Part shown: one piece after another, positions 1-64,000 of the stretch | Position numbering within the stretch: the stretch's first letter is position 1 | Layout: the number at the start of each line of letters is the position of its first letter | NCBI GenBank assembly: GCA_040776945.1 | Contig: JAXGZN010000002.1 | Span: 480,001-544,000, forward strand | Source of the DNA: Methanomassiliicoccaceae archaeon | GTDB taxonomy: Archaea; Thermoplasmatota; Thermoplasmata; Methanomassiliicoccales; Methanomassiliicoccaceae | Length of the DNA stretch: 64,000 bases | Reading direction: 5' to 3' | The notes under the pieces: model-generated | Told to the model about the DNA's origin: nothing | The model's input: the letters and a program-made list of their open reading frames with translations, nothing else | Databases searched by the model: none | Made by a program: the position numbers and the translations under genes

Positions 1-2
1 TG

Positions 3-716
3 GACTACCTGAAGCGGGACGCCTACTACACCGGAGTAGCGCACGGCACGATAGATATAGATCGGCTGCTGCAAACCGTGGGAATATTCCATGGTGACCT
101 GGTGATAAATAAAGGAGGCCTTGCCGCGGCCGAGGGGCTAATGGTGGCGAGGGCGCTGATGTACACCTCCGTATACTTCCACAAGACGGCCCGCATCGCC
201 GAGCTAATGCTGTGCAAGGCGGTGGAGCACGCGCCGCCCGAGGTGCTCGGCGATGCGCATCTTATGAACGATTGCCAGCTTGTGTCAAGGCTCATGGCCT
301 GCGGCGGAGCGACCTCAAGGATAATGACCATGCTCGAATACAGGAAACTGTACAAGAGGGCGGTGATGCTTCCGGTGTCCGGGCTGGAGGACGATAAACT
401 GGGTCGGCTGGTGGAGCTTTCGGAGTACCGACGGAGGAAGGAGAAGGAACAGGAGATCGCCGACCGTGCCGGGATCGAGGAGCACGAGGTTCTCCTGGAC
501 ATCCCGAACAGGTCCCTTCTGCTGTCCGAGCCTCGGATAGGAAAGACCGACATTCCCATACTCGACGGCGACAGGCTGAAGCCCCTTTCGCGGTACAGTC
601 CGTTGGCCAAGGCCATCCAGACCCGCGGGGTCCACGACTGGGCGGTGATGGTGTCCGCCCCCCGCGAGCACCTCGGAGAGGTGGAGCGCGCGGCCCTCCG
701 GGCATTGTTCGATTAG
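3..716 (+). CDS. HD-domain phosphohydrolase (dNTP triphosphohydrolase-like), 5'-truncated by window edge
   Basis: Frame open from base 3: DYLKRDAYYTG...MYTSVYFHKT motifs typical of the HD/SAMHD1-like family. Confidence 0.85.
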   Translation, partial: DYLKRDAYYTGVAHGTIDIDRLLQTVGIFHGDLVINKGGLAAAEGLMVARALMYTSVYFHKTARIAELMLCKAVEHAPPEVLGDAHLMNDCQLVSRLMACGGATSRIMTMLEYRKLYKRAVMLPVSGLEDDKLGRLVELSEYRRRKEKEQEIADRAGIEEHEVLLDIPNRSLLLSEPRIGKTDIPILDGDRLKPLSRYSPLAKAIQTRGVHDWAVMVSAPREHLGEVERAALRALFD

Positions 717-2173
717 CCCTTCATCACGCCGATCGGGGTCAAGCGCGCGACCTTGCGGGACAGCCCGGCGCCGACCACGACGTCGATCACCGATTCGATG
801 TTCTTGTAGGCCTCCGGGGCCTCCTCCAGGATGCCGTCCTTGGTCGCAGATTTCAGGAAGATGCCTTTGGACGACAGAGAGTCCTGAATGCCCTTCACCG
901 TGAACGAACGGATGGCCTCGTTCCTGGACATGACCCGGCCGGCCCCGTGGCAGGTGGAACCGAAAGCCTCCTCCATGGCGCGCTCGGTACCCACCAGGAC
1001 GTAGCTGCCGCTTCGCATGTCTCCCGGGATGAGCACCGGCTGGCCGATCGCGCGGTATCTATCGGGCACCTCGGGCCGATCGCGGGGGAAGGCCCTGGTG
1101 GCACCCTTGCGATGGACCACGGTCCTCCGCGGCCTGCCATCGACGGTGTGCTCCTCCATCTTGGCGATGTTGTGCGCCACGTCGTACACCTGATGCATCC
1201 CCATGCTCTCGGCGTCACGCTTAAAGTGCTCCTCGAACGACTGCCTGATCCAATGAAGTATCATCTGGCGGTTGGCCCATGCGAAGTTGGCCCCGCAGGA
1301 CATGGCCTTGAAATAGTCCTCCCCTTCCTTGGAGCGAAGAGGTGCGCAGGCCAGCTGTCTGTCCGGAAGCTGCAGCCCGCTCTTCTTGATGTAACGCTCC
1401 ATGACCTGCAGATAATCGGTGGCGATCTGGTGACCGCAGCCCCGTGAACCACAGTGCACCGAAACGGTGACCTGCCCCTCCCTTAGACCAAAGGCCTTGG
1501 CCGCCATCTCATCGAAGACCTTGTCCACGACATCGATCTCGAGGAAGTGATTCCCCGAGCCGAGGGAACCGACCTGAGGTATGCCTCTCTGCTTGGCCTT
1601 GGTGCTGACCTTGCCGGGGTCGGCGGATCTCATCCGGCCCCCTTCCTCTGTTGCCTCAAGGTCCTCAGGCCAGCCATAGCCGCTCTCCACCGCCCATTCC
1701 GCGCCCAGGAGCAAAATGTCATCTATCTTGGCGGCCGCGACATCCACGACCCCCTGCGAGCCGACCCCCGCAGGAACGTTATTGAACAGCGTCCCTATGA
1801 GGTCCTTGATGCCAGGGCGGACGTCCGCTGTCTCGAGATCGGTCGCTATCAGCCTCACTCCACAATTGATGTCGAACCCGATCCCACCGGGCGATATCAC
1901 GCCCTCTTCGGCGTCCATAGCCGCCACCCCGCCGATGGGGAACCCGTACCCCCAGTGGATATCAGGCATGGCCAGGGAGTTGCCCACGATACCTGGAAGG
2001 AACGCCACGTTGGCCGCCTGCTCTGGAGCGTTGTCCTCTCTCAGGCTGGGGACCATGCGTTCGCTCGCATAGATCACGGCGTCCGTGCGCATCCCGCTCT
2101 TATAGCTCCTCGGTATCTTCCAGCGAAATTCATCGATCTTCTCCAGCGGTCCAGCATATCTCACGGCGCTCAC
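713..2173 (-). CDS. rtcB: RNA-splicing ligase RtcB
   Basis: MPDIHWGYGFPIGG, DINCGVR, GSLGSGNHFLE, HRKGATRA, STCHGAGR motifs; ends in MKG. Confidence 0.97.
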   Translation of the reverse strand: MSAVRYAGPLEKIDEFRWKIPRSYKSGMRTDAVIYASERMVPSLREDNAPEQAANVAFLPGIVGNSLAMPDIHWGYGFPIGGVAAMDAEEGVISPGGIGFDINCGVRLIATDLETADVRPGIKDLIGTLFNNVPAGVGSQGVVDVAAAKIDDILLLGAEWAVESGYGWPEDLEATEEGGRMRSADPGKVSTKAKQRGIPQVGSLGSGNHFLEIDVVDKVFDEMAAKAFGLREGQVTVSVHCGSRGCGHQIATDYLQVMERYIKKSGLQLPDRQLACAPLRSKEGEDYFKAMSCGANFAWANRQMILHWIRQSFEEHFKRDAESMGMHQVYDVAHNIAKMEEHTVDGRPRRTVVHRKGATRAFPRDRPEVPDRYRAIGQPVLIPGDMRSGSYVLVGTERAMEEAFGSTCHGAGRVMSRNEAIRSFTVKGIQDSLSSKGIFLKSATKDGILEEAPEAYKNIESVIDVVVGAGLSRKVARLTPIGVMKG

Positions 2174-2303
2174 CGGGGCGGACTATGGGAGGCCAACGAT
2201 TTAATCTCTTTCGGAAACCGAAGATGTGTTCGCCGCCGTCTCCGGGCAGGGGAGAAGGTTTTTATCGGCCGAACACATCGTATGTAGGGGTGTTAAATCG
2301 GCA

Positions 2304-3428
2304 GTGTCGGATAGGCCTGACCCGTCGAACCAGTCGACGGAGGTTGAGGTCCGGGTCTGCAGGGACGGTGACGAGGCAGCCATAGTTCCGTTCCTCGAGG
2401 CCAACATGGGCTGGCCGGCCACCAGCACTGCCGTGGACCATATTGAGCATTGGAGATGGAAGTTCCTATCGAACCCCCTGGGCTTTCACTTGGTCTGCGT
2501 GGCCCTTCACGATGGAAAGGTCGTCTCCCATTCAGCCTCCATGCCCGTCAGGATGAAGATAGGGGACCATACGGTGATCGCGTCCCAGGGGGTGGACCTA
2601 TGCACGCACCCGGACTTCAGGGGCGCCGGCCTCATAGGCCGGACCATGGCCTGCCGCAACCAAATGAAGGACGTTCACAAGGTGGACCTTGATTTTGGTT
2701 TCCCAAACTCCGCATCGTACAAACTTAGCGTGACCAAGCAGGGCTTCCGCGACCTGGGCATCGTGATGCTCCAGCATCGCTACATCATCGACGGGGCGCA
2801 GTTCTTCCGAAAGGTCCGCTACGGCTCCATAAAAAGGTTTGGCCATTCCAGCTATCAGGTCCTCAGGCGCTCCCTCGGCCCTAGGATCGATGTAGGGGGA
2901 GGCATCACCATGGGCAGCGAGGCCGACCTGGGGAACGAGTTCGACGAGCTCTTCGAGAGGGCCAGCGGCTCTTTCGATATGATCATCGTTCGCGACAGCG
3001 GATATCTGAGGTGGAGATACTGCGACCCTCGGGCAGGCGACTTCGTCGTCCGCACAGTCAGGAACAAGGGCCGGCTGGCCGGCTACATGGTAATGCGCGA
3101 GGAGATCAAGGACGGATCCCGATTCCTAAACATCGTCGACTGCCTGGCCGACCCCCGCTCGCCCAACGCGGTCACGCTGCTGCTAAAGGACTGCATCTCC
3201 ATGGCCAAGAGCATGGACATCGAGACCGTGCTGTGCTGCCTGCCCGAGGGACACCCCTACGGCAAGAGGATGACCGAGATCGGCTTCTTGTCGCAGGTGA
3301 GGTTCACGGGGGAGCTGGAGATGAAGGTCATAGCTCTGGAGAGGGACAAGGGAGGTCCCCTGATGGCCGCTCTTACCAAGAAAGGCCTGCGCCCCCATAT
3401 CATGCTGGGGGACACGGACTGGGTATGA
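2304..3428 (+). CDS. GNAT family N-acetyltransferase (tandem GNAT folds)
   Basis: THPDFRGAGL acetyl-CoA motif, FGFPN, YLRWRY; start uncertain (ORF open from 2226). Confidence 0.8.
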   Translation: MSDRPDPSNQSTEVEVRVCRDGDEAAIVPFLEANMGWPATSTAVDHIEHWRWKFLSNPLGFHLVCVALHDGKVVSHSASMPVRMKIGDHTVIASQGVDLCTHPDFRGAGLIGRTMACRNQMKDVHKVDLDFGFPNSASYKLSVTKQGFRDLGIVMLQHRYIIDGAQFFRKVRYGSIKRFGHSSYQVLRRSLGPRIDVGGGITMGSEADLGNEFDELFERASGSFDMIIVRDSGYLRWRYCDPRAGDFVVRTVRNKGRLAGYMVMREEIKDGSRFLNIVDCLADPRSPNAVTLLLKDCISMAKSMDIETVLCCLPEGHPYGKRMTEIGFLSQVRFTGELEMKVIALERDKGGPLMAALTKKGLRPHIMLGDTDWV

Positions 3429-3491
3429 GCTCGGACCAAGCGGTCCATCCGGCCGCAGCCCGTATAGGCGACCTGCCCCTCGGTTCGCATT

Positions 3492-4739
3492 TTGCGACCA
3501 AGGTCGCTCATTATTAGTAGTCAAGGATGTTTCGTTCGACCAGTAACTGGAGGCGCGTCCATCCATTCCGCAGAGATGCTGGTGACCGGGATAGTCTGCC
3601 TTGGCATGAGCCTATTGATCATCAAGAGGAACCCCTATCTCAAGATATCTCAGCTGTTCCTTATCACCATGAGCATGGTGGCCATATATACATCCAGCAT
3701 GTTCATGCTGCGCAACGCGGGGAGCTATGAAATGGCGATCCTATTCGCTCACCTCTCGCTCACCACCGGCGTTCTGACGACCTCATCCATGCTATACTTC
3801 TCTGTTTACCCACCGTTCGATGTCCAGGGCTCATGGCCGGTGAAAAGGAAGTATAGTTTCATACTATCGGCCACGGCCGCCGCCATCATTATAGGGGCCC
3901 TGCCGGTCAAGGTCACGACCGGAAACATGGGATATTGGTGGGTCCCTACTGAATGGACCTTCTTGTGGATCGGCGCGCTGGCGGCGCTCACATTGCCGGC
4001 GGTGCTGTTCCTTAACCGTGCTTGGGACAGGGCTGAGGATGAGAGGCTCCGGCGCCGATACACCCTTCTGTCCGTAGCATTGCTCTTCCCCTTCACCATA
4101 ACCATGCTGGATGTTTTCCTGGCATGGTCGGTAGTGGACCTATACTCCCTGCTGCCGTGGGGTTTGCTGGCCACTGGTTCGATATTCGCGTTCATCATCA
4201 TCGACTATCGGCCGTTCAATCTGCCCGCTTCCGCTCCCCGGGACGAGGGGGGGACCGTCGCCATGCCCGATGTCGTCCTCCTAAGCGGTCATTGTGACCT
4301 GGTCAAGAGCAAGAAGACCGACGCGGCCTACCGCATGTTCCTGGGCGAGATGGAGAGTGGAAGCAGAGGCTTGATAATCACAAACCTCCACCCTGGGCAA
4401 GTGAAAGAGAGATACGGCCCCATCAAGGCCCAGATCTTGTGGCTTTCAAGCCAGCCGGGCAGCGATCGGCTCGACCCCACCGCCCTGACCATCATCCAAC
4501 ATACCATGGTGGACTTCCTCCAGAAGGGGGACAAGTCCGTAATCCTGCTGGACGGCTTGGACCATCTCATATCGGAGAACCAGCTGGAAAAGGTGCTGAA
4601 GCTCATCTACGCCGTGCACGATGCGGTGGTCGTCTCTGGAGCAAAGCTCATAGTGCCGGTGGACCCCCTGACCATCAACACCAAGGACCTGGCGTTCATA
4701 GAGAAGGAGTTCGTGGTCATAGAAGAGGTCCCGGCCTGA
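3492..4739 (+). CDS. Multi-TM membrane sensor-like protein with C-terminal DUF835 domain
   Basis: About 7 hydrophobic segments followed by GLIIT...WLS...ILLDGLDHLISEN...IVPVDP; true start may be ATG 3576. Confidence 0.8.
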   Translation: MRPRSLIISSQGCFVRPVTGGASIHSAEMLVTGIVCLGMSLLIIKRNPYLKISQLFLITMSMVAIYTSSMFMLRNAGSYEMAILFAHLSLTTGVLTTSSMLYFSVYPPFDVQGSWPVKRKYSFILSATAAAIIIGALPVKVTTGNMGYWWVPTEWTFLWIGALAALTLPAVLFLNRAWDRAEDERLRRRYTLLSVALLFPFTITMLDVFLAWSVVDLYSLLPWGLLATGSIFAFIIIDYRPFNLPASAPRDEGGTVAMPDVVLLSGHCDLVKSKKTDAAYRMFLGEMESGSRGLIITNLHPGQVKERYGPIKAQILWLSSQPGSDRLDPTALTIIQHTMVDFLQKGDKSVILLDGLDHLISENQLEKVLKLIYAVHDAVVVSGAKLIVPVDPLTINTKDLAFIEKEFVVIEEVPA

Positions 4740-4804
4740 ACCAGCGTTGGCCCGTCTGGTCGCCGGCGCTTCCGGCCATAAGAAGATGGATGAGCTGAAA
4801 AGGG

Positions 4805-4878
4805 GGCCGGGTCCGAGATTTGAACTCGAGTCTAGGGATCCACAGTCCCACAGGATGCCAGGCTACCCCAACCCGGCC
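4805..4878 (-). tRNA. tRNA-His(GTG)
   Basis: Reverse complement folds as a cloverleaf: acceptor GCCGGGT/ACCCGGC, anticodon loop CT-GTG-GA, T loop GTTCAAATC; G-1 encoded, CCA not encoded. Confidence 0.95.
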
Positions 4879-5104
4879 GTAGCGGCAAGCCCTCAATGCC
4901 TTAATCTAATTAAATCTTTCTTCGCTTCCAGGCCACGCTAAGGCCTACTGCAGGTAAAGGAGCACCTGAAGGAACGCATGCCCCATCGACCTGGAGCAGT
5001 GCTGTCCAAGTTCCGCAAGACCTTTGAGCGACAATATGGGGCCAATAGTGTACATATCTCTACATAACGGTTAAGTGGGGCACCCATCTTCTGAGAGCGA
5101 AAAC

Positions 5105-6028
5105 ATGAAGAAGGACGTCATTTCAGTGCTTGACCTACGTGCGGATATCTCAGATATCCTCGGCTCGGCCTTGGAGCTGAAGAAGAGGAACGACAAGAGC
5201 GGTCAGCAGCTGAAGGGCAGGACCCTAGGCATGATATTCGAGAAATCGAGCACCCGCACCCGCGTATCCTTCGAGGCAGGCATGCTGCAGCTGGGCGGCC
5301 ATACAATATATCTCAGTCAAAGGGATTCGCAGCTGGGGAGGGGAGAGACCATCGGGGACACCGCCAAGGTCCTTAGCCGGTACGTCGATGGGATCGTGTA
5401 CCGGGCGTTCAGCCACGCCAATATGCTGGAGCTCGCCCGTGCGGCAACAGTGCCGGTGATAAACGCTCTTGACGACCTCGAGCACCCTTGCCAGATCGCC
5501 GCCGACCTCATGACCATCATGGAGCGGAAGGGATCTTTCCAGGGTCTCAAGCTGGCTTACATCGGTGATGGGAACAACGTCTGCAATTCACTGTCCCTAG
5601 GGGCCGCGATCGTAGGTATGGACTTTATGGCCGCCACACCTCCGGAGCATAGGCCGGACCCAGGAGCGATCGCTTCCGCCAGATCGATCGCCGAAAAGAA
5701 CGGGGCGGTCAGCGAGGTGGTGACCTCTCCGCAGGAGGCCGCAAGGGGAGCGGACGTGATCTATACCGACACGTGGATATCCATGGGCCAGGAGGACGAG
5801 GGACGGGAGAAGATGCGTGCCCTCGCCCCATATCATGTGAGCCAAGAGCTGATGTCAATGGCCAACAAGGGAAGCATTTTCATGCACTGTCTGCCGGCCC
5901 ATCGAGGGTCGGAGGTCGCCGCAGAGGTGATCGACGGGCCGCAGAGCGTCGTATTTGACCAGGCGGAGAACAGGATGCATGCTCAGAAGGCTATCCTGAT
6001 CAAACTGATGGCCCCATCTGCGCGCTGA
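5105..6028 (+). CDS. argF: Ornithine carbamoyltransferase
   Basis: FEKSSTRTRVSF, HPCQ, FMHCLPAHRG, QAENRMH motifs. Confidence 0.97.
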   Translation: MKKDVISVLDLRADISDILGSALELKKRNDKSGQQLKGRTLGMIFEKSSTRTRVSFEAGMLQLGGHTIYLSQRDSQLGRGETIGDTAKVLSRYVDGIVYRAFSHANMLELARAATVPVINALDDLEHPCQIAADLMTIMERKGSFQGLKLAYIGDGNNVCNSLSLGAAIVGMDFMAATPPEHRPDPGAIASARSIAEKNGAVSEVVTSPQEAARGADVIYTDTWISMGQEDEGREKMRALAPYHVSQELMSMANKGSIFMHCLPAHRGSEVAAEVIDGPQSVVFDQAENRMHAQKAILIKLMAPSAR

Positions 6029-7580
6029 TGATGTCATCGATCGCCAGGAGGAACTCTTCCTCCCTCCCCTCCGGAACGGTGGCCCCGGCGGCGATGTTGT
6101 GACCTCCGCCATTGCCTCCCGCGATCTCCGCAGCGGATCTCATGGCCTGTGCGAGGTCCATGCCCCTTCGGACCAGGTCCTTGGTCCCCCGTCCCGATAC
6201 TTTGACGGTACAGGTACCATCCCCTGACTGGGCGAAGGCGATGAGAGGCCGGTCTGTCGGGAAGTTCCTGCTGCTAAGGAGCATGCCTGCGACTATGCCT
6301 ACGATGGTATCCCCTATCTCCGAGCCTCCATGGAAGTACCTGACGGCCTTAAGCTCGACCCCTTCCTTTGTCACCGTCCGAGCCATATGTGATGGGGAGA
6401 TCCTCACAAGGTCCAACGCCTCTCTGAGCCTGCGTCGATGATCGTCCTGCTGCTCGAGCGCGATGCATAGCGCTCCCTCCCGGTTCCCCAGGCATATCTG
6501 GAGCCCAACATCGGCACGCTCATGGCGGCCGCACGCGTTGAGCAGGGTGGAGAACTCCTTGGCGTCCAAGAGGGCTCTGGCGCTCGGCCTCCAAGCGAAG
6601 CCGTTGGAATCCTTGGGCGCTCCTTCCTCCAGTCCGGTCAACCATCCTAAGGGAGCGCCGGGAAGGTTCGGGGTCAACGTATACGCTTCGCCTATGAGAC
6701 GACGGACAAGAGGCAATCCCTTGCCTGAGTCCAAGATCCGTTCGACCAGAGCGCTCACTATGGTCCGCTTTTCATCCAGGCCCAACTGGCACCATGTTCT
6801 GAAGGAACCATCTTTTACGAGGACGATGCCCAGTTCTTCAAGGAAATCGATCACCGCCATCTTCTCCCCTTCCTCATCAACGGGGTCGACAAAGGCGGCA
6901 TCGGTCTTCACGCGCTCTCCAGTGATGAAGGGCATGAGCGACGGCTCCGATGAATATTGAAGAAGCGCGTGGACCGGGCGGGTCTGCCGGCCGAAGAGGC
7001 GGACATCCTTCTCCGCTGTGATCTGCCCCGAGGCAATGGCATCCCCCAGTATCGTCCGGTTGTAGCCTGCAAGCCGACCCTCGGCGGATTCCTGATAATC
7101 ACCTACTGCGCCTACCACGGCGAGCGCCGCCAGATCATCGTTATTGGGGCCCATGCGCTTCGCGACAGCATAGGTCACGCCGGCCCCTGAGACCTCCGAA
7201 GAACCATCGATGCCGAACATATGGGGGTTCACGTGACCTTTCCGTTCCGATCTCCCCCCAAGGTCCACCTGGTGGTGGTCGGTGATGATGAACCTCTCAC
7301 TGTCCAGAGAAGAGAGCGCTCCGCTGCCGAGATCGACGAACCAAACCTTCTCTGCCGGGTGGGCTGCGGCCCTATTGACCTCCAAAGCATCCAGTTTCTT
7401 GACGAACATAATCTCTCTGGGTATCTTCGCCCTGTCCAGAGCGAAGTCTGCAATGGACGCTGCGGTTATCCCGTCGGCATCGATGTGTCCGATCACCAGG
7501 ACTGACGCTGAGGACAAGAGCATTTCAGCGGCGACGGCAGCCGACGCCTCGAAGCCGTGGACGTCCCTCCCAGGCGTCAT
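6000..7580 (-). CDS. RecJ/Cdc45-like DHH phosphoesterase
   Basis: HIDADG, DLGSG, DHH, VGD, SGRG and GGGHNIAAG (DHHA1) motifs. Confidence 0.9.
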   Translation of the reverse strand: MTPGRDVHGFEASAAVAAEMLLSSASVLVIGHIDADGITAASIADFALDRAKIPREIMFVKKLDALEVNRAAAHPAEKVWFVDLGSGALSSLDSERFIITDHHQVDLGGRSERKGHVNPHMFGIDGSSEVSGAGVTYAVAKRMGPNNDDLAALAVVGAVGDYQESAEGRLAGYNRTILGDAIASGQITAEKDVRLFGRQTRPVHALLQYSSEPSLMPFITGERVKTDAAFVDPVDEEGEKMAVIDFLEELGIVLVKDGSFRTWCQLGLDEKRTIVSALVERILDSGKGLPLVRRLIGEAYTLTPNLPGAPLGWLTGLEEGAPKDSNGFAWRPSARALLDAKEFSTLLNACGRHERADVGLQICLGNREGALCIALEQQDDHRRRLREALDLVRISPSHMARTVTKEGVELKAVRYFHGGSEIGDTIVGIVAGMLLSSRNFPTDRPLIAFAQSGDGTCTVKVSGRGTKDLVRRGMDLAQAMRSAAEIAGGNGGGHNIAAGATVPEGREEEFLLAIDDIISAQMGPSV

Positions 7581-8350
7581 GCGCGGCAATCCTCGCAGAA
7601 GCTGGCTATGCGGCCCCTGAGCACACCGTAGACATGATCGGCGATGGGGCGCAGGTTCACGGTGTCCTCCTCGTTATATCTCTTGAGGAGCTTCAAGGCG
7701 TTCTTGCTTCCCGACCGCTCCCACGCCCTCCATAGATATACGGCCTCTTCCCCGGTGACGTACTCCACCTCCCTTGCCCGGCACATGCCGAGCTGCTTCT
7801 CGACGGACTTCAGTCCCCCTGCGAGCCCGATCCGGCGGCAGGCATGCCGCAGGTCGAAGTGGGGGACCCGGGGTACCATCAAAGGATAATGGAATCCCAG
7901 GATGGGAAGGTCGAAAGAACTGCCGTTGAAGGTGACAAGAAGCTTCACTCCGTCAAGGGCCTTGGCGAGAGAGGCGGAGGTAAGGTCCTGGCCCCTGACC
8001 AGGGTGGTCGAACATCCGTCGCGGTAGATCCCTACGACGGTGACGTTCGCGTACGCCGCGCGCCCGTCCGTCTCGATATCAAGGTAGGCCGCGTCCCTTT
8101 TAAACCGTTCATAAAGCCTCCAGTGCTCGGCAGTTGGCAATATCTTGGAGAAATAGTCGGTCAATCCTCGTTCGAGAAAACCATCGGCCCGATCGAGGTG
8201 TCGGTCCATGGCCTCCTTCCTCTGGGCCGATATCCCTTTGACCTTCATCTCTCCGCGGAACTCATCCCAGTCCCGGACCCCGCTCTTCCATAGGTTCCTC
8301 TCCTTACCGTTCCCCACTGAGGGCAGGATCTGAAATGTGTTCCGGATCAC
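7577..8350 (-). CDS. YprB-like RNase H-fold exonuclease (RNase_H_2)
   Basis: YLDIETDG, TFNGSSFDLP, GGLKSVEK, YNEED motifs; stop overlaps the DHH gene start. Confidence 0.88.
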   Translation of the reverse strand: MIRNTFQILPSVGNGKERNLWKSGVRDWDEFRGEMKVKGISAQRKEAMDRHLDRADGFLERGLTDYFSKILPTAEHWRLYERFKRDAAYLDIETDGRAAYANVTVVGIYRDGCSTTLVRGQDLTSASLAKALDGVKLLVTFNGSSFDLPILGFHYPLMVPRVPHFDLRHACRRIGLAGGLKSVEKQLGMCRAREVEYVTGEEAVYLWRAWERSGSKNALKLLKRYNEEDTVNLRPIADHVYGVLRGRIASFCEDCRA

Positions 8351-8472
8351 AAAGCCTCATGCCCCGCCTCGGTTGATACATCTTTCGGAGGGCCTGTCGA
8401 AAGTGCGGAGATAAAGTACAAATAGTGTTCCTTGTTTGAAACATTGCCTGAAAGGGCTGGACCGTTAAATGC

Positions 8473-9198
8473 ATGGATGAAATGGAGGTATTCGAGAACG
8501 TGTTCATCTCCTCTGACCTATGCCTGCATCTTCCTGAGGAGAGGACGGTCGTCATCGCCGACCTCCATATCGGATATGAATCTGCCCTGGAGGCCGATGG
8601 GGTCCATATACCAAGGATCCAGACTAACGCGGTCATAAGTTCCCTGAACAGGCTAGTGGACAAGCACGAGCCCGATCGCTTGGTCGTCCTGGGTGACCTG
8701 AAGCACGAGTTCAGCCGTAACCTTGGACAGGAGATGAAAGATGTCCGCGCAGTGCTGGACAGTGTCTCAGATCGGACCGAGATAGTTCTGGTCAAAGGCA
8801 ATCACGATAATTATATCGAGAACATAGTCTCCCGCATACAGGTCCCTGTGGTGCCTCGATATAGGGCGGCAGGGGTTACGTTCGTCCACGGCCACACGCC
8901 ATGCTCGGATCGACCCCTGGTGATGGCGCATGAGCATCCTTCCATAAAGATCGTGGACCGGGTAGGAGCATACCTCAAGTTGCCTTGTCATGTCTGGCTC
9001 AAGAACGAGCGCGTCCTCGTTCTCCCGGCATACAGCCCTCTCGCATCGGGAACGGACCTTACCGGCATACATTCGAACGACTGCCTGTCGCCTGTCCTTA
9101 GGGACTGTGATGTTCGCAACGCCGAAATTTTCGCATGCAGCGACATAGGCCTGTTGCCGCTTGGTAGATTATCTTCATTAGATGGTTTCAGGCTTTAG
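8473..9198 (+). CDS. Calcineurin-like metallophosphoesterase
   Basis: IADLHIG, LGDLKH, KGNHD, HGH, AHEHP motifs. Confidence 0.92.
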   Translation: MDEMEVFENVFISSDLCLHLPEERTVVIADLHIGYESALEADGVHIPRIQTNAVISSLNRLVDKHEPDRLVVLGDLKHEFSRNLGQEMKDVRAVLDSVSDRTEIVLVKGNHDNYIENIVSRIQVPVVPRYRAAGVTFVHGHTPCSDRPLVMAHEHPSIKIVDRVGAYLKLPCHVWLKNERVLVLPAYSPLASGTDLTGIHSNDCLSPVLRDCDVRNAEIFACSDIGLLPLGRLSSLDGFRL

Positions 9199-9340
9199 CG
9201 GATACGAGGTTCGTAGGCACGAGCAAAGGGGCCTAAACCCCGTTAACTGGCATCTAGGGCCGGCCCTTTTCGATGCAACATTGTAACAATCGTTTTAGAA
9301 AAAACTTTTGTCAGGCTTGAAATTTTAACCGGCGTTAAAC

Positions 9341-9375
9341 ATGGATGGTCCATCCATCCATAAAAGATTTTAATA
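9341..9375 (+). promoter_or_regulatory. Palindromic operator ATGGATGG-N5-CCATCCAT plus BRE/TATA of the corrinoid gene
   Basis: Inverted repeat 9341-9361 followed by AAAAGATTTTAATA. Confidence 0.65.
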
Positions 9376-9430
9376 CGAGGCAACCATATCCAAATTCAAA
9401 CTCTTTGTCATTTGAGGAGGGAATCAAAGT

Positions 9431-10069
9431 ATGAGCAACGAGATACTTGACAAGTTAGCTGATGTCGTAGTGAAGGGGAAGATCAAGGAAGCCAAGCCCC
9501 TTGCAGAGCAGGCCTTGGCCGCTGGGATCGACCCCAAGGTAATCATCTTCGACAGCTTGAGCAAGGCTATGGGAGTTGTAGGCCAGAAGTACGAGAGCAA
9601 GCAGTACTTCCTGCCCCAGGTCCTTCTGTCCGCTCAGACCATGTACCAGGCCCTGGATGTCACCCTGCCCAAGCTGAAGGTTGACGCCAACGCTATTCCT
9701 GGAAAGGTCGTCATCGCTGTTGTTGAGGGCGATGTGCATGATATCGGAAAGAACATCGTGAAGGCCATGCTGACCGGTGCCGGCCTGACATTGTTCGACA
9801 TGGGCCGTGACGTCCCCGTCAAGAACCTGGTCGAGAAGGCCAAGTCCGAGGGCGCCCAGATCCTTGCCACCTCCACCCTGATGACCCCCACCCTGGCGGG
9901 CATGAAGGAGATCGAGAGGATCCTGAAGGAAGAGAACCTCAAGGGCAAGGTCAAGACCGTCATCGGCGGTGGTGCGACCTCCAAGGAGTTCTCCAACCAG
10001 ATCGGGGCCAACGGCTGGGCTTACGACGCTGTCGAGGCCGTGGCTGTTGTTCAGGGCCTGCTGAAGTAA
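9431..10069 (+). CDS. Methyltransferase cognate corrinoid protein (MtaC/MtbC/MttC family)
   Basis: EGDVHDIGKNIV B12-binding motif, four-helix cap, STLMT, GGG; GAGGAGG SD. Confidence 0.95.
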   Translation: MSNEILDKLADVVVKGKIKEAKPLAEQALAAGIDPKVIIFDSLSKAMGVVGQKYESKQYFLPQVLLSAQTMYQALDVTLPKLKVDANAIPGKVVIAVVEGDVHDIGKNIVKAMLTGAGLTLFDMGRDVPVKNLVEKAKSEGAQILATSTLMTPTLAGMKEIERILKEENLKGKVKTVIGGGATSKEFSNQIGANGWAYDAVEAVAVVQGLLK

Positions 10070-10084
10070 ACCCATCACTTAACT

Positions 10085-10120
10085 GAGGGGCTCCATCCCC
10101 TCTACCTTCATGTTTTTATT
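10085..10120 (+). terminator. Putative terminator
   Basis: GAGGGG-ctccat-CCCCTC hairpin followed by T-rich tract. Confidence 0.5.
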
Positions 10121-10175
10121 CATCGTATCCTAGAATATTACATCTGCCGCCTCCGCATGGGCGGGAGGGAGCGCG

Positions 10176-11063
10176 ATGTCAGATTATGGCGGTTTCCAAG
10201 TGAAAGTTACCAACAGCTCCAAGATGATGTATCCTCGAGATGGAATAACCAAGGGAGATATGGTGAGCTATTACTCAATGATATCCTCGGTAATGTTGCC
10301 CCATGTCCGGGACCGCCCGGTGTCCATGCTCCGCTATCCGAACGGGATCGATGGAGAGAGCTTCTTCCAGAAGCAGGTCCCGGACCATTTTCCCGAATGG
10401 TTCGCGACCGTCAAGGTCAGGAAGAAGGGTGGGCAGGTCATCCATGCGATGGTCCAGAAGGAGGCGGACCTAGCGTACCTTGCCAACTACGCTTGCATAA
10501 CGCCACACGTTTGGTTGAGCCGTGCAGGCTCTCTCGAGCGGCCGGACAGGTTGACGCTGGATATGGACCCCTTTGATGATGACTTCATCACAGTGAAGGA
10601 TGCCGCCCTTGCAGCAGCCTCCGAGCTGAGGCCGCTGGGCCTTAAACCCTTCGTTATGACCACTGGTTCTCGAGGTCTTCACGTGACCGTTCCTTTGGAC
10701 CGGACAGCTCCGTTCGGAGAGGCCCTATCCCTGGCCAAGGAGGTGGCGGACAGGATGGTCGAGGGGGACGATCGCTTCACGACCGAGCGATCGAAGGCGG
10801 ACCGCAATGGCAGGCTGTTGGTAGACGTTTTCCGAAATGCCTACGGGCAGACGGCGGTCCCGCCCTACGCGCTCCGGGCCCGAGACGGGGCTCCCGTAGC
10901 GACCCCTCTCCATTGGGAAGAACTGGAGGATCCCGGGCTAACCTCCAGACGGTTCAATATGCGTACGGTCTTTGAACGCCTTAGGGCCAGAGGGGACCCA
11001 TGGTCAGAGATAGAGCGCCACGCCAGCTCGATAAAGGATGCGGCGGACAGGATGAGAAAGTGA
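10176..11063 (+). CDS. Stand-alone LigD primase-polymerase domain (PrimPol/PolDom)
   Basis: TKGD..YY, RYPNG, FFQK, DMDP, TTGSRGLH, RNAYGQT, YALRAR.GAPVATPL.W motifs. Confidence 0.92.
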   Translation: MSDYGGFQVKVTNSSKMMYPRDGITKGDMVSYYSMISSVMLPHVRDRPVSMLRYPNGIDGESFFQKQVPDHFPEWFATVKVRKKGGQVIHAMVQKEADLAYLANYACITPHVWLSRAGSLERPDRLTLDMDPFDDDFITVKDAALAAASELRPLGLKPFVMTTGSRGLHVTVPLDRTAPFGEALSLAKEVADRMVEGDDRFTTERSKADRNGRLLVDVFRNAYGQTAVPPYALRARDGAPVATPLHWEELEDPGLTSRRFNMRTVFERLRARGDPWSEIERHASSIKDAADRMRK

Positions 11064-11317
11064 AAGGCCTGGCCCAGAAAGGGCCGACCATCGACCATGC
11101 TGTATCGAGACCATATTTAAGGCAGAACGGAACCCCCCCCGCAACGCCATCCATGAAAGGACATCACCGAAATTCCGCGCATGGACCGAGCGACCAAAAA
11201 TTTGGATATATCTATTTATAGTGCCATGATGGAAACATAGAGCGATTTCCCATCATGAGGGCGCTTCAAATACGGCAGAGGCCATGATGGGTATGGAACG
11301 AAAGGAGCGTGAATGTG

Positions 11318-12538
11318 ATGAAAAAGCTTGTTAAGAACAATGTTTACTGGGTTGGAAAGGTTGATTGGGAACTCCAAAAGTTCCACGGAAATGAGTATTC
11401 CACTCATGAGGGATCTACATACAACTCCTACTTGGTCCAAGAAGAAAAGAACGTCCTGATCGACACGGTCTGGTCTCCTTTCGCGGATGAGTTCGTGGAG
11501 AACCTGGCCAAGGAGATCGACCTCCAAAAGATAGACATCGTAATAGCCAACCACGGCGAGGTGGACCATAGCGGGGCCTTGCCTGCTCTAATGAAGCACA
11601 TACCGGACAAGCCCATCTATTGCACGGCCAATGCGGTAAGGTCCCTTAAGGGACAATATCACCAGGATTGGAACTTTAAGGTCGTGAAGACCGGTGATAA
11701 GATCGATATTGGAAATGGAAAGGAACTCATTTTCCTTGAGATGACGATGCTGCATTGGCCTGACAGCATGGCGACCTATTTGACCAAGGACAACATCCTG
11801 TTCAGCAACGATGCGTTCGGCCAGCATCTGGCGACAGAGAAACTATTCAATGATCAGGTCGACCAGTGCAGCCTATATAATGAGTCCATAAAATACTACG
11901 CGAACATATTGACCCCGTTCAGCCCTATCTTGAAGAAAAAGATCGAGGAGGTCGTTGCCCTTAACCTCCCGATCGAAATGATCGCGACGAGCCACGGAGT
12001 TATCTGGAGGGACGATCCCTCTCAGATTATCCAAAGATATGCTCAGTGGTCGAACGATTATCAAGAGGACCAGATTACCGTCATTTACGACACCATGTGG
12101 AATGGTACCAAAAAGCTCGCTGAGAAGATATCGGAAGGCATCGCCCTGGAGGACCCTGGTTCGGTCGTAAAGATGTTCAACCTTACAAAATATGATGAGA
12201 ACGACCTTATCACCGAGGTATTCAGGTCCAAGGCGGTCGTCATCGGATCACCGACGATATCCAAGAGCATACTCCACTCGGTCGCAGGCTTCATCCATCT
12301 TATGAAGGAGCTTAGGTTCAAGGGGAAAAAGGCCGCCGCCTTTGGCTGCTATGGCTGGAGCGGAGAATCGGTAAAGGAGATCAATGCGCTGTTGGCAGGC
12401 GCCGGCTTCGAGGTGGTCAGCGAGGGGTACAAGAACCAGTGGAACCCCGACCTCGACGCACAAAAGGCAGCGATAGAATATGGTAGAACGTTGGCAAGGT
12501 CGTTTGCCAAGCAGGCCGTCGAGGGTAAGGATCGATAA
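11318..12538 (+). CDS. fprA: Flavodiiron protein (FprA/NorV type O2/NO reductase)
   Basis: HGEVDH, HWPD, SNDAFG, SHG metallo-beta-lactamase ligands plus flavodoxin domain (TMWNGT, GCYGWSG). Confidence 0.93.
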   Translation: MKKLVKNNVYWVGKVDWELQKFHGNEYSTHEGSTYNSYLVQEEKNVLIDTVWSPFADEFVENLAKEIDLQKIDIVIANHGEVDHSGALPALMKHIPDKPIYCTANAVRSLKGQYHQDWNFKVVKTGDKIDIGNGKELIFLEMTMLHWPDSMATYLTKDNILFSNDAFGQHLATEKLFNDQVDQCSLYNESIKYYANILTPFSPILKKKIEEVVALNLPIEMIATSHGVIWRDDPSQIIQRYAQWSNDYQEDQITVIYDTMWNGTKKLAEKISEGIALEDPGSVVKMFNLTKYDENDLITEVFRSKAVVIGSPTISKSILHSVAGFIHLMKELRFKGKKAAAFGCYGWSGESVKEINALLAGAGFEVVSEGYKNQWNPDLDAQKAAIEYGRTLARSFAKQAVEGKDR

Positions 12539-13075
12539 AAAAATGATACGCCCGGTCGATCTCTGATAATATCCTATCGCCCCCTGATAGGTTGAGGGGA
12601 TGCCCTCGCCCAAACCTTTTATTTTCGGTTTTTATCGACCTCGGCTCTATTCCTGAGGTATTGCGCATATTGAGGTCCAGTCAGACCCTTTTTGGATGCT
12701 GGGATCCGGAGCGATCAGGGGATTGGCATATGGAAGCGTGCTATCGTAAAAGGCCGTCTCCAAAGGATCATAAGGGTCCTTTCCACCACAATCAACAACG
12801 CAAAAAGCCCGGGAGGATCAAGGTCCAGCATTCGCTTCAACATCTGCATTTGAAGACATGGGTCAGAGCGCAACAGATAATGCTAATTTCTCAAATCCCT
12901 TACATGGGCCTCTTGCTTCTGACCGGCCGCTTCGATACAGTATATATTGCCTTCCCAGTGCATAGCTGGCTCGGGACCTACGGAACGACGATTGTTAATC
13001 CAGATTGACGAAAACTAATTATATGGTTACTTTAATTGCGAACCAAGCTATAAGGATGTAATAGGAGGACCAATC

Positions 13076-14074
13076 GTGACACCAAAAGAGAGGTTTCTAG
13101 CAGCCCTATCCCGAAAGAAGTTGGACAGGCCCCCAGTAGGATGCGTTACCCAGTCGGTGACCGTTGACCAGATGGACGCGGTGGGAGTTCACTGGCCAGA
13201 TGCTCACACCGATCCCAGGAAGATGGCGACCCTCGGAGCTGCAGGCGCCAAGGTGTTAGGCTTCGAGAACGCAAGGATACCCTTCTGTCTGACCGTCGAG
13301 GCCGAGGCCTTCGGAGCCACTGTGGACCTGGGAAAGGTCGACAGGACCCCCATGGTCAAGAAGCATGTCTTCGAGGCCGATGCCATGCCCACCTTCCCTA
13401 AGGACTTCGCCACCAAGGGAAGGGCCAAGACAGTCATCGAAGCCACCAAGATATTGAAGAAGGAGGTCGGTGACAAGTTGCCTATCGTCGTCGGCACCAC
13501 TGGCCCCGTTACCATCGCCGGCCACTTGGTTGGGACCGAGGGACTGCTTCTGATGATGATCACCGACCCTGACGCCGTCCACAAGTTCTGCAAGGTCGCT
13601 GCCCAGATGGAGAAGGAGTACCTGAAGGAGCTCGTTAAGGCCGGCGCCGACGCCATCGCCATGAGCGACCCCTCCGCCTCCACCGACATGCTGTCCGGGG
13701 AGATGTTCGACGAGTTCGCGAAGCCCTACATCAAGGAATGCTGGACCGGCGTTGAGGGTGCCAAGAAGATCCTGCACATCTGCGGGGACACCACGATACT
13801 GCTCGACCACATGATCGACACCGGCGCCGACGCGCTCTCCATCGAGGAGAAGGTCAACCCGGCCGAGGCCGTGCGGCTAGTGAACAACCGCGCTGCCCTC
13901 ATCGGCAACATAGGTGTCGTCCGCCCGCTGCTCCAGGGGACTCCGGAGGACTGCCGCCAGAACGCCATCGAGGTCAGGGACGCCGGCTTCAACGTCGTTG
14001 CTCCTGGCTGCGGCCTCGCCGCCCGTGTGCCCAAGGCCAACCTTGACGCCATGATTAAGGCGATCAAGGGCTGA
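13076..14074 (+). CDS. mtaA: Methylcobamide:CoM methyltransferase (MtaA/MtbA family)
   Basis: URO-D fold; WPDAH, PFCLTVEAEA, DPSAS; Zn ligands HICG and APGCG. Confidence 0.9.
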   Translation: MTPKERFLAALSRKKLDRPPVGCVTQSVTVDQMDAVGVHWPDAHTDPRKMATLGAAGAKVLGFENARIPFCLTVEAEAFGATVDLGKVDRTPMVKKHVFEADAMPTFPKDFATKGRAKTVIEATKILKKEVGDKLPIVVGTTGPVTIAGHLVGTEGLLLMMITDPDAVHKFCKVAAQMEKEYLKELVKAGADAIAMSDPSASTDMLSGEMFDEFAKPYIKECWTGVEGAKKILHICGDTTILLDHMIDTGADALSIEEKVNPAEAVRLVNNRAALIGNIGVVRPLLQGTPEDCRQNAIEVRDAGFNVVAPGCGLAARVPKANLDAMIKAIKG

Positions 14075-14155
14075 TCAGCCACTGGTGAGCCGATCAGAGG
14101 TTGGAAACACCTTCCCCCTTCCCATTTTTTATAAATCCCCTAGGTTATGTTCAAT

Positions 14156-15193
14156 TCAATACCTGCCGTGCTTCTCGCACGCCTCTCTGACCCTGAGTAT
14201 GTTCTCCAACGGGCTCTTGAACGGTATCTCGCTCCCAGGGGCCATGATGAGCCCCGGAACGTCCCCGAAAAGCTCGATGACCTCTCGAACCTTGCCCTCG
14301 ACCTCTTCAGGGGTCTTTCTGAAGATAAGGACCCCGTGATCGATGCCGGACGCCAGACATACCTTGCCCCCATGTTCCCGGAACACTTTGACGGGGTCCA
14401 CAAGATCATTGTTGTAGTGCACCGCCGCCGCTCCCGCTTCGATCTGCTGGTTGAGATATGGAAGCTCGGCATCATTATGAACGAGGGTCTTGATTCCCAG
14501 GGACCTGAACCTTTCCAGCAGTTGGCGTAGATAGGTTATGTCGTATTCGCCGCACATTTCCGGCGAGATCAGCTGACCGGAGGCAACGCTGCCATCCATG
14601 AACGAGGCCTCCAGGCCGAGCGCCGATATCCTCTCCCCATACATCTTCAAAGATTCCAGGGCCACCTTGACGATCCGGTGGACGGTCGCTGGATCGGACA
14701 CGGTGTCCAACATGATGTTCTCATAACCCCTGAGCTGGGAAGCAAGGAAGAAAGGGGAGATAGTGCTTCCCAACACCGCCACTTCCCTGCCGATCCGCTC
14801 CTGCAGAAGCGCGCCGGCCTTCAACGGCACGGACCAGAACCGATCTTCCACGGGGTCCACCGGAACAAGCTTGTCCACATCCTCCGGCCCTTGAACAGCG
14901 TAATTTTCAGCCCTGGGATAGTAGTCCTTTTCCGGGAACTTCCAAGCGCTGCCCATCGCCTGGGCCTCGGTCAGGAGGTCTCCCCAGCCGATCATGACAT
15001 TGTCATATCTGAAAAGCTCATGTGCCTTCATCATGATCCTGGCGAAGACCTCAGGGTCGTGAAATCCCTCTTTGATGGTCAGCCCTGAGGCCTGCAGCAC
15101 GTGCCTTGCCCCGCCAAGTTGTTGATAGAAGACCGGCACTCTGTCAGGCGTTTCCAGCCTGAGAGCGGAAAGGAACCTTTCTCTGCAGTTCAT
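14156..15193 (-). CDS. URO-D/MtaA-family methyltransferase lacking the Zn-binding cysteines
   Basis: PDRVPV, EAQAMG, SPF..A..LRG, ISPE; HND and PGSE in place of HxC and PGC. Confidence 0.8.
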   Translation of the reverse strand: MNCRERFLSALRLETPDRVPVFYQQLGGARHVLQASGLTIKEGFHDPEVFARIMMKAHELFRYDNVMIGWGDLLTEAQAMGSAWKFPEKDYYPRAENYAVQGPEDVDKLVPVDPVEDRFWSVPLKAGALLQERIGREVAVLGSTISPFFLASQLRGYENIMLDTVSDPATVHRIVKVALESLKMYGERISALGLEASFMDGSVASGQLISPEMCGEYDITYLRQLLERFRSLGIKTLVHNDAELPYLNQQIEAGAAAVHYNNDLVDPVKVFREHGGKVCLASGIDHGVLIFRKTPEEVEGKVREVIELFGDVPGLIMAPGSEIPFKSPLENILRVREACEKHGRY

Positions 15194-15326
15194 GACGCCC
15201 TATATGTGATGGCCGACTATTCTACGTTTCCAGGAACCGCCATATCTATGGAGGGGCGAGCGGCCCCTAAGCGATAAAAATCTTAGGCAGGAAGTGATTG
15301 AAGGAACGATGGAGGTTCTGTGAACG

Positions 15327-15776
15327 ATGCTAGAATGGGAGATGGACGAGTTCGAAAAGCATAACGCCGTTCAGAAGGCCCGTAGGCTGTCCGAAAGGTC
15401 CTTTGACAAGATAGACCAACTCCTCACAGACTCATTGGCCCTGAGGATCCTGGCCATGAGCATAGGCCGTGAACTTACCGTTCAGGACATCAAGGACAAC
15501 CTGGACGTTTCCATCGTCACCTGCTATGGCATCGTGAAGCAGCTACGCGAGGTCGGACTATTGATCGAGGCGGGCAAATCCAGGACATCGGCGCACGGGC
15601 TCTCCACATTATACACCTCCACTCTAAGGACAAGCATGATCCGCTTGACCGGTGGCCACCTCGAGATATTCTACGTGTTCAACGACGGCACCGTTCGCTC
15701 CCGCATAGAACAGGTGTTCGATGAGGACAAGCTGGGAAGGTTCGGGAAGAGGCATTCGGTCAAGAGACCGGAATGA
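15327..15776 (+). CDS. Winged-helix (ArsR-like) transcriptional regulator
   Basis: LRILAM...LTVQDI...VSIVTCYGIVKQLREVGLL pattern. Confidence 0.65.
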   Translation: MLEWEMDEFEKHNAVQKARRLSERSFDKIDQLLTDSLALRILAMSIGRELTVQDIKDNLDVSIVTCYGIVKQLREVGLLIEAGKSRTSAHGLSTLYTSTLRTSMIRLTGGHLEIFYVFNDGTVRSRIEQVFDEDKLGRFGKRHSVKRPE

Positions 15777-15857
15777 TCGGGCCATTATGACCAATTAAAT
15801 AGATTTTAATGCCAGCCCATGGGCTAAATATCTCCTAGGAGTTCTTCCCCTGATATT

Positions 15858-17498
15858 ATGGGTCTTGGAATCGCTCTGGACGTGGGCACCAGCGGATATC
15901 GCTGCCACCTTGTGGACCTATCGAAGAACGGTAAGATAATCTCGACCGCCATCACCATGCGGCATCCTTTGCCGGGCGCCAACATCATGGACCATCTCCA
16001 TTTCTGGCTCGAGAACGGCGCCGAGGTCGGTCATAAGATCGTCATGGACACCGTCAGCCGGCTCATAGAGATGCACGATGTCGACCCCAAGAGCATCGAA
16101 AGATTGGCAGTGTGCGGCAATCCTGCTCAAGTGTCCATGTTCGAAGGGATAGAGATCCGTGACCTTGCCTACGCTGGGCAGTCCCTGCTTAAGAGGCTGA
16201 ACGTAAAGGTGCCCGATCGTCGGGCTAAGGTCATCACCGCGGGGGACATCGGACTGACCGCTCTCAGGTCCGAGGTGGACATCGTCATCCCGCCGACCAT
16301 CCGCCATGAGATAGGTGCCGACGCCCTTGCCATGATCATCAAGTCAAAGCTCCTGGAGAAAAAGGAGACCTGCATGGTGACCGACTACGGGACCAACGCC
16401 GAGATGGGACTGTTCCATGATGGGGAATTATATACTGGCTCAGCCGCCGCCGGGCCGGCCATGGAAGGGCAGGCCATCAACTACGGCATGCTGGCCGCCC
16501 CTTATGCCATCTCAGATTTCAGCTTTGCCGAGGACGGGACATGGAACAACATCGTTCTCAACGAAACCCTGAAGCCAGTGGTAGGTATGAAGGTGAATCC
16601 TTCGAACGGTACCTTCTCTTCGGTCAGCGATATGAACGCCAGAGGGATAACGGGGACAGGGGTGGTCGCCGCGGTCGCTCTGGGGCTCGAGTCCGGTCTC
16701 ATCGAACCGCCCTACATTCGCACACCTGACAAGAAGCTGCATTTCCAGAACGGCATCGACTTTGGAGAGGACGATCTAGGTGAGGCAGGGAAGGCCATGG
16801 GAGCTATACGCGCCGGCCACCGCACGTTGATCGAAGAGGTCGGCATCGACGACACCGACGTCAAGACAATGTATCTCGCCGGAGCCTCGGGCACCTACGT
16901 GGACGCAATAAAGGCTCAGACGGTGGGAATGGTCCCCCGCATCATAGAGAAGACGGTCCAGGTAGGCAACACCTCTCTTATGATGGCCTATGATCTTCTG
17001 GTCAAGGATGAGGCCATGGATGAGATGCAGAGGATCGCCGATTCGATCGCCTCCAAGCACATCATGTTCGCGACCAGCAAGGTCTTCGAGGACATGTACG
17101 TCAATGAGATCGGGTATTGGATGGAGGGCATGCCTTTCGACATCTATAACGAGTCGCTGCGAACGGCCGGTCTTAGGCCCCTTCCGCCCATAGTCCGCCC
17201 GAAGTCCACCCAACGCATCGTCAGTTCGGACATCCCCATCATAGGCGATAAGGGACTGAGGATCCTTGACAATGTTGGTGTTTACCTGATGGGCAGCTTC
17301 GAGGGCTGCATAGGGTGCAAGAAGTGCGCCAAGGAATGCCCGGAAAGGGCGCTGGAGGTCATCGAGGGCGGACCTCACGGATACACAATAAGGATCGCCA
17401 CCGAGCACTGCCTCGGCACTGCTTGCAAGAACTGTGAGGCGGTGTGTCCAAAGAAGGTATACCGCTTCAGCGACCTGAAGATCAGCGAACGGGCCTAA
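15858..17498 (+). CDS. ramA: Corrinoid protein reductive activase RamA
   Basis: ASKHA motifs ALDVGTSG, HPLPGANIMDHL, DYGTNAE; C-terminal 2x[4Fe-4S] cysteine motifs. Confidence 0.95.
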   Translation: MGLGIALDVGTSGYRCHLVDLSKNGKIISTAITMRHPLPGANIMDHLHFWLENGAEVGHKIVMDTVSRLIEMHDVDPKSIERLAVCGNPAQVSMFEGIEIRDLAYAGQSLLKRLNVKVPDRRAKVITAGDIGLTALRSEVDIVIPPTIRHEIGADALAMIIKSKLLEKKETCMVTDYGTNAEMGLFHDGELYTGSAAAGPAMEGQAINYGMLAAPYAISDFSFAEDGTWNNIVLNETLKPVVGMKVNPSNGTFSSVSDMNARGITGTGVVAAVALGLESGLIEPPYIRTPDKKLHFQNGIDFGEDDLGEAGKAMGAIRAGHRTLIEEVGIDDTDVKTMYLAGASGTYVDAIKAQTVGMVPRIIEKTVQVGNTSLMMAYDLLVKDEAMDEMQRIADSIASKHIMFATSKVFEDMYVNEIGYWMEGMPFDIYNESLRTAGLRPLPPIVRPKSTQRIVSSDIPIIGDKGLRILDNVGVYLMGSFEGCIGCKKCAKECPERALEVIEGGPHGYTIRIATEHCLGTACKNCEAVCPKKVYRFSDLKISERA

Positions 17499-17656
17499 GT
17501 AGGGGCAAGAGCAGAACGGCGCTCCCGAAAGGGGGTGTCCGCAAACATTTCTTCTTTTTCGACAACGATTAATACATATTGAGGCATTATCTGCAACGAA
17601 CCTCACAAACAACCCGCTATATGGATAGTATTTGGAACAATGTTGCAGGTTTGCTC

Positions 17657-18124
17657 ATGGACGATACCGACCTGAAGATCCTAAAGATGCTCCGAGACAA
17701 CTCCAGAGAGAGCCTAGGCAAGATATCCGAGGTCCTGGGGATATCGAAGGCCACGGTCTCTCGCCGGCTGGCGAGGATCGAGCAGGAAGGATATATCACG
17801 GGCTACACAACAATAACCAACCCTGGAAAATTGGGGGTGATGAAAGGGATAATATCCCTCGAGATAATGGGAACGGCGGTCAATGCTGTCATCGAGCAAC
17901 TTCGGTCGTTCAAAGAGATCGAGTCTGTGATGAGGGTGTTCGGTGATCATGGGCTTATATGCATTGCCTATTCCAGAAGCGTGGACTCACTCTATGAGCT
18001 CATCCAAAACCAAATCCTAAACATCCCAAATGTCCACAACGTGGAGGTGGACATCGTCATTGACCGGATGATAATCAATCCTAACGCCGAGCTTGATATG
18101 TCCAAGGCCCCTGGGATAAGATGA
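17657..18124 (+). CDS. Lrp/AsnC family transcriptional regulator
   Basis: MDDTDLKILKML..NSR HTH, EGYITGYT, C-terminal RAM domain. Confidence 0.9.
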   Translation: MDDTDLKILKMLRDNSRESLGKISEVLGISKATVSRRLARIEQEGYITGYTTITNPGKLGVMKGIISLEIMGTAVNAVIEQLRSFKEIESVMRVFGDHGLICIAYSRSVDSLYELIQNQILNIPNVHNVEVDIVIDRMIINPNAELDMSKAPGIR

Positions 18125-18958
18125 TCACTCAGTGATGATGCAGACCCATCGATCATAGAACCTATCGTTCTCGTTCTCGAACATCTCGACCCTCCTCGCT
18201 TCCTCCAGCGCCCACTTCTTGATCATCTCTGCCTCCCTCTCGTTCTCCACGGTGACCATGGTCTCGGCGGCAAGGTCCATGAGCTCACAAAGGATGGCCC
18301 TCCATATGTGGGCGGTGAAGTCATTTATGGTGCCGGCCATAAGCGCAAGCCCCAGGTCGGTGGGCCGCACATAATGGCCGGCCAGGGTCGCATCTATGAG
18401 CATCGTCTCATCCGGCCGAAGCCTGCCCTTGGACAGCCCTAAGGACAGCAGGGTGGGGTCGTTGTCATACGCCAGGGAGCCGATCCCAAGGTCTCTGAGA
18501 ACTGCAGCCCCCATACCTGAACCGCAGCCACAATCCAAGCAATTATTTCCTTTCCGGTCTCCCCATATTTCTGTGATGAGCGACCGGAGGAGCCTCGCTC
18601 TTTCTGGGGAGTGGTCCTCCATGGCCGGAGGATTGTTACGGAGGAGATCGAAGGAATAGTACTCTCGGGTCGCTCTGATCCATTCCTCCTGGGTAGTCCT
18701 TAGGATCTCGCCGTCGAGGTTCTCGAACCTCTCGACCGCTTCCACGGATGGCCCCCGCAGTATGAAATTGGTGGCCTTCCATCCCCTGTCTGTTAAAAGG
18801 ACGAGCGATAGTGGCCAATCCTCCTCATCGACCACCAGGCGTGCACCCTCCGCCTCCTCTCCCAGGAGCATTGCCGTAAAAGCTACGTCCGGCAACAGGT
18901 TGAAAGCAGGTTCATTGAACCTGAATTCCGCAAGACCGAGAATATCATTGACCTTCAT
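18125..18958 (-). CDS. Class I SAM-dependent methyltransferase, probable MCR cysteine methylase (McmA-like)
   Basis: LDCGCGSG SAM motif; divergent from ycaO-tfuA next to mcr; McmA assignment rests on context and recollection. Confidence 0.7.
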   Translation of the reverse strand: MKVNDILGLAEFRFNEPAFNLLPDVAFTAMLLGEEAEGARLVVDEEDWPLSLVLLTDRGWKATNFILRGPSVEAVERFENLDGEILRTTQEEWIRATREYYSFDLLRNNPPAMEDHSPERARLLRSLITEIWGDRKGNNCLDCGCGSGMGAAVLRDLGIGSLAYDNDPTLLSLGLSKGRLRPDETMLIDATLAGHYVRPTDLGLALMAGTINDFTAHIWRAILCELMDLAAETMVTVENEREAEMIKKWALEEARRVEMFENENDRFYDRWVCIITE

Positions 18959-19068
18959 GATAGGACCGGACCGGCCTAGACAGGTGACCTTGATATATTA
19001 TTATTATTGTGGCCATGGGCGGAGGATGGTTCGAGAGATTTATTATCGGAGGAGGTCATGGACATCTC

Positions 19069-20271
19069 ATGATTTTGGGATCCCGGCCCAAGCATTTGAC
19101 CTCCGACGGGGAGCGGGCGGTCGACCCTAAGGAGACCCTGGAAAGGATAGAGCCTTTGATGAAGAAGGCAGGCATTACCAGACTAGCTGACATCACAGAC
19201 CTGGATCGTATAGGGATACCTGTTTTCTCTGCGATCCGCCCTTCCGCCGAGAGCGGTGCGATCTCGGTCTACAACGGGAAAGGCATGACCAAGGAAGAGG
19301 CCATGGTCTCCGCCCTGATGGAAGGGTTCGAGAGATATTGCGCCGAGGTAAGAGGGTTCAATATCGTACGCAAGGGCGTAGTGGAGTTCATGGAGACCCA
19401 TAATGCCATCGATCCTTTGGACCTCATACTCACGCCGGCGTCAGCATTCCACCTGACGAAGCAGCCGATAGGCTGGGTCAAGGGCTTTGACCTTAACAGC
19501 ATGGAGGAGACCTGGGTCCCTGCAAGCGCGGTATTCCATCCCTACGTGTCAAGGCTCGACCTTGCCCTGTTCCGAACCTCCACAAACGGTCTCGCCTCTG
19601 GTAACAATTACGAGGAAGCGATCCTCCATGGCCTATGCGAGGTCATCGAGAGGGACGCATGGTCCTTGGCCGAAGGCCACCGAAAGATACGAGGTGATGT
19701 CGTCGCCCCGGATGGCGGAAATGTCAGTAAGATCATGGAGATGTTCACGTCCAAGGGGATCGAGATACACCTCAAGTACCTGACCACTGACATAGGGGTT
19801 CCCACCATTGCTGCGGCCGCTGATGATGTAGTTATGCAGGACCCTGCCCTGCTGACCCTTGGGATAGGCACGCATCTCGATCCTGAGGTGGCGGCAATCA
19901 AAGCGCTCCTTGAGGTCGCTCAAAGCAGGCTCACTCAGATCCATGGAGCAAGGGAGGACACTGTCCACGGGGAACATTCGAGGAAGCTCGGATACGAGCG
20001 AATGAAGCGGATCAACAAGATGTGGCTTAGCGATACGGGCCCAAAGGTGAAGCTCGATGAGATGCCGGTTCTGGACACCGATGACGTCTTCGATGACCTT
20101 CAGGTGGTCCGAAAGCAGCTGAACTCCCGTGGTTTCAAGAGCACAGTGATCGTCGACCTTACAAGAAAGGATCTTGGCATCCCGGTCGTAAGGGTTATCG
20201 TGCCTGGGCTGGAGGTCTTTGCCATAGATGAGGACCGGGTAGGGCCGAGAATGATGGGAGGTAGGGTCTGA
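19069..20271 (+). CDS. ycaO: YcaO McrA-glycine thioamidation protein (methanogenesis marker 1)
   Basis: ITDLDRIGIP, YNGKG, MEGFER, TNGLASGN, EVIERDA, EVAQSR, QIHGARED; adjacent tfuA. Confidence 0.95.
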   Translation: MILGSRPKHLTSDGERAVDPKETLERIEPLMKKAGITRLADITDLDRIGIPVFSAIRPSAESGAISVYNGKGMTKEEAMVSALMEGFERYCAEVRGFNIVRKGVVEFMETHNAIDPLDLILTPASAFHLTKQPIGWVKGFDLNSMEETWVPASAVFHPYVSRLDLALFRTSTNGLASGNNYEEAILHGLCEVIERDAWSLAEGHRKIRGDVVAPDGGNVSKIMEMFTSKGIEIHLKYLTTDIGVPTIAAAADDVVMQDPALLTLGIGTHLDPEVAAIKALLEVAQSRLTQIHGAREDTVHGEHSRKLGYERMKRINKMWLSDTGPKVKLDEMPVLDTDDVFDDLQVVRKQLNSRGFKSTVIVDLTRKDLGIPVVRVIVPGLEVFAIDEDRVGPRMMGGRV

Positions 20272-20912
20272 GGCCTGTAATCTATGTCGGCCCAAGCTTG
20301 GAGCATGAGGCCGCCATCGAGCTGCTCGACGCTGACTATCGGCCTCCGGTAAAGAGAGGGGACCTTGCCGCTTTGCCGGCCGATATCAGGACAGTTGGCA
20401 TAATCGACGGCGTGCTCCTGACCGATGCCGCCGTCGGCCACAGAGAGATACTAACGCTCCTGAGGAGAGGGGTCAAGGTACTGGGCGGCGGCAGCATGGG
20501 GGCCCTCAGGGCGGCCGAGCTCTCTGACATGGGGATGATCGGCGTAGGAAGGATATTCAAAGAATATTCTTCCGGCCGGATCAATGGCGATGACGAGGTC
20601 GTCCTGGCGTATGATCCTTTCAGTCTGAGGCCCCTGTCGGAACCGCTCATCAATCTCAGATTGAACATAGAGGCGGCCGCCGGTAGGGGCATTATCAGCG
20701 CGGAAGCCTCGTCAAGGCTCATAGATGCTCTAAAAAGGACGTATTATCCAAAAAGGACCTTTGAACGTCTCGATAAAATCGCGAGGGAATTATTGGAAAA
20801 AACCGAGTTCGAGGCATTTTCGTTTTTCTTGAAAAACGAGAGAATGGACCATAAGCGAAATGACGCGATTTTGCTAATAAAGGCCGTTAAGGATGAACCT
20901 CGTTTTTTTTGA
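20268..20912 (+). CDS. tfuA: TfuA McrA-glycine thioamidation protein (probable CTG start)
   Basis: VIYVGPSL, PPVKRGD, IIDG, HREI, SMGALRAAEL, DDEV motifs. Confidence 0.93.
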   Translation: MRPVIYVGPSLEHEAAIELLDADYRPPVKRGDLAALPADIRTVGIIDGVLLTDAAVGHREILTLLRRGVKVLGGGSMGALRAAELSDMGMIGVGRIFKEYSSGRINGDDEVVLAYDPFSLRPLSEPLINLRLNIEAAAGRGIISAEASSRLIDALKRTYYPKRTFERLDKIARELLEKTEFEAFSFFLKNERMDHKRNDAILLIKAVKDEPRFF

Positions 20913-20980
20913 AAAATTAACTCATGTTAAGAAAATTGCAGGAGGTCTGGCCGAACCTCAAAAATCACGATTGTTTACGT

Positions 20981-21014
20981 TGGTTGGATTATCCATCCAG
21001 CACCATGTTTATAT
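20981..21014 (+). promoter_or_regulatory. mcr promoter: TGGTTGG-N5-CCATCCA palindrome plus TATA (TTTATAT)
   Basis: Near-palindrome 20981-20999, TATA at 21008. Confidence 0.65.
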
Positions 21015-21157
21015 CTCTCTCTCTACTTACAGGGCAATGACAGGGGATTTGGTTTTCATCAGAAGGGAGGCACTCTCGGACGATGAAGGCCGTTCAACTT
21101 CTTACCCCGGCCGGGGGGACTCTGCCGGGCGAGGAAAAAATGATTGGAGGTAGAAAT

Positions 21158-22477
21158 TTGGCGAAATACAAGGACAAAATAGACTTGTATGACGACAGGG
21201 GTAAGCTTATTGAGAAGGATGTGCCCCTTGAAGCGATCAGCCCTCTGAACAACAACGCAATTAAGCGGATCGCATCCTTGGCCAAGAGGACCATCGCCGT
21301 GGACATGTCTGGACTTGAGAGGAGCCTCAAGACCGGGCGCGTCGGCGGCGGGTACATCAAGGGCAAGGAGATAGACGCTGCCGTTGTGGCCAATGCGGAT
21401 AAGTTGGCAAAGAGGGTCAAGGACATCCTGAAGGTCGACAAGGACGATGACACTGATGTCAAGGTCATCATGGACGGGAAGAGAATGATCGTCATGGTCC
21501 CGACCAACCGCGTCGACGCTGGTGTAGAGTACACCACTGGATTCACCGCAGCTGCCGCTGCGCTTACCCAGGCCGTCATCGATGAGTTCAACGTCGACAT
21601 GTTCCATGCGAACATGGTAAAGGGTGCTGTTTGGGGCAGATATCCCCAAAGCTTGAACTTCCTTGGATCCAACCTGAAGTCCATCCTGGAGGTTCCGCAG
21701 GTCAACGAGGGAGCCGGATATGCTCTCAGAAACATCATGGCAAACCATCTGGTCGCCTTGTCTGGTAAGAACTCGGTCAACGCTGCCGCGCTGTCCTCTA
21801 TCTTTGAGCAGACGGCGATGTTCGAGATGGGCGACGCCATCGGACCCTTCGAGAGGTACCACCTGCTGGGCCTGGCCTACCAAGGACTGAACGCGAACAA
21901 CATCGTCCTTGACCTGGTCAAGGAGAACGGCAAGACCGGAACCGTCGGTACCGTTGTCGAGTCCATCGTGGGCCGCGCCATTGAGGACAAGGTCATCAAG
22001 GTCAAGGAGAAGCTGCCCTCTGGATACAAGGTGTACACCACCAACGACTTCCCGCTGTGGAACGCCTACGCCGCCGCTGGTATGCTTGCGGCCAACATGG
22101 TGAACATCGGTGCTGCCAGGGCTTCCCAGGCCGTGCCTGCGACGACCCTGTACTACAACGACCTTATCGAGCACGAGACCGGCCTGCCTGGAGTCGACTT
22201 CGGCCGCGCCATGGGTGTCTGCGTCGGTATGTCCTTCTTCAGCCACTCTATCTACGGCGGTGGCGGACCTGGACTGTTCCACGGCAACCACGTCGTGACC
22301 AAGCACTCCAAGGGATTCGTCATCCCGTGCATCGCTGCGGCCTGTTCCCTGGATGCAGGGACTCAGTACTTCTCACCCGAGAGCACCTCTTCCCTTGTGA
22401 GGGATGTGTTCGGTGAAATACCTGAGTTCAAGGCTCCGTTGAAGGCGATTGGCAAGGAGGCCAAGAAACTGAAGTAA
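21158..22477 (+). CDS. mcrB: Methyl-coenzyme M reductase beta subunit
   Basis: [27 protein letters not shown]; TTG start with GGAGGT SD. Confidence 0.98.
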
Positions 22478-22497
22478 GAGGTGTGTGGTTAAGCTTG

Positions 22498-22920
22498 ATG
22501 ACAAGTACTAATGCCCCTGAGGCTGTCCCGCTGCCTGAGATCCTGATCTTTCCAAACAGGCTCCTCAAGGCCGAGACCACCGAGAAGCTCCTTAACAGGA
22601 TCTACGAGGTTCCCCATGTGAGGCAGGTCAACATCGCTGGCGAAGCTCTACCGGCGGTGCTGAGCTCCGGCCCCAACAAGGGACTGCCCAACGAACACCC
22701 TGAACGCAGGGTGATAACAGTGAAAGGCGAGCAGGTCGAACTTCGCCTGCTGGTAGGAAGAGTGTTCGTCGAGATCGATGACATCGACCATGTCCAGCGA
22801 GCGCTCGAGGAAATCGATGAGATATGCATCGAGATCCTCCCGTTCGGGTTCAACCTGGAAGTGGGCAGGTACTCGAAATACAAGCCGACCGTCACCGATT
22901 ACAAGAAATGCAAGAGGTAA
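22498..22920 (+). CDS. mcrD: MCR operon protein D
   Basis: [29 protein letters not shown]; lies between mcrB and mcrG. Confidence 0.95.
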
Positions 22921-22925
22921 TAATT

Positions 22926-23699
22926 ATGGCATACCAAGCTCAGTACTATCCTGGCAACAGCCAGATCGCCAAGAACAGGCGCCGGTACATGGACCCCTCC
23001 GAAAAGCTGAAGAAGCTCAGGGACGTGGCCATGGACGACGTCGTAAGGATTCTGGGCCACAGGGCTCCCGGAGAAGACTACAAGAGCATCCACCCCCCAC
23101 TGGAGGAGGGCAACGAGCCGGATGACTACGTCCGCAAGTTGGTCACCCCCATCGAGGGCGCCAAGAAGGGCGACAGGATCAGGTACGTTCAGTTTACCGA
23201 TTCGATCTACTTCGCCCCCATGGTCCCCTATCTGAGGGCCTGGATGTACATGACCAGGATGAGAGGCTTCGACACCGGAACCCTTTCTGGAAGACAGATC
23301 ATTGAGATGAGGGAGAGGGACCTTGAGAAGGCATCCAAGGAACTCATCGACAATGAGACCTTCGACCCTGCCAAGACCGGTATCAGGGGTGCGACCGTGC
23401 ACGGGCACGCTTGCAGGCTGGACGAGAACGGGCTGATGTTCGACGCCTGGCAGAGATACCGCTGGAACGCTAAGAAGGGCGAGGTCGAGTATGTTAAGGA
23501 CCAGGTCGCTCTTCCGCTGGACAAGCCCATCTCCGTGGGCAAGCCCCTGCCGGACGCTGAACTCAAAAAGATGACCACCATCTTCAGGGTAGATGGAGTT
23601 GACATGATTGACGACCCCGAGGTCATGGCCATGAACCTGAGGATACACAGGCTGAGGACCCTTTGCGGATTCCAGGCCTTCGCCCTTAAGGGGGAGTAA
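22926..23699 (+). CDS. mcrG: Methyl-coenzyme M reductase gamma subunit
   Basis: [40 protein letters not shown]. Confidence 0.98.
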
Positions 23700-23703
23700 A
23701 ACT

Positions 23704-25368
23704 ATGGCAAAAGAAAAGGACAAGTTGTTCCTGGATGCGATGAAGAAGAAGTTCAAGGAGGCCCCTACCGCGGTCAACACCAACTACTATACCTTTGGTG
23801 GCTGGAAGCAGTCCAAGAGGAAGAGGGAGTGGGTTGAGCAGGCCAACAAGATCGCCAAGGCGCGCGGCATACCGATGATGAACCAGGACATCGGTGTACC
23901 TCTGGGCCAGCGTGTGCTTATGCCTTATCAGCTTTCGCACACCGACATATACGCTGAGGCGGACGACCTGCACTTCATGAACAACGCTGCCATGCAGCAG
24001 TGCTGGGACGATATACGCAGGACCGTCATCTCCGGTATGGACACCGCGCACGCCGTCATCGAGAAGAGGCTGGGCAAGGAGGTCACTCCCGAGACCATCA
24101 ACTTCTATCTCGAGACCGTGAACCACGCGATGCCCGGCGGAGCCGTCGTGCAGGAGCACATGGCCGAGGTCAGCCCGGGTCTTACCGCGGACTGCTACGT
24201 GAAGGTCTTCTCCGGTGACGACGAGCTCCTCGACCAGATCGACAAGAGGTTCGTCATCGACATCAACAAGGAGTTCCCCAAGGACCAGGCGAAGCAGCTT
24301 AAGGAGGCCATCGGAAAGTCCCTTTGGCAGAAGGTCGCTTGCCCGACCCTCGTCGGCCGCGTTTGCGACGGCGGTACCATGTCCCGGTGGAGCGCCATGC
24401 AGATCTCGATGTCCTTCATCAGCGCCTACAGACTGGCCGCTGGTGAGGCCGCCATCGCTGACTTCGCGTTCGCCGCCAAGCACGCTTCCGTCGTAGAGAT
24501 GGGAACCATGATGCCCGCTAGGCGCGCAAGGGGCCCCAACGAGCCCGGTGGAATTCCCTTCGGGTTCCTGGCCGACATGTCCCAGTCTTTCCGTGTAAAG
24601 CCTGACGACCCCGCCAGGGCTGCTCTGGAGGTCGTTGCACTGGGCGCTGTCGTGAACGACCAGATCTATCTGGGCTCGTACATGTCCGGCGGAGTCGGCT
24701 TCACCCAGTACGCCACCGCGGCCTACACCGACGACATCCTGGAGGACTACACCTACTGGGCCGTCGACCACATCAAGTCCAAGTATGGCGGGCTGGTCAA
24801 GAGCAAGCCGTCCATGGACCTGATGGAGAAGCTCGGCACGGAGGTCAACACCTACGCTCTCGAGATGTATGAGAAGTACCCGGCCGCTATGGAGGCCCAC
24901 TTCGGTGGCTCCCAGCGTGCGACCGTCGCAGCCGCCGCCACTGGTATCGCTTGCGCGATGGCCACCGGCAACGCCGACTTCGGTGTCAACGGCTGGTACC
25001 TCTCCATGCTCCAGCACAAGGAAAGATGGGGACGCCTCGGGTTCTACGGGTTCGACCTGCAGGACCAGTGCGGTGCCGCCAACTCTCTGTCCTACAGGAG
25101 CGACGAGGGTCTGCCCTTCGAGCTAAGGGGTCCGAACTACCCGAACTACGCCATGAACGTCGGTCACCTGTCCGGCTATGGCGGCATCGCTTGCGCCGCT
25201 CACGTGGCCCGCGGCGACGCCTTCGCCTGCAGCCCGCTGATCAAGGTCGCGTTCGCCGACAAGAACCTGCCGTTCGACTTCGCCAACATCACGAAGGAGT
25301 TCGGCCGTGGCGCTCTCAGGGAGTTCATGCCCGCTGGCGAAAGGTCCCTGATCATCCCCGCCCAGTGA
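23704..25368 (+). CDS. mcrA: Methyl-coenzyme M reductase alpha subunit
   Basis: [61 protein letters not shown]. Confidence 0.99.
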
Positions 25369-25372
25369 TCTC

Positions 25373-25651
25373 ATGATCGTAGGTGACATCGTCAAGTACC
25401 GCAACACCGGAACTGTGGGCAAAGTAGAGGACATCATGGAGGAGGGAAAGGTGACCTGGGTTCTCCTGGACACCTCCAAGCTCTACTATGACTCCTCTAC
25501 CCTTGACCCAGCATCGGCCGATGAGTACGGCGGTGCCGCCGATCGAGAGAAGGACCAGAGGGAGCAGATCGAGGACATCGAACGGCTCCGCCAACAAATG
25601 GCGGAGATAGCCGAAGAGATGTCCAAGATATCTCCTTCCGGTGCGGGTTAG
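25373..25651 (+). CDS. DUF2098 family protein (MCR-associated)
   Basis: VGDIVKYRNTGTVGKV, C-terminal GAG; directly after mcrA. Confidence 0.8.
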   Translation: MIVGDIVKYRNTGTVGKVEDIMEEGKVTWVLLDTSKLYYDSSTLDPASADEYGGAADREKDQREQIEDIERLRQQMAEIAEEMSKISPSGAG

Positions 25652-26043
25652 GACCTTCGGTCAACGACCAAACCCCTTCCTTTCACCTTTTTATGTCCTT
25701 TGGATGGGCGCAGCCATCGACGCAAACGCCCTAGTAATAGGAAAAAATCGAAAATCTGCAAATCCAAGCGATCGGACCTATCTCCTATAGATCGGACCGC
25801 TCCTTGTTCAGGTAGTTAGATCGTTTCTTCCAAACCATCCTGGCTTGGTCACATGTTCCAGGCACCAGCCCGATCCTGAGCATAACCGCGGGTCAGAACC
25901 CTACGGGATCGTATATGCGGTCTAAGGGCGGCTAAAAAATATCGGGCAATCCAGGGCCATTTGGGATGCCCTCCTTCGTTCGAAAATCCTCCGTTCAGGA
26001 ACATATATTCGACCGAACGGCCTGGTGGGGACCTGCCTTTAGA

Positions 26044-26601
26044 TCAAAGGAGATCCTCATCGCAGTCGAACCCTATAAGGATGGAAGCGAGCTTAGGGTC
26101 GTCCTGATAGCCGTGCATCTCCCTTAGCATCATATCCGCTGGCGCGGATGGAGAGCAAGAGACGACGTTCTTGAACCCTAGGTTCTCGACCTCAGGGAAG
26201 GATACTGGTGGCATAATGAAGAACTCCCTGCTGCCTCCTTTCCGCTCAGGATAGACCACGAACTCCTCCGAGAGCCACATGATCTCCTCCTTTACTGTCT
26301 CTAGGAACTTTTTCTTGGACGACGGCAGGACCTCCTCCCCCAGAACGATCCCTGTGTTGGTAAGGAGCATGACCGTAGGCTCCGGCGGCGGCCGAAAGCT
26401 TGATTTCTTGATTATGCACACTACATATTTTCGGCTGAGACATTCCTCGACCCCTTTGTTGATGACCGGTATCCCCAGGACCGCCTTGATCTCCTTCTCG
26501 ATATCCCAGATCCTGCTCCTGCAACCGTTGTTCAGGACGAAGGCATAGACCGTGCCCCTCAATCCTTTAAGCAGTTCCAAGATCTCGTTCATATCCGCCA
26601 T
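26044..26601 (-). CDS. Uncharacterised protein, paralog of 30837..31406
   Basis: Coding-like ORF; shares several sequence blocks with 30837..31406. Confidence 0.8.
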   Translation of the reverse strand: MADMNEILELLKGLRGTVYAFVLNNGCRSRIWDIEKEIKAVLGIPVINKGVEECLSRKYVVCIIKKSSFRPPPEPTVMLLTNTGIVLGEEVLPSSKKKFLETVKEEIMWLSEEFVVYPERKGGSREFFIMPPVSFPEVENLGFKNVVSCSPSAPADMMLREMHGYQDDPKLASILIGFDCDEDLL

Positions 26602-26715
26602 GCTCAGCGAAATCAGGTGAGAATTGATAAACCTATGCCAGTTCCCATTTGCTCAGCCTCTAAGGTACAGATTTCCTGGACAAGTATTATTACTCGCTCT
26701 GTCGGTCATATCGGC

Positions 26716-27015
26716 ATGACCCTCGCGCTTATCGCCAAGCAGCAGCCGTCAGCGATCAACAAGCTGTTCGCCCTGAAGAACGAGATCTTTAAGGAAGGGG
26801 CCTTGTCCGTCAAGGACAAGGAACTGATCGCAATATCATTATCTCTCGTCATGAAGTGCGAAACCTGCTTGGAAACCCATGCCCAGGCCGCGAAGCAACT
26901 GGGGGCGACCATAGACGAGATCAGGGAGGCGATGCTGGTGGCTATGTATCTAGTAGGCCCCTCGGCGATGATCTGGACCCCGGTCATCGATGAGATCCTC
27001 GGAGGTAAGCTCTAG
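26716..27015 (+). CDS. Carboxymuconolactone decarboxylase/AhpD family protein
   Basis: GALSVKDKELIAI, CETCLETH, GATIDEI. Confidence 0.88.
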   Translation: MTLALIAKQQPSAINKLFALKNEIFKEGALSVKDKELIAISLSLVMKCETCLETHAQAAKQLGATIDEIREAMLVAMYLVGPSAMIWTPVIDEILGGKL

Positions 27016-27016
27016 C

Positions 27017-27358
27017 TCAGCATTCGAACTCGAACCGGACCGATCTCTTCAATCCAAGACCTGAGGCAGCCTCGGCCGACTTGATGATCGCCGAAGGGAT
27101 AGGGCATGCAGAATGGGCAAGCACCTTTCCGCAGGCCTCGTACACAGGATTGGCAGAGAACGGCATCCTCAAGGCATCGAAAGGGCTCATCTCTTCGGAC
27201 AGCTGTTCCTTGACCTTCTTGACATAGGGGCAATCGGTCTCGAAGTCGAACCGGATGCTGCCATCCTCGTACATCGCGATGATCTTGGTCTTGAACCTAC
27301 AGACCCCAGGGTCCACCGAGAGGCAGACCTTGTCGGGCTCTCCGTTCTCCACGGTCAT
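27017..27358 (-). CDS. DUF6951-like small Cys-containing protein
   Basis: VDPGVCRF, TDCP, HSACPIPSAIIK..E..GL. Confidence 0.7.
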   Translation of the reverse strand: MTVENGEPDKVCLSVDPGVCRFKTKIIAMYEDGSIRFDFETDCPYVKKVKEQLSEEMSPFDALRMPFSANPVYEACGKVLAHSACPIPSAIIKSAEAASGLGLKRSVRFEFEC

Positions 27359-27410
27359 ATAGGGACGGAGCAAAGCGTGGAAGATAACACTTTCTCAATA
27401 TCGTTCCGCT

Positions 27411-28385
27411 TCAGATGTTCTGCTCCTTTCGGGCACGTGCGACGACCTCGAACATGCCCCCCTTCGTGATATCGACTATGCCGAACACCGCCACCGCCTC
27501 GTTATTCCTGATGATGGGGACCACGACCACCGGGACCCCTCGATAAGGGCCGTAAGGAGAAATCTTCCTTACCGCCGCGCTCCGCTTGAGCGCTTCCTCA
27601 AGCACTGGCCCTGTGAAATCGGTATCGACGATCTCACCATCCTCGCATCGGACCCCGCGATGGTTCTTGCTCCGCATAGTGACCGGCAGACGGCCCACTA
27701 GCTCATGCACCGCTAGAGCAAGGCACCGGAGGTCCTGTGCTTCGGTGTCCGCGCTTATAAGGCTGTTAGGGGTACAATCCCTCCAGCAAGGCCGAGGAGA
27801 ATCTCCCAGCGCCAAGGCGGCGGTGACCGCTCCCTTTTCTGCTATATCGTAAGAACTTGCGGTGCCGATGATGACCACATCGTTCTCTTCCAGTGTGAAC
27901 GCCGACCTAATGGGCGCCAACAACGATTGGTCAGGGTCCGAATAGTCCCCTGGGAACAGAAGCTTACCGCCGTTGACCACCAAGGTCGTGGCTCCCATGG
28001 CGCCCACCCGAACGGCCTCGTCCCTCTGCTCGTAACCTGTCCCGATGCGGTCGGCCATGCCCTTAACGTGGACCGCACAGTCCTGATCGGAGATCGTGAG
28101 GCCATCGATCCTCACGGGGCTTACCATTATCCCTGAGCTTCTGAAGTTCTTGACCCCTCTTTCGGTGAGCACCGCGCCTAGATTCGTGTTCTCAACAGAG
28201 CCTTCGCGTATCATCTTGTCAAGTATTGTCCTGGTGCTGCCTTCTCCGATCCCTAAAAGATGGGAAAGGGTCTTTCGTCCGATAGGTCCTCTACTATTAA
28301 TGACAGAGTAGGTCTTCCAAACATGGAACAGTGTGAACTTGGGATTCGGCCCATCACCTGAGTAAGCTTGGAACTTCAAGACCAT
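27411..28385 (-). CDS. HTH (DUF4443-like)-DUF2111 fusion, putative transcriptional regulator
   Basis: GPIGRKTLS..LGIGEGSTRT HTH, QRDEAV..GA.GATT, C-terminal RLPVTMRS..GVRCEDG..GPVLEE..GPYRGVPV; alternative start 28403. Confidence 0.8.
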   Translation of the reverse strand: MVLKFQAYSGDGPNPKFTLFHVWKTYSVINSRGPIGRKTLSHLLGIGEGSTRTILDKMIREGSVENTNLGAVLTERGVKNFRSSGIMVSPVRIDGLTISDQDCAVHVKGMADRIGTGYEQRDEAVRVGAMGATTLVVNGGKLLFPGDYSDPDQSLLAPIRSAFTLEENDVVIIGTASSYDIAEKGAVTAALALGDSPRPCWRDCTPNSLISADTEAQDLRCLALAVHELVGRLPVTMRSKNHRGVRCEDGEIVDTDFTGPVLEEALKRSAAVRKISPYGPYRGVPVVVVPIIRNNEAVAVFGIVDITKGGMFEVVARARKEQNI

Positions 28386-28391
28386 GCTTGC

Positions 28392-28420
28392 TGGATGGAG
28401 CATCCATCCTAAATATGTTT
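28392..28420 (-). promoter_or_regulatory. GGATGG-N5-CCATCC palindrome directly downstream of a TATA-like element of the HTH-DUF2111 gene
   Basis: Minus strand reads AAACATATTTAGGATGGATGCTCCATCCAGCAAGCATG. Confidence 0.6.
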
Positions 28421-28609
28421 CTAGGTCGGGCAGAGAGCACTACCCAGATGAAATGAACGTCGAAATGTGGGATCGGCAGACCTGCGGCCTGCCAATCTAG
28501 GAAATGGGGCATAAGGGCGAAAACTAATAAAGGATAGTTACGCTAGACCGTAAACACCATCATCGGCCGAGGAAGGCTTTATAGTGTTAAGAGGGGTTGC
28601 TTGTTCAAT

Positions 28610-30235
28610 ATGGCGCCGGAATCAGGAGACTTCATACTCATCAAGAACGTCAGCAAGAAGTTTGGCGGCAACTATGCTCTCCGCGATGTGAGCGCGACAA
28701 TCGGTTCCGGTGAGATCCTAGGGCTCATCGGGAGGAGCGGAGCCGGAAAGTCGGTCCTCATTAACATGTTGAGGGGCTCTGCCGACTATCGGCCAGACGC
28801 TGGAAAGGTCATATACCGCTTCAATTCTTGCAAAGCATGCGGCTGGACGGAGCTGCCGTTCGATGGCATCAGATGCGGAAAGTGCGGTAGCGAGATGGAG
28901 ATAAAGGAAGTGGATTTTTGGGCCCTTGATGAAGAAGACCCATTGAGGGCTCAGATAAGAAGACGCATCGCCATCATGCTGCAGAGAACCTTCGCTCTGT
29001 TCGGGGAGATGACGGTCATCGAGAACATCTTCGAGGCTCTTGGAGAGTCGATGTCAGAAAGGGAAAGGATCGATCGGGCGCTGGAGCTTCTGAAAATGGT
29101 GAAGCTGGACCATCGCGTGACGCATATCGCCAGGGACCTTTCCGGAGGAGAGAAGCAGCGCTGCGTTTTGGCCCGCCAGCTCGCCAAGGACCCCATCCTG
29201 TTCCTCGCCGATGAGCCGACCGGTACGCTCGATCCCCAGACCGCGGAGATCGTTCACAACGTATTGGTCGATGCTGTTCATAACAAGGGTATGGCCATGG
29301 TGGTAACCTCCCACTGGCCCAAGGCCATCAACTCAATGGCGGACCGTGCGGTCTGGCTAGAATCGGGCGAGATGATGAAGATCGGGAGGCCAGAGGATGT
29401 CACCACTGAGTTCACCGTGGGCTTCGATCTGAGGACCGAGGACAAGGTGGAAATAGGCCAGCCCCTTATCAAGATCGACAACGCCCGGCGTTATTACTAT
29501 TCCTATACTCGCGGAGTGGTCAAAGCTGTCGATGACGTCAGCTTGGAGGTCGGTGAGAAGGAGATCGTCGGATTGGTTGGCCTTTCGGGGGCCGGTAAAA
29601 CGACGTTGTCCCGCATGATCGCCGGCATATGTGAGCCCTCTGGAGGCTCCATCACCGTAAGGGTCGGTGACGATTGGGTCGACATGGGGGAGCCAGGACC
29701 CGAGGGGAAGGGAAGAGCGACACAGTACATCGGACTTCTTCATCAAGAGTTCTCACTATATCCTTTTGACACCATTCTTCAGAACCTCACTGTCTGCATC
29801 GGCATGAACCTTCCCGCCGAGCTCGCGAAGATGAAGGTCATCCAAGTGTTGTTGGGGGTCGGGTTCACCCGGTTCGAGGTGGAACGGATCCTTTATGCAT
29901 ATCCGGACAACCTATCCGTAGGTGAGAAACAGAGGGTGGCGCTGGCCCAGGTGCTCATAAAGGAGCCCAGGTTGGTCATCTTGGACGAGCCGACCGGCAC
30001 CATGGATCCCATCACCAAGCTCGCAGTGGCGAAGTCGGTCCTTCATGCCCGCAAGGAGCTTGGGGAAACATTCCTTATAGTCTCCCACGATATGGACTTC
30101 GTCATCAATTGCTGCGACCGCGCTGTGCTCATGAAGGACGGCAAGGTCGTGGTGGCCGGCGATCCAAAAAAGATCGTCGAGCATCTCACACCTAGTGAGA
30201 CGGAGATCATGTTCGGGGGCGGTGCGGAAGAGTGA
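28610..30235 (+). CDS. atwA: MCR system component A2 (double ABC ATPase)
   Basis: GRSGAGKS and GLSGAGKT Walker A motifs, CxxC..CxxC insert, DEPTGT twice. Confidence 0.96.
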
Positions 30236-30834
30236 AGAATAGGATCGGAAGGCATCTCAGCTTCGTTGAGTGCCGAGAGTCCAGGGGACTAGGCGTAGGC
30301 GGAGGGCTAGCGCAGAGGGCCACAATATCTGAGAGCGGACGGGACGTTGTGGCGGTGGCCATGGGTCCCGGCAAGAGACACATCACCAAACCGGTATGCG
30401 AGATCACATATGCCCTCCGTGAAGAGGGCATAGATACCAGTGTCATCGTGGTTAACGCCGGCTCAGGTGTTCCCAGCGACGCACCGGACGTGAGCACCGG
30501 CTCCATCTTCGGGCTAGACCAGATCGAGGTCGATCGGATCCAACAGTTCAAATTAGCATTGATCCACCTGGGTAACGTCAGGAACCACATCATCTACAAG
30601 GCCAGGCTCATCCTGAGGAACGTGGACCTGCCGGCGGTCATAGTGTGCCAGGCGCCAGTGGACTTCGAGGACTTTGCCCGCATAGGGGTCAAGACCAGGC
30701 TCGTCATGCCCAGGAAGGAGGACATCGGCACCAAAGGCTCCATAGTGGACATAGTGACCGGCGTGGTCAGAGGAACCACATCTCCGCAGCACAAGCTGGA
30801 CGAGATAGTGTCTAAGGTCCGCAGGAACCTCTGA
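30232..30834 (+). CDS. mcrC: MCR operon protein C
   Basis: [31 protein letters not shown]. Confidence 0.96.
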
Positions 30835-30836
30835 AC

Positions 30837-31406
30837 TTACTTTACTAGGTCGAAGCCCACAAGGTGCGTCCAGCGCTTGGGTCCGGGGAAGCCCATGACC
30901 TCCCGTATGAAGCTGTCGGCCATGGTGGAAACGCTTCCCGCGGTCACTCTGGTGACGCCTTCGATCCCATCGAGATATTCGAAGCCGACCTCGTCGATCA
31001 AGAAGTAGGGTTCGCCGGAGATCTCTATGTCAGGATGAAGGATGAAATCCTCGGACAGGAACTTCGTGTCCGGGTTCTCCTCCAAGATCCTCGCCCTCTG
31101 TTCCGGAGTGACATATTCACCAAGCACCTGCCCCTTCTGGTCCATCATGTAGAGCAATCCGCTATTGTTGACCAGCAGGTGAACATCGCCGACGATCACC
31201 AACGAGACCTCTCGCCCCAGGGCCTCCCAGACGCCTCTGTTCACGAACGGCATCAATCCTCCGCAGGCCCCGTTCTTCTCGGCCTGGATCTCCAATTTGG
31301 TGACCTCCTCTTTAAGGGCAGGTCCCAGGAATCTCATATCAAGGACGCCTGGTATTTCCCTTATCCGGCCCTCTACCGCAGCCAGTACGGCCTCCCGATC
31401 CATCAT
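30837..31406 (-). CDS. Uncharacterised protein, paralog of 26044..26601
   Basis: Coding-like ORF with GGGAG SD; shared blocks with 26044..26601. Confidence 0.8.
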   Translation of the reverse strand: MMDREAVLAAVEGRIREIPGVLDMRFLGPALKEEVTKLEIQAEKNGACGGLMPFVNRGVWEALGREVSLVIVGDVHLLVNNSGLLYMMDQKGQVLGEYVTPEQRARILEENPDTKFLSEDFILHPDIEISGEPYFLIDEVGFEYLDGIEGVTRVTAGSVSTMADSFIREVMGFPGPKRWTHLVGFDLVK

Positions 31407-31524
31407 AGCTCCCCTTGGGCAGGATTAGGTCATCCGGGCCTTAATGATTTTCATTATTGGATATAACATCCTGCCAGTCGGGGATAAGGATATCTACCCC
31501 AATTTGCTTTATCAATGGGACCAG

Positions 31525-33261
31525 ATGCTTCTGAACGTTAACGGGAAGGAAAAAATGGTCAGCGAAAACGCTACGCTGGCCGAGGCTATCGCCGGGGAGC
31601 CGTACGAGGCCGGAGCCACAGTGGCGGTCACCCGTTCAACCAGCTCGATACAGAAGGAAACCAACGAGTTCGAGATCGTCACCTCAAAGGGGTCCATGTA
31701 TCTGCGGCTCAACGGGTCGACCTTCGCCGATGCATGGCGGTCCCTGGTGTCAGGGATCAAAGGGAGCAGCGTAAGGTGGCAGAGCACCAAGGTGCTCGCC
31801 ATGGGCTCGTTCCCCACGGACCTGGAGGTGGACAGGGGCCGCTATCACTACTCCAAGTATGATTGCTATTTCTCCCTTGGCGGGTTCGACAACCGATCCT
31901 CCTACATAATGATCGCGAAGGTGGACCACGACGGCATCTATGGCGCCGGGGAAGGCAAGATCGGAAGGATCACCCGGGGACGCCATCTCTTGAGGATGAT
32001 CGATGAAGGGGACAGCATCCTCGACATCAGACCAGTGGTGTTGGAGCTATCGGACAAGGACTCGTTTCCCACGACCGACATGGGTCTGCGACTGGAAGAG
32101 GGCATGTCCGTTGAGACCTGCGTAAGGGTCGACCTCGATCCCAGGTCACCCATCAGCTGCGAGCAGTTCCTGGTGGTGGCCGGTGCGGGCAGGATCGATA
32201 TCACGGACCGCACCGCCACCTACGTGGGCAACTCGAAGCGCATGGACGTGACGCTCGTGCCGGAGCACATTGAGGTGCGGGAGGATGGAGACGTCACCGT
32301 CCGCAACCAAGGCGTCTTCACCGGCCGCATTTACTTCTACCGCAAGCGACGCCAACTGTCATTGGCGCATAATCATGTAGGTAGGGTGATCGCCGGTCAT
32401 GAGCTGGTAAGGCTCGCGCCTCTAAGTTCGCACATTACGATCATCTCCAATCCTTCCCGGATCATGACCATCGGAATGACCCAGAAGGACGCCCAAAACT
32501 TCCTGGAAGCAAGAGGGCTCAAGCAAAAGAGGACCGGCCTGCTGGACGATACCGCGCTGGTGGGCGAACAGGAGCCCGAACTCACCATGGATATAAAAGA
32601 TGGCATGGAAGTGGAGACATTCGGCGTCCTGCCGAAGAAAGTATCCGTCTGGGAGTTCGATGACGTGCGCGCGCCCCGGACCGTGCACTATCTGCGCAAG
32701 ATGACCGGTCTGGACCACAAGCCCATCGGGACGATGAAGGTTTTCTTCACTTATCCTGAAATGCCCATGATAACCTTCGTTGGCAATGCCAAGGAGGCTT
32801 CCGTGCTGCTGCCTGAGAACCCCTTTGAGAAAGATTCCCCAAGAGGACAGGTCGGCATAACCAACATGTCCCGGCCGAACCGCGGGACCATTGGGATCCG
32901 GCTTGATGGCAGCTCGGAGTTCGGTCCGACCGGCGAGGAGAGATATGGGACCAACGTGGTGGGGACGGTGCTCTCGGACCTCGAGACCCTCATGAAGGAC
33001 ATCCAGGACGGGGATATCATCTATCTTCGAGAGCGCCGGCCGGGGGAAGAGTTCAAGCCCCAGGCGGCCGAGGCTCCCAAGAAGCAGGAACTGTCCTTGG
33101 ACGAGATATCGGATATCGCACGCCAGGCCGAGTTCATGGAGCACGCACCTCCAGCGAGCCCGTTCCTGGGCGGGTCATTGCCGGCCAATGAGCGTAAAAC
33201 CTCCGTAAAGGACGAGAAGAAGGGGGGAAGGCCACGAGCGAAGAGATCGAAACAAGAATGA
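31525..33261 (+). CDS. mmp3: Methanogenesis marker protein 3 (cyclophilin-like)
   Basis: APRT..Y.R..TGL..KPIG, GITNMSR..RG.IGIRL, FGPTGE; heads the marker operon. Confidence 0.93.
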   Translation: MLLNVNGKEKMVSENATLAEAIAGEPYEAGATVAVTRSTSSIQKETNEFEIVTSKGSMYLRLNGSTFADAWRSLVSGIKGSSVRWQSTKVLAMGSFPTDLEVDRGRYHYSKYDCYFSLGGFDNRSSYIMIAKVDHDGIYGAGEGKIGRITRGRHLLRMIDEGDSILDIRPVVLELSDKDSFPTTDMGLRLEEGMSVETCVRVDLDPRSPISCEQFLVVAGAGRIDITDRTATYVGNSKRMDVTLVPEHIEVREDGDVTVRNQGVFTGRIYFYRKRRQLSLAHNHVGRVIAGHELVRLAPLSSHITIISNPSRIMTIGMTQKDAQNFLEARGLKQKRTGLLDDTALVGEQEPELTMDIKDGMEVETFGVLPKKVSVWEFDDVRAPRTVHYLRKMTGLDHKPIGTMKVFFTYPEMPMITFVGNAKEASVLLPENPFEKDSPRGQVGITNMSRPNRGTIGIRLDGSSEFGPTGEERYGTNVVGTVLSDLETLMKDIQDGDIIYLRERRPGEEFKPQAAEAPKKQELSLDEISDIARQAEFMEHAPPASPFLGGSLPANERKTSVKDEKKGGRPRAKRSKQE

Positions 33262-33659
33262 TAGTCATCGCGCCCAGCTCGGAGCTGACGCCGGACCAGA
33301 TCGCCCGGTTCATCCATTCGCTGGGCCTAGAGCTTAATGTAAAGGAAACATGCTACGGCGCCAACATTGAAGGGCCACGGGATATCGTGCGCAAGGCGCT
33401 CAGCGAGGTCCGCAAGCTTGACCCCAACAGGATATTCTCCAAGATCAGGGCCTTCCCCATTGGCGACGAGAGGAGGTGCCGAGCCCACCATGGCTCCCGC
33501 CCGGGGTTCAACCAGGTGGAGAAAGAGTGGAGAGACCTCTCCATGATAGACGTGGCCCTGTGCGCAGCGGACCTAGGGGAAATATGCGAGCTTCCTCCCA
33601 GACCCAAGCAATTGCCGGTGAAGCGGCTCAAGGAAATAGCAGACGAGGTGTCGAAATGA
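33258..33659 (+). CDS. mmp6: Methanogenesis marker protein 6
   Basis: KETCYG, R.FP.GD.RRCRA..G.RPGF.Q.E.E. Confidence 0.92.
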   Translation: MIVIAPSSELTPDQIARFIHSLGLELNVKETCYGANIEGPRDIVRKALSEVRKLDPNRIFSKIRAFPIGDERRCRAHHGSRPGFNQVEKEWRDLSMIDVALCAADLGEICELPPRPKQLPVKRLKEIADEVSK

Positions 33660-34087
33660 AGGTGTTCATGATCCCGCCCAACAGCCTTATCCTATACGAT
33701 CTGGTCGAACGCTTCGGCCACCAACCTCTCTCCCTGATGGGCGAGCTGCGCGACCATGTGGTGGAGCCGGAGGTGGAGTCCCCGCCCTTGAACCTTTCTC
33801 AGGACGACATCATGAGGGGGTTGAAGTACGCAGGGATAGAGGTCCCCTCCGGCATCCGGGGCCGCCTTGCCATCTGGGGCCCGATGGTCGATGAGGCGGA
33901 GGCGGCCATCATAATGCATGATATGCCCTACACCTTCGGCTGCGTGGGATGCCACCGTACCAACCTGATGCTCACCTACATGGTCAGGCGGAAGGGCATC
34001 CCGACGCTCGAGGTGCACTATCCTCATGATGACAATGAGGCCAAGGTCATGGTCTCCAAGATCAAGGCCTTCCTGGAGGGACTGTAA
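33656..34087 (+). CDS. mmp5: Methanogenesis marker protein 5
   Basis: [38 protein letters not shown]. Confidence 0.93.
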
Positions 34088-34088
34088 T

Positions 34089-35321
34089 ATGGCCATCAAG
34101 ATCGCACAGCTGTCCTGCGGGACGGAGTATTCTGGAATACAATCTGAGATCGACCACGCCGCCGACACCGTCGGAGGCAAGATGGTCTATCCGGACGTCG
34201 CGTTCGATGACATCAACCGCTCGGTCGAGGAGTTCGGCTTCGACCCCGCCTCTCCCCAGCTCCGCCTGATGATCGCTCGCGCCAAGGCGCTCGCCGACGG
34301 GCACTACGACGCGGACGCGGTGTTCATCGCCACCTGCTTCCGATGCGCGGAGGCGGCCCTGGTCAGGAACGAGGTTCGGAGGTACATACAGGACCACACC
34401 AAGCTGCCTGTGGTCACCTACTCGTTCACTGAGCGCCTGAAGGCCGCCCAATTGCTCACCCGCATGGAAGCCCTGGTCACCATAGTGGAGAAGAAGGAGC
34501 TTCTCGCCAGGGAACGCCAGGTAGGTCTTACCGCGGGCATCGATTCCGGGTCCTCGACCACCAAGGCCATGATCATGCGCGACAACGAGATCATCGGCAA
34601 GTATTGGACCCCCACCGGACCGGTTCTGGAGACCGGACTGGAGGTTTTCGAAAAGGCTCTGGAGGATGCGGGGGTGAAGCAGAGCGAACTGGAAGGCATC
34701 GGTGTCACCGGCTACGGGCGTTTCCTTATCGGCAAGAAGCTCGAGGCCAAGCTGGTGCAGGAGGAGCTGACGGTCAATAGCAAGGGTGCGGTCTGGCTCG
34801 CTGACCGGCAGAAGGGAGAGGCCACCATCATCGACATCGGAGGGATGGACAACAAGGCCATCACCGTGCGCGACGGCATCCCTGACAACTTCACCATGGG
34901 CGGCATCTGCGCCGGCGCGTCCGGCCGGTTCTTGGAAATGGTGACCAAGCGCCTTAGGGTCCCCATCGAGGACCTCGGCGCCCTCGCCGATAAGGGTGAC
35001 TGGCGAAAGGTGAACATGAACTCCTACTGCTCCGTCTTCGGCATCCAGGACCTGGTCACGTCGCTTGCAGCAGGCAACACCATCGAGGATGTCGCCGCGG
35101 CTGCCTGCCACTCCGTGGCCGAGCAGGTCTACATGCAGCAGCTGCAGGAGATCGACGTCCGCCAGCCGGTCATACAGGTGGGGGGAACGAGCCTGATCAG
35201 CGGACTGGTGCACGCGGTCGGAGAGATGGTCGGGTCTGCGCCCATCATACCAAAGAACTCCCAATTCATCGGAGCGGCCGGGGCGGCCCTGCTGGCCTCC
35301 GGCTTCCTCGAGGGGCTTTGA
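34089..35321 (+). CDS. mmp15: Methanogenesis marker protein 15 (ASKHA activase)
   Basis: [42 protein letters not shown]. Confidence 0.95.
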
Positions 35322-35887
35322 TGACCCTGACCGACGAGAGATTCGCTTACGAGAACTTCGAGTCGATCTTCCGACAGACGCTCCAGGACCTGGGCATCTC
35401 CAGGAGCGTGCTCGGTTTCAGGATAATCGCCAATCCTGGAGCCCCCTATTTCCTGATCTCCATCAGATTGGGACGGGCACGATCGGCCATTAAGGTATCG
35501 GACATGTCCCAGCTCAATCCGCACGCCGGCGGTACGGCCTTGACCATCATTGATGAGGGTTGGGCGCCTGCCTTGCTGAACAAGCTATGGCAGCGGTACG
35601 GACGCGATCGGGTGGAACAGATGACGAGGTTCGAGATGCTGGTCCGGGGAGTGAGCGTGGATGAGCTGTCGAACTTGGAACTTGACCCCGGAGAGGAGCT
35701 GAAGGCCAAGGTCCTGGACGCCGTCTGGAGGCTCTTCCCGGAGGGCTTCACCGTGCGCTACGAGATAGTGGACGAAAGGGCCATGACCATAATCGGCACG
35801 GAGCATGACATGAGGCCGGAATGGATCGATGTCGCGAGGATGGTACATAAGGAGATGAGCGCCAGGGAGGCAGATCCAGATGTATGA
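35321..35887 (+). CDS. mmp17: Methanogenesis marker protein 17
   Basis: Position between mmp15 and mmp7; LW..YG..V.Q..RF and PEGF.VR motifs. Confidence 0.85.
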   Translation: MTLTDERFAYENFESIFRQTLQDLGISRSVLGFRIIANPGAPYFLISIRLGRARSAIKVSDMSQLNPHAGGTALTIIDEGWAPALLNKLWQRYGRDRVEQMTRFEMLVRGVSVDELSNLELDPGEELKAKVLDAVWRLFPEGFTVRYEIVDERAMTIIGTEHDMRPEWIDVARMVHKEMSAREADPDV

Positions 35888-36812
35888 GGTGCTGATGTAT
35901 GACGGCGGCGTCTACCGCGTGAACGAGCTCTATGAGCTGGTCGAGGACGTCGGAGGGTTCGTCATCCAGAAGACCCAGATCCAGGTCCAGATACTGGTGA
36001 CGATGGCCATACCGGAGGAGGAGCGCCCGGTCATAGAGGCTAAGACCCGGGAGCTTGGCGGCAAGATCGTGCACGTACCGCTCGCCGGGACCGAGGTCGC
36101 GGTCGTCGCACCTACGCTGGGGCGTCATCATATGCCCCATCCAACCTGCGACATCGCCGAACAGCTGCGCAGGCTCGGAGCGATCACTGTTGTCATGGGC
36201 CTCGCTCGAGGGAAAGGACGAAGGACCTCCCAGATCAGCGCCGATGAGAAGGCGATCATCGAGGAGTACGATGCGGCCGTGTTCGTTCTGGGCAACTTCA
36301 AGGATTGCATCCTGGAGCACAAGGTCAAGCTGTTCGAGGAGATCGAGATCCCGGTGGTCGTGGTGTGCGGACCGCAGATGGACGACTTGCCGCACTGCGA
36401 GGCCATCGTATGCGGTGTCGGCCGAAAGGTCGAGAGGATGCGCAGAGAGGAGGAGATCGCCCGGCTGAACGAAGTATCGGTCGCCATCGAGAAGGTGGTC
36501 AAGGAAAGGCGCCGCTTCCTGGAGGAGGACCCCTTGTTCGTCCATCCCGCAGAGGTCAAGGACCGCATCGCCGAGCTCGAGCCGGTCGAGCGCAGCCTGC
36601 GGCCTGCGCCTGTGGTCCTGCACTTGGACGGCCTCAGGGTGAAGATCCCCTATAAAGAGTGGAAGGACCAGATCGCCGCGGTCGAGGTGTACGGGCACCG
36701 GCTGGGGGACATCGCAACGATATCCGACTCCCGTCTCGGGGGCAGCACCCTCATAAAGATCAAGACCCGCTCCGAGGTAGAGGACCACGACCGCCGCGCG
36801 AAAAAGGGATGA
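35880..36812 (+). CDS. mmp7: Methanogenesis marker protein 7
   Basis: GGVYR..E..ELVEDVGG, HHMPHPTCDIAE, GLARG.G, LDGLRVKIPY. Confidence 0.94.
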   Translation: MYEVLMYDGGVYRVNELYELVEDVGGFVIQKTQIQVQILVTMAIPEEERPVIEAKTRELGGKIVHVPLAGTEVAVVAPTLGRHHMPHPTCDIAEQLRRLGAITVVMGLARGKGRRTSQISADEKAIIEEYDAAVFVLGNFKDCILEHKVKLFEEIEIPVVVVCGPQMDDLPHCEAIVCGVGRKVERMRREEEIARLNEVSVAIEKVVKERRRFLEEDPLFVHPAEVKDRIAELEPVERSLRPAPVVLHLDGLRVKIPYKEWKDQIAAVEVYGHRLGDIATISDSRLGGSTLIKIKTRSEVEDHDRRAKKG

Positions 36813-36828
36813 GCGTACGAGCGCGCCC

Positions 36829-37251
36829 GGAGCGTACATACTTCTCTTCCGCCTTTCCGCACGAACGGTGGCCATCGGCCGGCTTGGGACCTATGGTCTC
36901 GAGGAAGGTCGCTACGCCTACGTCGGCTCGGCCATGAACGGTCTTCGAGCAAGGACCGCACGCCACTTAGAGGCCCGCGGAAAGAAGAGGTGGCACATCG
37001 ACCACCTTATGGGCGAGGCGGAGGAGAAGGAGGCGCTCCTAGTGCCGTCGGACGTGGACATCGAGTGTGCGCTGGCCGATCGCCTGAGGTCGATGCCGGG
37101 AACCATCGAGCCGATACCTGGCTTCGGAAGCTCGGACTGCCGCTGCAGTTCACACCTGTTCCTCATAGACGATGCCGCTTACCAGGAGCTCACGCGGCGC
37201 AGCAGGCCTTCGCCGTTCCCAAATTCGAGGTTGCTCCCACCAGATTGGTAG
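36829..37251 (+). CDS. DUF123/GIY-YIG family nuclease; start ambiguous or frameshifted
   Basis: GAYILL, YAYVGSA, RWHIDHL, FGSSDCRCSSHL; no in-frame ATG/GTG/TTG before GAYIL. Confidence 0.8.
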   Translation, partial: GAYILLFRLSARTVAIGRLGTYGLEEGRYAYVGSAMNGLRARTARHLEARGKKRWHIDHLMGEAEEKEALLVPSDVDIECALADRLRSMPGTIEPIPGFGSSDCRCSSHLFLIDDAAYQELTRRSRPSPFPNSRLLPPDW

Positions 37252-37673
37252 GTCCAGAACGTTTTTGTATGATGAACATCTAAATAGATAATGCTCAGAG
37301 GCGGAAGGCGCATCAGAGCGGCTCGAGGATACCGTGTCCGTTAAACTACGGTCATAGGTCCATCAAGGTCCATTCACGTTCGAAAGACCGTACATGGGTC
37401 CGAGCTTCGAAAGAAGCAACAAGGACAAATGTCCATCCAACAAAGGACGTATCCTGATAAGGATCGTTCTGGAGGGAATGGCGCTCATCAGGACCGAGCG
37501 AGGTGATTGCCAGGTGCCTGATGGGACCGCTGCGAATGCGCCCGCAATCTCTGGGCCATTTCGATATCTTCTGATGTCTGGAGACGGTCTTAACAGCCCC
37601 CGGCGGGGCATAGGGTTCTTATATTCCAATGCGACTATCTGGTCAAGATTTCGTAACGCCCAGAGGGTATTAA

Positions 37674-39269
37674 ATGGAAGCTGTCGCCGATACTTCTGAG
37701 AAGTCACAGAAACCCTATGTGAAGAAGCTCAAGGACGCCATCGGAGCGGAGAACGTTAAGACCAGTGAGATGGAGAGGTTGCTATACAGCCACGACTCCA
37801 CTGGCCTCCCTAAGGAGATCGACATCGGGTTCAAGGTGATCCCCGACGTGGTGGTACGACCCTCCTCCACTCAGGACGTTCAGAAGATCGTAAAGATCGC
37901 GGCCGATGCGGGCGTGCCCATCACTCCGAGGGGCGCGGCCACCGGATACGTAGCGGCAGGCGTTCCCGCCGCCGGAGGCATATCCCTCGACATGGTGGCC
38001 CGCATGAGCAAGGTCCTCAACATCGATGAGGAGAACATGACCATCACCTGCCAGGCCGGTGCCTCGTGGGGAACTGTCTACGATGCCGCTTGGGAAAAGG
38101 GGTTCCTTCTCGGGGCCTATCCCAGCAGCTTCCCCAACGCCTCCGTGGCCGGATGGATCGCCATGAACGGAGTGGGGATGGGCAACTACAAGTACGGATC
38201 GGCGGGCGACAACATTCGCAATATGGTGGTCGTCCTCCCTAACGGGACGATCATCAACACCGGTTTCGACTCATTGGCCGACAACATGACCGGCTATAAC
38301 CTCAACCGATTGTTCGTGGGTACGGAAGGGACCTTGGGCGTCATAACCGAGGTCACTCTGAAGCTTTACCCGAAGCCCGAGGTGTTCCGCCCCCTCGCCT
38401 ATTCGTTCGAGAGCCTGGACAAGGTGGGCGCGCCCTTGAAGGACCTGACTCGAAGCAAGGTCACGCCTCTGCACGTGGCCTGGTCCGACGGCAACCACTT
38501 CAAGTACCTGCGCAAGATGGGACACGACGCCCCCGAGGTCGGCTGCCTCTGGCTCGTGACGCTTGAAGGCGACAAGGCCATGGTCGAGTACGAGGAAAAG
38601 GTGATCGACGAGATCGTTGCCAAGCACGGCGGCAAGAAGGAGAGCTACGAGCTCGCCCAGCACGAATGGGACGAGCGCTGCTATGAGTACCGGACCTCCA
38701 TGCTTGGGCTCGGGACCTCGGCCTCTGAGATCCTGATACCGGTGGGTACCTATGCGGACGCGGTCAATGGCCTCTACGACCTCATGAGGACCATGAAGAT
38801 GGAGGGAGCGCTCATCGGGGTCCTGGTCGACCGGAACTCGGCAATGATCATGCCTTATTACCTCTTCGACAAGGAGTCCCTGGTCAAATCGATGACCTCA
38901 TTATCGTTCGCCTATAAGGCCGGTGACGTGGCCAAGGCGCTGGGGGGAAGGCTGATGGGCGGCTTCGGGCTGTTCATGAGCTCTCAGCTCAAGCCTCTTC
39001 GAGGCGAAGGCTATGAGGTCCAAAAGGCCATCAAGGAGGCCCTTGACCCGAAGGAGATAATGAATCCCGGCAAGCTGTTGGGAATGGAGACCCGCTTCAA
39101 GCTGCCTGTCGGCGCGGGGTTGTTCGGCTTCGGCATGGGCGCGATGTCCGTCGCCAAGAAGATATTGCCCAAGGACAAGATGATCGATGAAAAGGCCAAG
39201 GACCTCCACATCGAAGAACTGGACAAGGAGAGGTTCGAGCAGCACAAGAACGATCCCCTCAAGAAGTAA
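37674..39269 (+). CDS. FAD-binding oxidoreductase (GlcD/D-lactate dehydrogenase family)
   Basis: PDVVVRP, TPRGAATG, GYNLNRLFVGTEGTLGVIT, DPKEIMNPGK. Confidence 0.88.
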   Translation: MEAVADTSEKSQKPYVKKLKDAIGAENVKTSEMERLLYSHDSTGLPKEIDIGFKVIPDVVVRPSSTQDVQKIVKIAADAGVPITPRGAATGYVAAGVPAAGGISLDMVARMSKVLNIDEENMTITCQAGASWGTVYDAAWEKGFLLGAYPSSFPNASVAGWIAMNGVGMGNYKYGSAGDNIRNMVVVLPNGTIINTGFDSLADNMTGYNLNRLFVGTEGTLGVITEVTLKLYPKPEVFRPLAYSFESLDKVGAPLKDLTRSKVTPLHVAWSDGNHFKYLRKMGHDAPEVGCLWLVTLEGDKAMVEYEEKVIDEIVAKHGGKKESYELAQHEWDERCYEYRTSMLGLGTSASEILIPVGTYADAVNGLYDLMRTMKMEGALIGVLVDRNSAMIMPYYLFDKESLVKSMTSLSFAYKAGDVAKALGGRLMGGFGLFMSSQLKPLRGEGYEVQKAIKEALDPKEIMNPGKLLGMETRFKLPVGAGLFGFGMGAMSVAKKILPKDKMIDEKAKDLHIEELDKERFEQHKNDPLKK

Positions 39270-39312
39270 GCTCCAAACCGTTTTCCTAAAACCATTCTTT
39301 CGTTCTTTCCTT

Positions 39313-39345
39313 CCGAGGGCTTTCGCCCTCAAGTTCTAATTTTCC
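39313..39345 (+). terminator. Putative terminator hairpin
   Basis: GAGGGC-TTTC-GCCCTC within pyrimidine-rich tracts after the stop codon. Confidence 0.45.
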
Positions 39346-39979
39346 AAATGGTTGCCTAGACCGTTCACCAGCGGGCCTAGAGATCCCTCAATCATCCCGC
39401 AACGCATGGTAAGCAGGCCTCCCTCAGCGTTCGTTCAAGGCTCCTTCCATGCGTCGGACCGAAGCGAGAGCAAACTTTCCGTTCATCGGCCTTATCTCCC
39501 AGGTAGGCGCGTTGGGACCTCGAGTTGAATGGTCTCAACACACGGGCAGAGGTGAAAGGATCTCAACTCAAGAAGTCCTTTCCCATACACGACGCCAGAA
39601 AGGAATGTGCAAAGGCGTTACGGTCCGGACAGGGACCTTATCGTTCAGACCTCAACGGCAAGGTCCGTCTCGTCCAGGACAGTGCCGCCAAGCGGACAAT
39701 ATGGTCTCCATATGCGGCCTTTACGAGGGACGGCATCGATACTGTGCGGAGACTCGCAGAACATGACAGGATGCGAACGTTTGGGGGGCCTTCTAAGGCT
39801 GGATCTCGCCTGCGGTCACAATTGCCTCCCTGCTCCAAACGCTCTCTTTTCTGGAAGATCCGATATGGCTCTTGGACCTCCGGTCACGGGAGCCGGCCCA
39901 TGTGTCTTTCCCAACGCCGCTCTCCATTTAATGATAAGGTCCCCCGCCCATCAATGGTAAGGGACCCGTTAGGGAACGA

Positions 39980-42511
39980 TCACTTCCCGTATTTCCTTTT
40001 CACCTCTGGAGTGTACCTCCTCAGCAGCGCTGCGTTGCTGACCACCGATACCGAGCTCATGGCCATCGCCGCGGCGGCCACGATGGGATTGAGCAGCAGT
40101 CCAAAGAACGGATACAGCACCCCTGCGGCAATGGGGATGCCTGCGGAATTGTAACCGAGCGCCCAGAACAGGTTCTGGCGTATCTTGGTCAACGTCCTCT
40201 TGGAGAGCTGGATGGCGGCCACCGCATCGAGCAGGTCGCTTCGGATCAGAACTATGTCCCCGGTCTCCATGGCCACATCGGTACCGCTGCCTATGGCGAT
40301 GCCTACGTCCGCCTGCGCCAGAGCCGGCGCGTCGTTCACTCCGTCCCCTATCATGGCCACCCGTCTGCCCTCGGCCTGCAGCCTGGCAACTTCCTGTGCC
40401 TTGTTCTCCGGCAGGACTTCGGCGATGTAGCGGTCGATGCCCACCTGGGAGGCGATGACCTTTGCTGTCCGGGGGTTGTCCCCGGTCAGCATGAGCACAT
40501 CGATCCCCATCTCCTTTAGCTCGGAGACCGCCTCCTTGGACGTCTCCTTCACCACATCGGCAACGCCTATTATGCCTATGAGAGCGGGGCCCGAGGACAC
40601 CAGCATTGCGGTGCGGCCCTCCTCCTCCATGCGCTGCAGGTCGGTCTCCGCTACGGACATGGATATCCCGTTGGAATCCATCATCCTCCTGTTTCCTATG
40701 AGAACTGTCCGCCCGTCGACAACTGCCCTCACTCCCTGCCCGGGAACGGCCTCGAAGCTATCAGCATCAGGGACCGATACGCCGTCTCTCATGGCCCGGC
40801 GGACGATGGCCTCGGCCAGAGGATGCTCGGAGCTCTTCTCCACCGCGGCGGCGGTTCTCAGGACATCGGCCTCGGTGCCATCCAGGACCAAGATGTTGGT
40901 GACCTCCGGTTCTCCTTTGGTGATAGTGCCGGTCTTGTCCATGATCACCAACTGGACCTTGCCTGTGTTCTCCAGGGCCTCAGCGCTCTTGAACAGTATG
41001 CCGTTCTCGGCCCCCTTCCCTGAGCCGACCATGATTGCCGTCGGCGTGGCCAGGCCAAGCGCACAGGGACACGATATCACCAGGACAGAGATGAAAATGA
41101 TCAGTGAGAACACGAACCCCTCGTCCCCTCCCACGAGAACCCCGTAAGCGTAGAGATACCAGATGAAGAACGCCACTGTGGCGATGACTATGACCGCCGG
41201 CACGAACCATGCCGACACACTGTCGGCATACCTCTGTATGGGGGCCTTCGATGATTGGGCATCCTCCACCAGTCTGATTATCTGCGCCAAAGCGGTGTCC
41301 TTTCCCACCTTGGTGGCTCGGACCTTGAGGACCCCGTTCTTGTTGATGGAACCGCCGACCACAGGTGATCCCGAGGTCTTGTCGATCGGTATGGACTCAC
41401 CGGTGATCATGCTCTCGTCGACCGCGGAACTGCCATCCTCCACCGTTCCATCGGTAGCGATCTTCTCCCCAGGGCGAACGATGAACAGATCATCGACCTT
41501 CAGGAGCTCGACCGGGACCTCTATCTCGGCCCCGTCCCTGACGACCCTGGCGGTCCGGGCCTGTAGTCCCACTAGCTTGCGTATGGCCTGAGACGTCCGC
41601 CCCTTGGCCTTGGCCTCAAGGTATTTGCCGAACAATATCAGGGAGATGATCATGGCCGAGCTGTCGAAGTAGGTGTGATGATGGAAAGGTATCAGCGATG
41701 GGAAGAACACCACGGCCACTGAATAGAAGTACGCGGCCGATGAACCCATTGCGATCAAGGTATCCATGTTCGCGCGGCGGTTCTTCAGAGCGTAATAGGT
41801 GCCCAGGTAGAACTGGAAGCCTGCTATGAACTGAACCGGGGTGGCCATTATGAACAGCAGGAGGTTCTCGAACCCGGATATGCCCAGCGCCGCCCCCCAG
41901 CCGAAGAAGTCGAACCCGATCATGAGGACCATTATCGGAACGCTCAAGGCAAGGGAGAACACAAGAAGGGTCAACTGTCTCTTCTGTTCCTTCTCTCTTT
42001 CCGCCATCTCTGTGTCCAGAGTCTCGGACTCCAGCACCTCGTAGCCCGCGTTCACGATGGCGGCCTTAATCGCTTCGAGGGTCACCATCTCCGGGTTGAA
42101 TCGAACCATGGCCTTCTCCGTGGCCAGATTGACACTGGCGGAGAGGACGCCTTCCATTGCGGTCAATACATCCTCTATTATGCCGGCGCAGGAGGCGCAG
42201 ACCATGCCTTTGATCCCCAACGTGACCTGGTCCACCGCTACGTCGTAGCCTGCCTTCTGGACGGCGGCGGCGATCTTCGATGGATCGACCAGCGAAGGAT
42301 CGTATACCACCCGGGCCTTCTCAGTTGCCAGGTTGACCGGGGCCTCTATCACCCCTGGCAATTTCCCGATGGCATCCTCGACGGTACCAGCGCAGGATGC
42401 GCAGGTCATCCCGGTAACTCCCAATGTTATCGTCTTCGTCGTTCCCGGACCAGGCTTCGGGGGCGGCAAAGGGCAGACCTCATCATTGCACGGCTCGTTC
42501 ACGCCAAGCAA
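39980..42511 (-). CDS. copA: Cu+-transporting P1B-type ATPase
   Basis: Two GMxCASC HMA domains, TGES, CPCALGLA, DKTGT, GDGVND, YN..IP..G, MAMSS. Confidence 0.96.
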   Translation of the reverse strand: MLGVNEPCNDEVCPLPPPKPGPGTTKTITLGVTGMTCASCAGTVEDAIGKLPGVIEAPVNLATEKARVVYDPSLVDPSKIAAAVQKAGYDVAVDQVTLGIKGMVCASCAGIIEDVLTAMEGVLSASVNLATEKAMVRFNPEMVTLEAIKAAIVNAGYEVLESETLDTEMAEREKEQKRQLTLLVFSLALSVPIMVLMIGFDFFGWGAALGISGFENLLLFIMATPVQFIAGFQFYLGTYYALKNRRANMDTLIAMGSSAAYFYSVAVVFFPSLIPFHHHTYFDSSAMIISLILFGKYLEAKAKGRTSQAIRKLVGLQARTARVVRDGAEIEVPVELLKVDDLFIVRPGEKIATDGTVEDGSSAVDESMITGESIPIDKTSGSPVVGGSINKNGVLKVRATKVGKDTALAQIIRLVEDAQSSKAPIQRYADSVSAWFVPAVIVIATVAFFIWYLYAYGVLVGGDEGFVFSLIIFISVLVISCPCALGLATPTAIMVGSGKGAENGILFKSAEALENTGKVQLVIMDKTGTITKGEPEVTNILVLDGTEADVLRTAAAVEKSSEHPLAEAIVRRAMRDGVSVPDADSFEAVPGQGVRAVVDGRTVLIGNRRMMDSNGISMSVAETDLQRMEEEGRTAMLVSSGPALIGIIGVADVVKETSKEAVSELKEMGIDVLMLTGDNPRTAKVIASQVGIDRYIAEVLPENKAQEVARLQAEGRRVAMIGDGVNDAPALAQADVGIAIGSGTDVAMETGDIVLIRSDLLDAVAAIQLSKRTLTKIRQNLFWALGYNSAGIPIAAGVLYPFFGLLLNPIVAAAAMAMSSVSVVSNAALLRRYTPEVKRKYGK

Positions 42512-42643
42512 TTGACCTAGCCTTTCAATTAACTTTGCCCCGATAAAAAGGAGAGTCGGGTCCCTTTACGAACGTAAGGTCGAGGCGGGCCGCCCCTCTC
42601 CGAATGGGAAGTAATTTTAACATAGCGTTCCAAAGGATAGAGC

Positions 42644-43234
42644 ATGATGGGATTGGATGAGAACGATTTGAACATCCTCAACGTTCTCCAGACCAATGGT
42701 CGACTATCCTATCGGCAGATATCCGAGAGGATCAGGATATCTGTTCCCACGGTGAGCAGCAAGATCGGCAACCTAGAGCGGATAGGCATCATCAGCGGTT
42801 ATCACGCCCGACTCGACCCTGAGAGGATGGGCGAGTTCAGCGCCATGGTGACGGTGAAGGCCCGCCCCTCGGAGCTGCCTGTGGTCATACGCCATTTTAA
42901 AAGTGATGACCAGGTGCGGCAGGTGTTCCTGCTGACCGGCGGTCGCCTTCTCCTCATATGCACATACGTGGATGTGCGAGCGCTGAACGAGTTTGCCTCC
43001 AAGCTAGCTTTGATCCCTGAGATATTGGACTATGACGTTGCTAACGTGATAGGCGTGGCCAAGGAGCTGCACAGAGCGGTCGTGGCCTCTGGGGCATCGC
43101 CGACCGCCAAGTGTGCCAATTGCGGGATCGAGATACGAGGGGGTGCCCTCCGCCTTAAGAAGGGTTCCTTGGTCCATCATCTATGTTCCGAAGGCTGCCT
43201 CGCCGCTTTCCGCGGCCGTCTGGGTAAATTATGA
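42644..43234 (+). CDS. Lrp/AsnC regulator with C-terminal TRASH metal-binding domain (CopR/CopT-like)
   Basis: N-terminal HTH; CANCG...HLCSEGC; divergent from copA. Confidence 0.85.
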   Translation: MMGLDENDLNILNVLQTNGRLSYRQISERIRISVPTVSSKIGNLERIGIISGYHARLDPERMGEFSAMVTVKARPSELPVVIRHFKSDDQVRQVFLLTGGRLLLICTYVDVRALNEFASKLALIPEILDYDVANVIGVAKELHRAVVASGASPTAKCANCGIEIRGGALRLKKGSLVHHLCSEGCLAAFRGRLGKL

Positions 43235-43290
43235 TGAGATGGGCCGCGGCCGGTTGGAGCAGCCCTATCATCAACACATGGTCAGATCGT

Positions 43291-44055
43291 TCAGCGGTCG
43301 TCGGAGAGCCGGCTCTCAGGGGTCCCTAGGAGCAGATCGGGCAGCGACCTCACGCTGTCGATGAACACAGAACAGCCGGCCCTTATCCAATCATCGCGCC
43401 CGAAGGTGCCGCTCAGAACACCGATGAAGCCGGCCGAGACCGAGCGGGCGCAGCTGAGGTCCATCCCATGATCGCCAACCAAGACGCAATCTACGGCCTT
43501 GAGCCCCATCATGCCAGCGATCCTCTCCATCGCCTTGCCGTTCGGTTTTGCCTCCTCCTCAGGAAAATCGTCCCGGCAGATCATCGGAACCGTCATAAGG
43601 TCCAGACCAGCGTAGTGTATGGCGGCCTGGGCGTATGCACGGGACCCACGGGTCAGGATACCGATGGCGAGGCCTGCCCCCTCGATACTAGCGAGACAGT
43701 CCTCGGCACCTTCGATCGGAGTGGTGTCGGCAACGTGCTCTATCTCCGTCATGTTCATGATGTCGCTCATGGCCCGATGCAACTGCGGGACTTTTCCCCC
43801 TAGACCATTGGCCTTTAGATAGTTCACCGCTTTTGCGAGATCATCGGCGGTGGTCCTTCCGCCTTCAAGCTCTGATGCCGGGATGCCGTGGGCGATGAGC
43901 CCTCCAACGATCCGGAGCCTCATCAGGCCGAAGTTGACGGTGGAATTGATGAGCGTGCCGTCAAGATCGAACACGACGCCGCGGACGCGCCGACCGAGGT
44001 TGCGAGGAACGATCACGCTGTCCTCATCACCCTCCGGATATTTAGTGAGGTCCAT
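43291..44055 (-). CDS. HAD family hydrolase
   Basis: FDLDGTL, LTRG, KP, VGD...D motifs. Confidence 0.9.
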   Translation of the reverse strand: MDLTKYPEGDEDSVIVPRNLGRRVRGVVFDLDGTLINSTVNFGLMRLRIVGGLIAHGIPASELEGGRTTADDLAKAVNYLKANGLGGKVPQLHRAMSDIMNMTEIEHVADTTPIEGAEDCLASIEGAGLAIGILTRGSRAYAQAAIHYAGLDLMTVPMICRDDFPEEEAKPNGKAMERIAGMMGLKAVDCVLVGDHGMDLSCARSVSAGFIGVLSGTFGRDDWIRAGCSVFIDSVRSLPDLLLGTPESRLSDDR

Positions 44056-44212
44056 GCATGCTCATTATCAATAGAAATAATAGCAGGCCAGATGGCTATC
44101 TGCAAGGCGTCATTACCAGTTTTGATATTTAAAGGTATTCGGAGCATGCTCAACTACCTCTTTTATATTTCAAAAACCAAAACGGTCTAAAAAGGAAGAC
44201 CGGTGAGGAAAG

Positions 44213-44434
44213 ATGAAAGCAAGAACAATGACCCTGATTGGATTCGTAGCGCTCTTATTGGCCGCGTTCGGCACGGTCGCAGTGGTAGCTGACGTGGCCT
44301 CGGTGAACCTCATCATTCCAGGAATAGACCCGCACATCATCCCGGGCATCGATCCTCATATCATCCCCGGTATCGATCCGCACATCATTCCAGGAATAGA
44401 CCCGCACATCATCCCGGGCATCGATCCTCATTAA
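44213..44434 (+). CDS. Secreted-type propeptide with 5x IIPGIDPH repeats
   Basis: GGTGAGG SD, basic N-terminus plus hydrophobic stretch, repeats differing only at synonymous sites, own terminator. Confidence 0.85.
   Translation: MKARTMTLIGFVALLLAAFGTVAVVADVASVNLIIPGIDPHIIPGIDPHIIPGIDPHIIPGIDPHIIPGIDPH
44312..44431 (+). repeat. Five tandem 24-bp units encoding IIPGIDPH
   Basis: Unit1=unit4 and unit2=unit5 at DNA level; units 1, 2 and 3 differ only at codon third positions. Confidence 0.97.
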
Positions 44435-44438
44435 GCTC

Positions 44439-44480
44439 ATTGCCTCTTGCCCCCCTCGAGGCAATATATTTTTTATTTTT
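44439..44480 (+). terminator. Terminator between the convergent peptide and TPR genes
   Basis: ATTGCCTC...GAGGCAAT stem followed by TTTTTTATTTT. Confidence 0.7.
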
Positions 44481-44481
44481 C

Positions 44482-47172
44482 TCAGGCCAGGCTAGCAAGG
44501 GCCTGCTCGACCTCTTTTTTTAGATTCTCCGCAGACCCATGCGTAGTGAGCTGCAACGCCTCCTGAAGCAGACCGCTTGCGCCCTCTTTATCGCCGTTCT
44601 TTATGAACTGCTGGGCTATCTCATACAGCCAGCGCCCCAGAAGTAGGGGCGCGTCTTGCCTTCTGATGGTTTCCAAGGCATCGGTGAACTCGGCCTTGGC
44701 CCACTCCCACTCCATTCTCTTGTTGAAAATATAGCCGCGCATCAGGTGCAGGTCCGCCAACAGAACATTGTTCCCGAGCTTCTCGAATATCTTGCTCGCT
44801 TGGTTGATATGCTCTTGAGCCTGTTCCAGCATGTCGATCTCCACATACACGACCACAGCGTTCCTGAGCGCATATCCTTGCAGCTCCAGGTTCCCGGAGG
44901 TGCGGCCCATTTCAGCCGCCCGCTCGTGATATTTGACCGCCTCAGAATAGTTGTGCACCTCTGCCAGGCTTGTACCAAGACCGATGCATATCTTGGCGAT
45001 ATTGTCTACATCCCCTGTCCTTTCTATGACCTCCAGCGCCTCCTTTTTATATTTGATGGCCTGGTGATGGTCGATCAATGACGAGTACACGCGCCCGATG
45101 CCATACAAGGCCAATCCCAGACCGATATCGTCCATAGCGCTTTGTGCAAGTTCCATAGAACGGCGGAAGGCAACCATTGCATCTTGGTGGCGGCCTCGGT
45201 TCTGCAGAACCCCTCCCAGGTCGTAATAGGTCTCCACCAGTGCGTGAGGGTCTTTCACGTCCTCCGCCAACCCAAGGCTCCGCTTGAGATATTCCTCGGC
45301 CTTATCGAACACCGAGCGCCTAAGGTAGATAGCGCCAAGCCTGCGGTTGACCTCAGCTAGCAGTCTGCGGTCCGTTTGCGGATCGCTCAGGCCTATGATC
45401 TCCTCGAACCTGGTTATCGCCTGGTCCCACTCTCCGCGAACCTCTAGGACATCGCCCTCGAGGAGAAGAAGCTCCATCTTCTCACTTCGATCGATGTTAT
45501 CGCACTGTGCCCTAAGAGATGTGAGGAGAGGTGCGAACGGAAGGCTGTAGCCCTTGGATATGATGTCCCGGCCGCTGCCTGCCGCGATCCGCACCGCGGT
45601 GCTGTACTCCTTGGCCATCAAGCAATGGTACAACGCCTCCACGTGCGCTGGAGCGGAATTATCCAAGAGGTAATACCTGGACGCTGCCTTGTGATAGGTA
45701 ACGCGCTGCCGCGGAGAAAGCCGGGAGTAGAAGAAGTCGCGCAGCAGGTCATGCATCCCGATCATGCGACCTAAGGACTCATGCATCAGCGATTTGGAAA
45801 GGAGTGAATCTATGGTATCATAGTCGACGAGGTAGTCCTTGTACTCCATCTCCTTCTGGAAAAGACCAAGGTCTTTGGCGATCTCTTCCTCCATGGTGAA
45901 GAAAGCGTCAACGAGCACCGGATAGCGGAACACCGAGGCGATGTCCATTATCCTGCGCTCGGTTATGTCGAGCTTGGAATATACCTCCTGCTCAATGAAC
46001 ATGCGGACGTTCTTTCCCAGAGCGCTCTGCGGACCGTCCACCAGCTCCAAAAAGAGAGGATGCCCTCGGGTGGCCCGGTATATGTCCATCAGCTCGTGCT
46101 CGGGCAGTTCGCGATTCCGCATGAGGCGTAGAGAGCTCTCAACATCCAGGCCCTCCAGCATCATCTCCTTGACCTGCCCCTTGAAGACGGCCGCACGCGA
46201 GTAGAACGAGGGGATCTCACGACTTGTGCAGATCAAAGAGACGTCAGAGATGGACTCAAGAACGATCACCATTGCGGACAGGAACTCTTGCACCGTCCTG
46301 TCCCCTTTCTGAACATCGTCGATGATGAACACCGTTGGCAGGTCCTGGAGGTCCATCTCCAAGATCCCGCATACCTCTCCTACCGCCGGGCTGTCCGTCC
46401 TAGAAAGATATCGCTCAAGCCCCTTCTTGCCGAGCTGCGAAAGGAATTCCGCGATCGGCGTGAGAAGGATCTTTAGGTTCACCCATTCATGGACCCGATA
46501 CCAGTATACGTGCCTCTGTTCCCTTATGTCCTGGACGAACTTCGCGAGGAGAGTGGTCTTCCCGATCCCCGGGATGCCGCAGACGGCCATTATGCTCGCC
46601 GTATCAGAGTTGAGAAAGTCGATAAGTTCGGCCATCTCTTTCTGCCTTCCATAGAAGCTGCGGACCGTTGGCTTGCGATCGGTGTAATCCACGAACCTCC
46701 GCTCCTGCTTAACTTTCCCCTCGTGGAAAGAAGAGCAGTCAAAGCTCCCCCTCGACACGCTGATCGCGAGGTCGAGGAAGGCATATCTCTTCGGCAGATA
46801 CAGGGACAGCTTGCCCAGCTCGTCCTCATGCACCTTGCCATCAAAATCGATAATGTTGATCTTGGTGCGTTCGATCTCGAGCTTGAGATTGAGGGCGTTC
46901 TGATAGCCGCTGGGAGTTAGGAAGTAGACCTTTTTTACACTGGCGAACCCCTTGACATGTCTGGTGTGGACCTCGACCACGCCTTCCCCTTCCATGCTAT
47001 TTACGATCTTGGAGACATTGTTCCGTCCGACATCGACAGCCTCAGCTATCCCTTCCTGGGTAACGGTCGCCGGAGCGTCAGGATCTTGCTGATACCTCTG
47101 GTATGCCAGGAGGTGCAGGATGACCCTCTCACGCACGGTAAGCAGGGACTTCCTGGAGGAGCGGTTCACCAA
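44482..47172 (-). CDS. Winged-HTH + STAND/NB-ARC-like NTPase + TPR protein
   Basis: N-terminal TQEGIAEAV...NVSK HTH; FYGR..E, GIPGIGKTT Walker A, IIDD Walker B, GHPL; multiple TPR-like helical repeats. Confidence 0.88.
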   Translation of the reverse strand: MVNRSSRKSLLTVRERVILHLLAYQRYQQDPDAPATVTQEGIAEAVDVGRNNVSKIVNSMEGEGVVEVHTRHVKGFASVKKVYFLTPSGYQNALNLKLEIERTKINIIDFDGKVHEDELGKLSLYLPKRYAFLDLAISVSRGSFDCSSFHEGKVKQERRFVDYTDRKPTVRSFYGRQKEMAELIDFLNSDTASIMAVCGIPGIGKTTLLAKFVQDIREQRHVYWYRVHEWVNLKILLTPIAEFLSQLGKKGLERYLSRTDSPAVGEVCGILEMDLQDLPTVFIIDDVQKGDRTVQEFLSAMVIVLESISDVSLICTSREIPSFYSRAAVFKGQVKEMMLEGLDVESSLRLMRNRELPEHELMDIYRATRGHPLFLELVDGPQSALGKNVRMFIEQEVYSKLDITERRIMDIASVFRYPVLVDAFFTMEEEIAKDLGLFQKEMEYKDYLVDYDTIDSLLSKSLMHESLGRMIGMHDLLRDFFYSRLSPRQRVTYHKAASRYYLLDNSAPAHVEALYHCLMAKEYSTAVRIAAGSGRDIISKGYSLPFAPLLTSLRAQCDNIDRSEKMELLLLEGDVLEVRGEWDQAITRFEEIIGLSDPQTDRRLLAEVNRRLGAIYLRRSVFDKAEEYLKRSLGLAEDVKDPHALVETYYDLGGVLQNRGRHQDAMVAFRRSMELAQSAMDDIGLGLALYGIGRVYSSLIDHHQAIKYKKEALEVIERTGDVDNIAKICIGLGTSLAEVHNYSEAVKYHERAAEMGRTSGNLELQGYALRNAVVVYVEIDMLEQAQEHINQASKIFEKLGNNVLLADLHLMRGYIFNKRMEWEWAKAEFTDALETIRRQDAPLLLGRWLYEIAQQFIKNGDKEGASGLLQEALQLTTHGSAENLKKEVEQALASLA

Positions 47173-47294
47173 GCCAGAATGAGGATATTAGGAATAAAAT
47201 GTTTCTAATAAATTCAGCAAAAAAAGAGCATGCTCAAAATCGTATTATATACGCACAAGGAGAAAATAGGTATGAAGAATACAAGGTGATCGGA

Positions 47295-47843
47295 ATGAAC
47301 AACGGTTCCAAGATATCCCTGCTCCTTGAGGACTATCCTCGGAATGGCTATCACATATACTCCAAGATCGTTGGTCGCTCCACCAGCGGCCTCTGCATTT
47401 CCCGCCTGCATCCCGAATACGTGGGCCAGAAGTACGGCCTGGAGATGTCCAAAAGATACTGGCTAAGCGGCCAGAGCGGCGTTGACGTGATCTCCCCTAA
47501 GTCCCTTAACCACCTCCTCAAAGTGATCCGCCAGGAGCTTAGGGGCAGATCGGGAGGAACAATATTCCTCGACGGACTGGAATATCTTCTTCTATTCCAC
47601 GATATGAACAGGATACTTGGCATCCTAGAGCAGATCGATTCCCTCCTCAGGGAGGCCAAGGTGGAGCTCATCGTGGCTATGGACCCCCTGACCTTCGAGC
47701 AGAAGGACCTCGATACGCTTTATGCGGCCTTCCCTCACTCTTCCAGTGAAGAGATGATGGCAAGGCTGTCTGCCCAGGGCCCCTCGGCCATGGCCTCGAC
47801 CAGAGCGGTGTCCGCACCTCCCAGGGCCAGTCTGCGGGTCTGA
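47295..47843 (+). CDS. DUF835 domain protein
   Basis: GLCISRLHP, YWLS, IFLDGLEYLL, MDP; divergent from the STAND gene. Confidence 0.85.
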   Translation: MNNGSKISLLLEDYPRNGYHIYSKIVGRSTSGLCISRLHPEYVGQKYGLEMSKRYWLSGQSGVDVISPKSLNHLLKVIRQELRGRSGGTIFLDGLEYLLLFHDMNRILGILEQIDSLLREAKVELIVAMDPLTFEQKDLDTLYAAFPHSSSEEMMARLSAQGPSAMASTRAVSAPPRASLRV

Positions 47844-47955
47844 GAGGGAGACCACTCCCCTTCCCCAAATCCCTTAATTTCTTTTGTCTGCCCTTTTCAT
47901 CGGTCATGGCTCCTTGCCCGTTTGGTCACGGAACGGACAAGAGGGTCCGATGGGC

Positions 47956-48510
47956 TCAGATGCATTCACTAGGGGTCACGATCTCGGCGAAGCGCCTGAG
48001 GCGGGCAACATATCGCGGGTCCATGGACAATGGGTCCAGAGGGACGAGCATGAGGGCTCTCGAGGCCATGATCCCATCGTTCACCTGTTCAAGGAACATC
48101 TGCACTTTGGTGGGGTCGTTGAACAAGGTCAAATACTCCACGCCCTCAAGGAGCACGACCGCGTTCCTCTTGCCCATTAAGAACGTCGAGACACGCTGCG
48201 ATATCCTGTGAAGCTGGTTCGGCGGAATGTTGGCAGCACCCGGCCGCTCGCTCAGCCAAGCGCATTCCAGCGATACTCCGGGCATCTGCTCTTGAAGCAG
48301 ATCTGGGTGCAGGCGGGTGACACACAGTGCCTTTGAGCCGGAAAAGACGAAATCCTGCAATATCCTCAGCGTCCTCTCCATCTTCTTCTCGCAAACGAAA
48401 TATATCCTTCCGAAATCAAAAAGGAAATCCTCTCCGGCGCTCAAGCTCACAAGGTCGGCACTCAATGTGTTGCCTCTCTGAGGAATCGGCACGGACGAAT
48501 TCACTTCCAC
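47956..48510 (-). CDS. DUF835 domain protein
   Basis: ALCVTRLHP, WLS, LLEGVEYL..FN, LDP. Confidence 0.85.
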   Translation of the reverse strand: MEVNSSVPIPQRGNTLSADLVSLSAGEDFLFDFGRIYFVCEKKMERTLRILQDFVFSGSKALCVTRLHPDLLQEQMPGVSLECAWLSERPGAANIPPNQLHRISQRVSTFLMGKRNAVVLLEGVEYLTLFNDPTKVQMFLEQVNDGIMASRALMLVPLDPLSMDPRYVARLRRFAEIVTPSECI

Positions 48511-48652
48511 AACCCCGGAACGAGGTCTGGGGCGTTATCAAGATTGTTTTAGATATATAAAAAGCCAATCTCGTAAAAGTTCGAAAGGGTGCCCCACCGC
48601 CCTCCCATCGATCTCTCCGAGAAGGCGAACGGGGCAGGACAGGCCTCACGCT

Positions 48653-49972
48653 TCACCGCACATTGTTCATCTCTCCGCTGAGGTATTTGGCGTAACCGCC
48701 CATGTCAAGAAGGCCATGCCCGGAAAGGTTGAACACTATGGTCTTCTCTTCGTTCTTCCTCTTGGCCTCGAGCGCCAGGTCCATGGCCGCCTTGATGGCA
48801 TGCGAGGATTCGGGTGCAGGGACTATCCCTTCAGCACGGGCGAAGATAATCGCGGCTTCGAACGTCTGCAGCTGCTCATAGGACACCGCACGGGCGAACC
48901 CCTGATCGACCACCGCGGTCACGGCCGGGGCCATCCCATGGTAGCGGAGCCCGCCGGCGTGTATCGAGGAGGGCACGAAGTCGTGGCCCAAGGTATACAT
49001 CTTCAGCAGAGGGGTCATTCCTGCGGTGTCGCCGAAGTCGTACCGGTTCTCGCCCTTGGTGATGGAAGGGACCGAGGTAGGCTCGACCGCTATGAACTCG
49101 GTATCGATCTTCCCCTTGATCTTCTTCCCGATCATCGGGAAACTGAACCCGGCGAAGTTGCTCCCTCCGCCCACGCAGCCGACCATGTAGTCGGGAACAA
49201 CGTCGATCAGTTCCAGTTGTTGCATGACCTCCTGGCCGATGACGGTCTGGTGCAGCATTACGTGATTGAGCACACTGCCCAAAGAGTATTTCGTGTTGGG
49301 CTGGTGGATGCAAAGCTCGATGGCCTCGGAGATGGCGATCCCCAGCGTCCCGGGATGGTCGGGGCGTTCTTTCAGGACCTTCCTGCCATACTCGGTCTCG
49401 CTGCTGGGTGATGAATGCACCTTGGACCCGTAGGTCTCCATGATGAGACGCCTGAACGGCTTTTGGTCATATGACACCCTGACCATGAACACGGTGCAGT
49501 TCATGTCGAAATGGGCGCAGGCCAAGGCAAGCGCGGAGCCCCACTGTCCTGCGCCCGTTTCCGTGGTCAGGTTCTCCACCCCTTCCTTCATATTGTAATA
49601 CGCTTGGGGCAGGGCCGAGTTGGGCTTATGCGACCCAGCAGGAGAGAGGTCCTCGCGCTTGAAATAGATCTTGGCCGGGGTCTTAAGGAAGGCTTCCAAC
49701 CGCCGGGCTCTTTGCAGCGGCGACGGCCGGCCCAACATCAGATACGAATCCCTGACCTCTTCCGGTATGTCGATATATCTTTCGGTGGACATCTCCTGGG
49801 CGATGGCGGCCTTCGGAAATATCGCCGCAAGTTCCTCAGGCCTTGCCGGTTCCATGGTCTGAGGGTTCAGAGGAGGCGGGATAGGCACTGGCAGGTCGGC
49901 AGCAATGTTGTACCATCTGCGGGGGATGTCATCGATGTTAAGGATCACCTTGTCTTCAGCGTGTATTGCCAT
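48653..49972 (-). CDS. trpB2: Tryptophan synthase beta chain 2 (TrpB2)
   Basis: [44 protein letters not shown]; no trpA adjacent. Confidence 0.93.
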
Positions 49973-50038
49973 GTCTCAAGGGAAAAGGATGCTAAATATT
50001 TAACACTTATGCGTATTGATGAACACATATGAACATTA

Positions 50039-51802
50039 TCAGCCACATGTATCGCATTGCATCGCCCCCTCCTCGCTATGGACAAAGCGTCCGCATACCG
50101 GGCAGCATCTCCTGTTCCTTGTTGAGGTGAGCACCTGATCGGGTCTCGACCCCTCTCGATATACAGTAATTCCCTTGCATCCCCTGCGGTGCGCATGGAT
50201 GAAAATGTGCCTAACGTCCGCCCAGGTTGCAGAAGCAGAGAGGTTGATGGTCTTGGATACAGCATTGTCGACATGCCTCTGGAAGGCCGCCTGCATATCT
50301 ATCTGGTCACCTGGCGGGATATCATGGGCTGTAAGAAAGACCTGTCTGACGTCCGACGGCACATCCTTCAAGCCCTGGATCGACCGTGTGCCAGCTATCT
50401 TCTCCAACAGCTCAGGGGATAGGAAGCCCCCCTTTCTGGCCGCCTCCTTGAAGAGGGGCAGCACCTCGTACAGGCGTTGTCCCTCAAGCGCGCGCCGAGA
50501 ATAGGAAACGGCGTAATAAGGCTCGATCCCAGATGAACAGCCGGCGATCAAGCTGATCGTACCGGTAGGGGCTATGGAGAGCAAGGTGGCGTTCCTTCGT
50601 GGCCCTTTGATGATCGAAGCATCGATGCTGGGGAAGCTCCCCCTGGACTCAGCTATGGTCCGCGAGGTGCGTTCCGCCCTCTCTCGAATGAAGGCCATAA
50701 GCTTGTCTGCCAACCGCAGTGATGCTGAGCTGCCGTAAGGAAGACCCATCCTTACCAGAAGGTCCGCGAACCCCATTATTCCGAGACCTATCTTGCGATT
50801 CATCTTAACGACCTCGGCGGTTTGGACAAGAGGAAAGCGGTTGGCATCGATGACATTGTCCAGGAACCTGATGCCCAGGTCCACCGTTCTCGCCAAATGG
50901 TCCCAATCCACTTTTCCATCAGATGCCATGCGGTCGAGGTTCACCGAGCCGAGGTTGCAGGCCTCGAACGGCAGCAGAGGCACTTCCCCACAAGGGTTGG
51001 TCGCATCTATGTTCCCTTGTTCTGGTGTAGGGTTGTCCCGGTTCACCGTGTCGATGAACAACGCTCCCGGGTCTCCGACCCTCCAGGCAGATGTGGCCAT
51101 CCTTTCTAGGATATAGGACGCTGAGATCGTTCGGACCTTCGTTCCATCGCGAGGGTTCACCAGATCATATCCTTCACCGTGCGCTGCGCGGTCCATGAAA
51201 TCGTCGGTCACCGCCACCGATAGATTGAAGTTCGACAGGGAGGAGAGGTCCTCCTTGACGCCAATGAACCGCTCGATGTCCGGATGGTCGACCCTCAGGA
51301 CGCCCATGTTCGCTCCTCGTCTCCGGCCTCCCTGCTTAATGGAATTGGTCGCGGCGTCGAAGACCGTCATGAACGATACCGGGCCGGAAGCGACCCCGCC
51401 AGTTGAACGGACGATGTCCCCCTCCGGCCGCAGGTTGGAGAAGGAGAAACCGACCCCGCCCCCTGTCTGTTGGACGATCGCCCCGTATTTTATCGCATCA
51501 TAGATGCTCTCTATGGAGTCCCCGACAGGTATCACGAAGCATGCCGATAGCTGCTGTATGCTGGTGCCGGCGTTCATCAGCGTCGGTGAGTTCGGAAGGA
51601 ACTCCAACGAGCGCATCGCCTGGAAGAACTCCTCCTCTTCGTTCCCGCGATCGCCATACAGCTCGTTCACCGCCGCGACATTGGATGCTACACGACGGAA
51701 CATCTGCTCTGGCGTTTCTATGGTCTGGCCGTTCTCATCCTTCATTAGATATCTCTTCTCCAGAATGAGCATCGCATTTGGCGAGAACGAAGGCGGCCGC
51801 AT
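50039..51802 (-). CDS. nrdJ: Adenosylcobalamin-dependent class II ribonucleotide reductase
   Basis: PNSPTLMNAG, LSACF, QGGRRRGANM, TNPCGE, APTGTIS, SKTIN, KGITVYR. Confidence 0.93.
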   Translation of the reverse strand: MRPPSFSPNAMLILEKRYLMKDENGQTIETPEQMFRRVASNVAAVNELYGDRGNEEEEFFQAMRSLEFLPNSPTLMNAGTSIQQLSACFVIPVGDSIESIYDAIKYGAIVQQTGGGVGFSFSNLRPEGDIVRSTGGVASGPVSFMTVFDAATNSIKQGGRRRGANMGVLRVDHPDIERFIGVKEDLSSLSNFNLSVAVTDDFMDRAAHGEGYDLVNPRDGTKVRTISASYILERMATSAWRVGDPGALFIDTVNRDNPTPEQGNIDATNPCGEVPLLPFEACNLGSVNLDRMASDGKVDWDHLARTVDLGIRFLDNVIDANRFPLVQTAEVVKMNRKIGLGIMGFADLLVRMGLPYGSSASLRLADKLMAFIRERAERTSRTIAESRGSFPSIDASIIKGPRRNATLLSIAPTGTISLIAGCSSGIEPYYAVSYSRRALEGQRLYEVLPLFKEAARKGGFLSPELLEKIAGTRSIQGLKDVPSDVRQVFLTAHDIPPGDQIDMQAAFQRHVDNAVSKTINLSASATWADVRHIFIHAHRRGCKGITVYREGSRPDQVLTSTRNRRCCPVCGRFVHSEEGAMQCDTCG

Positions 51803-52064
51803 GTGGTCAAGAATATGTTTGGAGGGCTAAATCCCTTGCCTGCCGTCGTTCGCCGCCCCTCATTATTCAGCAAGGAAAGAGGTAAGACCGTGGACCGGCC
51901 AAAGAGGTAATTAAAGAAAATGGCGAACAACACAACGATCGGAGACCATCCTGGGCAAATGGTCAAAGACCGTTAGCAAGGGGGCGGAAAAAGGGAGGCG
52001 ACGACAGGTCTTAACCGCTCAGCGGTGGTCATTGGACGATCGCAAGCTCTTCGGACCTTTTCGA

Positions 52065-52955
52065 TCACTCGGTCCTTTGCAGCACGCCTCGGGAGTACCA
52101 TGCTCTGGCAACCTTCCTTACCTTCAGTTCCATTCGAAGGTCCGCCGAGGACAGATTGCCTTGGTCCGTGATGATGTGGGAGAACAGCTCCAAGGGGGTG
52201 CTCTCGAACATCTGTACATGCTCTGTGAGCCTCACTCCGAGCCCATTGGTCGTTACTGATAGGTCTGACAGGACGACCGGGCAGATCTTGCTCCAGCCGC
52301 ATACTGCGTAGGCCTCCAGGTCGTGAACTCTGGCCGCTTCGGCCAGAGCCCTTGTCCCGACCTTGTTCACAAGGCCAAAGGGAGTGACGGAATCCGCCCC
52401 TACGATGGCCCCATCGAGGTGTTCCATTCGGGCGAAGACCGTTGAATCGTAAATTACCTCGGCCTCCATCCCCTGGTCAGCCAGCAGTTTTGCGAACTGA
52501 CGTCCCTCTCCTCCTGGCGATGACTCGGCCACGCTGACCCTCAGTCTCCGGTTCTTTGACATGCTCTTGAGCACCTGGGCCACCGTTGAGGAGTGCGAGG
52601 TGGTCATGAACCACCGCCCCTTGAGGATGCGCGAGGCATGCTCAGCGATCCGAGCCGCGCTCTTCCTTTCCCTCTCCATGGACTCCATCAGCGTCTGGCG
52701 GAGCGACCCGGCGCCCTTGTTCCCCTGTTCCATCATAAGCATGATGGTGTTGGCGATGTTGAAAACAGGTGCGATGCTTGGCCTCGCCTTATAGATGCCG
52801 ATGGAGAAATCCTCCCAATCCGAGGCCGGTATGGCAGAGAGATCCTGCTCCGATATCGATAACAGACTGTTGAGGATCGATGCATGCATCTCCGATGCGC
52901 CGGAGGAGGTATCTTCCGCCAAGGTCTCCGTTATCTCAGAAAGGCGGGGGTCCAT
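52065..52955 (-). CDS. eIF-2B alpha/delta-like protein (IF-2B family)
   Basis: SGA, RPS, T.SHSSTV, ES.PGGEG, VGAD, NKVGT, FESTP, IITD.G. Confidence 0.85.
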   Translation of the reverse strand: MDPRLSEITETLAEDTSSGASEMHASILNSLLSISEQDLSAIPASDWEDFSIGIYKARPSIAPVFNIANTIMLMMEQGNKGAGSLRQTLMESMERERKSAARIAEHASRILKGRWFMTTSHSSTVAQVLKSMSKNRRLRVSVAESSPGGEGRQFAKLLADQGMEAEVIYDSTVFARMEHLDGAIVGADSVTPFGLVNKVGTRALAEAARVHDLEAYAVCGWSKICPVVLSDLSVTTNGLGVRLTEHVQMFESTPLELFSHIITDQGNLSSADLRMELKVRKVARAWYSRGVLQRTE

Positions 52956-53078
52956 GGCTACTGTATATTTAATTCGACATATAATCGTTGGCCAAATGGC
53001 GGTTCAGCCATAGGTGCGCATGGATATCAGAAGGATGCATAATAAAAAGAAGAAGGTTGGTTTGGTAGGCCGTTCTCT

Positions 53079-53552
53079 CTAGGCGTAACTGGACACGACC
53101 TCGTCGGATATGTGCTCGAGCATCTCAAGCTTCTGAGGATAATGATTGCGGGGGTCCAGACTTATTATCAAGTTGCTGCCATCCTCATTGACCTTGCCGG
53201 TGGCCCTTGCCAGAACGTTGAGCACAGGCCGGAACCCGTTCCACATCTCCAGCACATCCAGGCCGTTCAATACAATGATCCCATCTTTGTTATCCTTCAG
53301 GAAGGTATTGATGTACTTCTCGAACGCCTGAAGGTTCATCGGCGGTATGCATTCTGGATTGGGCCTCGTGCTGAGCCACATGGTCTCCAGCATATGCTCA
53401 TCAAAGTCCAACTGGCTTCTCAGCAGGCGCGGCGGATTCTTTGAGATATAGAGAGCCTTTCGGCCTTTGTCCAACTCCTTCCTCAGGACCTGATGGGTCC
53501 TCAACGGCACGCGCTCCTCGAACAGGTAGAACTTCCCCTTCGATAGTTTCAT
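53079..53552 (-). CDS. DUF835 domain protein
   Basis: LYISKNPP, WLS, VLNGLDVL...NGF, SLDP; GGAGGG SD. Confidence 0.82.
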   Translation of the reverse strand: MKLSKGKFYLFEERVPLRTHQVLRKELDKGRKALYISKNPPRLLRSQLDFDEHMLETMWLSTRPNPECIPPMNLQAFEKYINTFLKDNKDGIIVLNGLDVLEMWNGFRPVLNVLARATGKVNEDGSNLIISLDPRNHYPQKLEMLEHISDEVVSSYA

Positions 53553-53818
53553 CTTATGCCCTCCTTTTCCGAACCAATTCCATGAGAGCTTGTGAATATT
53601 AGTCTGTTGCCCGTTGGTGATTATCAAAAAGTGATAATAACGCCGCAAAAAAAGCGTACTTTTGGTAATTAATGATGTACACATTCTTACTGGATAGTTA
53701 GAAATTCATGACGGAGGTTATATTACTTGATGCTATTGATAATGATAATATACTGGGATCATAGGAAATACTGGATGGACCAGTGAAGAAAGAGCAGAAA
53801 AAAAATGGACGGAAAATG

Positions 53819-54119
53819 TGTCAGGTGAGGGTAGTAGGCCCCCTTCTGTTTCAGGCAGCATTCAACTAAGCACCCTACCCGTCGGTCCTGAGCTGTCATC
53901 CCGACTGTTTGGGCTTGCTCCAGTGGGGAGTCGCCGTTTCACCAATTCCATGGCCAACGTCACTGCCGAGCAGATCACCCTCGGCCATGGCTGTGTCGTT
54001 TCTGCGCCCTTGCCCTGGCTCTCACCAGATCGCTTGCGCGATCCACCTTTCTCGCGGAGGGGGGACCTTCCTCAGCTGGGTCGAAGACCCTACCGTCGGC
54101 CGCCCTCCCTCTCCTGACA
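53819..54119 (-). ncRNA. rnpB: Archaeal RNase P RNA
   Basis: Reverse complement contains GAGGAAGGTCCCCCC and AACAGAAGGGGGCCTAC (P4) with complementary ends (P1); about 300 nt. Confidence 0.93.
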
Positions 54120-54723
54120 GCCTTTCCAAGGTCAAAGATGTATAATAACGTTCTTCCCTTTTCAGGCCATCATTATTGTATTATATGATGCATATAATAT
54201 CCGCTGAAAGAGCGTATGACAGACAATTGTCAGACATTTCACTCAAATTATTACACTATTAGTCGGACGTTTTTCAGCGCAATTATATATGTACAGATTA
54301 ATACACATGATAAGTAAAATAAAGGTTCGCCTCGTTCCTTTTTCGATGTCATCCTTAAATGCCGTCCGTTCGACTCGGACCCTCGGCAGGAGGAAGGCTA
54401 GTTACAGGCATCGGACGAACATCCTCGTCATTTGCTATCGGGCGCGTGATGCTCCCTAGGCCGTCGACGTCATCATGGGGACATGAGCACCTCTCGGACC
54501 GTGGCCGAATGGTCATTCCGCTTTCCACTTTACCGACCTAATTACCTTGTCCCTCCCTATGGAGAAAGCATCTCCCGGCGCGCACTGTATCGCATGAGCG
54601 ATGCCCAGTCCACAGAGGACCCATCGGTAATACCGGTCACAGGCCATGCGCCCGTTGCAGAGACCTGCATTTCCAGAACATGAGAGAACTGTGGAGAGCA
54701 CCGATCGGAGAAGACGTGAATAG

Positions 54724-54807
54724 TGCAGGGGGTGCGATTTGAACGCACGGACCACTAAGGACTAGACCCTCAATCTAGCGCCGTTGGCCAAGCTTGGCTA
54801 CCCCTGC
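54724..54807 (-). tRNA. tRNA-Leu(GAG)
   Basis: GCAGGGG acceptor, CTAGA-TTGAGGG-TCTAG anticodon arm, long variable arm, GTTCAAATC. Confidence 0.95.
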
Positions 54808-54927
54808 GTTTAGGCCACCTTATATTGGCACCGAATATAAAGATTGTCCTGGGATGCGATACCGACCCCTCCTCCAATCAGCCGGCGGCAGCAGTTCGGA
54901 CCGGCACCCAGGACATCAATGGGCCCT

Positions 54928-55332
54928 CTATATCAGCCTCTTTCCAGCGTTCGCGCCAGATGAACAGTCGAACACATCGGTGATCTTGAACACCAGGAGA
55001 GAACGGCACTTCAGCTCGGCCTTCCTTGAGCTGACCATCTCCTTCATTTTTTCATATTCAGAGCCACTGTCCACGACCTTCACATCGCCCTTCAGCTTCA
55101 GGCACCCCTTGACGCCTTGTGTCCAGACATAGAGCGAGGCCCTGGGGTTCTCCTTCAGGTTCTTCAACGTGGTGTCCATGAACTGATTGCCTATCCAAAT
55201 GGTCTCAGGGTCGATGAGGAAGACGGATCCGACGGGAACGACGTTCGGCTCTCCGTTCTTGGATGCGGTTGCCAGGGGGAAGTGTTTGGTAGCTTTCAGC
55301 AGTTCTTCCATTTCAGAGGTGAGCTTTGCCAT
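54928..55332 (-). CDS. Pyridoxamine 5'-phosphate oxidase-like FMN-binding protein
   Basis: LATASKNGEPNVVP, TLKNLKENP, LKG. Confidence 0.88.
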   Translation of the reverse strand: MAKLTSEMEELLKATKHFPLATASKNGEPNVVPVGSVFLIDPETIWIGNQFMDTTLKNLKENPRASLYVWTQGVKGCLKLKGDVKVVDSGSEYEKMKEMVSSRKAELKCRSLLVFKITDVFDCSSGANAGKRLI

Positions 55333-55454
55333 GAACTTGAATCGGCCTTCTGATTATTTACAATTGACCACTGAGCGGAGTCCAACCGCAATTCTACGGG
55401 GAAGTGAGGAAAATAGGGGATATACTCATAATGGGGGTCCGATAATGATGGACC

Positions 55455-56582
55455 ATGGACGCGCAGGAGTTATCGGCACTTTTCCCGCCAATCGACCGAG
55501 CGTGGCTGGAGCGTGCGCGGAAGCGGTTCGCCAGTCCTTTCATGGGCACTAAGTTCGACCGCATCGCCGTCGATCCGATGATGCTCTCACACGCTGCGGT
55601 GGTCTGCGGCTTTACCATAGGCGACTTCTATAAGCAGCCTGAATTGGGAGCGTCGTGCGTCGCCTATGCTTCCCAGCTCTATGATCTGCTGCCTGTTACC
55701 CATTGGTACTTCTCACTTCCTTGGATCAGCGAGCTCGGTGGAGAGCTTCGCTATACGGACCTGTTGCCGCCGACCGTTTCCAACATCGTTGTGAAGACCC
55801 CCGAGGACGTCGATCTCGTGGAGGTACCCGGGATCGAGGAGATCCGAAAGGGCTGGACCTATAGTCAGATGACCAGGTCCAACGATTTCATCAAGGAGAA
55901 CATCCCGGAGATGTTCGTGCCCATAGCGTCGGTCTCCGACCTGCCCGGCTCTGCCGGTCAGCTATGCGGGGTGGAAACGTTCATAATGTGGACCCTGACC
56001 GAGCCGGACCTCGCCCATAAGCTCACCGCGAAGTATACCGAGACCGCAATAGAAGGAACAGGGGCGATAGCTGACCGCTATGGGATGGCAATGATATCCA
56101 CAGGATCGGTCCTTGGGAACAATGACATATTCAGCGATCAGGCGGTGCTCGATTATTCTGCCAAATACCTCCGAAAGCTTGTGGAGGGAGCTTTCCGCAA
56201 GGGTGCTGGCCCCCAGCTGTTCTACCATATGTGCGGAAACCATGAGACCGATTACAAAGTGTTCAAGGACGTGGTCATTTGGTCCCCCTTCACCATCATC
56301 CAGCTTGGGTACAAAGGGCGGGACGTGTTCCCTGCGGACGAGATGGCCAAAGAGTTCGGACAGCTCGCCACCGTCATGGGCTCGGTGGACACAAGGCTAA
56401 TGATAGATCCAAATCCTCGGGCGGTTTACGAACAGGCCAGCAGGCAGATAGTGGCCGGTCGGGACAGCCCCAACGGCTTCATACTCGGGACGGCCTGCGA
56501 GACCCCGCCTTACACCATACCTGGCAACATCTATGCCTTGGTGCAGGCGACAAAGGACCATGGAACATACGGTCATTGGTGA
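55455..56582 (+). CDS. URO-D/MtaA-family Zn methyltransferase
   Basis: AGQLCGVE, YHMCG, GTACETP motifs. Confidence 0.82.
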   Translation: MDAQELSALFPPIDRAWLERARKRFASPFMGTKFDRIAVDPMMLSHAAVVCGFTIGDFYKQPELGASCVAYASQLYDLLPVTHWYFSLPWISELGGELRYTDLLPPTVSNIVVKTPEDVDLVEVPGIEEIRKGWTYSQMTRSNDFIKENIPEMFVPIASVSDLPGSAGQLCGVETFIMWTLTEPDLAHKLTAKYTETAIEGTGAIADRYGMAMISTGSVLGNNDIFSDQAVLDYSAKYLRKLVEGAFRKGAGPQLFYHMCGNHETDYKVFKDVVIWSPFTIIQLGYKGRDVFPADEMAKEFGQLATVMGSVDTRLMIDPNPRAVYEQASRQIVAGRDSPNGFILGTACETPPYTIPGNIYALVQATKDHGTYGHW

Positions 56583-56903
56583 GATCTGGTTCCCTTTAAC
56601 TGTCGAAGTGAGACCATCGTGAGATGGGGTCAAGGAACATGACAGGCCGTTCCTCATGCCGCCCTTAAGGTAGAAATGCGGAAAGGCGGCCAACGGTGGG
56701 GGCAGAATGCCTGGCTCCTTCCATTCTTCTCGGACCGCCGATCCAGAAGGACCTTTCACCGGCCCATCTGCCGCTATTCGGACCAGGACGAGCAATCGCG
56801 TTGATAAATAGCATGACCACAATAAGGATTCAGTGGCCGGACAGATCGTGACGTTCGTAACGGTCGATCGGACGCCGGCCTTTGCGAAGACCGAGATGGA
56901 GAC

Positions 56904-57050
56904 ATGAACACAAACAGGATCAATACGGAGTGCGATAAGTGCGGAGCCAAGTTCGAGACCTTGTATGAGCTGGATGAACACATGGAAGATGTTCACGGCG
57001 ATCTAATGCGGAAGCGGGCGATCCCGCGGAAGAAGCCTAGGAAGAAGTGA
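56904..57050 (+). CDS. 48-aa C2H2 zinc-finger microprotein
   Basis: CDKCGAKFETLYELDEHMEDVH plus basic tail; GGAGA SD; downstream terminator. Confidence 0.8.
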   Translation: MNTNRINTECDKCGAKFETLYELDEHMEDVHGDLMRKRAIPRKKPRKK

Positions 57051-57057
57051 CCTTTCC

Positions 57058-57093
57058 GATCGGCGGCATTTGCCGGCCGATCCTTTTGGTTTT
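57058..57093 (+). terminator. Terminator after the zinc-finger gene
   Basis: GATCGGCGGC-ATTT-GCCGGCCGATC hairpin followed by CTTTTGGTTTT. Confidence 0.65.
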
Positions 57094-57215
57094 AACGGCG
57101 ATCTCAGGATCGCGCTTAATGACCTTGTTCTTGTCAGTGAGGGGTACGGAAGCTCTAAGTCTCAGGTTATGGGAGCAGGCTCCATCAACAAAAATAAAAT
57201 ATACATAATCATCAT

Positions 57216-57623
57216 ATGGTGATTATGGTGATATATGTGCCTTCGATGGCTACGCAACCAAGCTTGATCGAGAGCTGGTCTTTAGCCGACCTAAGATGCA
57301 ATGTCTATGAGGGGGAGAGGCAGCGATCAAGGTCTGTCGAGAGAGACCGGCCTCCTTTCTCAACATGGGAGGGCGCCGGCTGGCTGACCTCGGAACAAGT
57401 AGGTCTCGGCGCAAGGGAACGCATAGACTGGACCCGATCGGTCATCGGCGCCTCGGTGGCGGCCGCGGGAGGCCTGTGGTTGATGGCGATCCTGAAGTTC
57501 GACGTGCCTTGGATCTCGGTGCTCCCCCTGCTCCTAATGCTCGCTGGTAGCTTTATTATCGCCGCATCCCTTAACCCGGCATCAGCTAACGGGATGACCG
57601 CCAATGACCGATGTGACCATTAG
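57216..57623 (+). CDS. Small two-TM membrane protein (start uncertain, probably downstream)
   Basis: Two hydrophobic helices in the C-terminal half; overlaps the next gene. Confidence 0.5.
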   Translation: MVIMVIYVPSMATQPSLIESWSLADLRCNVYEGERQRSRSVERDRPPFSTWEGAGWLTSEQVGLGARERIDWTRSVIGASVAAAGGLWLMAILKFDVPWISVLPLLLMLAGSFIIAASLNPASANGMTANDRCDH

Positions 57624-57987
57624 AGGGATCGATGACGAGACGTACTCAAGGTTCGCGGCTGAGGCCAAGCGGCGTGGGGTCTCCATCGGGGAGCTGACCA
57701 CCCAGGCCATGAGCTCGTTCATCGCGGCGGACACTGGCCCAAGCTACCGCATAGGGGACATCGACGCGCTGACCGTCTCTCGTTCGGACCTTGAGTCCCT
57801 GGAGGGACCGGTGACACTTGAAAACATAGACATGCTTGAGTTCGACGGAACGGTCGATTGGCCCACCTTCAGTCAAAAGGTGAAAAGGATCGAGAACGTG
57901 GACCTTCTTGTACTGTCGAAGGGCCTGTCCAAGTTCCAAGTCCTTACAAAGAGCAAGAACGTGTCCCTCATTCGTTCGAAAAAGTGA
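57604..57987 (+). CDS. Ribbon-helix-helix DNA-binding domain protein
   Basis: VTIRGIDDETY..F..EAKRRGVSIGEL RHH pattern. Confidence 0.7.
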   Translation: MTDVTIRGIDDETYSRFAAEAKRRGVSIGELTTQAMSSFIAADTGPSYRIGDIDALTVSRSDLESLEGPVTLENIDMLEFDGTVDWPTFSQKVKRIENVDLLVLSKGLSKFQVLTKSKNVSLIRSKK

Positions 57988-58014
57988 CCATCCGTTCCTT
58001 GATAGAGCGAAGGC

Positions 58015-58464
58015 TCATCGCCAAGGATAGTGCTTGGCCCTCTTGTCGGCCCATTTCTCTATACCATGCTCGCGGATCATCTGGTGGTTATGCTCGATGG
58101 TCTTGCCATGGAATCTTTTCAGGGCCGCGAGCTTCATGCAGGTCGCGCTGCTCTCGCATTCCCAGCAGCCTCGGAAGCCCTTCTGCTTCACGCAGTCTCG
58201 GACTATGCACACCTTCTTGCCGCCTCCGGTGGCGCAAGGACCCTTGCATTCAATGGCCTCTATCTCGTCCAACACCCTTATGAATATGGGGTAGTCAAGC
58301 AGCTTGCCGTAGGCCTGGGAACGGAGGTATGCATATTGATCGAACTGTACCTCGTCAAGCGCCTTCTTCAGCTCTTCGACCGCCAGGAACACCCGCTTGT
58401 CATGGGGAATGCAATCGCCGCAGTAGAGGCCGCAATAGGAGGTCCGAGCGTTGGGATCCGACAT
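58015..58464 (-). CDS. DUF3795 Cys-rich protein
   Basis: YCGLYCGDC, CKGPC, C..RDC...KG..GCWEC. Confidence 0.85.
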   Translation of the reverse strand: MSDPNARTSYCGLYCGDCIPHDKRVFLAVEELKKALDEVQFDQYAYLRSQAYGKLLDYPIFIRVLDEIEAIECKGPCATGGGKKVCIVRDCVKQKGFRGCWECESSATCMKLAALKRFHGKTIEHNHQMIREHGIEKWADKRAKHYPWR

Positions 58465-58524
58465 GGTAATCGGTCCCCCGAGCTTCGCTTCGGCGTTTGA
58501 AGCTTTCGCACTCAGCTCGCCGTT

Positions 58525-60015
58525 CTAAGAGGGTGGCGGGCCGACCAGCGCCCTTTGGGGCAATGGGCATGAAGGGCCGGAGGGCGGGCCTTTGTTCCAG
58601 TCTCGGGAACTGAGCTCGATCCCCCACTCCGACAGAAAGGTATCCAGCCACCAATAGAGGTCGTGCTCCTTCACCACCTTGCGGAGGGCGTGCACGTTCC
58701 TTTCCCGTTCCTCCGTGGTCATGGTCAGTGCTTTAAGTATAGCTCTGGCGCTCATCTCGACATCATACGGGTTCACTATAAGGGCGGCGTTCATCTCCTC
58801 GCTCGCGCCGGCGAACTCGCTGAGGATGAGCACACCCTGATCGTTGAGGGTGATGTACTCCTTGGCCACCAGGTTCATCCCGTCGATGACCGGAGTGATC
58901 ATCGCAACATCGGCCATGATGTAATATGCCATCAGCTCCTCCTGGGGAACAAAGCGGTTCATGTATATTATCGGCGTCCAATTGGGCTGCTGGAACCTGC
59001 CGTTGACCCTGCCCACGGTCTCCTCGACCTGCCTTTTCATCTCACGGTACTCGCTGATGACCTCCCTTGTAGGCGATGCCACTTGGATGAAGGAGACCTT
59101 GCCGACGAACTTCGGATTGCTTTCCAGGAAGCGCTCGAATGCAAGGAAGCGGTTGAGGATCCCCTTCGTATAGTCCAACCTGTCAACGGCGAAGATCACA
59201 TGCGGGATGTCCATCCTCTTCCGCATCCTTGCCGCCCTTTTACGCAATCTCTCGTCCCGGCCCCGGGACGAATAGGCCTCATAGTCGATGCCCAGGGGAA
59301 AGGACTTGGCTCGCGTCACCCGTCCATTGAGCTCGACCGCGGATGAGGTCACGACCGCTTCCGGGAGCTCCCTCTTGACGGTGGACAAAAAATTGTTGAC
59401 ATATGCTGACGAATGAAAGCCAATGAGGTCACAGCCCAGGAGCCCCATGATAAGTTCCTTCCGCCAAGGGATGCATGCAAACGTCTCCACTGCCGGGAAG
59501 GGCACATGCCAGAAGAGAGCTATGCTCACCTCTGGGCGCTCCTCGCGGACCAGGCGTGGCACCAGGCAGTAGTGAATGTCCTGGATCCAAAGCCGACCAT
59601 CGTGCTCCAGCTCTTCGACCGCCGCGGCGGCGAACTTGGCGTTGACCTTCTTGTAGGTCTCCCAATATTCCTTTTCGAACAAGGCGTTCTCCTGAAACAT
59701 ATGGCACACCGGCCAGATGACCCGATTGCTGAAACCGTAGTAGTAGTCGGCAACCTCCTTGGTGGTCAACCAGATCCTTCTAAGTGTATATCTGGGGTCC
59801 TCGACCGGCACTTGGATCCTACCCTCGGGACCGGAGGTCTCCATATCCGCACTGCCGCTTCCCCAGGCGATCCAGGTGCCGCCCGTCATCCGCATGACGG
59901 GATCAAGGGCTGCGACCAGGCCTCCGGCAGGAACTCGGCACTTTATGCCCCGTTTGCTTCGCTCATGGACATAAGGCTCTCTATTGGACATCAGTACGAT
60001 CCTGTTGCTGCCCAT
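58525..60015 (-). CDS. otsA: Trehalose-6-phosphate synthase (GT20)
   Basis: SNREP, GGLV.AL, WHVPFP, DRLDYTKG, DGMNLVAKEY, LSEFAGA, VNPYD. Confidence 0.93.
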   Translation of the reverse strand: MGSNRIVLMSNREPYVHERSKRGIKCRVPAGGLVAALDPVMRMTGGTWIAWGSGSADMETSGPEGRIQVPVEDPRYTLRRIWLTTKEVADYYYGFSNRVIWPVCHMFQENALFEKEYWETYKKVNAKFAAAAVEELEHDGRLWIQDIHYCLVPRLVREERPEVSIALFWHVPFPAVETFACIPWRKELIMGLLGCDLIGFHSSAYVNNFLSTVKRELPEAVVTSSAVELNGRVTRAKSFPLGIDYEAYSSRGRDERLRKRAARMRKRMDIPHVIFAVDRLDYTKGILNRFLAFERFLESNPKFVGKVSFIQVASPTREVISEYREMKRQVEETVGRVNGRFQQPNWTPIIYMNRFVPQEELMAYYIMADVAMITPVIDGMNLVAKEYITLNDQGVLILSEFAGASEEMNAALIVNPYDVEMSARAILKALTMTTEERERNVHALRKVVKEHDLYWWLDTFLSEWGIELSSRDWNKGPPSGPSCPLPQRALVGPPPS

Positions 60016-60160
60016 TCAACCCAGATAAATAGACCAGCCACCTGTATTTAAGTTAGGGGACATGGCCAAGCACCAAAACGGCGGTCATCAGCTAAGGATT
60101 ATCCGGTGTGATAATCGATAAGCAATGTTGATATGGGCAAAATAGGTCGAGAGGGTAAAG

Positions 60161-60703
60161 ATGCTAGCTCTGACCCATTTGGTCTTCGCACTTCTGCTGA
60201 TCTCGGTTTTCCGATTGGACCGCAGCAATGCTTTCGCCGTTTTGCTCTTTGGGGTCCTCATCGACCTTGACCATACATTTGGGTTTGTGGAGTTCCTGGC
60301 CAGAGAGGGACTGAGCAATTCTCTCGACTACAAGGCCGCGATGGCCTCGAACATCCAGTGGAAGAGCATGTTCCACAGCCCGGAGGCCGCCCTTTTGATA
60401 ATGCCTCTTTCCGTCAACTACAGATATGGGATCCCGTTCGTGGCCTGGGCGGCCCATATAGCCATGGACCATGTCCAGATCAATTACCTAGGGGTGATGT
60501 CCAGCATCGAGTTCTTGTTCCTAGGCATGCTGCTGGCCGCATTGGCCTGCAGCGAGATCAGAGGCATGCGCAAGAACGTTCCCAGCGCAAGCTTTTCCGA
60601 TATGCTGGCATGGGAAGCGGATCGCACGAGGACGTGGTTCGGCGAACTGCCCGTCCTAGGGAGCGTCATACGGTATCTAGGACCTCGAGAAAGCCTTTCG
60701 TGA
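60161..60703 (+). CDS. Membrane-bound metal-dependent hydrolase (YdjM-like)
   Basis: THL, IDLDH, FHS, HIAMD with TM segments. Confidence 0.75.
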   Translation: MLALTHLVFALLLISVFRLDRSNAFAVLLFGVLIDLDHTFGFVEFLAREGLSNSLDYKAAMASNIQWKSMFHSPEAALLIMPLSVNYRYGIPFVAWAAHIAMDHVQINYLGVMSSIEFLFLGMLLAALACSEIRGMRKNVPSASFSDMLAWEADRTRTWFGELPVLGSVIRYLGPRESLS

Positions 60704-61664
60704 ACTCCTTGGTGCCCATCCGGCCGCCCGCATCGAAGGTTCTCACCCCGATCTCTAGGGCCTCAGTGACCGTTCTCTCGATCCTCTCCGCCCGCGCCGG
60801 CATGCCCAGATAATCGAGCATCATCGCCGCGGAAAGGATCGCCGCCACCGGGTTCGCGCGGTCCTGACCCGCAATGTCTGGCGCGGAGCCGTGCGTTGGC
60901 TCGAACAGGGCGAACCCGTCGCCCATGTTCACCGAGGGTGCGAAGCCCAGCCCGCCGGTCAGCGCGGCGGCCTCGTCCGATAGGATATCCCCATAAAGGT
61001 TCAAGGTGATCAAGCACTCCAACTTTTCGGGCTGCTGCACCATGGCCGCTGCCGCGGCATCGACCAATAGCTCCTTGGCTTCGAGCCCTGAGCCCGCGAC
61101 CCTCTCCCGGAAGATCTCCCGGAACATCCCGTCAGACCTCCGCAGGACATTGCTCTTGTGAACGCAGGTTATGCTTCTGCGTCCTTCGCCAAGGCAGATC
61201 TCGATGCCCTTATCCACGATTCGCCGGCAGGCCCGGCGGGTTATCTTCCGCTCGGTGATCACGCCGTCCTCGACCTCCCGCTCGACCCCGGTGTACATCC
61301 CTTCGGTGTTCTCCCGCACGATGACGACGTCAAGGTCGACCAGGCCAACGGTGCGATGCCATCGGCGCACCGGACGTATGTTGGCAAAGAGGTCGAACGC
61401 CTTCCTCAGGTGCAGAAGCGGAGAACGGTATGAGGGATCGTAGGCCACCGGGGAGGTGATCGCTCCGAAGAGGGCGGCGTCGCTTTCCTCCAAGAGGTCC
61501 AAGGTCTCCTGAGGCAGATATGAGCCAGTTCTTTGAAAGCAGGCAAGGCCCATCCCTGCCTCCATGATCTCTATGTCCGCGTCCACCGCCCTTACGGCCT
61601 CAAGCGCTGAGGCGATGACCTCCGGCCCGATGCCGTCCCCGCGGATTACGGTGACCCGCTTCAT
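60666..61664 (-). CDS. Isocitrate/3-isopropylmalate dehydrogenase family protein
   Basis: GDGIGPEV, RENTEG, HKSNV, NLYGDILSD, EPTHGSAPDIAG. Confidence 0.92.
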   Translation of the reverse strand: MKRVTVIRGDGIGPEVIASALEAVRAVDADIEIMEAGMGLACFQRTGSYLPQETLDLLEESDAALFGAITSPVAYDPSYRSPLLHLRKAFDLFANIRPVRRWHRTVGLVDLDVVIVRENTEGMYTGVEREVEDGVITERKITRRACRRIVDKGIEICLGEGRRSITCVHKSNVLRRSDGMFREIFRERVAGSGLEAKELLVDAAAAAMVQQPEKLECLITLNLYGDILSDEAAALTGGLGFAPSVNMGDGFALFEPTHGSAPDIAGQDRANPVAAILSAAMMLDYLGMPARAERIERTVTEALEIGVRTFDAGGRMGTKEFTKGFLEVLDTV

Positions 61665-62608
61665 CGGGCATCCAGCCTCTCTAGGAGGCTTGCCACAATG
61701 AACGGCAGGGTGATCGTGGCGTCGCCCTCTACCGTAACGTGGTCGGCCCTTTCCTTGACCTTGCCCCAAGAGACCGCCTCGCGGACCTGGGCCCCTGATA
61801 GCGAACCGTCATACTCCGCCGCGGTGGTCAGGTAGACAGCACGGTCCAGACCGCCGCGGAACTGGTTCCACCATATCGTGTGGTGCTTGGAGATGCCTCC
61901 GCCTATCATGAGGGCCCCGCTCTCCTTGGCGTCAAAGACCAGGTCCATGAGGTCCTGCTCATCTTGGAAGAGGTCCAACTTGAACTTGCGATGGTCCTGC
62001 CAGTACATCCACAACTGGCTTCCGAAGGACCCGTCGGTTATCCCCGGGACGAACACCGGGACCTTGTTGCGGTGGCACCAATGTACAAGAGAGCGCTCAT
62101 CATCGATCCGCGATCCAACCTCGTCCACTATCTCGCGCGTGGAGATCGAATCTCGGTCCCTGAGGATCTCCTTGAACATGGGCTGAAGCTTCCTCTCGAG
62201 CACGATGCCGTAGCTGGTATTGGGTACCAGAACGTTGCCAAGACGGTTCAAACCCTCACGATGCAGCTTAACGTCGTCCATGTGGAAATCGCCATGATAA
62301 TAGCTCTTCCAGGTCCTCGCGAGATCATGGTCCAAGGTGCCACAGGTCGTGATGATGGCATCGATCAGGCCGCGTTTGACCATCTCGACGATGGCCCCCC
62401 TCGTCCCGGTGGCCATGATGCATGCCGGGAACGACAGGAAGGTGGTGCAGCCCTCCTTGCGAACCATCTTTTCCATTATGTCCACGGCCTCTGACAGCTT
62501 CCGTCCGGTAAAGCCGCCGGACTGCCTAAGCTGGACCATTAGAGAATCGACAGTCATTCCCCGCTCGTACTTGATGTCCTTGACCGGTCTCCTGGCCTTC
62601 ATAACCAT
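61661..62608 (-). CDS. dys: Deoxyhypusine synthase
   Basis: GGFTG, LNRLGNV, DGSFG, GGGISKHH, DGSLSGA..EAVSWGK. Confidence 0.95.
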   Translation of the reverse strand: MVMKARRPVKDIKYERGMTVDSLMVQLRQSGGFTGRKLSEAVDIMEKMVRKEGCTTFLSFPACIMATGTRGAIVEMVKRGLIDAIITTCGTLDHDLARTWKSYYHGDFHMDDVKLHREGLNRLGNVLVPNTSYGIVLERKLQPMFKEILRDRDSISTREIVDEVGSRIDDERSLVHWCHRNKVPVFVPGITDGSFGSQLWMYWQDHRKFKLDLFQDEQDLMDLVFDAKESGALMIGGGISKHHTIWWNQFRGGLDRAVYLTTAAEYDGSLSGAQVREAVSWGKVKERADHVTVEGDATITLPFIVASLLERLDAR

Positions 62609-62659
62609 ATGCTCCGTGAGGGTGAAAAGCAATCCTCTGGACCTAGATATATATTGGCA

Positions 62660-63304
62660 TCAGTCCGAGGCCACTCCTCCCTCCGCGGCCGCAAGAACGG
62701 GGCCCTGCCCGTCCCCCACTGTCCCAAAGGCCCTATCCCACGCTTCCAGCTGCTCGTTGAGCATGCGACGGGTGGCAGCCTCATCGCCGTCATTGTTCAA
62801 TATGCCCCATCCCTTGGAAAGCATGAGCATCTTCTCCCGTGACTTGACCAAAGAAGGCAGGTTCTCGAACATCTCCTGTCTGTCCTCCCTCAGGGCGATC
62901 CTGTGAAGCGCGTTCTCCGGCTCGATGTCCACGAGGAGCAGCCGTTCTGGCAAGGGCAGCACCTTGGAGAATATCTCGTACCCCTGCCGGGCGATCCGCT
63001 TCGGGAGATAGGCGGTGCCCATTATGTAGCGGACGAACACCAGGTCATCATACTTGCAGGGTTCTCTCCTCATCTCCGCCACCGAGCTGAGAACATCGAT
63101 GATATAGAAGGCCGTGGAGAGGGCGAACATCAAGGCACCCTTCCCTTGGAGGGCCCTCCGGGACAATTGTCCGGCCCAACGGTCCGAGGGATGGACCTGC
63201 ACATGAACGCTCTCCCCTCGGGCTTCGTAATAATCCTTGATCCAACCTGCGACCGTGCTCTTACCAGAGCCGTCGAGGCCATCAATAACGATCCATCTCT
63301 TCAC
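62660..63304 (-). CDS. tmk: Thymidylate kinase family protein
   Basis: IDGLDGSGKST Walker A, VRY, EMFE. Confidence 0.8.
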   Translation of the reverse strand: MKRWIVIDGLDGSGKSTVAGWIKDYYEARGESVHVQVHPSDRWAGQLSRRALQGKGALMFALSTAFYIIDVLSSVAEMRREPCKYDDLVFVRYIMGTAYLPKRIARQGYEIFSKVLPLPERLLLVDIEPENALHRIALREDRQEMFENLPSLVKSREKMLMLSKGWGILNNDGDEAATRRMLNEQLEAWDRAFGTVGDGQGPVLAAAEGGVASD

Positions 63305-64000
63305 CAGAGACCTCCGGAGAGCATGAACTGGACCGTCACCACGAGACCGGCGGTGAGGAGGGGCACGATCAGATTATCATATGCGCCGGGGGAGAGCATC
63401 TCGACGAAGGCCACGAAACCACCGGAGAGCGCGGCAAGGCCGAAGGCCTGGGCGATAGTGTACGGGAAAACGTTCAGTCCCTGTCTTAAGCTGCCGAGCT
63501 GGGTGTAGAAGGCGATAACCACCAGGGTCGCCAGGAACGTGACCAGCGCTACGGCGCCGGTTCCAGCCCAGCTTTTTTCCCTCCACGATCTCCTTCTCCC
63601 ATATCGCTTTCCGACCAGCCCGCCGATCCCATCGCCATAGGCCATTGCTGCGATGGCAATGCTCGCTGCCAGCCTATCGTTGAAAAGGACCAATGCGAGC
63701 ACGCTCCAGGAGACCGCGTAGAACACCAGCCCGTAGCTATGCCCCTCGGCGCTTGCCTCCTCCAATAAGGAGCCATCGAGCACGCGGACAGGGGAGATCG
63801 GCGATATCAACAACAGAAGCAGGGCGAACGGCGCGGCCGCCAAGAAGGACATGATGAGGCTTGAGTCAAAAGCCCACCAGATAAAGACGATGTTGCCGAC
63901 CAGGATGTGGACGGCCTTCCGGAAAACACCTTTCCCCGGCCATTTCATCCTCGCTCTCGAAGCGATGAGGACCACCAACGACACGTAGGCGTAGACGCTG
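63301..64000 (-). CDS. Dolichol/phytol kinase-like membrane protein (5'-truncated)
   Basis: RKAVH, YGDG..G.VG..YG, KSWAG, YDNL.VP motifs. Confidence 0.85.
   Translation of the reverse strand, partial: SVYAYVSLVVLIASRARMKWPGKGVFRKAVHILVGNIVFIWWAFDSSLIMSFLAAAPFALLLLLISPISPVRVLDGSLLEEASAEGHSYGLVFYAVSWSVLALVLFNDRLAASIAIAAMAYGDGIGGLVGKRYGRRRSWREKSWAGTGAVALVTFLATLVVIAFYTQLGSLRQGLNVFPYTIAQAFGLAALSGGFVAFVEMLSPGAYDNLIVPLLTAGLVVTVQFMLSGGLW

Follow-up and report, generated by a model that had tools for sequence, protein, structure and literature searches.

A conserved palindromic site at the mcr and corrinoid-protein promoters of a Methanomassiliicoccaceae archaeon and its probable winged-helix regulator encoded near mcr

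Introduction

SurR and Tgr are archaeal transcriptional regulators whose action depends on the position of their binding sites. Msr, which acts at the mtaCB operons of Methanosarcina, and Ptr2 of Methanocaldococcus act upstream of the core promoters of methyltransferase and redox genes; to our knowledge, neither controls mcr, which encodes the key enzyme of methane formation, and we are aware of barely any direct transcriptional regulator of mcr. Methanomassiliicoccales, the order to which the DNA analysed here belongs, are methanogens of guts and anaerobic digesters. For cobalamin genes, Rodionov et al. 2003 (J Biol Chem) reportedly proposed a "CBL-box" read by a hypothetical archaeal B12 regulator. 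A close parallel to the present locus is TrmBL1, for which activation from sites upstream of the promoter and repression from downstream sites have been shown (PMC4706686); in vitro, 9/9 downstream sites were repressed and 2/3 upstream sites were activated.

The locus described here resembles TrmBL1 (PMC4706686) in that one palindromic site is found in two geometries, either downstream of or overlapping the TATA box or upstream of BRE/TATA. However, the candidate regulator is unrelated to TrmBL1, SurR, and Tgr, has no TrmB Pfam match, and is predicted to concern methanogenesis rather than sugar or sulfur metabolism. It also differs from Msr and Ptr2, which belong to other protein families and recognize other sites.

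Results

The window, i.e., the whole stretch of DNA that was analysed (64,000 nucleotides; G000:C2:480001-544000), comes from a genome of 2.17 Mb in two contigs with 59.6% G+C, for which a crude codon-usage gene model (84% coding) was the basis for intergenic calls. A preliminary description of this DNA had reported a shared inverted repeat 5' of mcrB and of a corrinoid-protein gene (here corr1), and its letters were borne out at both promoters: GGTTGG-ATTAT-CCATCC at 20982-20998 with TTTATA from 21008, and GGATGG-TCCAT-CCATCC at 9343-9359 with TTTAAT from 9369. The common offset of 10 also held, corresponding to 9 intervening bases between the end of the site and the start of the TATA box at each promoter, and the two sites are indeed copies of one conserved operator placed at an equal distance 5' of two TATA boxes. 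A third exact copy within the window, GGATGG-AGCAT-CCATCC at 28393-28409, was absent from that description.

The occurrence of GGWTGG-N5-CCATCC is non-random. With at most one mismatch allowed, the window contains 7 strand-matches compared with 1.71 +/- 1.67 expected, a count reached in 0/100 shuffles. Genome-wide (2.17 Mb), five exact loci were found, 5/5 of them intergenic, and a scan of spacings from N0 to N15 over the whole genome gave 6 registers at N5, the other 15 spacings yielding 0-3 apiece. While the exact registers were intergenic in 6/6 cases, one-mismatch (4/29) and two-mismatch (62/375) matches across the genome were intergenic at the background rate. A control with the reversed pattern gave 0 matches, and the hexamer CCATCC alone was not enriched (62 observed, 71 expected). 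One single-mismatch match, GGTTGGAAACACCTTCC at 14099-14115 of the window, sits in the interval that separates mtaA from a convergent gene, 3' of both, and was set aside as probably due to chance.

The five exact loci form a small and coherent target set, comprising mcrBDGA, corr1, a second corrinoid gene (corr2), an operon encoding a Zn-dependent dehydrogenase and a TrpD-like protein (ADH operon), and the start of a gene encoding a winged-helix (wHTH)-DUF4443-DUF2111 protein, hereafter the regulator (Table 1). A weight matrix derived from 39 sites, taken from this genome and from relatives, scored the five sites at 24.7-34.4 bits and the next match in this genome, inside a gene, at 20.4 bits, a gap that is partly circular because the five sites were included in the matrix. 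The preliminary description had anticipated matches at mta, mtm, mtb, and hdr promoters, an expectation that the genome-wide matrix scan did not bear out; no strong matrix site was found at the mta, mtm, mtb, mtt, or hdr operons of this genome. In three relatives, a further site lies 5' of an MtaA-like URO-D gene.

Table 1. Coordinates of the operators, promoter elements, and genes (positions are those of the window unless a contig is named)
Feature	Position	Strand	Remarks
corr1 operator T-GGATGG-TCCAT-CCATCC-A	9342..9360		Read in sequence; conserved in genus
Probable corr1 TATA box TTTTAATA	9368..9375	+	Read in sequence, aligned with relatives
corr1 corrinoid-protein gene	9431..10069	+	Pfam B12-binding and B12-binding_2; NCBIfam
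mcrB-promoter operator T-GGTTGG-ATTAT-CCATCC-A	20981..20999		Read in sequence; exact pattern match; conserved in relatives
mcr TATA box TTTATATC	21008..21015	+	Begins 9 nt past operator; same offset in relatives
mcrBDGA operon	21158..25368	+	Pfam MCR_beta, MCR_D, MCR_gamma, MCR_alpha
mcrB	21158-22477	+	TTG start behind GGAGGT ribosome-binding site
mcrD	22483-22920	+	
mcrG	within 22824-23699	+	
mcrA	23704-25368	+	
Regulator gene	27411..28385	-	324 aa from ATG 28385; longest ORF starts 28403
Own-promoter operator	28393..28409		GGATGG-ATGCT-CCATCC on gene strand; kept before ATG in orthologues
Regulator TATA-like box CATATTTA	28410..28417	-	Directly 5' of operator
corr2 site	C1:405261		Second corrinoid gene, then URO-D-family methyltransferase gene
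ADH-operon site	C1:346455		Zn-dependent dehydrogenase and TrpD-like operon; perfect 10-1-10 palindrome
Sibling sites	G000:C2:142089, 152804, 437198, 450863, 458387, 890390; C1:346384		Outside window
Sibling sites in gene-poor stretches	G000:C1:453845, C2:747793		

The ADH operon has two operators (L001 = G000:C1:343500-349500, positions 2880-2976). The first reads AGAGTTGGAT-ATATA-ATCCAACTCT. The second is found 74 nt further downstream, over the expected start of transcription, and forms a perfect palindrome, GGTTGGATGG-A-CCATCCAACC; the site lies about 24 nt after a TATA-like box, GATATATAC. At corr1, the operator GGATGG-TCCAT-CCATCC is followed after 9 nt by TTTAATAC and can also be read as the palindrome ATGGATGG-T-CCATCCAT, centred at 9349; an alternative A/T-rich box, ATAAAAG (9360-9366), comes immediately after the operator. 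The corr1 product is MtbC/MtgC/MtaC-like, scoring below every equivalog cut-off (NCBIfam).

TATA boxes were assigned by sequence and by the starts of RNA-library contigs alone. Over mcr, contigs from three studies have their first position at 21048, 21050, and 21058, and one contig (9417-10071) covers corr1; such contigs give neither true transcription starts nor expression levels, and low or absent cover is uninformative. As the contigs start 33-50 nt past the TATA starts, they provide a weak hint that the operators lie 5' of transcribed regions. Just 5' of mcrB, cover in the deepest run is about 100-fold below that of mcr. The genes ycaO and tfuA (window 19009-20912), which we take to be the pair required for McrA thioglycine modification, end 70 nt before the mcrB operator, and their RNA-library cover, far lower than that of mcr, is consistent with a separate mcr promoter. 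Directly 3' of corr1 lies an odd neighbour, a LigD primase-polymerase gene (window 10176-11063; full-length domain, E 1e-82); since the corr1 contig ends at 10071, the two genes seem not to be co-transcribed in that run.

The mcrB promoters of 20 genomes of the family, 17 of them with the regulator, were compared, together with 12 genomes from families f2-f6 and 8 from family f7. Inspection of relatives, which the preliminary description had suggested as a check, showed the motif to be conserved in 13/17 regulator-bearing family genomes, where GGNTGG-N5-CCAWCC is followed after 8-9 nt by TTTATAT or TTATAT. Seven kinds of spacer occur in these 13 genomes (ATTAT, TGTAT, TTCAT, TTAAT, ATGAA, ATGCT, and ATAAT). 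Upstream of mcrB in f2-f6, a GGWTGG-N5-CCATCC-type pattern was present in 10/12 genomes and TGGAT-N5-ATCCA in 12/12, with the site 8-10 nt before TTATAT or TTATAA. The corr1 site is kept 72-73 nt 5' of the ATG in 6/6 other regulator-bearing genomes of the genus, and the corr2 site is present in nine orthologues from two genera, with varied spacers in both cases. Half-sites and distance to the TATA box are thus conserved, and the spacer is variable, at mcrB, both corrinoid genes, and the regulator's own promoter.

Conservation at mcrB has its limits. In the four genomes of genus g2, the regulator is present, only the left half-site is found at mcrB, and regulator and mcrB are unlinked. In f7, no palindrome was found at mcrB in 8/8 genomes, although in 7/8 the regulator nonetheless adjoins mcr; in two f7 genomes, one half-site, GGATGG or CCATCC, stands alone 1-3 nt 5' of the mcrB TATA box. 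The f7 regulator is about 40% identical, and its own site, TGGAT-N9-ATCCA, stands right before the ATG in 8/8 genomes (L111-L118, L131-L138).

G021, G029, and G054, which belong to the same genus and are 99% complete (G054 being a single contig), had no DUF2111 match and retain only a short paralogue of the regulator. GGWTGG-N5-CCATCC-type matches number 0-2 in these three genomes versus 3-8 in seven regulator-bearing genomes of the genus. At their mcrB, the palindrome is lost, leaving only ...ATCCAAC and TTTATAT, and at corr1, the protein of which is 82-84% identical, ATAAAAGAC-TATATAAT is kept and the palindrome is lost, so that both promoters retain their TATA boxes. They still carry 11-16 simple N5 sites per genome. 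Their promoters are near-identical, so the co-loss probably reflects one clade and one evolutionary event. That a single factor serves mcrBDGA and the corrinoid genes, as the preliminary description had supposed, is supported by the conserved half-sites, the fixed TATA distance, the site at the mcr-linked regulator gene, and this co-loss.

The regulator gene starts about 3 kb downstream of mcrA and is convergent with mcr. Pfam assigns its product a winged helix (PH0730-like_N / CggR_N), DUF4443, and DUF2111: the PH0730-like winged helix (PF22167) scored 33.0 bits against a cut-off of 30.2 at residues 38-85 of the 330-aa ORF, DUF4443 (PF14544) scored 94.3 bits, and DUF2111 (PF09884) scored 112.1 bits against a cut-off of 27 over its full length (model positions 1-83). 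The N-terminal DNA-binding domain also resembles CggR_N of the CggR/SorC regulators, scoring 23.4 bits where Pfam sets its cut-off at 30. The overall plan, in which an alpha/beta sensor domain comes after the winged helix, is reminiscent of IclR. However, no IclR (HTH_IclR or effector domain) or SorC effector Pfam domain was found in the regulator at E <= 0.001, nor did it match the Pfam AsnC-type HTH and RAM domains of Lrp/AsnC (Ptr2-like) proteins. Judged by these profiles, the regulator is not a member of the TrmB, Lrp/AsnC, or IclR families.

The closest protein of solved structure is PH0730 of Pyrococcus horikoshii (2p8t), which matched residues 12-192 by phmmer (E 9.2e-12) and was the best Foldseek match (E 6.1e-11; TM 0.77, target-normalised) to the AlphaFold2 model of the regulator (mean pLDDT 82). 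Weaker Foldseek matches were IclR-type regulators (TM 0.18-0.25), GAF domains, and the CggR DNA-binding domain 7oyk. PH0730, a structural-genomics protein, shares the winged helix and DUF4443 but lacks the C-terminal DUF2111, the predicted dimer interface of the regulator, and its depositors gave no function or DNA site. The order of domains, winged helix then alpha/beta, makes the regulator look like a ligand-sensing DNA binder. Modelled as a homodimer, it scored 0.55 compared with 0.00 for the best control, a mark reached by 20/30 proteins solved as homodimers and 1/23 solved as monomers; at least 32% of contacts were common to runs, partner pLDDT was at least 76, and the interface lay in DUF2111 (residues 209-322). 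This model agrees with, and so lends support to, binding of a site with dyad symmetry.

Orthologues of the regulator were found in 119/121 genomes of the order. Among genomes with both genes on one contig, no more than 15 kb separates the regulator from mcrB in 79/84 (median, 6.3 kb), a count that excludes 24 further genomes in which the two are on different contigs. The orthologues go by no public name more specific than "DUF2111 domain-containing protein" or "predicted transcriptional regulator," and no assigned function for DUF2111, DUF4443, or the PH0730-like family was found in the literature and public sources searched; neither DUF2111 nor DUF4443 is mentioned in any paper of that literature. 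At the regulator gene, the TATA-like box stands directly 5' of the operator, which therefore sits 3' of the TATA box and 5' of a leaderless ATG, and this order of TATA, operator, and ATG is the same at the regulator genes of relatives. The own-promoter site was found 3-8 nt 5' of the ATG in 11/12 f2-f6 genomes and, among close relatives, at 10/11 regulator loci with upstream DNA to inspect, where seven copies are exact and three carry one mismatch. RNA-library depth over the regulator gene (0.3-10) was too low for any inference.

The consensus of the operators at mcr and its companion loci is a doubled site, TGGATGGAT-N-ATCCATCCA, built of inverted GGAT/ATCC units with a 4-nt repeat. Because these units recur every 4 nt, doubled sites also match TGGAT-N5-ATCCA, and N1, N5, and N9 registers between units are all compatible with the sequence. 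At the mcrB promoter, GGWTGG-N5-CCATCC is the register that holds the fixed TATA distance; the minimal TGGWT-N9-AWCCA was discarded as unspecific (6 matches, 4 intergenic).

TGGAT-N5-ATCCA nevertheless marks a sibling class. It has 14 sites in this genome, all intergenic (other spacings, 0-3, save N0 with 8), of which 9 are not of the doubled type and read (A)GTTGGAT-N5-ATCCAAC(T) with an A/T-rich N5. Seven of these sibling sites are located 5' of a btuFCD-like transporter, a cbi operon, cobA, cbiMNQO, the cbiX/hemA interval, an unknown gene, and the distal upstream region of the ADH operon, usually over or just past the TATA box, i.e., in repressor geometry. The cobalamin riboswitch (RF00174) gave 0 matches in the whole genome compared with matches in 7/14 control genomes, and no Rfam family reached its gathering score in window positions 8800-29000. 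The sibling palindrome has the look of a cobalamin regulon run at the DNA level in a genome free of B12 riboswitches. A gene for a Fur-family regulator ends 65 nt before the cbiMNQO N5 site (L022 = G000:C2:887001-894000, positions 2906-3325).

Every one of the 121 genomes sampled from the order was enriched in TGGAT-N5-ATCCA (4-26 each versus 0-3 for the reversed control). The same palindrome was also enriched in families f24 and f31 (5-24 per genome versus 0-4 in the control), where no DUF4443 was found, so the generic N5 palindrome is not diagnostic of DUF4443 proteins. Its persistence without the DUF2111 regulator indicates that another factor reads a very similar word. The short paralogue, encoded elsewhere in the genome, consists of a winged helix and DUF4443 (194 aa), is 39% identical to the regulator, and has a near-identical recognition helix (GVGEGSMRT versus GIGEGSTRT in the comparison of regulator and short paralogue). 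As a candidate reader of the cobalamin-type sites, the paralogue was not retained: no site was found 5' of its gene in this genome, and the assignment would be speculative.

The sibling TTGGAT-N5-ATCCAA sites resemble the CBL-box in being a DNA operator, with no riboswitch, before archaeal cobalamin synthesis or transport genes, and the two may correspond to each other. The operators of main interest here differ from the CBL-box in that they are of the doubled class and lie at mcr and corrinoid-protein genes rather than at B12 synthesis genes. No archaeal B12 DNA operator or CBL-box was found in the literature searched, as judged by titles and abstracts, and a search linking Methanomassiliicoccus, cobalamin, and a transcription factor returned nothing relevant.

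Discussion

We consider it reasonably probable (about 60%) that T-GGWTGG-N5-CCAWCC-A (17-19 bp) is a transcription factor operator, the cognate factor of which is most likely the neighbouring winged-helix-DUF4443-DUF2111 protein, acting as a dimer and co-regulating MCR and the corrinoid genes. Comparative genomics makes the pairing of this regulator with the site the most likely one. The regulator would bind the palindrome as a homodimer held together by DUF2111; at its own promoter, the site between TATA and the leaderless start would provide an autorepression geometry, and the sites 9 nt 5' of TATA at mcrBDGA and the corrinoid genes would couple MCR to the synthesis of corrinoid methyl carriers. 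The protein is predicted to work like known archaeal one-component regulators that control their own gene through a palindromic operator and whose effect depends on the position of the site.

The same site is found in two geometries, 5' of TATA at mcrB, corr1, and corr2 and past TATA at the regulator gene and the ADH operon. The latter arrangement, between TATA and start, is where archaeal repressors classically bind. Bound upstream at mcrB, corr1, and corr2, the regulator would most likely aid recruitment of TBP/TFB, and activation is our preferred, most likely reading there, to judge from site geometry alone. On that geometry, repression is equally possible, as only 9 nt lie between the end of the site and TATA, which places the site against the expected BRE. 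The same regulator and sites might therefore serve purely for repression of mcr and the corrinoid genes, with the bound protein occluding BRE/TFB until released by an effector, a possibility that we regard as doubtful but serious. The 9 nt between site and TATA, with the outer half-site abutting the expected BRE, would suit it, as would the clear repressor position at the own promoter and the ADH operon, and in regulator-less relatives the same TATA box would seem to drive mcr with no site in place. However, the corr1 box of those relatives is closer to consensus, with TATATAAT in place of TTTTAATA/TTTATTAT, which fits the loss of an activator and is suggestive only, and a position upstream of BRE/TATA is the activating arrangement of TrmBL1 (PMC4706686).

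The operator could also be real but read by another factor, either the short paralogue or the factor of the cobalamin sites, with the DUF2111 gene as just one of the targets. The TGGAT half-site core is common to nine further N5 sites, mostly at cbi, cbiMNQO, btuFCD-like, cobA, and hemA/cbiX genes, which persist at 11-16 per genome in the DUF2111-less relatives, and the paralogue is 39% identical with nearly the same helix. Nevertheless, it is precisely in the three DUF2111-less genomes, all of which retain the paralogue, that the doubled sites at mcrB and corr1 vanish; furthermore, the DUF2111 gene and not the paralogue is syntenic with mcr, and the paralogue has no upstream site in this genome. 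We consider reading by another factor rather unlikely. That the sites have no function, being due to chance or a relic of duplicated promoters of paralogous corrinoid genes, is very improbable. The motif was defined post hoc, and the corrinoid promoters are alike 3' of the site (ATAAAAGAT..TTAA versus ATAACAATCATTAA), a likeness from which shared ancestry of these promoters may be suspected. Yet the corrinoid genes have no paralogous relationship to mcrB, the regulator gene, or the ADH operon, exact sites are all intergenic and mismatched ones are so at the background rate, enrichment is confined to one spacing, and half-sites are conserved over seven families with varying spacers.

The preferred reading, in which the DUF2111 protein controls MCR and the corrinoid genes from the doubled palindrome, offers a concrete pair of a 17-19 bp operator and one particular protein, so far uncharacterised, whose gene is a few kilobases away from mcr, and this newly predicted pair is of interest because its main target is mcr. 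The small predicted regulon would couple MCR to corrinoid methyl carriers, and the three regulator-less genomes provide a natural knockout clade for comparison. A wider scheme, tentative and on balance unlikely, would have paired paralogous winged-helix/DUF4443 sensors read one GGAT-type half-site in two architectures: the DUF2111 form would be the master regulator of MCR and corrinoid carriers on the doubled palindrome, and the short form would govern the cobalamin regulon on the N5 palindrome. If this were true, the short paralogue would be an archaeal stand-in for the B12 riboswitch, MCR output would be tied to corrinoid supply, DUF2111, DUF4443, and PH0730 would gain their first functions, and the first direct mcr regulator in Methanomassiliicoccales would have been named.

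A second word, WAACAATCG, recurs in the same neighbourhood, at window positions 20968-20976 (-), 9284-9292 (+), and 12989-12997 (-) and, outside the window, at G000:C2:342447 and 672049 and C1:943235. It adjoins the mcrB operator, lies 50 nt 5' of the corr1 operator, and also precedes mtaA, by 79 nt, and a further MtaA-like gene, by 22 nt. The form TAACAAT[CT]G has five matches in the genome, all intergenic, and the word recurs at mcrB and regulator promoters in other families; an additional factor may bind there.

Follow-up and report, generated by a model that had tools for sequence, protein, structure and literature searches.

A winged helix-turn-helix (wHTH) gene stands inside the MCR cluster of a Methanomassiliicoccaceae archaeon, and a palindrome of the form GGATGG-N5-CCATCC recurs in its own promoter, upstream of mcrB and upstream of a corrinoid-protein gene. 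No dedicated transcription factor for the mcr operon of Methanomassiliicoccales is described in the literature searched, and we asked whether the product of this gene, P0122, may read the palindrome and thereby control the mcr operon, corrinoid operons and itself. Analyses of the window, that is the whole stretch of 64,000 nucleotides (positions 480,001 to 544,000 of contig JAXGZN010000002.1), and of related genomes suggest P0122 as the candidate binder, a reading that we hold to be probable, though only somewhat so. The regulator gene was annotated as follows.

27411-28385, minus strand: gene of the wHTH-DUF4443-DUF2111 protein P0122, 324 aa (ORF, Pfam domains, homologue length and AF2 model)
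28131-28331, minus strand: winged helix-turn-helix, P0122 residues 19-85 (Pfam, 2P8T match and Foldseek)
27807-28091, minus strand: DUF4443 domain, residues 99-193 (PF14544, 94.3 bits, cut-off 27; aligned to 2P8T)
27465-27710, minus strand: DUF2111 domain, residues 226-307 (PF09884, 112.1 bits, cut-off 27; profile positions 1-83 of 83)

Pfam searches at E up to 0.1 indicated that four families only match P0122, namely PF22167 (33.0 bits, cut-off 30.2) and PF21715 (23.4 bits, under its cut-off of 30) at the wHTH, whose recognition helix is GEGSTRTILD, followed by PF14544 and PF09884; the AF2 model has a mean pLDDT of 91.5. Divergent from the gene run atwA and the MCR-activation cluster, which by Pfam consists of mmp7, an unnamed 200-aa ORF, mmp3, mmp17, mmp6, mmp15, mmp5 and mcrC. 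The preliminary description of this DNA had likewise assigned DUF2111 to the gene and had placed it inside the MCR cluster, divergent from atwA-mcrC, and both assignments agree with the Pfam results. DUF2111 was found in 144/149 genomes of the order with a completeness of 90% or more, with few exceptions in open frames of about 320-350 residues, while the order-wide genome search gave no match in two draft genomes, G094 and G108. P0122 is probably a one-component transcription factor; its gene is near-universal in Methanomassiliicoccales, and its fused form is confined to this order.

The nearest known protein is PH0730 of Pyrococcus horikoshii (PDB 2P8T), which has a similar wHTH and DUF4443 and aligns with residues 18-198 of P0122 (E 9.3e-12; Foldseek E 2.3e-10, TMt 0.75, 28% identity); P0122 is PH0730-like in that PF22167 and PF14544 both score above their cut-offs. 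PH0730 lacks DUF2111, unlike P0122, and has the architecture of a short paralog found in the same genome, DUF4443 being common to all three. We take PH0730 to be a structural-genomics protein of unknown function; the literature searched for its operator, regulon or ligand gave only list entries for PH0730, DUF4443 and COG4029. The wHTH also resembles the N-terminal DNA-binding domain of CggR/SorC proteins (7oyk, TMt 0.65, rmsd 1.0 over 64 columns), a family to which P0122 was not assigned, PF21715 being under its cut-off and no SorC sugar-binding domain being matched.

The stop codon of P0122 occupies 27411-27413. Its longest ORF begins with an ATG at 28403, within the palindrome, and a second ATG at 28385 gives 324 aa. 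The second is preferred because this length fits the homologues (320-325 aa) and because it agrees with a conserved layout in which palindrome and ATG are 4-7 nt apart; the mRNA is then likely leaderless or near-leaderless. RNA contigs contain the gene in pieces only, at a depth of 3-4 at which DNA carry-over is possible, and none of the 29 pieces listed among 60 lies between 28353 and 28565.

The 17-mer GGATGGAGCATCCATCC at 28393-28409 is identical at 15 of 17 positions to GGATGGTCCATCCATCC at 9343-9359, located 72 nt upstream of the corrinoid-protein gene, which confirms the third copy reported in the preliminary description, and a one-mismatch copy, GGTTGGATTATCCATCC, was found at 20982-20998, 85 nt upstream of mcrB. 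All three window copies of GGATGG-N5-CCATCC are in promoters. At up to one mismatch the window holds 3 matches, where 100 shuffles gave 0.52 on average and two of them reached 3, and the whole genome (2.17 Mb) holds 24 against 4 for the reversed control. The core common to all sites is TGGAT-N5-ATCCA, with 14 perfect copies genome-wide as compared with 0-3 for other spacers (except spacer 0, with 8) and 0-2 for scrambled half-sites. In these genome-wide scans intergenic means without a called ORF, as defined by a crude gene caller that missed the regulator gene itself.

It could be argued that the palindromes bind no protein and are chance occurrences or by-products of a GGAT-rich repeat, since the half-site is a 4-nt repeat that allows several registers and 2/14 core copies lie inside islands of 39-40% GC and may have arisen by chance. 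Against this stand the enrichment of 14 versus 0-3, the presence of palindromes in 61/61 genomes of the order (4-26 copies each, 0-2 for the control) and a position relative to TATA that is fixed across families; such an origin is highly improbable. The same repeat bears on how a dimer might read the sites, since half-sites are spaced in N1/N9 registers at mcrB, by N5 in the own promoter and by N9 in family f7, a variation that a rigid dimer would not tolerate unless the GGAT repeats allow sliding.

The own promoter contains two elements.

28393-28409, no strand: candidate own-promoter operator, on the minus strand GGA-TGGAT-GCTCC-ATCCA, with the TATA-like box before it and the ATG after it
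28410-28418, minus strand: TATA-like element ACATATTTA, read from the sequence, abutting the operator and centred about 28 nt from the ATG at 28385

Read on the minus strand, the order is therefore ACATATTTA (28418-28410), palindrome (28409-28393) and ATG, so that with a start at 28385 the site falls between TATA and start, as had been proposed. The AT-rich box, which would be the TATA element, abuts the palindrome in the orthologues too. A survey of 30 orthologous loci, one of which was at a contig edge and left 29 readable, showed that the arrangement of TATA, GGA[TGGAT-N5-ATCCA]TCC, 4-7 nt and ATG is kept in 26/29 across Methanomassiliicoccales, and the remaining three have a 6-5-6 form or a one-mismatch form. 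Family f7, whose protein is only about 40% identical to P0122, has TGGAT-N9-ATCCA at the equivalent position in 10/10 loci, one of them with a one-mismatch half-site. A candidate operator that lies within the gene's own core promoter and is conserved in its orthologues is what would be expected of an autoregulated archaeal transcription factor, and a site downstream of TATA is in a repressor-type position.

The mcr promoter was organised differently.

20981-20999, no strand: candidate mcrB operator TGGTTGGATTATCCATCCA, a 7-5-7 or 9-1-9 palindrome that ends 8 nt before TTTATAT
21008-21014, plus strand: TTTATAT, the TATA box of the mcr operon, kept in every one of the 6 promoters compared
21083-25651, plus strand: putative target operon mcrB, mcrD, mcrG, mcrA and DUF2098 gene (Pfam; RNA contigs)

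RNA contigs of the mcr operon span 21048-21058 to 25583-25683, with starts seen in 4 studies. Order-wide, the mcrB palindrome was detected in 23/30 loci, perfect as GG[AT]TGG-N5-CCA[AT]CC in 22, and 17 of these 22 have a T[TA]ATA[TA] hexamer 10 nt after the 17-mer.

A similar arrangement was found at corr1, the corrinoid-protein gene of the window.

9342-9360, no strand: candidate corr1 operator TGGATGGTCCATCCATCCA; 8 nt separate its 17-mer (9343-9359) from TTTTAATA
9368-9375, plus strand: TATA-like box TTTTAATA of the corr1 promoter, assigned from position and conservation
9431-10069, plus strand: corr1, putative target, methyltransferase-cognate corrinoid protein (PF02310 and PF02607)

The TIGR02370 score of corr1 (191.8 bits) is under the cut-off of 215.3. 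At mcrB and at two corrinoid-protein/methyltransferase operons, corr1 and corr2, the palindrome lies upstream of the TATA box with its end 8-10 nt away, hence abutting BRE, which is an activator-type position, while an ADH-like gene has its palindrome downstream of TATA, as at the own promoter.

The P0122 winged-helix dimer would read GGAT-repeat palindromes with the core TGGAT-N5-ATCCA, here GGATGG-N5-CCATCC. At its own promoter, binding between TATA and the leaderless start would block recruitment of RNA polymerase and cause autorepression, while at mcrB and the two corrinoid operons, binding next to BRE would assist recruitment of TFB and TBP and cause activation. SurR, TrmBL1 and Tgr are archaeal dual regulators whose effect is set by the position of the site relative to BRE/TATA, and they have in common with P0122 a palindromic operator, for P0122 a candidate one, located upstream of BRE/TATA at presumed activated promoters and downstream of TATA at presumed repressed ones; protein families and motifs differ. 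In Methanosarcina, methyltransferase and corrinoid genes are under the control of the Msr regulators and MreA, and for P0122, likewise in a methylotrophic methanogen, a dedicated control of methyl-transfer genes is predicted; no common domain was found by Pfam at E up to 0.1, and no effect of Msr or MreA on mcr via a palindrome is known.

The upstream sites could also indicate that P0122 is the binder but represses everywhere, mcrB and the corrinoid operons included, by occluding the abutting BRE until a methanogenesis signal lifts it. Genomes without site and factor retain the same mcr core promoter, so that activation is not needed for expression and the factor can merely modulate it. On the other side, three promoters have the site at a fixed place upstream of BRE/TATA, and two, that of the regulator gene and that of the ADH-like gene, have it downstream of TATA; archaeal regulators with dual action, SurR and TrmBL1 among them, show this contrast, and repression throughout is rather unlikely.

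Co-occurrence of gene and palindrome, proposed as a check in the preliminary description, was analysed within the genus by counting GGWTGG-N5-CCAWCC per genome. The seven genus genomes with the gene carry 6, 6, 8, 5, 3, 4 and 5 palindromes, while three 99%-complete genomes without it (G021, G029 and G054) carry 0, 1 and 2. The mcrB palindrome was found in 4/4 genomes with the gene and 0/3 without (in three further gene-bearing genomes the loci had been fetched around the palindrome itself), the corr1 palindrome in 7/7 congeners with the gene and 0/4 without, and the corr2 operon has the site in 7/7 genomes. Site-less orthologous promoters otherwise retain the downstream promoter sequence. The check is thus positive in its counts (3-8 against 0-2), but the gene-less genomes, these three and G061 (67% complete), have promoter features in common and seem to form a single lineage, so that the co-occurrence amounts to roughly one evolutionary event. 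Moreover, this lineage also lacks the Lrp-type regulator and the corr2 operon, by which the genus test is confounded.

The Lrp/AsnC-type regulator in question (17657-18124), a conserved neighbour of ycaO-tfuA-mcr, might itself bind the palindromes, the P0122 gene being merely one of its targets. Its presence in the genus matches that of P0122 (7/11 genomes; not found in G021, G029, G054 and G061). In families f1-f6 it lies at a distance of 2-4 kb from mcrB, and it occurs in only 2/14 f7 genomes, and the mcrB palindrome parallels it, being seen in f1-f6 and absent in 10/10 f7 loci although the P0122 orthologue is present. The f7 genome G042 has Lrp together with a corr1 orthologue that carries the site, and no corr1 orthologue was found at E up to 1e-60 in five Lrp-less f7 genomes. 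On the contrary, the palindrome is kept in the P0122-orthologue promoter of f7 genomes where Lrp was not found, and the TGGAT core at cobamide genes is kept in genomes without Lrp. The promoter of the Lrp gene is free of the palindrome and carries another conserved element, AACAATGTTGCA at 17636-17647, a relative of which stands upstream of the corr1 site (element forms ACGATTGTTTA / GCAACATTGT); Lrp-family sites are, besides, usually AT-rich. Binding by Lrp is on this evidence improbable. In genus g2 protein and Lrp are both present, yet the mcrB site is degenerate in 4/4 loci. Another wHTH protein, encoded at 15327, was dropped as a binder because it was found in just 2/11 congeners.

Analysis of the core across the genome revealed a second flavour, with AGT..ACT instead of GGA..TCC flanks, that marks cobamide genes; same-core sites stand at 6-7 cobamide and tetrapyrrole operons and are kept in genomes without the long gene; cobA is preceded by a site of the cobamide type. 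These TGGAT-N5-ATCCA sites outlast gene loss, so that P0122 is not the sole reader of the motif family, and the cobamide flavour is probably bound by another factor, the short wHTH-DUF4443 paralog (G000:C2:571504-572055). The literature searched on an archaeal cobalamin regulon gave nothing relevant. The paralog, present in nearly all genomes of the order, is 39% identical to P0122 over residues 12-193, and its recognition helix GEGSMRTIVD nearly equals GEGSTRTILD, in agreement with a model where each of the two paralogs reads its own flavour of a common core. Taken further, it might bind all TGGAT-N5-ATCCA sites and leave the long protein some other role or that of a partner; families f2 and f4 have a site of this core and B12-uptake-like genes just downstream of the short gene. 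However, G021, G029 and G054 keep the paralog and yet have lost the palindrome at mcrB and at corr1 together with almost every GGWTGG-N5-CCAWCC site, and in G000 the surroundings of the short gene hold no site with up to 2 mismatches allowed, which makes this quite improbable. The neighbours of the short gene in G000 were uninformative.

The TGGAT-N9-ATCCA form gave 4-10 matches in five f7 genomes as compared with 0-2 for the control, many of them containing an N5 site. Four f7 N9 sites were inspected, one of which belongs to a corr1 orthologue and one to an aminotransferase.

Taken with P0122 as the preferred binder, the autorepressed activator of methanogenesis genes put forward in the preliminary description keeps its support from site positions, conservation and co-occurrence, and it is weakened by the Lrp rival, the single loss and the other readers of the motif. 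The protein and operators are defined, the latter at fixed positions, and a natural knock-out lineage exists, so that all three lend themselves to direct tests; if the model is true, it would offer a clue to how methyl-reducing methanogens of guts and digesters adjust the methane that they release.

The activity of P0122 may be set by its C-terminal DUF2111, and possibly by DUF4443 as well. DUF2111 is restricted to methane-cycling archaea, and the stand-alone DUF2111/COG4029 proteins of other MCR-bearing archaea, 110-140 aa long and without a DNA-binding part such as the one fused in P0122, are 38-60% identical to P0122 residues 205-324. While in P0122 the domain is fused to a regulator divergent from the mmp cluster, elsewhere it stands alone and often within the cluster, as mmp3, mmp17, DUF2111, mmp6, mmp15, mmp5 in 41/80 loci (38 Methanobacteriaceae and L088-L090); the link of DUF2111 to MCR by in-cluster position is thus found in other lineages only. 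MMP0337 (COG4029) is given as methanogen-specific in a 2007 survey (PMC1852104), and the passages searched on the MCR activation complex, those on Mmp17, Mmp6, Mmp15, Mmp5, the gene cluster and MMP0337, name McrC, Mmp7, Mmp17, Mmp3, A2 and DUF2098 as subunits, DUF2111 not being among them (PMC12176620). A complex prediction with Methanobacterium Mmp17, Mmp6 and stand-alone DUF2111 returned 'no answer' with a score of 0.00, which speaks neither for nor against binding. The literature searched describes no function of DUF2111. It is conceivable, if doubtful, that DUF2111, as a small PAS/GAF-like module that nearly every MCR-bearing archaeon would have, supplies the sensor so far missing from the MCR system and reads a signal specific to methanogenesis, be it F430, CoM, CoB, the heterodisulfide or the condition of the Mmp activation machinery, whose genes adjoin it in Methanobacteriaceae and Methanofastidiosia; in Methanomassiliicoccales its fusion would have made a switch for mcr, the corrinoid methyl-transfer proteins and itself, while the sister paralog without DUF2111 would run a cobamide-supply regulon via the same half-site. 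If the regulator model is right, P0122 would also offer a way to learn what DUF2111 senses in every methanogen and methane-oxidising archaeon.

The DUF2111 model (pLDDT 90.7) looks PAS/GAF/Cache-like. Each of the 50 VIA-align rows listed is a PAS, GAF or Cache domain or a similar sensor-like domain of the alpha/beta kind (Z 5.9-8.0), the best being the CitA PAS domain 8bgb (Z 8.0, 102 residues, rmsd 3.7), where Z under 8 is the tool's grey zone; CitA PAS, the SpoVT C-terminal domain, IclR effector domains and GAF domains lie at Z 6-8. Foldseek gave GAF and Cache at E about 1e-3, none being found at E up to 0.001. An alignment of 24 sequences showed conserved R, E, Y and D, which may hint at ligand binding, and no conserved Cys or His. 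IclR-family regulators likewise combine a wHTH with a PAS/GAF-like effector domain, the fold being only predicted for P0122, and their effector domains (3r4k, 1mkm, 5tjj, 9e6a and 5h1a) align with the DUF2111 model at Z 6.0-7.4, while Foldseek with full-length P0122 retrieved IclR proteins at E about 1e-4 and TM about 0.2. Membership of the IclR family was rejected, with no PF09339 or PF01614 match at E up to 0.1 and NF007339 at 13.8 bits against a cut-off of 299, and unlike that family P0122 has an extra domain, DUF4443, between the wHTH and the effector part.

The genome (G000) is 2.17 Mb in size with a GC content of 59.6%, and the window corresponds to G000:C2:480001-544000 on one of its contigs. 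Close homologues of proteins encoded in the window bear the names Methanomassiliicoccus or Methanomassiliicoccales in their sources. The genes relevant here are the following.

9431-10069 (+), corrinoid protein gene (corr1)
in the window, two MtaA-like methyltransferase genes
in the window, RamA gene
17657-18124, Lrp/AsnC-type regulator gene (Lrp)
in the window, ycaO-tfuA genes
21083-25651, mcrBDGA and a DUF2098 gene
27411-28385 (-), gene of the long regulator
divergent from the long regulator gene, atwA followed by mmp7, an unnamed 200-aa ORF, mmp3, mmp17, mmp6, mmp15, mmp5 and mcrC

The 200-aa ORF (30864-31466), located between mmp7 and mmp3 and overlapped by a 189-aa ORF on the opposite strand, had no match in Pfam/NCBIfam.

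The long regulator is composed of a PH0730-like winged helix, DUF4443 and DUF2111. We regard it as moderately likely that this protein is an autorepressed factor in an activator-type position on mcr and corrinoid methyl-transfer genes, acting via DUF2111, a predicted sensor domain specific to MCR-bearing archaea. The autorepressed activator of the preliminary description is kept as the best reading, and to it are added a wider motif family, an Lrp-type rival and an independent link between DUF2111 and MCR activation genes.

Three palindromes were found at the positions described earlier, in the promoters of the long regulator (28393-28409), mcrB (20982-20998) and corr1 (9343-9359), against 0.52 expected in the window; 2 of 100 shuffles reached three, and genome-wide 24 copies were counted versus 4 for the control. 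The motif belongs to a wider family, shared with a candidate cobamide regulon, and the core shared by all sites is TGGAT-N5-ATCCA, with 14 perfect copies in the genome compared with 0-3 for other spacers (spacer 0 excepted) and 0-2 for scrambled half-sites. Half-sites with zero spacer, TGGATATCCA, occurred in 8 copies genome-wide and were commoner than any spacing except N5. Genes called with a crude ORF caller contained none of the 14 perfect copies; two copies, G000:C1:453845 and G000:C2:747793, overlap uncalled ORFs in islands of 39-40% GC, probably foreign DNA in this 60% GC genome, and may be due to chance. Enrichment of the core was seen in each of 61 genomes from the order (4-26 copies versus 0-2 for the control). 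The half-site, being a GGAT repeat, can be read in more than one register, and at the mcrB site the register originally proposed, GG[AT]TGG-N5-CCA[AT]CC, fits best, being perfect at 22 of 30 loci versus 18 of 30 for the core. Two flavours were distinguished: TGGATGG..CCATCCA(TCC) at the long regulator's own promoter, mcrB, two corrinoid operons and an ADH-like gene, and the cobamide flavour AGT-TGGAT-(AT-rich)-ATCCA-ACT between TATA and the start of six operons.

The longest ORF of the long regulator starts at an ATG inside the palindrome, and ATG 28385 agrees with homologue lengths of 320-325 aa. Since ATG 28385 fits both these lengths and the conserved promoter layout, the minus-strand order is a TATA-like box, the palindrome, 7 nt and the ATG, so that the mRNA would be leaderless or nearly so; with this start, the earlier placement of the site between a TATA-like element and the gene holds. 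The layout TATA, GGA[TGGAT-N5-ATCCA]TCC, 4-7 nt, ATG was kept in 26 of 29 readable orthologous own-promoter loci, and own promoters of family f7 carried an N9 spacing in the identical place (10 of 10 loci).

The mcrB promoter carried the palindrome at 23 of 30 loci of the order, and a TATA-like hexamer stood 10 nt after it at 17 of the 22 mcrB loci with a perfect 17-mer. The sites of genus g2 were degenerate (four loci), and the f7 mcrB loci had a sole GG(A/T)TGG-like half-site adjoining the TATA box (10/10). Metatranscriptome contigs from four studies start at 21048-21058 and end at 25583-25683, a weak hint, because contigs cannot fix transcript ends, that the palindrome and TATA box lie upstream of the mcr transcript and that the DUF2098 gene lies within the operon. 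The mcrB leader motif (G)CAAGGGGA..CGATTTTCA(T)C (21040-21060) was kept across the order, and the RNA contigs begin inside it. The DUF2098 gene (25373-25651) directly follows mcrA and was covered by the same contigs as mcr; passages of PMC12176620 count its product among the subunits of the MCR activation complex.

The long regulator gene was present in 7 of the 11 genomes of the genus and missing from four, three of them 99% complete and checked with PF09884 and the fourth 67% complete. Copies of GGWTGG-N5-CCAWCC numbered 6, 6, 8, 5, 3, 4 and 5 in genomes with the gene and 0, 1 and 2 in those without it (1 in the incomplete genome). The orthologous mcrB palindrome occurred in 4 of 4 compared genomes with the gene, as well as in three at loci fetched around the palindrome itself, and in 0 of 3 without the gene, where the left arm was gone while TATA and leader were kept. 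At corr1 the palindrome was present in 7/7 genomes with the gene versus 0/4 without it, the latter four retaining the adjoining ATAAAAGA...TATA stretch. A second corrinoid-protein/methyltransferase operon was present with its site in all seven genomes with the gene and was not found in the four congeners without it. Genomes without the gene nevertheless kept their cobamide-flavour sites, each having 11-16 core sites.

The expected co-occurrence of motif and gene was seen within the genus, but Lrp, found in 7 and not found in 4 congeners, showed the identical split, so that co-occurrence cannot tell the two proteins apart at the mcrB site, and Lrp as the binder of the palindrome is a live rival. 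In families f1-f6 the position of Lrp 2-4 kb from ycaO-tfuA-mcr is conserved; f7, where it was found in just 2 of 14 genomes, also lacks the mcrB palindrome. Four points favour the long regulator over Lrp: the palindrome was kept in the long regulator's own promoter in f7 genomes where Lrp was not found; its recognition helix hardly differs from the one in the short paralog (a wHTH-DUF4443 protein without DUF2111, G000:C2:571504-572055); the palindrome was not found in the Lrp promoter; and that promoter holds AACAATGTTGCA instead. Upstream of the corr1 palindrome lies a second conserved element, GCAACATTGTAACAATCG (9275-9292), and the stretch in the Lrp gene leader (17636-17647) agrees at 11 of 12 positions with the reverse complement of a part of it, TGCAACATTGTA. 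Another conserved element, ACGATTGTTTA (20967-20977), immediately precedes the mcrB palindrome. In the lineage that has neither regulator these second elements are lost together with the palindrome; they may be the operator of Lrp. The wHTH at 15327 was excluded as a binder, since just two of the 11 congeners have it.

Modelling of the long regulator, the preferred binder, by AF2 gave a full-length pLDDT of 91.5, with the two N-terminal domains matching 2P8T, and a pLDDT of 90.7 for DUF2111 alone. The best matches of the DUF2111 model were PAS, GAF and Cache sensor domains, SpoVT and IclR effector domains (Z 6-8); the fold class of the matches is consistent, but their scores are middling. Alignment of 24 sequences revealed conserved R, E, Y, D and G residues and no conserved Cys or His. 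Of 149 genomes of the order with a completeness of 90% or more, 144 had DUF2111, and almost every time the domain lay in an open frame some 320-350 residues long. Outside Methanomassiliicoccales it stands alone, as a protein of 110-140 aa. At 41 of 80 loci the stand-alone gene lay between mmp17 and mmp6 in the cluster mmp3, mmp17, DUF2111, mmp6, mmp15, mmp5 (within L088-L139; 38 Methanobacteriaceae, a Methanofastidiosia MAG, the unclassified archaeal MAG NM3 and a MAG labelled Thermococci), and no wHTH-DUF4443 gene stood beside it at those loci. DUF2111 thus has an independent genomic link to MCR activation genes. The activation complex is given in passages of PMC12176620 as McrC, Mmp7, Mmp17, Mmp3, A2 and DUF2098; DUF2111 is absent from those passages, which were selected by terms other than DUF2111. 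At two Methanoperedens loci and one Methanotrichaceae locus, stand-alone DUF2111 was followed by a GNAT acetyltransferase gene instead of the mmp cluster.

Operons preceded by AGT-TGGAT-N5-ATCCA-ACT were btuF/btuC-like, cobT-like, sirC-like with hemA, cbiT-like with a tetrapyrrole methylase, cobA and cbiMNQ, and form a candidate cobamide/tetrapyrrole regulon. The cobamide-flavour sites are the following.

G000:C2:142089 (locus L254)
G000:C2:152804 (L019)
G000:C2:437198 (L255)
G000:C2:450863 (L022)
G000:C2:458387 (L020)
G000:C2:890390 (L021)
G000:C1:346384 (L017)

Sites of this type persisted in congeners without both the long regulator and Lrp, and the short paralog is the obvious candidate for their predicted reader. 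In families f2 and f4 its gene follows a SAM synthetase gene (L235-L238; genomes G001, G014, G003 and G019). At two of these four loci (G001 and G003) a cobamide-type site lies 3' of the short paralog, followed by two genes whose products, a PQQ-like beta-propeller/PKD protein and a DUF4430 protein, may scavenge B12 as a pair.

Locus L017 carries two sites, G000:C1:346384 and 346458, separated by 74 bp. They are flanked on one side by an unknown gene of 345 aa and on the other by a Zn-ADH-like gene, after which comes a trpD-like phosphoribosyltransferase gene. One of the two has the cobamide flavour; the second, GGTTGGATGG-A-CCATCCAACC, forms a perfect palindrome (10-1-10) that follows a TATA-like box and precedes the ADH start.

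Follow-up and report, generated by a model that had tools for sequence, protein, structure and literature searches.

Across the archaeal order Methanomassiliicoccales, a regulator of the STAND class and a gene for a short repeated peptide belong to what is, on comparative sequence analysis, a four-part module. Its predicted components are the STAND regulator, a convergent multi-copy peptide gene with units of the form x-I-P-x-x-D-P-H, a divergent DUF835/iKaiC gene and a distal small non-coding element. The peptide gene, the DUF835 gene and the distal element each lie behind a AGCATGCTCAA box next to a TATA box. The arrangement resembles a circuit for peptide signalling that has no described counterpart in archaea; in the accounts given in PMC11343458 and PMC10075063, cell-to-cell signalling by ribosomal peptides is defined and sought only in Bacillota and their phages. 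The module was analysed in a window of 64,000 nucleotides (contig JAXGZN010000002.1, positions 480,001 to 544,000, of the Methanomassiliicoccaceae assembly GCA_040776945.1). The source genome (G000) encodes MCR alpha, and the host is therefore a methanogen, as the initial annotation of this DNA had assumed.

The peptide gene and its convergent regulator

The two central genes occupy adjacent positions in the window, as follows.

44202-44209, + strand: Shine-Dalgarno-like GGTGAGGA, 3 nt before the ATG of the peptide gene
44213..44434, + strand: peptide precursor gene, 73 aa (ORF list; orthologues found)
44213-44311, + strand: precursor leader, with 2 basic residues, about 20 hydrophobic residues and DVASVNL
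44312-44431, + strand: five IIPGIDPH units, followed by the stop codon at 44432-44434
44447..44474, + strand: terminator-like hairpin and T run 3′ of the peptide gene (stem 44447-44464, then TATATTTTTT)
44482..47169, - strand: wHTH-STAND(NOD)-TPR transcription regulator, 895 aa, GTG start at 47169 (Pfam matches, orthologue alignment)
47142-46870, - strand: regulator wHTH, about aa 10-100
46677-45700, - strand: regulator NOD, about aa 165-490
45687-44485, - strand: regulator TPR sensor, about aa 495-895

The precursor runs from MKARTM through some 20 hydrophobic residues and DVASVNL to five IIPGIDPH units that end flush with the stop codon. ORF and repeat analysis thus uphold the initial annotation in its reading of a 73-residue product with a basic and hydrophobic leader and five identical terminal units; a Shine-Dalgarno-like motif and a terminator-like hairpin accord with the ribosome-binding site and terminator of its own that it had assigned to the gene. 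At the N-terminus, MKARTM is followed by 20 hydrophobic residues and then VVA/D, and the hydrophobic region is long enough for an anchor. GGTGA-type motifs precede the start codon in many orthologues. Tandem Repeats Finder reported the repeat at 44311-44427 (period 24, 4.9 copies, 77% DNA matches, score 136), and none of its remaining rows (14 in the window) scored above 45. The five units occur in three DNA versions that differ at 7 sites, all of them third codon positions, with the residues identical. A back-translated IIPGIDPH pattern gave five matches in the 2.17-Mb genome, all within this gene, and control matches numbered 0. Contigs assembled from RNA libraries (4 runs, 4 studies) span the peptide ORF with zero differences. 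Contig depth, a poor measure in libraries that possibly contain DNA, was 1523, 1454, 99-185 and ~25 over the peptide ORF and 9-13, 9, 2-5 and 2-3 over the regulator.

The two ORFs are convergent with a gap of 47 bp, just as had been described. The regulator ORF as listed (44482..47172, - strand) encodes 896 residues; orthologues favour the GTG start at 47169 and hence 895. Of the domains named at the outset, the P-loop NTPase and the TPR region stand; the putative wHTH gives weak sub-threshold Pfam matches only (HTH_Crp_2 22.7 bits, TrmB 20.4 bits). Residues 173-376, between HTH and TPR, match AAA_16, ATPase_2 and NB-ARC (NB-ARC E 2.4e-8), and the C-terminal part matches TPR_12 (E 2.2e-25) and PF17874 TPR_MalT (45.8 bits; cut-off 45). 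In an alignment of 29 orthologues (A1) the GIPGIGKT P-loop, DD, GHP and H473/D474 of GMHDLL are invariant; the invariant columns G198, I199, G201, G203, K204 and T205, D284 and D285, G369, H370 and P371, and H473 and D474 are taken by us to be the Walker A, Walker B, GxP and MHD-like STAND motifs. The closest solved structure is 6mfv (PH0952), with E 5e-45 over residues 166-421. Combining STAND NOD motifs with a TPR-type sensor C-terminal to the NOD, the regulator is on these motifs classified as a MalT/PH0952-type STAND transcription factor. It is single-copy in G000, where one other match covers the N-terminal domain only. Membership of the antiviral (Avs) or other defence STANDs was considered and rejected, PADLOC returning only generic TPR and P-loop matches (best 57.4 bits to 'TPR'; STAND_TPR 23.3 bits over 75 residues). 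A defence-island context was likewise rejected for this single-copy gene, whose synteny is conserved among housekeeping genes.

Among 61 genomes from the order, 40 contain an orthologue of the regulator, full-length or split. The 55 loci examined collapse to 47 distinct ones, of which 42 have readable downstream DNA and 5 are cut by a contig end. The initial annotation had named a lack of repeat peptides beside receptor homologues as the observation that would count against it; a peptide gene was found at the convergent position in all 42 readable loci, with units of the pattern x-I-P-x-x-[D/E/S/G]-P-H, and terminal units are still visible in 3 of the 5 cut loci. Most readable loci (36/42) encode a leader with 2-13 units; a leader with a single unit occurs once (1/42, L060), multiple units without a hydrophobic leader in 3/42, and mini-cistrons in place of the polyprotein in 2/42, from two species. 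One of these species (G008) has four tandem mini-cistrons with a period of 114 nt and 99% likeness, each consisting of a Shine-Dalgarno motif, MFGSIGPH, a stop codon and a hairpin; the other (G003) has at least one MFGSIGPH mini-cistron adjoining an assembly gap. In one species (L052) Ile replaces the terminal His of the unit. The product had also been called secreted, a description that may suit the 37 of 42 loci with a hydrophobic leader but not the remaining five (L028, L043, L058, L016 and L055).

The entity under selection is the short unit. Among 34 listed genes, one of them in a mis-called frame (L020), the protein-identical units contain 175 variable DNA sites, and 166 of these fall on third codon positions. 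The 8 units of L011 are written in 8 DNA versions, and the 13 units of L045 in 11. Several genera have identical unit cores separated by variable spacers, and because spacers vary between invariant cores and a mini-cistron variant exists, the short unit is regarded as the functional product. The convergent gene pair is kept down to ~47% regulator identity. In four distant regulator homologues the convergent partner is instead a secreted TSP3-like (TSP3_bac-like) protein of ~85 aa.

A shared box and the genes behind it

The promoter elements and the DUF835 genes of the window are listed below.

44125..44133, strand not assigned: A/T-rich TATA-like element ATATTTAAA, 9 nt upstream of box 1, conserved across 25 aligned upstream regions
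44143..44153, + strand: box 1, AGCATGCTCAA, with palindromic core AGCATGCT, upstream of the peptide gene
44161..44168, + strand: TTTTATAT, putative TATA box serving the peptide gene, 7 nt downstream of box 1, spacing conserved
47227..47237, + strand: box 2, AGCATGCTCAA, 58 nt upstream of the regulator start codon and oriented away from the regulator
47243..47251, + strand: TATTATATA, putative TATA box serving the DUF835 gene, 5 nt downstream of box 2
47295..47843, + strand: DUF835 ('iKaiC') gene, 182 aa, ATG at 47295, AGGTGA 5 nt upstream (PF05763, E 3.6e-20)
47956..48510, - strand: second DUF835 gene, tail to tail with the first (PF05763, E 9.2e-23)

Boxes 1 and 2 each lie 5-7 nt from a TATA box; the promoter role of TTTTATAT is presumed from archaeal promoter architecture. 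Alignment of 25 regions upstream of the peptide gene shows the core AGCATGCT unchanged in all 25. Of 30 loci, 29 have box 1 ahead of the peptide gene and the remaining one carries an IS insertion; box 2 was found in 30 of 30. The more distant ATATTTAAA element may serve as TATA box for the divergent neighbour, here a HAD hydrolase gene; the box-TATA pattern has a reverse-strand match at G000:C2:524126-524150.

Box 2 precedes the first DUF835 gene, which is divergent from the regulator and spanned by RNA-library contigs. An orthologous DUF835 ORF of 147-204 aa lies behind it in 30 of 30 loci; the 'iKaiC' label for DUF835 is from PMC5847659. The second DUF835 gene, found at the same place in 21 of 26 orthologue loci scanned and with no box of its own seen, is a putative member of the module. 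Among the flanking genes, some families have a HAD hydrolase and others an ORF named NAD-epimerase-like from its sequence; the DUF835 genes are the conserved partners. HAD hydrolase and copper-ATPase neighbour genes are also partly syntenic.

A position weight matrix scan of G000 ranked box 1 first (65.8), box 2 second (56.8) and a third site at 47.3, the next independent site scoring 1.9; matches ranked between 47.3 and 1.9 come from these three sites read on the reverse strand. Across the order, 39 of the 40 regulator-bearing genomes contain the pattern AGCATGCTC-N6-12-TTWWATA, as do 5 of the 21 that lack the regulator; control matches in the 61 genomes numbered 0. The third site has the same small non-coding element and an AAA_18 kinase gene downstream in 17 of 20 places examined, and in five regulator-less genomes the kinase gene is kept while box and non-coding element are both absent. 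In another genome (G026) the box before DUF835 is kept and the regulator is gone, an arrangement suggestive of a deletion from one box to the other. The GRNN recognition helix is invariant in all box-bearing orthologues where it could be read and differs in box-less distant homologues.

Inducer or regulated product

We propose that the regulator binds the AGCATGCTCAA box via its GRNN helix; another transcription factor could be the binder. The short peptide would be the inducer, its binding to the TPR sensor relieving autoinhibition, and this relief would let the protein exchange ADP for ATP and multimerise, in the manner of MalT, and would activate the three box promoters. The peptide gene's own promoter would be among the three, giving positive feedback; an autoregulated loop fits because the peptide gene and the regulator-divergent gene have an invariant upstream box in common. 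The STAND NOD and TPR architecture likewise fits a receptor role. In most species a Sec-type leader would export the precursor and the units would be cut after His; once released they might be taken up again, perhaps via an Opp-type ABC importer, as a cell-to-cell, quorum-sensing-like signal. In a minority of species the peptide would be made without a leader, and in two directly as 8-codon cistrons. Given that five of the readable loci encode no hydrophobic leader, Sec export is not universal.

Of the 40 regulator-bearing genomes, 38 encode Opp/Nik-type binding proteins (PF00496), as do 2 of the 21 that lack the regulator. A role in nickel import is possible for these proteins, and genome reduction in host-associated lineages may by itself explain why they are distributed like the regulator.

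That the hepta- or octapeptide is a genetically encoded inducer of the STAND regulator, in an autoinduction loop, is the reading we prefer, with slightly less than even confidence. The scheme in full is more tentative: a first archaeal peptide pheromone system, in which x-IP-xx-DPH peptides, either cut in multiple copies out of a secreted polyprotein or translated directly from 8-codon mini-cistrons, would be re-imported to induce a STAND (MalT/NLR-class) ATPase that auto-activates the peptide gene together with the iKaiC protein and the small RNA, as quorum sensing convergent with RRNPP through another receptor class.

The main rival, which we consider unlikely though it is the best of the alternatives, is that the peptide is a regulated output. 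The regulator would then sense a metabolite or another protein via its TPR domain, and the products of the regulon would include a repeat peptide (for example surface, metal-binding or antagonistic) that is abundant and either secreted or membrane-anchored. A common box indicates co-regulation and not the identity of a ligand, and each unit contains Asp and His. The TSP3_bac-like secreted protein at the same convergent position in the four distant homologues fits a regulator that controls a secreted product equally well. Near-invariance of the unit within a genus points the same way: it is identical in 7 of 9 genus-level sequences compared, though their regulators are 80-90% identical to that of the window. 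Single leaderless 8-mer mini-cistrons and leaderless multi-unit forms, however, are ill-suited to a surface or secreted effector, and the retention of the convergent pair over so wide a range of regulator identity suggests more than common regulation.

Divergence specific to the TPR domain, episodic and often coincident with changes of the unit, also argues against a mere output. Same-unit pairs within a genus have a ratio of TPR to NOD identity of ~1.0, as against 0.81-0.85 for the MFGSIGPH lineage, and between L050 (AIPFIDPH) and L051/L053 (SIPFLDPH) the NOD is 93-94% identical and the TPR domain 64-67%. A basic residue at alignment position 693 is missing in 2 of 3 sequences with Gly for Asp in the unit. 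There are counterexamples: L034/L035 and L051/L053 have a unit in common yet a ratio of 0.76-0.77, and L010, with a G-to-S change in its unit, has a ratio of 0.98. The pairs being phylogenetically dependent, these comparisons are suggestive of peptide-TPR co-evolution, and the co-variation that the initial annotation had proposed as a check appears in part of the material only.

It is improbable that the gene encodes a multi-core RiPP-type precursor, modified by enzymes encoded elsewhere, with the STAND protein as a pathway-specific activator like large SARP or LAL regulators. A leader followed by identical cores with variable spacers does resemble multi-core precursors, and the TPR region has weak sub-threshold NCBIfam matches to AfsR (68.8 bits; cut-off 1430) and to the RiPP-associated TPR protein HaaT (39.8 bits; cut-off 1125). 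Yet no modifying enzyme is conserved as a neighbour across families, and in the mini-cistron form an enzyme would find no leader to recognise. With only a HAD hydrolase or NAD-epimerase-like ORF, the DUF835 genes and the regulator beside the gene, membership of the multi-core RiPP precursors was rejected.

An intact repetitive, elastin-like or disordered cell-surface polypeptide, adjacent to the regulator through inherited synteny without direct functional coupling, would account for P-G-rich short repeats after a hydrophobic segment that could be an anchor, and for the partly syntenic HAD hydrolase and copper-ATPase neighbours, but is very improbable given the box common to the peptide gene and the regulator-proximal gene, the constant cores between varying spacers, the single-unit (L060) and mini-cistron forms, and regulator-less genomes without box, peptide and distal element (the box pattern being retained in 5 of 21).

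If the peptide is the inducer, the locus would provide a STAND ATPase with a short genetically encoded peptide inducer, useful for understanding the activation of this class (MalT, NLRs, Avs). It would also illustrate two routes to higher peptide dosage, either by repeating the unit in tandem within a single precursor or by repeating whole mini-cistrons in tandem. Should the peptide be only an output, the box, regulator, iKaiC and small-RNA regulon would still be an apparently undescribed archaeal regulatory unit. The locus is an order-wide candidate for peptide signalling in methanogens of digesters, sediments and guts. Candidate peptide, receptor, 11-bp operator and three target promoters are all defined, and each step is therefore testable with synthetic peptide and one purified protein.

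Comparison with known systems

The MalT/PH0952 family shares with the regulator a NOD (GIPGIGKT, DD, GHP and the MHD-like GMHDLL), an arm and a TPR sensor. In MalT the inducer is maltotriose and the DNA-binding domain is C-terminal. We know of no member of this family with a peptide gene as conserved partner or with a AGCATGCTCAA box. For the MalT homologue PH0952, the N-terminal domain is termed DNA-binding and was removed as 'deltaN' (PMC6468293), an account that does not seem to name an inducer. The large SARP regulators of AfsR type have the same order of DNA-binding domain, NOD and TPR, and in the SARP comparison PDB 8k60 and 8jke match the TPR part of the regulator with E ~1e-7. AfsR differs in being bacterial, phosphorylation-controlled and without a partner peptide; its DNA-binding domain is of SARP/OmpR type.

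Quorum sensing has been reported in archaea with carboxylated acyl-homoserine lactones (Methanosaeta) and diketopiperazines (haloarchaea). These reports resemble the present proposal in invoking density signalling in archaea, one methanogen included, and differ in that the signals are enzyme-made small molecules; to our knowledge, all archaeal signalling reports concern small-molecule signals. Our literature search found no genetically encoded peptide signal in archaea and no published description of this peptide-STAND module, in agreement with the initial annotation, which knew of no such system in methanogens. In layout the peptide gene is like the yeast alpha-factor precursor, to which it has no homology: there a signal sequence is followed by tandem identical peptides that are cut out, giving more signal per transcript, with Kex2 processing at dibasic spacers and sensing by a membrane GPCR.

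The initial annotation had drawn its analogy with the bacterial RRNPP systems (Rap-Phr, NprR-NprX, PlcR-PapR, AimR-AimP). In these RRNPP(A) systems of Bacillota and their phages, Rgg-SHP included, an HTH-bearing cytoplasmic TPR receptor is likewise encoded beside a small propeptide gene. Leaderless peptide formats (SHP, ComS) exist there beside Sec-leader ones, and autoinduction can act via an operator upstream of the propeptide gene, such as the PlcR box. In the archaeal module a STAND NOD ATPase lies between HTH and TPR and the HTH is a winged helix; the genes are convergent and not in tandem, a precursor may have as many as 13 identical units, and the domain of life is another. Rapid pherotype divergence is typical of RRNPP(A), whereas here the unit is near-constant within a genus. 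The TPR region matches RapF, RapJ and NprR in a generic way (E 1e-9 to 1e-6) and less strongly than it matches LGN/Pins (1e-31). A pheromone tandemly duplicated within a Phr propeptide is on record in PMC11343458. RRNPP_detector, as set out in PMC10075063, defines receptors as 250-500 aa and was run on Firmicutes and viruses only. Membership of the RRNPP(A) receptors was accordingly rejected for a regulator of 895 aa, outside that size range, with AAA_16/ATPase_2/NB-ARC between HTH and TPR; RRNPP receptors have an N-terminal HTH or 3-helix bundle joined directly to the TPR that binds the peptide, and no NTPase. What survives of the analogy is the conserved pairing of a repeat peptide with an HTH-STAND-TPR protein, and the likeness is one of logic only, because the receptor is of MalT/PH0952 type.

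The peptide gene and its conserved partner

The peptide gene belongs to a genome that encodes MCR alpha, and lies in the window among the following genes.

44213-44434 (+): peptide ORF, 73 aa, comprising MKARTM, about 20 hydrophobic residues, DVASVNL, five IIPGIDPH units and the stop
44482-47172 (-): regulator ORF, 896 aa, ending 47 bases downstream of the peptide gene
about 24658: mcrA gene
4805-4877 (-): tRNA gene
53823-54115 (-): archaeal RNase P RNA (219.8 bits)

The initial annotation described the 73-aa ORF as a leader followed by five units running to the stop, with its own SD and terminator-like hairpin, and this is correct as judged by ORF and sequence reading: an SD-like motif (GGTGAGGA) lies upstream of the ATG, and a hairpin and T run lie 3′ of the stop. 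ORF coordinates and domain matches likewise bear out the tail-to-tail arrangement, across a 47-bp gap, with an 896-aa wHTH, P-loop NTPase and TPR protein, the start of which is placed by orthologues at a GTG at 47169. The unit array (44311-44427; period 24, 4.9 copies) has a DNA identity of only 77% (Tandem Repeats Finder). The unit occurs there in three DNA versions, which vary at seven sites, each a third codon position. A back-translated unit pattern has five matches in the 2.17-Mb genome, all at this ORF, with no control matches. Relatives of the peptide are rare: a collection of 5.8 billion proteins contains only 12, four called 'hypothetical protein' and the others nameless, and no family was found in Pfam, NCBIfam or PADLOC. 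The leader was also considered as a class III (pilin-type) signal or as carrying a lipobox; both were rejected, as orthologues share neither a consistent G/A cleavage site nor a consistent Cys. A sigma-70 promoter scan of the locus was set aside, the host being an archaeon.

Repeat-peptide ORFs were sought beside regulator homologues in Methanomassiliicoccales, as had been proposed, and the pair proves to be conserved order-wide. A regulator orthologue, full-length or split, is present in 40 of 61 genomes; it is absent from one family (f7, 0/10 genomes) and from one genus (g3, 0/4), where only N-terminal-domain matches were found. Fifty-five loci from two sources, collapsed by the last 300 regulator residues, gave 47 distinct loci. 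In 36 of these a convergent gene encodes 2 to 13 units behind a basic/hydrophobic leader, and in one (L060) a leader with a single C-terminal unit. Three loci (L028, L043 and L058) have many units after a hydrophilic N-terminus, and two (L016 in genome G003, L055 in G008) have mini-cistrons in place of the multi-unit gene. The remaining five are cut by a contig end, with terminal units still visible in three.

The units vary by lineage (IIPGIDPH, IIPSIDPH, TIPLIDPH, IIPGLEPH, YIPVSDPH, YIPVNDPH, VIPGNSPH, GIPGNSPH, GIPGNDPH, TIPVLDPH, TIPMLDPH, IIPGTDPH, SIPFLDPH, AIPFIDPH, SIPLLDPH, VIPGVDPH, MIPHIDPH, NIPGIDPI and (M)PLPGVGPH) within a common frame, x-[I/L]-P-x-x-[D/E/S/G]-P-[H]. At two loci of one Methanomassiliicoccus species (L012 and L066), a transposase-like ORF of about 331 aa, or IS element, lies between a 12-unit peptide gene and the regulator.

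Judged from sequence variation, the short unit is the entity seen by selection, since synonymous variation, invariant cores between variable spacers, and the mini-cistrons all point to it. Within protein-identical units, 166 of 175 variable DNA sites are third codon positions (34 genes listed, one row of which, L020, is a mis-called frame), and one locus (L011) has eight DNA versions of its eight units. Several genera keep identical cores (for example IPGNDPH, IPVSDPH, IPGNSPH and IPHIDPH) between spacers that vary in length and sequence. In G008, a box-1 promoter is followed by four tandem mini-cistrons with a period of 114 nt and 99% alike, each consisting of an SD, ATG-TTT-GGA-AGC-ATC-GGT-CCG-CAC-TAA (MFGSIGPH) and a hairpin; with its eight codons, this ORF is as long as a single unit. 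At least one MFGSIGPH mini-cistron is present in G003, adjoining an assembly gap. The regulator is intact in G003 and split into two frames in G008. The mini-cistron sequence, searched for exactly and then degenerately, had no match in metagenome contigs.

A shared box and a small putative regulon

Across 25 aligned regions upstream of peptide genes divergence is near total except for three elements: AGCATGCTCAA, whose position 10 is A or C; a TATA box that follows it after 5-7 nt; and, some 10 nt before it, an A/T-rich element. In the source genome (G000) the boxes and associated features are placed as follows.

44143-44153: box 1, before the peptide gene
47227-47237: box 2, before the DUF835 gene
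47295-47843: DUF835 gene, downstream of box 2
G000:C1:659190-659214 (-): third box, outside the window, a place listed by the weight matrix
G000:C1:659060-659214 (-): third box with non-coding element, also found at L117-L131, L133 and L136

The box core occurs exactly twice per locus in 30 loci. One copy precedes the peptide gene in 29 of them, the exception being an IS-disrupted locus, and in all 30 a copy stands 40-60 nt upstream of the regulator start, pointing away from the regulator towards an orthologous DUF835 protein of 147-204 aa. Galperin and colleagues count DUF835 among the output domains of archaeal response regulators, as a KaiC that has become inactive ('iKaiC'; PMC5847659, as far as the accessible text goes). 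Scored with a position weight matrix derived from 63 sites, G000 has three places that stand out (65.8, 56.8 and 47.3). The next independent site scores 1.9, and the intervening matches are those three sites read on the reverse strand. The composite pattern AGCATGCTC-N6-12-TTWWATA, with no control matches in any of the 61 genomes, is present in 39/40 genomes with the regulator versus 5/21 without. Among these five regulator-less genomes, G026 (L137, G026:C5:30500-36500) lacks the peptide gene too and has a hybrid box directly before its DUF835 gene, the upstream half like box 1 and the downstream half like box 2, which looks like the loss of peptide and regulator by deletion between the two boxes. 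Single box sites are found in G055, a genome only 66% complete, and in the f7 genomes G041 and G053; in G027 about 280 bp separate the site from the end of a contig.

The regulator's recognition helix reads G-R-N-N in every box-bearing orthologue readable there; distant homologues have other helices (GRST, RRSH, RRSQ, ARSN and others) and no box at the promoter. We infer that the regulator binds the box, a putative operator that defines a small regulon.

The distal member of this candidate regulon lies before an adenylate kinase-like gene. Seventeen of 20 extra box sites fetched show the G000 arrangement, namely box and TATA, a non-coding stretch of 70-120 nt, and then the AAA_18 kinase-like gene; in five regulator-less genomes the kinase gene is kept and box and element are both missing. 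The element is likely a regulator-controlled small RNA, a reading that relies on its conserved GGAGAAGGYCC.CGGGG, GC hairpin and T run, as it matched no Rfam family (the only match was sR30, at E 0.16 and elsewhere) and the consensus fold of 12 copies was poor (RNAalifold; -2 kcal/mol, 6 pairs).

DUF835 is an expanded signalling domain family in the source organism, with nine matches genome-wide, some of them C-terminal in frames of 350-1392 aa; a third DUF835 gene of the window lies at 53079-53684 (-). One species has an extra box-2-type site, AGCATGCTCAAATCGGGTTTATATA, before a 389-aa ORF (L132, G054:C24:118600-121600), the start of which resembles, by eye, a response-regulator receiver domain.

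The peptide ORF, regulator and DUF835 gene are all covered, without differences, by contigs from RNA libraries (four runs, four studies), which leave the intergenic stretches 44057-44199 and about 47162-47285 with little or no cover. Their depth figures are much higher over the peptide ORF than over the regulator, contig depth being a poor measure to which DNA may contribute. Regulator contigs end at 47132-47161 and DUF835 contigs start at 47286-47301 in all four runs (one, X1, with adapter letters at its end); these edges are compatible with divergent transcripts, although contigs cannot show RNA ends.

The regulator class and its possible coupling to the peptide

The regulator has weak winged-helix matches together with AAA_16/ATPase_2/NB-ARC and TPR_12/TPR_MalT matches, and no PADLOC defence model matches it. 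A profile of 29 orthologues matches PH0952 of Pyrococcus horikoshii (6mfv) with an E-value of 5e-45 over the NOD, followed by LGN/Pins, which are generic peptide-binding TPR proteins, at about 1e-31. PH0952 is described, in the available part of its report, as a STAND homologue of MalT that combines a TPR sensor with a DNA-binding domain that can be removed; in this class, binding of the inducer lifts autoinhibition, and ATP-dependent multimerisation follows (PMC6468293). By this profile match the regulator is a member of the MalT/PH0952 class. It is not an RRNPP receptor, the kind with which the initial annotation had drawn an analogy. Matches to RapF, RapJ and NprR (1e-9 to 1e-6) are far weaker, like that to AfsR (about 1e-7).

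Homologues at 24-35% identity occur in other Thermoplasmatota and Poseidoniales. Those at loci examined have neither box nor repeat peptides, and some retain the divergent DUF835 gene. At four loci of other Thermoplasmatota (L061, L077, L084 and L088; about 28-34% identity), the repeat peptide is replaced by a convergent secreted protein of about 85 aa with a signal peptide, the pattern DxDxDGLPDxWE...YFG...DDPD...TDPxDP and a weak TSP3_bac match.

Evidence that the peptide acts on the TPR domain is indirect and comes from their co-variation, a test proposed at the outset. Within the genus, regulators with an IIPGIDPH peptide are as identical in the TPR as in the NOD (ratio 0.97-1.05), and the MFGSIGPH lineage has 80-83% NOD and 66-69% TPR identity. 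L050 (AIPFIDPH) and L051/L053 (SIPFLDPH) are 93-94% identical in the NOD and 64-67% in the TPR. There are counterexamples, however: L034/L035 and L051/L053 share a unit, yet their ratio is 0.76-0.77, and L010, with a G-to-S unit change, still has a ratio of 0.98; moreover, the pairs are not independent of each other. In these L050, L034/L035 and L051/L053 comparisons the proteins stay 84-94% identical in the NOD, but bursts of divergence take their sensor to 64-67%, a pattern suggestive of recombination or positive selection limited to the sensor. At one alignment column, R693 (in GIGRVYS), the residue is basic wherever unit position 6 is Asp or Glu (29 sequences) or Ser (3 sequences), and is M or Q in two of the three sequences with Gly there. 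We take R693 to be position 9 of helix A in TPR numbering. A complex prediction of TPR residues 490-895 with peptide residues 33-73 scored 0.01 (mark 0.32), which speaks neither for nor against binding.

Action of the peptide on the TPR domain is thus a lead, drawn from L050, the MFGSIGPH lineage and R693. The main rival, which we think rather unlikely, holds that the peptide is output only, of a regulator that senses something else. A RiPP precursor fits less well and is improbable, and a structural repeat protein also fits less well and is very improbable.

A possible peptide-induced loop

A loop in which the peptide induces the STAND regulator is the reading that we tentatively prefer. At rest, the regulator would be an autoinhibited monomer. 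Binding of a hepta- or octapeptide to its TPR sensor would allow the NOD to exchange ADP for ATP and then to multimerise, so that the wHTH domains could bind AGCATGCTCAA, a short way ahead of the TATA box. Three promoters would then fire. That of the peptide gene would give positive feedback; the others are those of the iKaiC gene, with which the regulator's own divergent promoter might fire, and of the distal small RNA. Where a leader is present, the units would be exported, cut out and re-imported, which would make the loop density-dependent. The sequences themselves show the anatomy, its conservation, selection acting on the unit, the box held in common and its co-occurrence with the regulator, whereas the steps of binding and transport are all inferred.

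Binding proteins of the Opp/Dpp/Nik type are encoded at three loci in the source genome. PF00496 binding proteins are found in 38/40 genomes with the regulator versus 2/21 without, including a split within one genus (g5). Either a functional tie or genome reduction, with which it is confounded, may lie behind this striking association, and these proteins may also import nickel. The order comprises free-living and host-associated clades (PMC7883539, in the part accessible).

At 39980-43234 a P-type ATPase of the copper type, bearing two HMA domains (-), adjoins an AsnC-type (AsnC/TRASH-like) regulator (+) with a C-terminal Cys-rich zf-FCS-like tail, and the two look like an archaeal copper-resistance pair. 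A link of this pair to the module was dropped because their synteny holds in some families, not all, and is missing where an NAD-epimerase-like gene is the neighbour.

The claim that no such system had been described in methanogens stands, as a search of the main text of the literature found none described for archaea. RRNPP surveys cover, in their accessible text, Firmicutes and viruses only, with receptors of 250-500 aa (PMC10075063), and RRNPP systems are reported to include tandemly duplicated propeptides (PMC11343458, in part). The logic of the present module is like that of RRNPP, including those duplicated propeptides, whereas its receptor class, domain of life, operator, mini-cistron format and iKaiC and putative small-RNA outputs differ, and are new.
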